The position numbers and the translations under genes were made by a program. Shown piece by piece: positions 1 through 42,873 of a stretch of 42,873 bases of DNA. Origin of the DNA: a virus (taxonomy: Duplodnaviria; Heunggongvirae; Uroviricota; Caudoviricetes); the IMG/VR virus record IMGVR_UViG_2897369580_000001; one strand, written 5' to 3'. Below the pieces are notes generated by a model that was given only the letters and a program-made list of their open reading frames with translations, did no database searches and was not told the origin of the DNA. Each line of letters begins with the position of its first letter. Position 1 is the stretch's first letter.

Positions 1-20170: not shown

Positions 20171-20650
20171 CTACGCTTCTGAGATAGATTTCTCAGCATT
20201 CACCAATGGAAGTGATTGTGGAACATCCGTTTGACCTGCTGGCCAGCGGTAGCCTGTTACGCGGGAACGAGGAAAAGCTTTGATATTTACTTCATCTGCC
20301 TGGTTGCCCCCCAAAATCATTAAATCCCCGGCGGCATTTTTCCCGACAACAAAGCCGACGTGACCACCGCCAGACCGAGACAGAATAGCAATGCATCCAT
20401 AGGCGGGTTCCTTCAGTTCATTACCCCAATCGAGATAAGAATTCGCAGACTCAAAACGCGTTGAGCGAATACCCGCACGTTCCAGCATTGCCCCGGTGAA
20501 AGCAGCGCACCACGGTGTTTCGTCATCCTTAATGCCGCCGCGTTTGATATCTTTCCAGTACTGCACAATTTCTGCAGCATGTTGCTTCCCTTTCATTTCC
20601 CGAATGCCGAGGTTTTTTCGAGCCTCGATTAGCCATTTAGGATCCGTCAT
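20171..20650 (-). CDS. Putative endolysin (TIGR02594-like Cys-His peptidoglycan hydrolase)
   Basis: 159 aa; motifs ...PWCAAFTG... and ...GGHVGFVVG...; follows two membrane-protein genes. Confidence 0.6.
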   Translation of the reverse strand: MTDPKWLIEARKNLGIREMKGKQHAAEIVQYWKDIKRGGIKDDETPWCAAFTGAMLERAGIRSTRFESANSYLDWGNELKEPAYGCIAILSRSGGGHVGFVVGKNAAGDLMILGGNQADEVNIKAFPRSRVTGYRWPAGQTDVPQSLPLVNAEKSISEA

Positions 20651-20922
20651 TACCTGTCTCCTGTTATTTTTGAAATATTCCCTCGTGCCCGCCAGACAGC
20701 AATACAGATGGTGAGGTTGAGAAAGAACTCTGCGGGATCAACCTGCGTATATTTCCCGTAAAAAATTCGTAGGGCTATCCACGCAGCAGACAGAATCGCG
20801 AGGTAAGCAGTTAGTGAGATGAAAAAACGATAGCGGCCTGTTTTTTGAAAAAACATCAACCGTAGTGCCAACATCAGACAAATAATTGCATTGGCATTGA
20901 TGAGGACAGAGTGCAGGGTCAT
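20650..20922 (-). CDS. Small membrane protein (holin/antiholin candidate)
   Basis: 90 aa with about three hydrophobic helices; between holin and endolysin. Confidence 0.45.
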   Translation of the reverse strand: MTLHSVLINANAIICLMLALRLMFFQKTGRYRFFISLTAYLAILSAAWIALRIFYGKYTQVDPAEFFLNLTICIAVWRARGNISKITGDR

Positions 20923-21305
20923 TATTTCATCCCCTTATCTGATTTCCATAAACGAGCTTGTGACATGATCCGCAACAGTGATGTAACGCTGATTACTGAT
21001 GCAACCAGTGCACCAATGGCGGGAGAGACTTTTACTGTTACGGGAGGGTTCAGGTGACTCAGCACCGCGTTCAGAATACCGGTAATGATGGCTGACGCTG
21101 TCTCAGCGCAATACACACCGCCAACAAACGAAATGAGTGCGAAAATAACCTGCTTCCAGAATCGATGCTGCCCGGACGACAACACATAGAGAGCTGCGCC
21201 TGCCAGCGCACAGATCATCACTGCAGGTGTTGCCTCAGGAAATAACGCAGCAAACGTCACCCCCGCCGAGCCAGCAGCAACGCCAGCGGTTAGAGGTTCA
21301 GACAT
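20922..21305 (-). CDS. Putative holin
   Basis: Likely ATG at 21305 preceded by AGGAAA; three hydrophobic segments and charged C-terminus; first gene after Q and the tR'-like hairpin. Confidence 0.55.
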   Translation of the reverse strand: MSEPLTAGVAAGSAGVTFAALFPEATPAVMICALAGAALYVLSSGQHRFWKQVIFALISFVGGVYCAETASAIITGILNAVLSHLNPPVTVKVSPAIGALVASVISVTSLLRIMSQARLWKSDKGMK

Positions 21306-21319
21306 GATTTTTCCTGATT

Positions 21320-21350
21320 CAGAAACGACAAAACCCCGCCGTGGCGAGGT
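21320..21350 (-). terminator. tR'-like intrinsic terminator between Q and lysis genes
   Basis: Minus strand CCUCGC-cacg-GCGGGG followed by UUUUGUCGUUUC. Confidence 0.45.
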
Positions 21351-21417
21351 TCTTAGAAATTTGGCAACATACCAAATTAGCGTCAAATATGGCCTATTTT
21401 GTTCGTTTTTGCAAGCA

Positions 21418-22089
21418 TTATACGCAAACGTCGTCTAAATGGTTCTGATAATGATGCAAAGTTGCAAGAAGTGCCACTTCATCAAGTGCTCTCACCGCCT
21501 CTTTCATTCCTACCCAGTGCAGGGAGTATGTTTCGCACCAGGTGGAACGAGAAACCGACAGCATTCCTGCTAGGGTAGATCCGGCCATCTCCTTAAAATC
21601 CTCGCGTTTATTTGCTGCTGCGACCGCCTGCACGGACAACCACACCAACGAAAGCAGGCGCTTAACTACTTTTCTCTGAGTTGACGCGGGGATGTTTCCT
21701 TTATAGCGACTCCAGACAGCCTCACAAATAGCTGTTTGGTGTTTGAATGCCAGGTTACCACCGTAGCAATAACGCAACCACGCTTGCTGACTTGCATCCA
21801 GCGAGTTCACAGAACGCCGCCAGGATGAATCAGCAAATTCAAAATCACTCATCGGCGGCGCGGGGCGACGTCTGCTGAAACTTTCCAGAGCGTAAACTGG
21901 CGTAACCAGAGCATCAACGGTCCGGTCCTCCAGCTGCACACGGTGAATATGTTTGCGTGGGTATGCGTTTTTGTCTGCCGGTGGGTGCTCACACAATGCT
22001 TCCAGTTGCCCCTTAGAACCACCAGACAAATCCCGCAATGCAGCGCGCAGTTTTATGCGGGTATATTCCAATAAATACTCGTTACTCAT
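21418..22089 (-). CDS. Late-gene antitermination protein Q (putative)
   Basis: 223 aa; immediately upstream of late promoter-terminator region and lysis cassette; downstream of nin-like genes. Confidence 0.5.
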   Translation of the reverse strand: MSNEYLLEYTRIKLRAALRDLSGGSKGQLEALCEHPPADKNAYPRKHIHRVQLEDRTVDALVTPVYALESFSRRRPAPPMSDFEFADSSWRRSVNSLDASQQAWLRYCYGGNLAFKHQTAICEAVWSRYKGNIPASTQRKVVKRLLSLVWLSVQAVAAANKREDFKEMAGSTLAGMLSVSRSTWCETYSLHWVGMKEAVRALDEVALLATLHHYQNHLDDVCV

Positions 22090-22382
22090 CAGATAAACTC
22101 CTCATCGCGCCAGATAGCCAGTGTTCTGAAAACTCCCTCAGCGTGCATCAACAACAATGAGTCGTGCTCGTAATCCGTTTTTGTACGTCCGTCGATGGCA
22201 TCGTGACACGCACTGCAGGCGATAGCGCCCTGCATATCGTGAGGTTTGATGGCTGTGCCGCACGTTCCGGCGAGACGATAATGAGCCAGTACGCTGGTTT
22301 CAGGATTGTGATTGCACACACCGGGGATACGCACAGTACAAGCGCGACTGCGTGCAGCTTTTCTCAGGTCGATTTTTTTCAT
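22089..22382 (-). CDS. DUF1364 family protein (YbcO-like, Cys-rich putative nuclease)
   Basis: 97 aa; ...LRKAARSRACTVRIPGVCNHNPETSVLAHYRL...ACSACHD... resembles DLP12 YbcO. Confidence 0.6.
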   Translation of the reverse strand: MKKIDLRKAARSRACTVRIPGVCNHNPETSVLAHYRLAGTCGTAIKPHDMQGAIACSACHDAIDGRTKTDYEHDSLLLMHAEGVFRTLAIWRDEEFI

Positions 22383-22975
22383 GATGTGTAATCCAGCAGC
22401 TGCGCGGCGGCATTTTCAGCGGCCTCCTGAGAGGCAAATGTGCGGAACAAAATATAATTCCACAGCACATCTAAAACGGCTGAATACAGTTGACCGAACT
22501 CAAGATCGTCCATCGCTGCAAACGAGATTGAACGAGGTACGCGCATCAAACTGCCGTCTGGCATCTGATGAACGTCATAAAACCCAGCTTCCATAATCGC
22601 CCATGCGCGAAACGCCTCGAACGACTTCACCGCACTGATACTCCCCGCGCGCTTTTCCGACTCATCGAGAAGATACTGATCAGCCAGCTCTGCCATGACA
22701 TCACCGTGTCCACCGTAATACGCCAGTAACTTAACGTAGCCGTGAACCAGTTCGCGCTCCGCAGGAGAAATAGCCCCTCCGGACGGATGCCAGTAATCAA
22801 AGCCCAGGTTGAGAAGTGAGAAAAATTTACGATGAAACGCGGGATTACGCGCCTGTTTGAAATCTGCATACACAACAGCACCTGGTTTGACTCGTTCAGT
22901 CAACCAGCGTTGCGTGTCTGGTGTCGCGGGTATTAGCGAACCGCCGGATACCCTGATAAATGAATGCTGCGCCAT
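22379..22975 (-). CDS. DUF1367 family protein (YbcN-like), nin-region protein
   Basis: 198 aa; position upstream of the YbcO-like gene as in DLP12; family call from memory. Confidence 0.45.
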   Translation of the reverse strand: MAQHSFIRVSGGSLIPATPDTQRWLTERVKPGAVVYADFKQARNPAFHRKFFSLLNLGFDYWHPSGGAISPAERELVHGYVKLLAYYGGHGDVMAELADQYLLDESEKRAGSISAVKSFEAFRAWAIMEAGFYDVHQMPDGSLMRVPRSISFAAMDDLEFGQLYSAVLDVLWNYILFRTFASQEAAENAAAQLLDYTS

Positions 22976-23052
22976 GGTTAACTCCAGGTGGCGCGGCAGT
23001 GTTCAGAAAATGATGCCGGGTGTTCAATCCAGCACCGATATTATACCGTGTT

Positions 23053-23232
23053 TTACGCGTCAGGGGGTGTAATAGTATATCCAGCTATTTCTGCCAACTC
23101 GAGAAACGCCATCAGGCTGGCAATCCGCTCATCATCGGTCAGAACACGCACACCAACGATGTGTCCGTCCTTACGCTTGATAACAGCCCGGCATGTTTCC
23201 GGTAGTTCGCCTATAGATTCTTGAATATTCAT
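23053..23232 (-). CDS. Small protein under a LexA-box promoter (SOS-inducible; antirepressor candidate)
   Basis: 59 aa from ATG at 23232 with GGGGGGAAG RBS; promoter and LexA box directly upstream. Confidence 0.5.
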   Translation of the reverse strand: MNIQESIGELPETCRAVIKRKDGHIVGVRVLTDDERIASLMAFLELAEIAGYTITPPDA

Positions 23233-23254
23233 GTCTTCCCCCCAATGCCACAAC

Positions 23255-23270
23255 CTGTATATTTATACAG
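23255..23270. promoter_or_regulatory. LexA (SOS) box overlapping a sigma70-like promoter
   Basis: CTGTATATTTATACAG fits CTGT-N8-ACAG with AT-rich spacer; on minus strand -35 ATGACA, 17-nt spacer, -10 TATAAA inside the box. Confidence 0.7.
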
Positions 23271-23383
23271 TATTTTATGGCATTTGTCATAACGCCAAAT
23301 ACAATGAGGGAATAATGAACAATTATATTCACGTCGTGAATTTTATTAAACGGTTTTATAGGGGATTAAACCGTTTATGGTCA

Positions 23384-24025
23384 TTATTTATCACTCCTGT
23401 AAATTGGAATTAACCATTTTCTAATCGTCGACGCTGCAGGTGGGTCAGAGTATTTCGCCACAAAAATACCGGATATGTATTGCACGCCACGCGATAATGG
23501 CGCTGTCGGGTTTTCAGTAAAAAAACGATCAGCCAGTTCAATGGCTTCGCTTTTTAATCTGTGCTGTGGTCGTCCTCCGCCCTTTGTTCCCAGGTATCGC
23601 GCCAGTTGTTTGAAACGGTAGGCGATGATTAACGGTCGCATCATCATATTGAAAAAATCGCGGGCATCGTTGTCAGCGCCTTGCGCTATCAACAGTGCAA
23701 AAAACAGATACGGGATTATGTACACTTCAGGAGATATACGAACCCGTTCACAAGTTGGTGGAGCCAACTCAATAAGTAAGTCAGCCAGCGGATTCCCCTT
23801 TTCTCCACGTTTGTAATAGCGATACAGCGGCCCGATATCAAGTTCACTCACGTCGATTTCAGGATGCCCGGCAACGACTGTACGTATCTCTTCTGCCAGA
23901 GCGTCAAATATTGCCCCGGTCCGTTCAAGATAGAGCCTCCGGGTCGAACCGCGATCATCCAACGCCCGTAACATATCTAACCGGCTAACGAAAGTTTCAG
24001 GCCAGTCCTCATAGAAGGTTTTCAT
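23384..24025 (-). CDS. Hypothetical protein (accessory gene)
   Basis: ATG at 24025 with GAGGT RBS; 213 aa; no family recognised. Confidence 0.55.
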   Translation of the reverse strand: MKTFYEDWPETFVSRLDMLRALDDRGSTRRLYLERTGAIFDALAEEIRTVVAGHPEIDVSELDIGPLYRYYKRGEKGNPLADLLIELAPPTCERVRISPEVYIIPYLFFALLIAQGADNDARDFFNMMMRPLIIAYRFKQLARYLGTKGGGRPQHRLKSEAIELADRFFTENPTAPLSRGVQYISGIFVAKYSDPPAASTIRKWLIPIYRSDK

Positions 24026-24268
24026 AATTACCTCGAATAATAAAAACTGCACTATTTGCACAATTTATTATTCGTTTTCACGCCGCTGAGTTCTATAAAA
24101 AAGAAAAAACCTCCGAGGCAGGGTTTTGTTATGGCTCGTTAAATCATCATCCAACTTTTTAGACTGAACGGTGATACTTGCAAATATTTGAAAATATGGG
24201 CTGGAACCCTATCTTATGATGTGCCTGGTAATTTATATTGTTGGGTCTTTATATCATGAGGAATCACT

Positions 24269-24502
24269 ATGGGTACGTTAGGCAACCAGCCGTGCAGAAG
24301 TCGTTATGAGTTCGATGATTTTAATTTAGCCAATCGAGCTGCGGCTCTTACTAAGTTAGCAAAAGAAACTGGTGTATCGGTGGATACCTTAATCAAACTT
24401 GAAATTGCTATGCAACTGAATCGGCTCAACTCCATCCTTATCGAAAACGGTGACAAGATGGACGAGAATCTGGCAGGTATTGGCGAGATACTGCAGAAGT
24501 GA
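24269..24502 (+). CDS. Small putative HTH DNA-binding protein
   Basis: 77 aa; GAGGAA RBS; helix-turn-helix-like AALTKLAKETGVSVDTLIKLE; followed by terminator hairpin. Confidence 0.5.
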   Translation: MGTLGNQPCRSRYEFDDFNLANRAAALTKLAKETGVSVDTLIKLEIAMQLNRLNSILIENGDKMDENLAGIGEILQK

Positions 24503-24508
24503 GAGTAG

Positions 24509-24524
24509 CCCCTCTTCTGAGGGG
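24509..24524 (+). terminator. Intrinsic terminator-like hairpin
   Basis: CCCCTC-ttct-GAGGGG perfect stem, then TTGCACATTT. Confidence 0.45.
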
Positions 24525-24802
24525 TTGCACATTTAAAATATTAAGGGCGGTCTTCTTCACGTACACAGTCACCTGGTCGAATCGTTCACGCATACTGAGT
24601 ACAAAAAATCTCAACGATAAGATCAGGTTAGACCTGTATTTTCCAGAAACATATAGACGCCTAAAAAAACACTAAACTCATGATTATCATGTATGTTTTT
24701 ACTGGAAACATTGAACCATCCACAATACAGCGTAAAAAGCAAGCAATTCACAAGATTTTAAAGTGATTTATCTGGAAGACTTTACTACTAACAGTTAATA
24801 TC

Positions 24803-24845
24803 GTACCAGAAGTGCAGAATTTGCACTTTTACAGGAATGTGGTAC
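24803..24845. promoter_or_regulatory. Nested palindromes (operator candidate) upstream of ImmA-like gene
   Basis: GTACCA...AGTGCA-gaattt-TGCACT...TGGTAC about 60-100 bp upstream of the ATG at 24901. Confidence 0.4.
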
Positions 24846-24900
24846 GGAACATGCTGTCTATATTTCAACCAATAATCGTAATGCAGTAACTGGAGGAGCT

Positions 24901-25389
24901 ATGGCTACCAACCCAAGAGAGCACGCCCGGCGAGTGCTGGACACGTTCTGGTGCGGGCGTGGTTTCCCTGTTGATCCAGCGAAAATTGCTCACGACATGG
25001 GATTAGATGTTTTTATTACCGATCTTCCTGGGAAAGTTTCTGGCGCACTGATTAAACAAAAAGATCAAGATCCAGCGATCTTTCTAAACAGTGATGACAA
25101 CAAAGTTCGTCAACGTTTTTCATGTGGGCATGAGTTGGGGCATTACATCGCCCGGCAAGCATCGCATAGCGATGAATATGAGTACGTTGATTTACGTGGC
25201 GAAACCGCAAGCGCCGGAACGCATCCTGATGAAATTTTTGCAAACAAGTTCGCAGCAGAACTTCTGATGCCGGTAGATGAGGTCAGAAAACTGCACGCTG
25301 ACGGTCAACCAAGTTATATAATGGCGCATTATTTTGGCGTATCTGACGATGCGATGACTTATCGTTTAAAGAACTTGAGGTTGGGGTAA
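24901..25389 (+). CDS. ImmA/IrrE family metallo-endopeptidase (DUF955/COG2856-like)
   Basis: 162 aa; GGAGGAG RBS; HEXXH in ...SCGHELGHYIARQ... typical of ImmA/IrrE zinc peptidases. Confidence 0.8.
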   Translation: MATNPREHARRVLDTFWCGRGFPVDPAKIAHDMGLDVFITDLPGKVSGALIKQKDQDPAIFLNSDDNKVRQRFSCGHELGHYIARQASHSDEYEYVDLRGETASAGTHPDEIFANKFAAELLMPVDEVRKLHADGQPSYIMAHYFGVSDDAMTYRLKNLRLG

Positions 25390-25398
25390 CGCTTTAAA

Positions 25399-26004
25399 AT
25401 GCCATCGGATGACGATTTTAACAGCCGTTTCAAACAGGAAGTAGCACGCAGACTGAAGGATTCCCTCAACCTACACCGTCAGTTAGCAGAAGAGGTTGAG
25501 CCGGAGGACGATGAAACTCCGGTTCAGTCTCCTGACGAAGCTTCACCTCAGCCAAAGGTTTCGCACGCCCCCAAAAAAACGGCTGTCCGTATTCGCGGAA
25601 TAGCCAGAAAAAGAGCTGCCGAAGCTCGCAAAATGGCTGTAGCTGCGTCTAGCAAAAGAATTCCAACTGCTACACCCTCTCAACAAGTCACCCGTACTGA
25701 GAGTAAAATCTTGACCGAGTTCACATCTGTGAAACAGGTGAATTCACTTGATACCGAGCATGAGCGCAAACAACTCAACAACAAAGATTTTGAAGCAGAA
25801 ATCGCTCTAAAAAAACGATACGGGAAATGGTTCCTGATTATCCTTGCTTTCCAACTTCTGATAATGAATGGTGTATTTATTGCCGACGGCGCAGGTAAGC
25901 TGGAATTTGAGGATTTAACACTACAGTTGTACATGGGCGGTACTTTGACAGAGGTATTCGGCCTCGTGCTGGTCGTGACAAAATACCTTTTTAAACGCAA
26001 GTAA
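25399..26004 (+). CDS. Membrane protein with charged N-terminal region and two C-terminal TM helices (putative effector)
   Basis: 201 aa; starts 9 bp after peptidase stop; C-terminal hydrophobic helices; last 72 bp duplicated at 29355..29426. Confidence 0.65.
   Translation: MPSDDDFNSRFKQEVARRLKDSLNLHRQLAEEVEPEDDETPVQSPDEASPQPKVSHAPKKTAVRIRGIARKRAAEARKMAVAASSKRIPTATPSQQVTRTESKILTEFTSVKQVNSLDTEHERKQLNNKDFEAEIALKKRYGKWFLIILAFQLLIMNGVFIADGAGKLEFEDLTLQLYMGGTLTEVFGLVLVVTKYLFKRK
25933..26004 (+). repeat. Direct repeat copy 1 (3' end of membrane-protein gene)
   Basis: 72 bp, about 90% identical to 29355..29426; encodes MGGTLTEVFGLVLVVTKYLFKRK*. Confidence 0.9.
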
Positions 26005-26028
26005 CTCTCTCGGTCCAACAGTCTTTCG

Positions 26029-26050
26029 AAGGCCCTGATCAAAGGGCCTT
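26029..26050 (+). terminator. Terminator-like hairpin after membrane-protein gene
   Basis: AAGGCCCT-gatcaa-AGGGCCTT. Confidence 0.45.
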
Positions 26051-26248
26051 GATAAATTAGCAGTGCGTTGAAAACAGATAGTTATTCCCATCAGTTCCAA
26101 CGTAATACACATCAAAAAAATCACCATTCTTTTGCTCTAACGTCAACACCTACCCTTAAAAAAATAATTCTCCAAGAATGAGAAAGTTATTGTGTGTATT
26201 AGATAAGATATGAGCTGACACATCTATGGCGTGGAGCCAAATTTAATA

Positions 26249-26282
26249 TGACAGTCCGCTCTGTGCCATAAGCGGACTGTCA
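26249..26282. terminator. Perfect 12-bp inverted repeat hairpin between convergent genes
   Basis: TGACAGTCCGCT-ctgtgccata-AGCGGACTGTCA. Confidence 0.5.
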
Positions 26283-26466
26283 ATAAACAGATTCACTTGT
26301 AAATCTTGAAGCTATACATATTTACTTTCAATGATAAATAAAAGAACTATCCAAAAATCACTGAGAGCATATTTTAACTAACCCTCCGCTACTATTAACA
26401 TAAATTTCACCCAACCATAATTAAATTGATACATATAGCAACTTACCTTGATACGAATCATCTGGG

Positions 26467-27165
26467 TTATATTTTTCCATATTTTTTTCCGTCAAATCGA
26501 ATCATGCCAGGATCAAGAAAATTAATTAAATCGATTAACGCGTGCTGTATTCTGATTAGCCTTTCTTTATAAATTCCGATATCTCTTGTCATATTTATCA
26601 CTTCATTGTTTAAATCTAAAAAAAATGGCTCATTGATAAAGCAATTTTCCTTTGTGAAACTGCCGTAACCTATGCAATCAAATCCAGTATCTGTTGATAT
26701 CAGCATCTTTTCTGCAATAGCTCTCTGCTCTCCTATGAAAAACATAAAATACTGACCAAAGACGTCTGTTTGGATTAATGAGTTAATATTGTTCTGTAAT
26801 CTAATAAACTCCCTCATTTTTTTATTTTTTTCTAGGCTAAGGTATTGAATGTCTATGCGGGCAGCTTCTGTCCATGCAAAAAACTGGGAAAAAAGAAAAA
26901 CAGTATTGTTGATAACATAATCTTGTTGGCGCTTATTCCCATTATGATAAAACTCTTCAATGAACCCCAATTCTAATATATTATAAATACGGCTTTGTAA
27001 GTCTGAAGCTGAGCGAATTAACGGTTCAATATAGTACTGATGTTTTCTCCTTACATCCAGTGATTCATTGAGCTTGTTTATTCTATTCTGATTATAAGTA
27101 GATATAGCAATAGAGATTATAGCTATTGCACCACTAATAAAGCTTGAAATTAATGCCGTACCCAT
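26467..27165 (-). CDS. AT-rich membrane-anchored protein of unknown function (defense/exclusion candidate)
   Basis: 232 aa; N-terminal TM helix ALISSFISGAIAIISIAISTY; Asn/Ile/Lys-rich; sits in visibly AT-rich cassette. Confidence 0.6.
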   Translation of the reverse strand: MGTALISSFISGAIAIISIAISTYNQNRINKLNESLDVRRKHQYYIEPLIRSASDLQSRIYNILELGFIEEFYHNGNKRQQDYVINNTVFLFSQFFAWTEAARIDIQYLSLEKNKKMREFIRLQNNINSLIQTDVFGQYFMFFIGEQRAIAEKMLISTDTGFDCIGYGSFTKENCFINEPFFLDLNNEVINMTRDIGIYKERLIRIQHALIDLINFLDPGMIRFDGKKYGKI

Positions 27166-28352
27166 CTAAAAGTCCTTTGATTCTTGCTTGGTTAACAAAA
27201 TGACATAATTTTATTTAATGCCATAACAACTTAACAATATATCATAATATGATTATTATGGTGTAGCTTGTCGCATCTACGCTCCATTACAAACAGATGT
27301 AAGATATAACCTATATGTTTTAGCCAGCAAATTCGAAAGCATTCAAAGTAGTCTCATCGAACTCTCGAAACCCTATGTCTTCGGGTATAAAATATTTAAA
27401 TCCATTTGCATAATATCGACTCATGTTTATTATATTCTCCCCATTCACCATTAAGATTTGACATTATTTTCAACAATCGGTTATTGCAAGATTGAAATAT
27501 ATTTTTACTTGACACAATATTCCATGTAGCCCAGCGATTCGACTTACCCCCAACTATACGGACAATCTAAATTAAATCGATGATTTTTTGATACATTCTC
27601 CTCTCTCCATTACTTTATGTTTTTGTTCCCCAAAAATACCTTGCTCTCTAAAAAATAATTGTTCTTTAAGTTCAAAATCGAGATCTACATGAGCGTTAGA
27701 TACAAAGCTAATATGTTGAAATGTCTTTCCCCCCCCATAACGGCATTGTTATCTAAACTATGTTACACAAATATAATATTACCCTTTCAACGTAATCCAA
27801 GAATAAGATTAATGCCATTATATATATCATAAATATGATATTTTGTATATTTTTATCATTTAGCCTTGATTGTACTAGGTGTACTCTCAACGAAGTAGGG
27901 AAAGTCTGTTCCTCGCTCACAGCTGCCCTTCAGTAAGCGAAAAAATGCCTACTCGGTGCCATATACAGCCATTGTTATTAACAGCAGGGAATAATTCAAA
28001 ACTGAAATTAAATATCTACCTTTTACAGTAGAAATAGTTCCTCCAGGACACTATCCATTGCCGGGCACAATCACTCGGGGTATAACGATATAAAATATGT
28101 TCATGATAGTGCAGGTTCGTATATTAAGTTCAGCAGCGAAAACATGCCTTACAGGTTTCCGGTTTTGGGAGCGTCGTTACAGGATCCTGCGCATACCGTT
28201 CCCATCTGTTGAATTAAAGGTTTCACAGCCTTTGCCGATATCACCTTTTACCTTACCTGTGATGCGTTCAGTGCTCAGCGTTGTTTACTGTAGCTCTCGG
28301 GACTGATTACAGACCGCGTCTTAAAAACCAATCCTTACTCTAAAGGGAATTC

Positions 28353-29276
28353 ATGAGATTAAAATACTCAGTACTCTTACTCGCCATTGCCCTTACAGGC
28401 TGTGATAACAAAAAAGATGAGATCGGTTGTTCTTCGGAAATAACCCAGTCAGCTCTCATGGATTTATTAAAAAAATCTGCTTATGAAGGACTCTCTGAAC
28501 AGGTCGATAAATACCCTGATGTCACTAATCAGACCAAACGAAGCACACTGGACAAGATCAAACTAGCCATCTCTGAGATCTCCACAACATCAAGTGACAC
28601 GGGCAGCACAATGAAAACTTGTGAAGGGACCGTGACGATGACTCTATCTGCGAACGAGTACGTCCAGCTTTCAGATGCTTACAGAAAGAATTTTAATCGT
28701 AATCTCGATAAGCAAATGGAAAGCCTGTTTTTGGAGAACAACGCAAACGCCTTTTCAAAACGTATCACCTACACCGTGCAGGCGACCGACGATCAGAAAA
28801 ACGTTTTTGTAAAAACCTCTACTGATAATCCGATATCAGTGGGCGCCGCTTTACTGACATCGCTTTCCATTATCACCCCGATCGTTGAGCAGCAGAAAAT
28901 CCAGCAGGCTAAGGATGCCCAACAGAGTCAAATTGAAGCGGAACAACAGGTGCAACTCAGGGCGCAAGAACAGGCTAAGTATGAGGCGGAGAAGCAAATA
29001 GAGAGACAGGCACAACTTCAGCCGCAAAAAGCTGACAACCTTGATCAGTCCCGAATGGCATTTGCGAATGCCGACTCTGATTTGAGTACCGTCTGGAGCA
29101 AGTTAACCCCGGCGAAGAAAAAAGATTTGCTGCCTTCTCAGCGTCAGTGGATCAAAACTAAGGATGCTATGTGCGGTAAAGTTTCAATGCAGGGAACAGA
29201 TGCTGAAGTCAAGAAAATGGTCGACTGCCAGACGCAAATGACCCTTTCAAGAATCGCTTTCCTCAGAAACCAATAA
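28353..29276 (+). CDS. Lipoprotein with C-terminal DUF1311 (LprI-like) domain
   Basis: 307 aa; signal peptide with lipobox LTGC; Gln-rich coiled-coil middle; C-terminal ...QRQWIKTKDAMCG...DCQTQMTLSRIAFLRN two-Cys motif. Confidence 0.6.
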   Translation: MRLKYSVLLLAIALTGCDNKKDEIGCSSEITQSALMDLLKKSAYEGLSEQVDKYPDVTNQTKRSTLDKIKLAISEISTTSSDTGSTMKTCEGTVTMTLSANEYVQLSDAYRKNFNRNLDKQMESLFLENNANAFSKRITYTVQATDDQKNVFVKTSTDNPISVGAALLTSLSIITPIVEQQKIQQAKDAQQSQIEAEQQVQLRAQEQAKYEAEKQIERQAQLQPQKADNLDQSRMAFANADSDLSTVWSKLTPAKKKDLLPSQRQWIKTKDAMCGKVSMQGTDAEVKKMVDCQTQMTLSRIAFLRNQ

Positions 29277-29291
29277 CTGAAGTCTCCTTCA

Positions 29292-29323
29292 AGCTGGCGC
29301 CAGGTGTTAACCTGGTGCCAGCT
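29292..29323 (+). terminator. Terminator-like hairpin after lipoprotein gene
   Basis: AGCTGGCGCCAGG-tgttaa-CCTGGTGCCAGCT, 13-bp stem with 1 mismatch. Confidence 0.45.
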
Positions 29324-29354
29324 TAGTCATCAAGTGCATATGTAACTGTTTTAT

Positions 29355-29426
29355 ATGGGCGGTACTTTGACAGAGGTATTCGGTCTCGTGCTGGTCGTGG
29401 TCAAATACCTTTTTAAGCGCAAATAG
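29355..29426 (+). repeat. Direct repeat copy 2 (orphan 3' gene end; 23-codon ORF)
   Basis: About 90% identical to 25933..26004; preceded by in-frame stop; encodes MGGTLTEVFGLVLVVVKYLFKRK*. Confidence 0.9.
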
Positions 29427-29450
29427 AGTATTTCCGCCCCAAACAACCTG

Positions 29451-30269
29451 TCAAAATGCTGAATTAGCAACGGATATAGCCGACTTTTTCCCCATTACCA
29501 TCAATTTATCCAGTGTCATACTTCGCAGATTGTCGCTGTGGATCACCAGATACCCTGCCCGCTCAGCGATCTCTTTGAAAGCGTCAAAGGTCATCAGATG
29601 TTCGCCTTTGGCAACATGGCGCATCCCGGTCACTTTTCCATTTTTGATAGTGGTGATAAAAGAAAAATCTGGAATGGTTGGGTGATTTTCATCGAGTAGC
29701 AGGCAGTGGATGTATTCAATCGCCTCTAACATTTGCGTCTGTGACAGTTGTTCTATGTGAGAGACGGCGAAGCGTTGATGAATCATGGTGTAGGCATCGG
29801 GATACATCATGCCTTTCTTGCCGACCAGTATATTAACGGCATCACGCAAGGGAGTACGGTCATCGGTAGTTGTACTCCGCCTCTCTGGACGCTGGCTAAA
29901 ATAACAATCTTCCAGCTTTTCGAAAACTTCCCAGGCCTGTTCTGTTTCCAGCATTTTGGCATGGCGAGCTGCGCCGCGTTCTGTCCAGAGAATGAGGGAT
30001 CGGGTATGTTTAGCAACTGACTGACTATCTGTCAGTCTGTTTTTGAAGTCGCGTAATTCATTACCTTCCAGCTTAAAAAAATGCTTTCCTACGACAAATC
30101 TGGCGATGTTGCGCTTGAAGTTTTGCTGGATACCATTTACTTCCGTGCCATACAAACTGGCAAGCAATTCAGTAGTGATGACGGGAAGTTGGTTATGATG
30201 TAGCGGAGAAAGGGATTCCGCAGATATTTGGACTGTCATCGCAGTGGCCTCACTTAGTGTTTTTTTCAT
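29451..30269 (-). CDS. Phage antirepressor-like protein (ORF6N/Ant N-terminal-like domain)
   Basis: 272 aa from ATG at 30269; N-terminal ...LPVITTELLASLYGTEVNGIQQNFKRNIARFVVGKHFFKL... resembles Ant/ORF6N regions. Confidence 0.55.
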   Translation of the reverse strand: MKKTLSEATAMTVQISAESLSPLHHNQLPVITTELLASLYGTEVNGIQQNFKRNIARFVVGKHFFKLEGNELRDFKNRLTDSQSVAKHTRSLILWTERGAARHAKMLETEQAWEVFEKLEDCYFSQRPERRSTTTDDRTPLRDAVNILVGKKGMMYPDAYTMIHQRFAVSHIEQLSQTQMLEAIEYIHCLLLDENHPTIPDFSFITTIKNGKVTGMRHVAKGEHLMTFDAFKEIAERAGYLVIHSDNLRSMTLDKLMVMGKKSAISVANSAF

Positions 30270-30301
30270 CACCACCAGCGACGCCAATCATCTGGTGGTG
30301 A
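30269..30301. promoter_or_regulatory. 10-bp inverted repeat abutting antirepressor start codon
   Basis: TCACCACCAG-N13-CTGGTGGTGA; 3' arm contains the probable RBS. Confidence 0.4.
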
Positions 30302-30511
30302 GCTGTGCAGGGTTGGCGTAACCGGCTAAGTGAACCCGGCGCTTCCACAGAAGCCCCCACACAGCCCACCATAATGCGAATGTGGCCGTGCCTAACACAT
30401 AAAAAAACCGCTAACGCGGCTATGCGTCACTTAGATATCCGGGACGCCAATCCCGGCAACCGATTTTGCGGCTGCGCGGAAACTATAGCCCCGGACTTTT
30501 TCTAAGTCAAT

Positions 30512-30733
30512 TCAATCAACTTCAAACCTCCGGTGTTCACATTCCATACACTCAACGGGAACATCATCGCGATGCAAGTCCACATATCCGACCCGCTTAT
30601 ACAACTCAATAATGTCCGGTAACGTGACCAGATGTTTTTCCGGTTCCAACACCTCAGCCCGGGTTACTTTGTAATCTGAAATATAGAGCACTATCCGCCC
30701 GTTCCGTGGTAACTCCAGTTTATCGCCAAACAT
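30512..30733 (-). CDS. Hypothetical small protein
   Basis: 73-aa ORF co-oriented with early-right operon. Confidence 0.35.
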   Translation of the reverse strand: MFGDKLELPRNGRIVLYISDYKVTRAEVLEPEKHLVTLPDIIELYKRVGYVDLHRDDVPVECMECEHRRFEVD

Positions 30734-30920
30734 GTCCTTTCCCTCCGGGAAACCAATGATATTGACGATATTACACCCACAACGATTCGTTTTACGTCAC
30801 TCCGCAATCACCATACATCCGTACCAATCCGTACATTCCCACCACAAAAACGATATTTGACAGGCACTGGTAATAGATTTTTAACGCGTGCTATTGCCTT
30901 GCGACGTATTTTCAATTCAC

Positions 30921-31145
30921 TCATACAGCCTCCCTGCTCTCAAACGGACGAATATTGGTTGGTTCTCCACACGGAATAGCCCAACCCAGCCAGGTAAATA
31001 TTTTCAGGTCACACATCGCGTCATACCGTTCGCCAGGATTCACATCCACCATGCTGCAGGCAATTTCATATTGTTCACCATTATCAGTCAGTGCGATCTG
31101 GTCATTAATAAACCGGGGCACAAATGCAAGAAAAAGTTCTTTCAT
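30921..31145 (-). CDS. Hypothetical small protein
   Basis: 74-aa ORF; stop overlaps start of upstream gene. Confidence 0.35.
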   Translation of the reverse strand: MKELFLAFVPRFINDQIALTDNGEQYEIACSMVDVNPGERYDAMCDLKIFTWLGWAIPCGEPTNIRPFESREAV

Positions 31146-31453
31146 GAAATTCTCCGCTCAAAATAAACAAACTGATTCACCGCTCCGATCGGCATTTCGA
31201 GTTTTTCTGCGATATCCTGGCGATTAATACCCGACTGATGTAATTCCCTTGCCAGCTCGATATCTTCCTGGAGGTATTTCACTGACTGGTGATAATTACC
31301 CCGCAGATACATACAGATTTTCAGCTCGCGCGCTTTTGTGCGTACCGCTGCACCGGTTCTGCCAATAAGCTGCCCTATACGTTCAACTGTCATGCTGCCC
31401 GCACATTGTTTGATGATTACGACTTCCGCACGCACCCACCGTTTGTATTTCAT
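31142..31453 (-). CDS. Putative DNA-binding protein (HTH-like)
   Basis: 103 aa; HTH-like segment INRQDIAEKLEMPIGAV; overlapping stop/start with neighbours. Confidence 0.4.
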   Translation of the reverse strand: MKYKRWVRAEVVIIKQCAGSMTVERIGQLIGRTGAAVRTKARELKICMYLRGNYHQSVKYLQEDIELARELHQSGINRQDIAEKLEMPIGAVNQFVYFERRIS

Positions 31454-31686
31454 TGTTCCATCACCCCTCTCCAGTAGTTCAGACGCTCTCTGAAAAATTC
31501 CCGGTACGTATCTGGCGTCATTCCGATTTGCTCAATCACGCTTCCCCTCGGAATACGTTTCTCAAAGAGTTGGCGGATCAGCGCCGCCGCTCGCATGTCG
31601 TAGTGCTCTTTAAGCTGGTATTCCTGGGGCCATTTGGCGCGGTTGTGTGGTAAGCCGGGCGGCAGGTAATCTGATTGCCCGGCCAT
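31450..31686 (-). CDS. Hypothetical protein
   Basis: 78-aa ORF translationally coupled to neighbours. Confidence 0.4.
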   Translation of the reverse strand: MAGQSDYLPPGLPHNRAKWPQEYQLKEHYDMRAAALIRQLFEKRIPRGSVIEQIGMTPDTYREFFRERLNYWRGVMEQ

Positions 31687-31687
31687 A

Positions 31688-32098
31688 TCACGCCCCTTTC
31701 TTTGCTATCGGAGTGATGGAACTCAGCAGCAGGCGGCAGCGACCAGGCGCGCCAATGCGCTGCCCGGTTATCTTGTCGTAAGTTTCATGCGGTGAGGCAC
31801 ACCAGGTTGTCGCTGTTTCGTGGAGTTTCACTTGCCGCTCACCATTTCTGCGAATCGCGATCCCGGTGTGCGTTTTGCCCTTACGTTTCACTGCTGGCGC
31901 TGCGGCTACGGATGCCTGACGGGCAGGCTTAGCAGGGGTTGAAAAATTGCCTGCTTTAGGTCTTGGCACAAAAACCGCGCGAGTGCGCGCACGTGGCCCG
32001 ACGTTCATATTCCACAAAATGACGTCGAGATAGTTTTTACCGTCGTCTATGTGTCCTTTGTCCGACGGGTACTCTAATTTGCCTGGAGTGGTGGTCAT
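31688..32098 (-). CDS. Hypothetical protein (nin-like region)
   Basis: 136-aa ORF downstream of helicase gene. Confidence 0.4.
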   Translation of the reverse strand: MTTTPGKLEYPSDKGHIDDGKNYLDVILWNMNVGPRARTRAVFVPRPKAGNFSTPAKPARQASVAAAPAVKRKGKTHTGIAIRRNGERQVKLHETATTWCASPHETYDKITGQRIGAPGRCRLLLSSITPIAKKGA

Positions 32099-32136
32099 TG
32101 GTCTTTCCTCGGTTATTTCACGCTGGTCAGGCGTGG

Positions 32137-33552
32137 TTAAAATTCATTTGTGCGAGAATTATCGCTACGGGAATAACGTTTATTTTTTTCTGAGCGGTCG
32201 TTGGTAAGGCGATAAACCTCCTCATCGCTGATATCAATAACTGAGCCATTTTTCATCAGGGCATAGGCTGTTCCCGATGGTCCTTCGCGGTTCAGACGTA
32301 GCAACATTTCCATGAGATTTGGGTCGGCATTTTCGTTATAAACAGCATCACGATAGAGGCCAATCCAGACATCGCAATCTTGTTCGATCTGCCCGGTATC
32401 TTTACTGTCGCTCGGGTTAGGCCGCTTATCGGCACGTTCTTCAAGCTTTCGGTTGAGTTGCGTCAGCAGGACCACAACACAATCCAGCTCTTTTGCCAGG
32501 TTCTTCAAACCGGTTGTGATATCGCCATACGCAATATCCCTACGCTCTGCCGATTCGGTCTTCATCAGCGTCAAATAGTCAATTGCCACCAGGCCAACCG
32601 AGCCACGCATCCGTTTAACTTTTCGACATTCAGCGACAATATGCGCAAGGGTTACACCTGCCGTGCTGTCAATCATCATGTTGGATTCGGCAATCTCCCC
32701 CGCCTTTGCTATTGCGAGACTCAATTCAGATTCATCGTTAGGGCCAAGATAAAAAATCTCCGAATTGACCTTTGCTTCCTGCGCAACCATGCGTTCAATG
32801 AGACTTCTGTCAGTCATTTCCAGGCTAAATACCAGCGTCGGCAAACGATGATTCAGAGCAAAATGCACCGCAATTTTATTAAACGCGGCTGTCTTGCCCA
32901 TTTTTGGCCGGGCACCAATAACGACCAATGAACCTCTTAACGCCTGCTTTGGTGCCATTAAGCGATCAAGGCTTTCGATTCCGAGCGTTAGTCCGGCTGC
33001 ATGTGCTGGATCATTGAAACGGCGCTCAAGGTCATCTATCCAGTCATCGACGACTTCACTTGCCGGACGCAAACCGCCCTTATGCCCGGTACGGGAATGT
33101 TCGGCCACCTGCCCAATCACTTGCTGAACGGCGGTGATCCTGTCAGTAGCAGTCATATCTGCAGGCTGGATCATAATCTCCAGACAAGAATTCAACTTTT
33201 CCACGGCATAACGAAGAATGGCTTTTTCACGTACAATTTTCGCGTAGTTGACCATTGAGGCCGGAATCGCCGCCTTACTCATTTCAGCCAGGTATGCGAA
33301 TCCCCCCACGCGCTCATACAGCCCCTTCGATTCCATCAGTTCGGTCAGTGTTATCAGGTCAGTTGGTTTATCAGCTTGAAATAATCCTTTGATCTCCCGG
33401 TAGATAACCTGATGCGCATTGATATAAAACGTTTCCGGTTTCAGTAACGCAAATACCGCATTGGTTCTGTCGTGGTCGGTATTCAGCATCAGACAGCCCA
33501 GAACAGCCTGTTCTGCGTCAACGCTGTACAGTGCAATCGCGTTATTTATCAT
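32137..33552 (-). CDS. Replicative DNA helicase (DnaB family)
   Basis: About 471 aa from ATG at 33552; Walker A GARPKMGKT; DnaB-like N- and C-terminal domains. Confidence 0.9.
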   Translation of the reverse strand: MINNAIALYSVDAEQAVLGCLMLNTDHDRTNAVFALLKPETFYINAHQVIYREIKGLFQADKPTDLITLTELMESKGLYERVGGFAYLAEMSKAAIPASMVNYAKIVREKAILRYAVEKLNSCLEIMIQPADMTATDRITAVQQVIGQVAEHSRTGHKGGLRPASEVVDDWIDDLERRFNDPAHAAGLTLGIESLDRLMAPKQALRGSLVVIGARPKMGKTAAFNKIAVHFALNHRLPTLVFSLEMTDRSLIERMVAQEAKVNSEIFYLGPNDESELSLAIAKAGEIAESNMMIDSTAGVTLAHIVAECRKVKRMRGSVGLVAIDYLTLMKTESAERRDIAYGDITTGLKNLAKELDCVVVLLTQLNRKLEERADKRPNPSDSKDTGQIEQDCDVWIGLYRDAVYNENADPNLMEMLLRLNREGPSGTAYALMKNGSVIDISDEEVYRLTNDRSEKNKRYSRSDNSRTNEF

Positions 33553-34297
33553 TTGCGCGTTCTTCCTTGACCGAAACATAGCAGCGTTCGGTAATCAGAT
33601 AATCAAGATTTTTACGCCGCCAGAATCCTCCCCTGCCATTTGGCCTGTCCTCCAGCATCCAGCGACAATTGCCACCGATAAATTCCAGATAGGCCCGCCA
33701 ACGGGACTCATTGAAATTGAATTTTTTCCAGAAAGTGCGAAGGTGTTTTTTTCTGCCGTCAGTGAGGATTTTCACTGGTGGCATCTCTGGCAAAATCTCG
33801 TGATAGGTATCGAGTATCACCTGATAATTTATTCTCTGGTCGGCAGGTTGTTGGGTGTCGGCGTCAGCCGATTCACCATCAGTAATAATCTCTGTAGTAT
33901 TCTCTGTAAGAATGTTTGTTGGTTTTCCACGTACAGGCCTGGTGGTTTTCCCCTCACCTGTATGTGGTTTTTCCGCATCCTTGTATGCGGACGTAAGTAG
34001 CTGGCACAACACATCATTATCGATTTTGTAGTACAGCCTGGCAGGCAAGCCCTGTTTACGTTCCAGCAAGACGCCGAGACCACGTAGTTTTTTGCGCGCG
34101 CCCTCCTGCTCGTATCGTGAAAGCCCTGTTTCCTCTTCCCACTCATCCTGGGTTTTATATACCCAGCCGTCGTCAGTTGTTCTGTTTGTCCAGTACGTCA
34201 ACTGCGACAGAAACAATGCGGCAGTCACGCCCATTTCAAGACGGATAAAACTTCTCTGGAAGGCTATGGGTCTATCAAGTAACGGGAGGATGTTCAT
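33542..34297 (-). CDS. Phage replication initiation protein (replisome organiser, lambda O-like role)
   Basis: 251 aa immediately upstream of helicase gene; N-terminal winged-helix-like region. Confidence 0.55.
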   Translation of the reverse strand: MNILPLLDRPIAFQRSFIRLEMGVTAALFLSQLTYWTNRTTDDGWVYKTQDEWEEETGLSRYEQEGARKKLRGLGVLLERKQGLPARLYYKIDNDVLCQLLTSAYKDAEKPHTGEGKTTRPVRGKPTNILTENTTEIITDGESADADTQQPADQRINYQVILDTYHEILPEMPPVKILTDGRKKHLRTFWKKFNFNESRWRAYLEFIGGNCRWMLEDRPNGRGGFWRRKNLDYLITERCYVSVKEERANDK

Positions 34298-34518
34298 ATG
34301 CCCAAAGCCTCTGAGAGAACGCGACAGCCAGCCTCATAGGCAGCGCCAGAGAGATTTTGCTCACGCAGTTTCGCTTTTTCTTCTTCGTACTTTTCCCATA
34401 CAGAACGTGCAGCTGCGACGCGGCCATCGAATATGGGGCGGATCTCTGCAACATGTGCCGGGCGTCCATTCAGGTGCCAGCCGTTACGCCAGGTAATGCG
34501 GTCAATATGTCTTAACAT
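34294..34518 (-). CDS. Hypothetical protein
   Basis: 74-aa ORF between YdaT-like and replication genes. Confidence 0.35.
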   Translation of the reverse strand: MLRHIDRITWRNGWHLNGRPAHVAEIRPIFDGRVAAARSVWEKYEEEKAKLREQNLSGAAYEAGCRVLSEALGI

Positions 34519-34557
34519 CGGTCTTTCCTCGGTATAAGTTAAACGCTGGTCAGGCGC

Positions 34558-35034
34558 TCATGCATGGTGGTCTTGCGCAGTGCGTATCACTGCTCCTCGC
34601 GTCGCTACCAGCGCCGCTATTGCTTCGTCAATTTCCTGAATAGTTAACTCTGGCGCGAAGTGGAGATGTACAGCGTTAATCGCTTCCACCCCTTCTTTTG
34701 CCGCCAGCGTTGCCAGCAAAACGGGATCGCCCGGCGACTCCAGACGTGCCCGCCGTTCTGCGGGTAGCACGGCTTTCATCACACTGGCCAGCACCTGAGT
34801 TTTTCGGCGCGCCGCCGTTGTCTCGCCACGTAACCAGCGAAAGATTTTCTGCCGATTGTTGTTGATGGCTCTCCAGTCCACGTTGCCGTCCGCGTCCTCA
34901 AATTCATGTAGTCTCAACTCATCATTGCGTCCCTGACTGAACCAGGCCCGGCAGATTTCAATCGTGACGAGTTCCTGCCCTGCCCTTGCCGCCCAGGTCA
35001 AAATCTCTTTTTGTAATTCCTCTTGGTTTTCCAT
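34558..35034 (-). CDS. YdaT-like protein (putative CII-like regulator)
   Basis: 158 aa; ...QKIFRWLRGETTAARRKTQVLASVMKAVLPAERRARL... resembles Rac YdaT; directly downstream of Cro-like gene. Confidence 0.55.
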   Translation of the reverse strand: MENQEELQKEILTWAARAGQELVTIEICRAWFSQGRNDELRLHEFEDADGNVDWRAINNNRQKIFRWLRGETTAARRKTQVLASVMKAVLPAERRARLESPGDPVLLATLAAKEGVEAINAVHLHFAPELTIQEIDEAIAALVATRGAVIRTAQDHHA

Positions 35035-35092
35035 AGCGTCTCCTGTCGCTAAAAATTGATTACGCTTAATCAGATTTGGGGCTCACCAACAG

Positions 35093-35323
35093 TTAAGCTG
35101 CTTCCGTTTTAGGCAAGCTGTCATCTGGGTTTGGGTAAAGATCCGGTCTAAGATCATGAGGGGTCACGCGCCATTCAAGAGCTTCAGATGTGCGCAAAAC
35201 CTCTTCACCGGGAACCCGTCCTTTGAACCAGAGGCTTACCGTTTGTGGTTTTTTCCCTAATCGCCGCCCTAACTCGGATTGACTCATTACGGAAAGAATT
35301 TTGTCTTGCAGTTGTTTATCCAT
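35093..35323 (-). CDS. Cro/DicC/YdaS-like HTH regulator
   Basis: 76 aa from ATG at 35323 with AAGGAG RBS; HTH SQSELGRRLGKKPQTVSLWFKGRVPGEE; divergent from repressor gene. Confidence 0.65.
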   Translation of the reverse strand: MDKQLQDKILSVMSQSELGRRLGKKPQTVSLWFKGRVPGEEVLRTSEALEWRVTPHDLRPDLYPNPDDSLPKTEAA

Positions 35324-35348
35324 ATGGACTCCTTGTGTCCGCGTCATC

Positions 35349-35388
35349 ATTACAAACAATAACTGTAATTACAAATTATATTTGCAAT
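35349..35388. promoter_or_regulatory. Operator cluster in divergent immunity promoter region
   Basis: ATTACA-N9-TGTAAT (35349..35369) overlapping ATTACAAAT-N3-ATTTGCAAT (35368..35388). Confidence 0.5.
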
Positions 35389-35421
35389 GCTCCCTACAAT
35401 TAAACCTTGTATCCTTACGGT

Positions 35422-35835
35422 ATGAACACAAAAACGAAAAACATGGCTTTTGCTAGCCGACTACAACGGATTCTAAAAGACTTAGGCTGGTCTCAATCTG
35501 AGTTAGCTCGCCATATTGGGGTTACGGCTCAATCAGTTCAGGCATGGTGTAATGGGGTAACTCCAAGAAAAGATAAATTAGACAAGCTAGCAAAAGTGAC
35601 CGGATACCCTGTTCATTTTTTCTTCATGAATGAAGGGGAATATTTGGATGAATCCACACTACACCCGGGTAATTACAATCAAGAACTAACCCCGCAAGAA
35701 CAGGCTCTACTGCAACTATTCAGAGGACTGCCTGAGAGCGAAAAAAATAAATTAATCAATGAGCTAAAAGAAAAAAGAGAGCACTTCGATCTACTGCTAA
35801 AAGAACTACTTGAAGCCAAAAACCAGACAAAATAG
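35422..35835 (+). CDS. Prophage repressor, DicA-like (N-terminal XRE HTH, no S24 peptidase domain)
   Basis: N-terminal HTH SQSELARHIGVTAQSVQAWCNG; C-terminal ...LTPQEQALLQLFRGLPESEKNKL...LLKELLEAKNQTK resembles DicA C-terminus. Confidence 0.7.
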   Translation: MNTKTKNMAFASRLQRILKDLGWSQSELARHIGVTAQSVQAWCNGVTPRKDKLDKLAKVTGYPVHFFFMNEGEYLDESTLHPGNYNQELTPQEQALLQLFRGLPESEKNKLINELKEKREHFDLLLKELLEAKNQTK

Positions 35836-35953
35836 TTCAGTTCAAATTTCCAGGCCAGCCGCTGCTGGCATGCAACTTTCCCCTAACACAAAAACACCTT
35901 TACACAGTGAATATTTTTTTGCCCCTCACTACAAATTATTTTTTAAAAACACA

Positions 35954-35982
35954 TTGACCATTACAAATACAAATTGTAAAGT
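35954..35982 (+). promoter_or_regulatory. Early-left promoter candidate with operator-like palindrome
   Basis: -35 TTGACC (35954), 17-nt spacer holding TTACAAAT-ACA-AATTGTAA, -10 TAAAGT (35977). Confidence 0.4.
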
Positions 35983-36318
35983 CACTTTCATCAACAACGC
36001 TTACCCAGCGGCAGTTGTTCAGAAACACGTTCTGACAGCCGGAAAGACGGCACCAAATTTTGCGCGTCGGCGCCAACACGGTGACAGAGGGAAAGACTTC
36101 ACCGGCATATGGCACATGTGTCGAAGCGGTCTGGATGGAAGCGGAGCCTTAACGCGTTGTCTCCATAGCAGGTAGCCGGAATGTGCAAGCCACAGCCAGG
36201 TATGAGCGATTGATTCACCATCAAGGCGATACGGTGTGACCACCAGGGAAGAGTCCTGGCTACAACACGAGAGCGCACTTCATCGACTCAACTTTGAGCT
36301 TTGTCGTTAAATTTTGAA

Positions 36319-36404
36319 ATGGCGGAGTGCGCTCCCGGTTGTGGTGAACAGGTGTTTAACGGGAACTCCCTGCCCGTTACCCGGTTCGATTCCGGGCGCC
36401 CATC
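36319..36404 (+). other. tRNA-like element (T-arm signature; unverified)
   Basis: CCCGG-TTCGATT-CCGGG (36380..36396) is a canonical T-stem/loop; acceptor pairing imperfect. Confidence 0.2.
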
Positions 36405-36519
36405 ATCAATTTGCTGTGTTTAGTCTTTGCCCAGTCCGCACGATGGGCCATTTTTTCACACAGCCAGGTTTTATCGCTGTGCCTGAGTCCCCAACAGGAG
36501 AGGCCAAACCCGCAGCGTG

Positions 36520-36620
36520 ACACCAGGGAAAGACCGGAGGAAGTACCACGCCTGACCAGCGTTGACCATGAGCCTGACCAGCTCAAAACAGGAAAGACCA
36601 GCCCGGGCCTGACCAGCCCT
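36520..36620. repeat. Short direct-repeat array (CCTGACCAGC x3; GGAAAGACC-like x2)
   Basis: GACC cores at 36532, 36554, 36564, 36576, 36596, 36611; more copies downstream. Confidence 0.5.
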
Positions 36621-36845
36621 GTACGGTCGTAATGGAAACATAACGACGCCGGAAACGTAACCGGCACCCTTTAGATAGCAAAAGACCCGCACAAGGCGGG
36701 CCAGTTACCCCGAACGGCGACCAAACCATTCGGATTTATCACAAGTGACCAAACTTGTGATGAGGAAAGACCAACGACACTGACGCTATGGAAGCTGATC
36801 AATATTCGCTGATCGGCTCTGAGTATACATTACCAAGGAGTCGCT

Positions 36846-37166
36846 ATGGAAGCGCGCACCATCCCAGTAACACTCTTTATTCATTATGCAACTTCAACTT
36901 TCAGCCACGAAAAGCTGCTTGTTGCGACTGTTGATATGTCAAAAAATTTTCCAGACAGGTACATCCTTCTGGAAAGCCGCGAAATTGAAATTACCGTTAA
37001 CCAGCCCGAGCCAATCGACATCATCGGTTTACAGGTCGAGCAACTGCGTGAACAAAAACAGAAAACAGTCGCCGACGCCCAACAGCGTATTGCTGCTATC
37101 GATGACAAAATCCAGCAGTTACTTTGCATCGAATACACGCCAGATACCGATGAGCTCCCCTACTAA
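36846..37166 (+). CDS. Hypothetical early-left protein
   Basis: 106 aa; AAGGAG RBS 7 nt upstream; coiled-coil-like C-terminus. Confidence 0.5.
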   Translation: MEARTIPVTLFIHYATSTFSHEKLLVATVDMSKNFPDRYILLESREIEITVNQPEPIDIIGLQVEQLREQKQKTVADAQQRIAAIDDKIQQLLCIEYTPDTDELPY

Positions 37167-37196
37167 AAACCACTGACCTGTAATGAGGAAAGACCA

Positions 37197-39413
37197 ATGA
37201 CCATTTTTAACGGCTTGTTAGAAGCGAAAAAAGGCGCGCTCAAAAACGGCGCGATCCCGGCGCTGGCCATCGCCATCGCCGCCCCTAACAAAAAAGTTGC
37301 CGAGAACATCATCATCGGCAAATTGTGGGAAGCCTACCCTGACCACGGCGACAACTATTTCAAACCTAAAATCTGGGAAGATGCCCCGGGCCAACCGCGC
37401 CCAGGCGTCGGTGAGTTTGATGAGACGTTTGCCACAGAACACAGTTTTGATGGCGAAAAATGGGTAGTTAACACTCCTGTTGATTCAGATTGCAGTTCAG
37501 CAGATATCTCACAGGTTAGCGACCTGATGAAACTGCCGGCTCGTGAACGATTCGCCGCCGTTCTGCTGTTCAGCCACGACGCCAACGAAGTCGACAGTGA
37601 ATTGCTTGTGCAGACGCGTGAATACCTGGAGATGCTCGATAACAGTGATACTGACAGTGAGGATGAGGTTGACGCGTTTAACCGCATCGTTCTTGATGCC
37701 ATGGTGGCGTGTAAGCCCATCGAGTACATGCATATTGCTGGATTGAATAATCTGGTACATGCAATTTTGGCAAGTTGCGATACCCAGGAACAAAACCCGA
37801 CCAGTTGGACTATCTCCAAATTTATAAAAAAATGGGTAGAGAATCCCGGTAAACGAGATGAAATGCTGCCGGAGGTAAAACCAGAAACAGCATCCGCACG
37901 TCCTTACAAACAGACTCACGCCACTCTGGATCGTGAAATTGCCTGCGCCCTGTTACCTGTTGCCCCGGAAAAAATCACCCCCAGCATCCTGAAAGCGGCA
38001 GACGAAATAATCAGTCAGGACAGGGAAGATTTTAAACGCTGGTCAATGGCCTTGCGCACAACGGATCAGATCCTTGCCTATGACCGCGCATCAGTATTCG
38101 GTGTTATTCAGAGCGCCCCCGCAAAAGACACGTACCACTTCCCACAATCCCTGCGCAGTCACATCGACAACTGGCTGCAAGCTAACGGGCAGCGTGATGC
38201 AAATGCTGTTGAAGAGAAGCCAAAGGAAGCAGCACCCAAGGATGATGTAAAAGTCACCAACCACGGCGGCGGACGATTCTCAATTGATGGGATGATGTCA
38301 GAAACACCCTCAAATCAGGGCGAAAAAAGCGAAGCTGCAAATGCTGGAGAACGTAGTTTGCAGCAGTTGCGTGAGCAGTTTGTCACGCCTCGCCATGTGT
38401 ATGACGTACCTGAAAATAACGCCGTATCACAGAGGGAACCTGCAGCTATTACCCTGGCAGAAGAGACTCCTCCACAAGAACAACTTAGCGAGCAGGTAAA
38501 GGATCTGGTGCAGAACGTTGACGCGCTGGTTGAGCGGATCCATGCCGAAGAGCACAAGCGGCAGAATGCAATCTCAGCTATCGAAACGGAGTTAAAGGAC
38601 TCAGATGACACGGATAACCTGGCATTGTGGAAGAACGTATTCAAAACCGATGAGCGCTTCACCAGTGCTTTCTCTCAGAATGGCGGCGGCACATCCATCA
38701 ACGGCACTTATATAGCGATGAAAGCGACTCGCGAATTTGGGCCATTTGGTATTGGCTGGGGGGTAGAGGTGCTGGAGGAGCGCTTTGATAAAGGCGCACC
38801 AATAGTTCGCAAAAAACAGGTTGGTGAAAAAATAGAATGGGATCTGATTCAAGACGGTGTTGGCGGGTACCTATGTGAAATGCACCACACCATGAAAGTG
38901 AGAGTCTGGTACATATTGAATGGGGTACGCGGTGAGTCCGAGGCTTACGGATGCACACCTTATATCTACGACACTAAATACGGACCAACAAGCGACGGCG
39001 AAGCACCGAAGAAATCCTGGACGGATGCTGTTAAGAAAGCGCTATCCCCTCTCGGATTCAGCGCCGATATTTTCATGGGCCTGTACGACAATCCGGAATA
39101 CCGCCAGAGGAATAAAGCTGAGTTTGATATCAAGAATGCCAGCGAGAATGCGGAAGATGCTACCCGTCTGCGTAAGGAACTGGATGAGAAGCTTATCAAC
39201 GTTGCCAATACGCTGGCCGCCGCGGTAACCGCCAACGAAGTAAACAAGGTATTTGGCCTCATCGCCCGCGAAGTGGATGTACACAGGAAAGCAGCGGAAA
39301 CCAAAGGCGATAAAGAATATTCATCGTATCTGGGATCACGTCTGCGCCGTATCACCGACATTAAAACTGAACGCCTCGCCGCCCTTACCGCTGCACAGGA
39401 GCAAACAGCATGA
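37197..39413 (+). CDS. Large recombination protein with C-terminal Rad52-like annealase domain
   Basis: 738 aa; ...KKSWTDAVKKALSPLGFSADIFMGLYD... resembles the Rad52/Sak signature; conserved RBS motif. Confidence 0.55.
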   Translation: MTIFNGLLEAKKGALKNGAIPALAIAIAAPNKKVAENIIIGKLWEAYPDHGDNYFKPKIWEDAPGQPRPGVGEFDETFATEHSFDGEKWVVNTPVDSDCSSADISQVSDLMKLPARERFAAVLLFSHDANEVDSELLVQTREYLEMLDNSDTDSEDEVDAFNRIVLDAMVACKPIEYMHIAGLNNLVHAILASCDTQEQNPTSWTISKFIKKWVENPGKRDEMLPEVKPETASARPYKQTHATLDREIACALLPVAPEKITPSILKAADEIISQDREDFKRWSMALRTTDQILAYDRASVFGVIQSAPAKDTYHFPQSLRSHIDNWLQANGQRDANAVEEKPKEAAPKDDVKVTNHGGGRFSIDGMMSETPSNQGEKSEAANAGERSLQQLREQFVTPRHVYDVPENNAVSQREPAAITLAEETPPQEQLSEQVKDLVQNVDALVERIHAEEHKRQNAISAIETELKDSDDTDNLALWKNVFKTDERFTSAFSQNGGGTSINGTYIAMKATREFGPFGIGWGVEVLEERFDKGAPIVRKKQVGEKIEWDLIQDGVGGYLCEMHHTMKVRVWYILNGVRGESEAYGCTPYIYDTKYGPTSDGEAPKKSWTDAVKKALSPLGFSADIFMGLYDNPEYRQRNKAEFDIKNASENAEDATRLRKELDEKLINVANTLAAAVTANEVNKVFGLIAREVDVHRKAAETKGDKEYSSYLGSRLRRITDIKTERLAALTAAQEQTA

Positions 39414-39979
39414 GCACTGCTATCGCTATTGCAAAAGAATATGCCAGTCTGATTGACCTGTTAGAAACCGCCGATGAACTGACGCCAGAGATGATCGCCG
39501 ACACGCTTGAAGGCATGGAAGGAGAACTGGGAGACAAACTGGACGCCATGATGGTCATCTGCCGTAATTTACAGGGCAATGCCAATACCTGCGCTGAAGA
39601 AATGTCTCGCCTGGCAACCCGTAAGACGTCCTTTGAAGGCAAGGAAAAAGCAATTCGAAAGCATATGCTCACCTGCCTGCAAGCTGCTGGCCTGGATAAA
39701 CTGAAAACCGCAAAAAACACATTTACTGATGCACAGGGGGCTATCCGGGTAATTATCGATAGCAAAGATAAGATCCCGGATGAGTATGAGGGCGTGTCAC
39801 TTGTTGATGTAGAAACGGTTATTACACCAAACAAGCGAGCCATTAAAGAAGTGATTGAATCTGCGGAGGCGGTTGCCGCCGAAATACTGGCGCGTGGAGA
39901 AACACCACCAGCCGAGTTATTAAACCCGGTACCAGGCGCACATCTGGAACGCGGCGAACGGTCACTGAGGATACGCTAA
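39410..39979 (+). CDS. Gp157-like protein (Sipho_Gp157 family candidate)
   Basis: 189 aa overlapping stop of upstream gene; family call from memory. Confidence 0.4.
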   Translation: MSTAIAIAKEYASLIDLLETADELTPEMIADTLEGMEGELGDKLDAMMVICRNLQGNANTCAEEMSRLATRKTSFEGKEKAIRKHMLTCLQAAGLDKLKTAKNTFTDAQGAIRVIIDSKDKIPDEYEGVSLVDVETVITPNKRAIKEVIESAEAVAAEILARGETPPAELLNPVPGAHLERGERSLRIR

Positions 39980-40045
39980 TGCTTAAACTCACATTAAAGC
40001 GTGGTGACGCGGTTCTGAAGTGGTCAACAAAAACTGGCCACCGAG

Positions 40046-41193
<1,148 letters not shown>

Positions 41194-41464
41194 TATGGCA
41201 CCTGTGTTGTTCTGAGGTGAGCATATCACCTCTGTTCAGGTGGCCAAATTCAGTAAACCACTTCAGTTCACCTGGTACTTGCCGATGGTACCAATGGCAT
41301 TATTGAAGCACGGAGCCGCTGCGAACTTGGGCTACACCTGCCAGAAAACATTAAGGTCACTCGGGAGAAATCGGCATTCACCCCACAAGAACTGATTACG
41401 CCTAATCAGAAATAAAAACTCACCATCGCTAGCATTGCGATTCACCAGACACCGGAGGATCACA

Positions 41465-41689
41465 ATGCTGCGATGGCAACCGGGAGCAACTCTGCTCTCC
41501 GCATTTGATATCAAAATTGGTCGACTGTCGGCCAGCGTCAGGAAACAGACTTTGACCGAGTCTGATATTGCCCGTGCCTGCCAGAAGGCAGATGACGCAA
41601 TAAGCTACATAATGAGGAAAGACCATGAAAAGCGATCACGACATAATCACCAGAGAAGAAATGGTCGAGCTGACGGGAAGCCCACTTAA
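41465..41689 (+). CDS. Hypothetical small protein (uncertain; overlaps excisionase-like gene)
   Basis: ATG at 41465; overlaps 41625..41888 in another frame. Confidence 0.2.
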   Translation: MLRWQPGATLLSAFDIKIGRLSASVRKQTLTESDIARACQKADDAISYIMRKDHEKRSRHNHQRRNGRADGKPT

Positions 41690-41888
41690 ATCAAAGCAAT
41701 GTGAGGCTCTTCGCCGGGCTGGAATTTTCTTCATGGAAAGGGCTGACGGACACCCAAAAACAACCTGGGGCCATTTCATGAACCCAATAAAATTTCGCAA
41801 TTTACAGGAGGTGACGACGCGAAAAGATGATGAACCTGATTTTGGAGCAATATTTAATGGCCGGAAAGAGAAAGAACCCAGCAGATAA
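41625..41888 (+). CDS. Excisionase-like protein (putative Xis)
   Basis: 87 aa; conserved RBS motif before ATG; overlaps integrase start; winged-helix-like ...ITREEMVELTGSPLKSKQCEALRRAGIFF... Confidence 0.5.
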   Translation: MKSDHDIITREEMVELTGSPLKSKQCEALRRAGIFFMERADGHPKTTWGHFMNPIKFRNLQEVTTRKDDEPDFGAIFNGRKEKEPSR

Positions 41889-42873
41889 CTGGATGCCGCC
41901 TCGTGTTTACCAGGGCAAAGCGGCCTACGAATTCAGGAATAAAGATAACAAAGCGATACGCCTGTGCGCATTGGATGCACCACGATCAGCCGTATGGCTG
42001 GCATATGAAAAAGCGGTCGGTGACGAAAAAGAAAGAAATACTTTTCAGGCGCTCACGGAACAATTCATGACCTCCCCTGATTTTATGGATTTGGCAGTCG
42101 AAACCCGGAAAGACTACACAAAATATTCCGGAAAAGTTCTGCCTGTCTTCGGGAAGATCGACCCGGATAAAATCAAACCTGAACATATTCGGCGCTATAT
42201 GGATCAACGCGGTTTATCAAGCCGAACTCAGGCAAACAGGGAAAAAAGCTTTATGTCCCGGGTATTCCGTTGGGGTTATGAACGAGGTTATGTTCAGAGG
42301 AATCCTTGTCAGGGAGTTAAACAGTTTAAAGAGAAAGCTCGCGAACGTTATATTACGGATGAAGAATATCAGGCCGTTTATGAAGTGTCTCCTGATGTTG
42401 TTCGCGTAGCAATGGAGATTGCCTACTTATGCGTGGCCAGACAGAGTGATGTACTTTCATTGCAGAAAGACCAGCTGTTCGATTCCGGGATCTACATTCG
42501 TCAGGGAAAAACCGGCGTTAAGCAAATCAAAGCCTGGTCGCCTCGTCTGCAGAAAGCGATAGCTCTGGCTCGTTCTCTGCCATTAAAAACGGGAATCAGT
42601 AGCCTGTTTGTGATTCATCAAACTACCGGTGGCAAGTATACCCGTGATGGTTTTAACTCTCGTTGGCGTGATGTCAAAGCGGCAGCACAGGAAAAATATC
42701 CTCATCTGCAAATAGACTTCACATTTCATGATCTGAAAGCAAAAGGTATCTCTGATCTGGAAGGCAGCCTGGAAGAGAAGCAAGCAATTTCCGGGCATAA
42801 GAACCCGCGACAGACAGCAGCATATGACCGGAAAGTTAAAGTAGTGCCCGTAGTTGGTGGCCAGAGAAAATGA
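41827..42873 (+). CDS. Tyrosine-type phage integrase
   Basis: About 338-348 aa (likely start 41857); N-terminal SAM-like and C-terminal catalytic domain with ...HDLKAKGISDL... and terminal ...AAYDRK; ends at window edge. Confidence 0.9.
   Translation: MMNLILEQYLMAGKRKNPADNWMPPRVYQGKAAYEFRNKDNKAIRLCALDAPRSAVWLAYEKAVGDEKERNTFQALTEQFMTSPDFMDLAVETRKDYTKYSGKVLPVFGKIDPDKIKPEHIRRYMDQRGLSSRTQANREKSFMSRVFRWGYERGYVQRNPCQGVKQFKEKARERYITDEEYQAVYEVSPDVVRVAMEIAYLCVARQSDVLSLQKDQLFDSGIYIRQGKTGVKQIKAWSPRLQKAIALARSLPLKTGISSLFVIHQTTGGKYTRDGFNSRWRDVKAAAQEKYPHLQIDFTFHDLKAKGISDLEGSLEEKQAISGHKNPRQTAAYDRKVKVVPVVGGQRK

Follow-up and report, generated by a model that had tools for sequence, protein, structure and literature searches.

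The window, the whole stretch of 42,873 nucleotides that was analyzed, contains a rightward operon built around a 738-aa gene and an adjoining 189-aa gene. Both open reading frames are present at 37197-39413 and 39410-39979, as the initial annotation had stated. The features of the locus are as follows, with protein residues given for the parts of the 738-aa product.

36846..37166, + strand: 106-aa ORF (phrog_2479) that opens the rightward operon and ends 30 nt before the fusion gene
37197..39413, + strand: 738-aa fusion gene with an ATG start, encoding a RecE-type N-terminal region and a predicted Rad52/Sak-type annealase
37197..37475, + strand: D1 (residues 1-93), small alpha/beta domain, model pLDDT 80-93
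37515..37871, + strand: D2 (residues 107-225), domain made of helices only, acidic with a net charge of about -13
37896..38201, + strand: D3 (residues 234-335), helical domain that is directly homologous in sequence to RecE (exonuclease VIII ~262-370)
38211..38483, + strand: acidic linker of ~90 residues (339-429), predicted disordered, poorly conserved with many gaps, pLDDT 31-44
38490..38639, + strand: long helix leading into the annealase in the model (residues 432-481)
38646..39092, + strand: predicted Rad52-fold annealase core (residues 484-632), comprising a beta-hairpin, a helix, a long curved beta-sheet and a groove helix
39009..39089, + strand: signature motif KKSWTDAVKKALSPLGFSADIFMGLYD (residues 605-631), in which K613/K614 align with RAD52 K152/R153
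39093..39410, + strand: three-helix C-terminal tail (residues 633-738), conserved and partly kept in stand-alone relatives
39410..39979, + strand: 189-aa gene of the Sipho_Gp157 family (phrog_253), its start overlapping the fusion stop (ATGA)
39979..40015, + strand: start of a conserved ORF of ~60 aa, overlapping the Gp157 gene (TAATG), with 12 codons left and the remainder truncated by the IS
40016..41265, - strand: IS3-family element, ISEc52-like, 1250 bp, with inverted ends TGAAGTGG/CCACTTCA and a 4-bp target duplication (GTTC)

The layout is that of a Rac-like early-left operon (repressor ... recE-like gene, partner, small ORFs, xis and int), and the fusion gene is placed where lambdoid phages have their Rec module. 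The 106-aa ORF is probably not a core part of this module, because the upstream gene differs among related loci, while the ORF of ~60 aa after the Gp157 gene is conserved in SK1144, L006 and ZF40 (gp05). The IS is not part of the module and stands between it and xis/int; with this element just downstream of the module, excision of the prophage may be impaired. The operon and the early regions of the prophage yielded neither a nuclease nor another annealase. A search of the prophage for a cognate exonuclease or second annealase turned up only a small HNH-like ORF, as well as NinB/Orf in the nin region. Chi sites, whose enrichment would hint at dependence on RecBCD, gave no signal (two sites versus 1.2 expected). 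Rec modules without a nuclease are common in a recent survey, in which they account for 84 of 246 lambdoid phages (PMC12315714).

The fusion protein corresponds to WP_000151806.1 and UniProt A0A0C5F0W5 and carries the database name 'hypothetical protein'. The intact fusion occurs at ≥90% identity in at least 448 complete Escherichia coli genomes (~8.5% of the complete genomes of this species), in at least 448 of which RefSeq annotates both genes in the same way; it is also carried on more than 1000 Salmonella contigs and is present in the viable phages ZF40 and BUCT708. The relatives of its C-terminal domain form 2663 clusters at 50% identity and are mostly stand-alone proteins of 240-300 aa, long fusions making up ~26 of the best 150 clusters, so that the description of the protein as unusually large holds. 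A frameshift or assembly artefact as the source of the long ORF was ruled out, since the long ORF is found in all 80 related viral loci. Shortened copies of the fusion are also contained in public data.

Structure prediction, profile comparison and transitive homology together underlie the assignment of the C-terminal third. A Pfam search with the full protein and with residues 460-738 gave no match at E<0.1, PF04098 included, and the PDB returned none when searched by sequence, either with the protein or with a profile of 89 members, so structure prediction was needed. AlphaFold yielded a C-terminal model (pLDDT 94.9) in which the elements of the Rad52 core follow each other in order, namely the beta-hairpin, a bridging helix, the long curved beta-sheet and the groove-lining helix. 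[quoted passage not shown] All 15 significant matches in a fold search of BFVD were small viral proteins, those with names being called Rad52/59/22, RAD52-like recombinase or DNA repair protein. Furthermore, 18 of 89 stand-alone relatives match PF04098 (Rad52_Rad22) with a best E value of 3e-6, and hhalign aligned the family profile with human RAD52 over 129 columns (residues 484-640 versus RAD52 47-176; probability 78.5%, E=1.7e-5). The stand-alone protein gp19 of the Pseudomonas phage F116 is 42% identical to the C-terminal domain over 200 residues (E=3e-44), and as the 'Sak' reference protein it gave oligonucleotide recombineering at about 1e-4 in P. putida (PMC5743808). The Rad52/Sak-like signature that the initial annotation had seen in the C-terminal third is thus supported by independent lines, namely the predicted fold, the PF04098 relatives, the hhalign comparison and an active homologue. 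On this basis, residues ~484-632 together with the helical tail to 738 are assigned as a single-strand annealing protein of the Rad52/Sak family.

The motif quoted by that annotation, KKSWTDAVKKALSPLGFSADIFMGLYD, is found at residues 605-631 and is the best-conserved stretch across the whole family; the patterns picked for finding related loci were KKSx[TS]DAx[KST]K and [AS]D[IV][FYH][LME]Gx[FYW][DE][DN]. Eleven of its residues (K605, K606, T609, D610, K614, L616, S617, G620, F621, D624 and G628) do not vary among 29 diverse fusions, and K613 is kept in ≥90% of them. In the hhalign alignment K613/K614 correspond to the DNA-binding residues K152/R153 of RAD52, and the counterparts of RAD52 R55 and R156 are non-basic (F492 and S617). 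Both core and tail are highly conserved, with 106 of 268 C-terminal columns at ≥75% across the 29 members, and residues 471-738 are near neutral (net charge -2). The tail (residues 633-738) is a candidate partner-binding element.

The N-terminal ~450 residues had been described as acidic and of unknown function. Their acidity was borne out, mildly (pI 4.9 and net charge -27 for the first 460 residues), but they are not an orphan region: as judged from sequence comparison, they are homologous to the N-terminal region of RecE (exonuclease VIII). The RecE equivalog model NF007259 matches residues 233-336 against RecE 262-370 with E=1.9e-12; only these residues align, and the score of 46 bits lies below the cut-off of 1269. 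D3 also matches phrog_607/2082, and BLASTP aligns this region with Rac RecE 263-332. Searches by tblastn with residues 1-459 match the RecE genes of Tritos, PPompW, Gifsy-1/2, HK225 and others, residues 45-331 aligning with the RecE-like genes of Tritos and PPompW. For D1, hhalign against the Exonuc_VIII domain (PF06630) of Rac RecE gave a collinear, weak alignment of residues 50-98 with RecE 46-96 (probability 25%, E=7.5e-4), and the Pfam search of the 738-aa protein did not detect PF06630. The newer Pfam family PF27430 probably corresponds to D1; its tag, precomputed on homologues, would fall in the N-terminal region because the sister fusion P0121 has the same C-terminus without the tag. 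In some homologues a second copy of the D2 module is apparently present by eye.

The relation to RecE is clearest in the sister fusions P0121 and P0122, which have Pfam Exonuc_VIII at the N-terminus and the same annealase at the C-terminus. Residues 1-497 of P0122 share 49% identity with Rac RecE 1-518, while its residues 484-775 share 65% with residues 450-738 of the protein described here; these breakpoints place the recombination junction with RecE-type N-termini at about residue 450. No invariant polar residue was found in the N-terminal region across the 29 diverse fusions, and fold searches with models of the N-terminal domains gave no informative structural match. The 738-aa product can therefore be described as a RecE with an annealase in place of its nuclease, a natural chimera of ~450 N-terminal RecE-type residues and a C-terminal annealase assigned to the Rad52/Sak family, and the word fusion in the initial annotation was well chosen. 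In RecE itself, the N-terminal ~500 residues raise linear-linear recombination, although no function has been assigned to them in decades. Since the same region is carried on a nuclease or on an annealase, it appears to be a separable module that is useful to both enzymes.

The resemblance of the next gene to the Gp157 family is confirmed by its match to Pfam Sipho_Gp157 (PF05565; E=9e-29, 101 bits against a cut-off of 28.6) and to phrog_253 (E=1e-46). The Gp157 gene begins at or overlaps the fusion stop in 78 of 80 viral loci; the remaining two are interrupted by contig ends and were left out, so that the pairing holds in all 78 assessable loci. The pair is also found in phage ZF40, and a Gp157 gene likewise follows fusions with an Exonuc_VIII-type N-terminus and overlaps the stand-alone annealase gene of Pseudomonas phage PseuP_222. 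Gp157 genes also adjoin annealases of the RecT, Sak4 and Erf types (PMC8093625), in agreement with the earlier remark that they often lie next to Erf/Sak annealases. Strict coupling, together with this varied company, marks Gp157 as a putative general recombination accessory. The label 'Mu Gam-like', which would place it with the Ku-like end-binding proteins (PF07352), may still apply, but no significant relation to Mu Gam was detected: the ORF has no match to PF07352 even at E≤10, BLASTP gave a nonsignificant E value of 1.4, and the two proteins belong to different PHROGs (491 for Mu Gam, 253 for Gp157) without significant cross-matches. In three rounds of hhalign with 20-65 Gp157 and 54 Gam sequences, an alignment collinear at KxKTA, NKxAI and VxG motifs was obtained with a probability of <1%, both profiles being shallow (Neff about 2.6).

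The predicted fold, the homology, the domain swap and the gene linkage are the points established in this analysis. Taken together, they are best explained by a chimera of a Rad52/Sak annealase and a RecE-type accessory region with an obligatory Gp157 partner and no exonuclease of its own, a reading in which we have good confidence. From it we infer the oligomerization, the roles of the N-terminal region and of Gp157, and the source of ssDNA. The Rad52 core would oligomerize, hold ssDNA in a groove whose basic lining is formed by K605/K606 and the K613/K614 helix, and anneal complementary strands, which would supply the prophage with RecA-independent recombination and repair in lytic growth. 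The RecE-type region would be a non-enzymatic, portable accessory, placed on a PD-(D/E)XK nuclease (RecE) or on an annealase depending on the phage, and would probably serve to bring that enzyme to DNA ends or a host factor, by targeting or tethering it. Gp157, translationally coupled to the fusion, would be an obligatory accessory, probably acting on DNA ends or host nucleases in a manner that is probably not tied to one annealase fold. As the operon contains no exonuclease, ssDNA would be supplied by nucleases of the host or at replication forks, in the manner of other phage Rec modules that lack a nuclease.

A more far-reaching version, which we regard as possible and put forward tentatively, is that the N-terminal ~500 residues of RecE constitute an autonomous module attached to either recombinase half, and that the fusion and Gp157 form a self-sufficient, exonuclease-free recombination system. 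In it, the N-terminal module, which a Rad52-type oligomer would present in many copies, would act with Gp157 to capture and hold DNA ends or to recruit a host nuclease. If true, this would provide an experimental handle on the RecE N-terminus and possibly a new recombineering tool.

Other roles can be envisaged for the same domains. The Rad52-like domain may have been co-opted for the start or restart of replication, as a decoy or trigger in defence conflicts in which phage recombinases are the target, or for sequestration of ssDNA, and the RecE-type region and Gp157 would then assist in that role; phage annealases are reportedly targeted by several defence systems and satellites (PMC11846896), the replication of S. 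aureus phages requires Sak and Sak4 (PMC5499656), and the missing cognate exonuclease leaves space for a non-canonical role. However, the DNA-groove motif is invariant in the fusions, the stand-alone homologue F116 gp19, with 42% identity, is active in recombineering (PMC5743808), and the fusion gene occupies the position of the lambdoid Rec module, which together make co-option unlikely. It also overlaps the main reading, as replication-coupled recombination is a normal job of such annealases. The gene might instead be a non-functional relic that is decaying in a cryptic prophage, and the fusion an accident of prophage erosion or assembly: the IS breaks the operon just downstream of the Gp157 gene and truncated copies exist in public data, but the spread of the intact gene in E. 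coli and Salmonella, the diversity of its ~26 clusters among the best 150 of 2663, its presence in two viable phages and the conservation of its C-terminal columns render this highly improbable. Finally, that the fusion is a RecE-like exonuclease resecting dsDNA ends 5'->3', as PHROGs and some NCBI names imply and as its full-length match to phrog_2489 'exonuclease', the homology of its central part to exonuclease VIII and its recE position in the Rac-like layout might suggest, is scarcely credible, given that the PD-(D/E)XK/DUF3799 domain is absent from the fusion and clear in Rac RecE 615-850 by the same Pfam test, that the replacing region has a predicted Rad52 fold, that the exonuclease VIII NCBIfam score lies far below its cut-off, that the N-terminal region is without invariant catalytic-type residues, and that the absence of a nuclease domain in 'RecE-2' proteins is independently noted in the lambdoid survey (PMC12315714).

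The label 'exonuclease' of the PHROG families phrog_2489 and phrog_7838 is best explained as an annotation transferred via the common N-terminus. Members of the fusion family are named 'hypothetical', 'uncharacterized', 'exonuclease' or 'exonuclease family protein' in databases, and PHROGs 2489 and 7838 carry the wrong label onto stand-alone annealases of Pseudomonas and Vibrio phages. Reading the protein as an annealase chimera corrects this widespread gap and error, in which an annealase appears to have been overlooked under 'hypothetical' or 'exonuclease'. In addition, the two natural contexts of the RecE N-terminus, nuclease and annealase, make its function testable, which is relevant to RecET direct cloning.

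Compared with known systems, the annealase half is closest to the Sak family (PF04098; F116 gp19 and Sak of lactococcal phage ul36), with which it has the predicted Rad52 core and the KKS-TDA-KK-LS-LGF motif in common; however, these proteins stand alone at 240-300 aa, whereas the fusion has ~470 additional RecE-type N-terminal residues. The 'RAD52-like annealing protein' of PseuP_222 is 39% identical to the C-terminal domain, and both have an overlapping Gp157 gene. Human RAD52, yeast Mgm101 and phage 80alpha Sak are more distant, with about 17-20% sequence identity to the annealase; the accessory regions differ, with an RPA/RAD51-binding region at the C-terminus of RAD52 and the RecE-type N-terminal region and the helical tail in the fusion. 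Rac RecE occupies the same position in the Rac-like early-left operon and shares the N-terminal region (directly at residues 233-336, and over RecE 1-518 in the sister P0122), but it has a PD-(D/E)XK nuclease (PF12684/DUF3799) at 615-850 where the fusion has the annealase, and its downstream partner is RecT rather than Gp157. The two-component phage recombinases, Gam-Bet-Exo of lambda and Erf of P22 with Abc, are likewise recombination modules of the early-left operon. In the related locus L168, the order of lambda-type Gam, fusion and Gp157 parallels gam-bet-exo, with Gp157 in the third place and no exonuclease gene of the kind found in gam-bet-exo. Phage ZF40 encodes homologues of both proteins (gp07, 36% identical to the fusion over the full length; gp06, 49% identical to Gp157), whereas Zheng et al. 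(2025) score it as having only an anti-RecBCD ('MuGam') gene (PMC12315714). The same paper describes 'RecE-2' proteins in which the nuclease domain is absent and the function unassigned (PMC12315714); they are probably the fusion family described here. If so, the domain missing from their annotation would be the Rad52/Sak annealase and the ZF40-type module would therefore include an annealase, counts of 'recombinase-less' prophages would be too high, and a gap in this most recent survey of the recombination modules of lambdoid phages would be filled.

The two open reading frames proposed in the initial annotation were confirmed in an operon of the window, the features of which are as follows.

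37197..39413, + strand, 738-aa fusion ORF with an ATG start (ORF call)
39410..39979, + strand, 189-aa Gp157 ORF, which starts within the fusion stop codon (ATGA; ORF call)
39979-40015 and 41435-41689, small ORFs after Gp157 (in related loci: L001, 9180-9362; L002, 6711-7140; L006, 7999-8428)
40016-41265, ISEc52-like IS3-family element of 1250 bp with a 4-bp target duplication (GTTC), within the conserved ~60-aa ORF

In Escherichia coli, the prophage lies next to tRNA-Leu/Cys/Gly near pgsA-uvrC, with the fusion locus in its early-left arm. The locus DNA is found at at least 90% identity in 463 of 5426 complete E. coli genomes, in which RefSeq names the two products 'hypothetical protein' (WP_000151806.1) and 'siphovirus Gp157 family protein'; every public name of the exact 738-aa protein is 'hypothetical' or 'uncharacterized'. 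The operon runs in the order 106-aa ORF, fusion, Gp157, conserved ~60-aa ORF, ~65-aa ORF, xis and int, and the gene order of phage ZF40 is collinear with it. In the window, the ~60-aa ORF [MLKL(T/S)LKRGDAVH...] is interrupted past codon 12 by the ISEc52-like element, which stands between the recombination genes and xis/int; the element is present inside the matched region in some E. coli genomes and missing from others. This ORF is kept behind Gp157 in SK1144, L006 and ZF40 (gp05), and both it and the ~65-aa ORF (...W(Q/K)PG..LL..FDIKIGRLSASVRK...; family phrog_27062) are conserved from E. coli to the Pectobacterium phage ZF40. Neither is similar to RalR or RcbA of Rac. The stretch of ~1 kb that separates the cI-like repressor from the operon (35836-36845) holds no credible ORF. 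The RprA sRNA model matches there over its full length but below threshold (36348-36458, + strand, 37.4 bits, E = 0.022; gathering score 70 bits); the match ends at a terminator-like hairpin that has a T-run (36434-36448), and a cluster of terminator-like hairpins occupies the minus strand at 36594-36702.

The C-terminal third of the fusion had been read as Rad52/Sak-like from a signature that was located at residues 605-631, and this reading finds support in the fold, in profile comparison, in the motif and in a relative of tested function. The 738-aa protein has no match in local Pfam, and PDB sequence searches returned nothing. An exhaustive search with residues 460-738 gave 2663 clusters at 50% identity, mostly stand-alone proteins of 240-300 aa, so that the fusion is indeed larger than usual annealases; fusions of 650-815 aa account for about 26 of the best 150 of these clusters. 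Pfam Rad52_Rad22 was matched individually by 18 of 89 aligned members (best E = 3e-6). The AlphaFold2 model of the domain built on this 89-member alignment (mean pLDDT 94.9) comprises a beta-hairpin, a helix, a long curved sheet, a helix and then three long helices. [quoted passage not shown] A fold search of BFVD gave small viral proteins only, the named ones being Rad52/59/22, RAD52-like recombinase or DNA repair proteins, with Erf-type proteins lower in the match list. Furthermore, the family profile was compared with human RAD52 alone in hhalign (E = 1.7e-5); residues 484-640 aligned with RAD52 47-176, and K613/K614 fell on RAD52 K152/R153. Among 29 diverse fusions, K605, K606 and K614 never vary and K613 hardly does. 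Finally, the domain is 42% identical (E = 3e-44) to gene 19 of Pseudomonas phage F116 (251 aa), the 'Sak' reference protein that Ricaurte et al. took from Lopes et al. 2010 and that, as 'Rec6', supported oligonucleotide recombineering in P. putida at about 1e-4 per viable cell (PMC5743808). The annealase family itself is already known (Sak/Rad52).

The N-terminal region had been described as acidic and of unknown function. It is acidic (residues 1-460, pI 4.9, net charge -27, versus -2 for residues 471-738), but it is not an orphan: it is the RecE N-terminal region. Residues 233-336 match the NCBIfam model of exonuclease VIII (E = 1.9e-12, well short of the equivalog cut-off). In tblastn against sequenced phages, residues 1-459 matched annotated RecE/exonuclease VIII genes, over residues 45-331 in Tritos, mEp460 and PPompW and over shorter stretches in Gifsy-1/2, SPN3UB, HK225 and Klebsiella phages; two phages, ZF40 and Stenotrophomonas phage BUCT708, carry the whole fusion. 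Rac RecE has Pfam Exonuc_VIII at 2-178 and a PD-(D/E)XK nuclease (DUF3799) at 615-850. The sister fusions P0121 and P0122 have a strong Exonuc_VIII domain and no nuclease domain: in BLASTP, P0122 1-497 matches Rac RecE 1-518 (49% identity, E = 6e-156) and P0122 484-775 matches the window protein 450-738 (65% identity). This clean swap indicates that the whole RecE N-terminal region is, as judged by sequence comparison, a portable module that stands ahead of either a nuclease or a Rad52/Sak-type annealase, these being its alternative cargoes. In reviews (PMC11611040, citing Fu et al. 2012), the function of this region of RecE is given as not known; basic recombination does not require it, and linear-linear recombination is enhanced by it.

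In the full-length model (mean pLDDT 77), residues 1-335 fall into three domains; the layout is as follows.

Residues 1-93, small alpha/beta domain
Residues 107-225, helical domain (D2)
Residues 234-335, second helical domain, which carries the direct RecE similarity
Residues 339-429, disordered linker of ~90 residues
Residues 432-481, long helix running into the Rad52 core

Fold searches with the N-terminal domains gave no informative match. In the 29 diverse fusions, conservation is strong in the Rad52 core and tail, where 106 of 268 columns are conserved at 75% or above. Of the 470 N-terminal columns, only 26 are conserved to this degree; they hold mostly A, P, G, W and L, and no polar residue is invariant. 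This pattern argues for a putative scaffold or interaction role of the N-terminal region rather than catalysis. In the alignment of homologues, an insertion of ~100 residues (columns ~235-345) is present in P0006, P0012, P0013, P0014 and P0016; by eye its start, LSAHDRWIYVLLFD..., looks like that of D2, LPARERFAAVLLFS..., which suggests that D2 may be a repeatable module.

Neither the operon nor the other early regions of the prophage yielded an exonuclease or a second annealase, and Rec modules lacking a nuclease are common among lambdoid phages (84 of 246; PMC12315714); host nucleases or replication forks are thus plausible sources of ssDNA. Apart from the operon, genes related to recombination were found in the prophage only in the nin region: a recombination mediator of the NinB/Orf type (22379-22975, minus strand, phrog_319, E = 3e-68) and a small ORF resembling HNH endonucleases (22089-22382, minus strand, phrog_131, E = 3e-41). 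Chi sites are not enriched (2 observed, 1.2 expected). Elsewhere, GC content dips sharply to 0.33 at 26001-28000 (about 0.45-0.55 in other parts) around a 232-aa ORF of phrog_5606 (26467-27165), possibly a moron or cargo gene.

No description of a fusion between the RecE N-terminus and a Rad52 annealase was found in the literature searched. The 2025 Genome Research survey lists 'RecE-2' proteins as RecE-related, without a nuclease domain and with 'roles not known'; they probably correspond to the present fusion family. Its Table 1 credits the ZF40 module with an anti-RecBCD function alone, no annealase or nuclease being scored (PMC12315714). However, ZF40 gp07 is a member of the fusion family, and by homology this module very probably encodes an annealase after all. 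PHROGs splits the fusion into a full-length family labelled 'exonuclease' (phrog_2489), RecE-like families covering residues ~232-333 and stand-alone families of ~240 aa covering residues ~470-722 (phrog_7838 and phrog_7792). The 'exonuclease' label is also carried by stand-alone annealases of the Rad52/Sak type from phages of Vibrio and Pseudomonas (for example PMG1 and many of the Vibrio phages); they apparently inherited it via families 2489 and 7838, which also hold fusions with the RecE N-terminus. The fused architecture, the strict coupling to Gp157 and the misannotation appear to be previously undescribed.

The downstream ORF is, as had been proposed, a confident Sipho_Gp157 member (Pfam). 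The long fusion ORF occurs in all 80 related viral contigs. In 78 of them a Gp157 homologue begins at or overlaps its stop, and the remaining two break off shortly past the fusion gene. ZF40 has the pair too (gp07 and gp06, 36% and 49% identical to the window proteins), as do fusions with an Exonuc_VIII-type N-terminus, and in Pseudomonas phage PseuP_222 a Gp157 gene overlaps the end of the gene for a stand-alone annealase of 248 aa. The expected neighbourhood with other annealases was likewise observed: Gp157 genes adjoin RecT-like (HK140), Sak4-like (phinm2 and LP-101) and Erf-like genes, and the same is recorded for Firmicutes phages (PMC8093625). That Gp157 accompanies four distinct annealase families suggests a shared substrate or host factor as its target. 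PHROGs and several depositors label it 'Mu Gam-like end protection', and HK140 gp40, a Gp157-family member, is given as a 'MuGam' example in PMC12315714. Comparisons with Mu Gam did not confirm this label, though they do not refute it: Gp157 has no match to the Mu Gam family PF07352, BLASTP against Mu Gam gives E = 1.4, the two fall into different PHROGs, and hhalign with shallow profiles gives a collinear alignment at a probability below 1%.

The accessory genes of F116 (L003, 3983-8535) differ from the Gp157 pairing: behind the stand-alone gene 19 come a 338-aa protein, whose matches to DUF1351 and to RecE-like PHROGs are weak, and then an annotated exonuclease, SSB and RdgC. In a relative's prophage beside icd (L168, 149-3260), a lambda-type Gam (PF06064) lies directly upstream of an Exonuc_VIII-N-terminus::Rad52 fusion and Gp157, so that Gp157 is not simply a Gam substitute. 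This order mirrors gam-bet-exo of lambda, with Gp157 in the position of exo.
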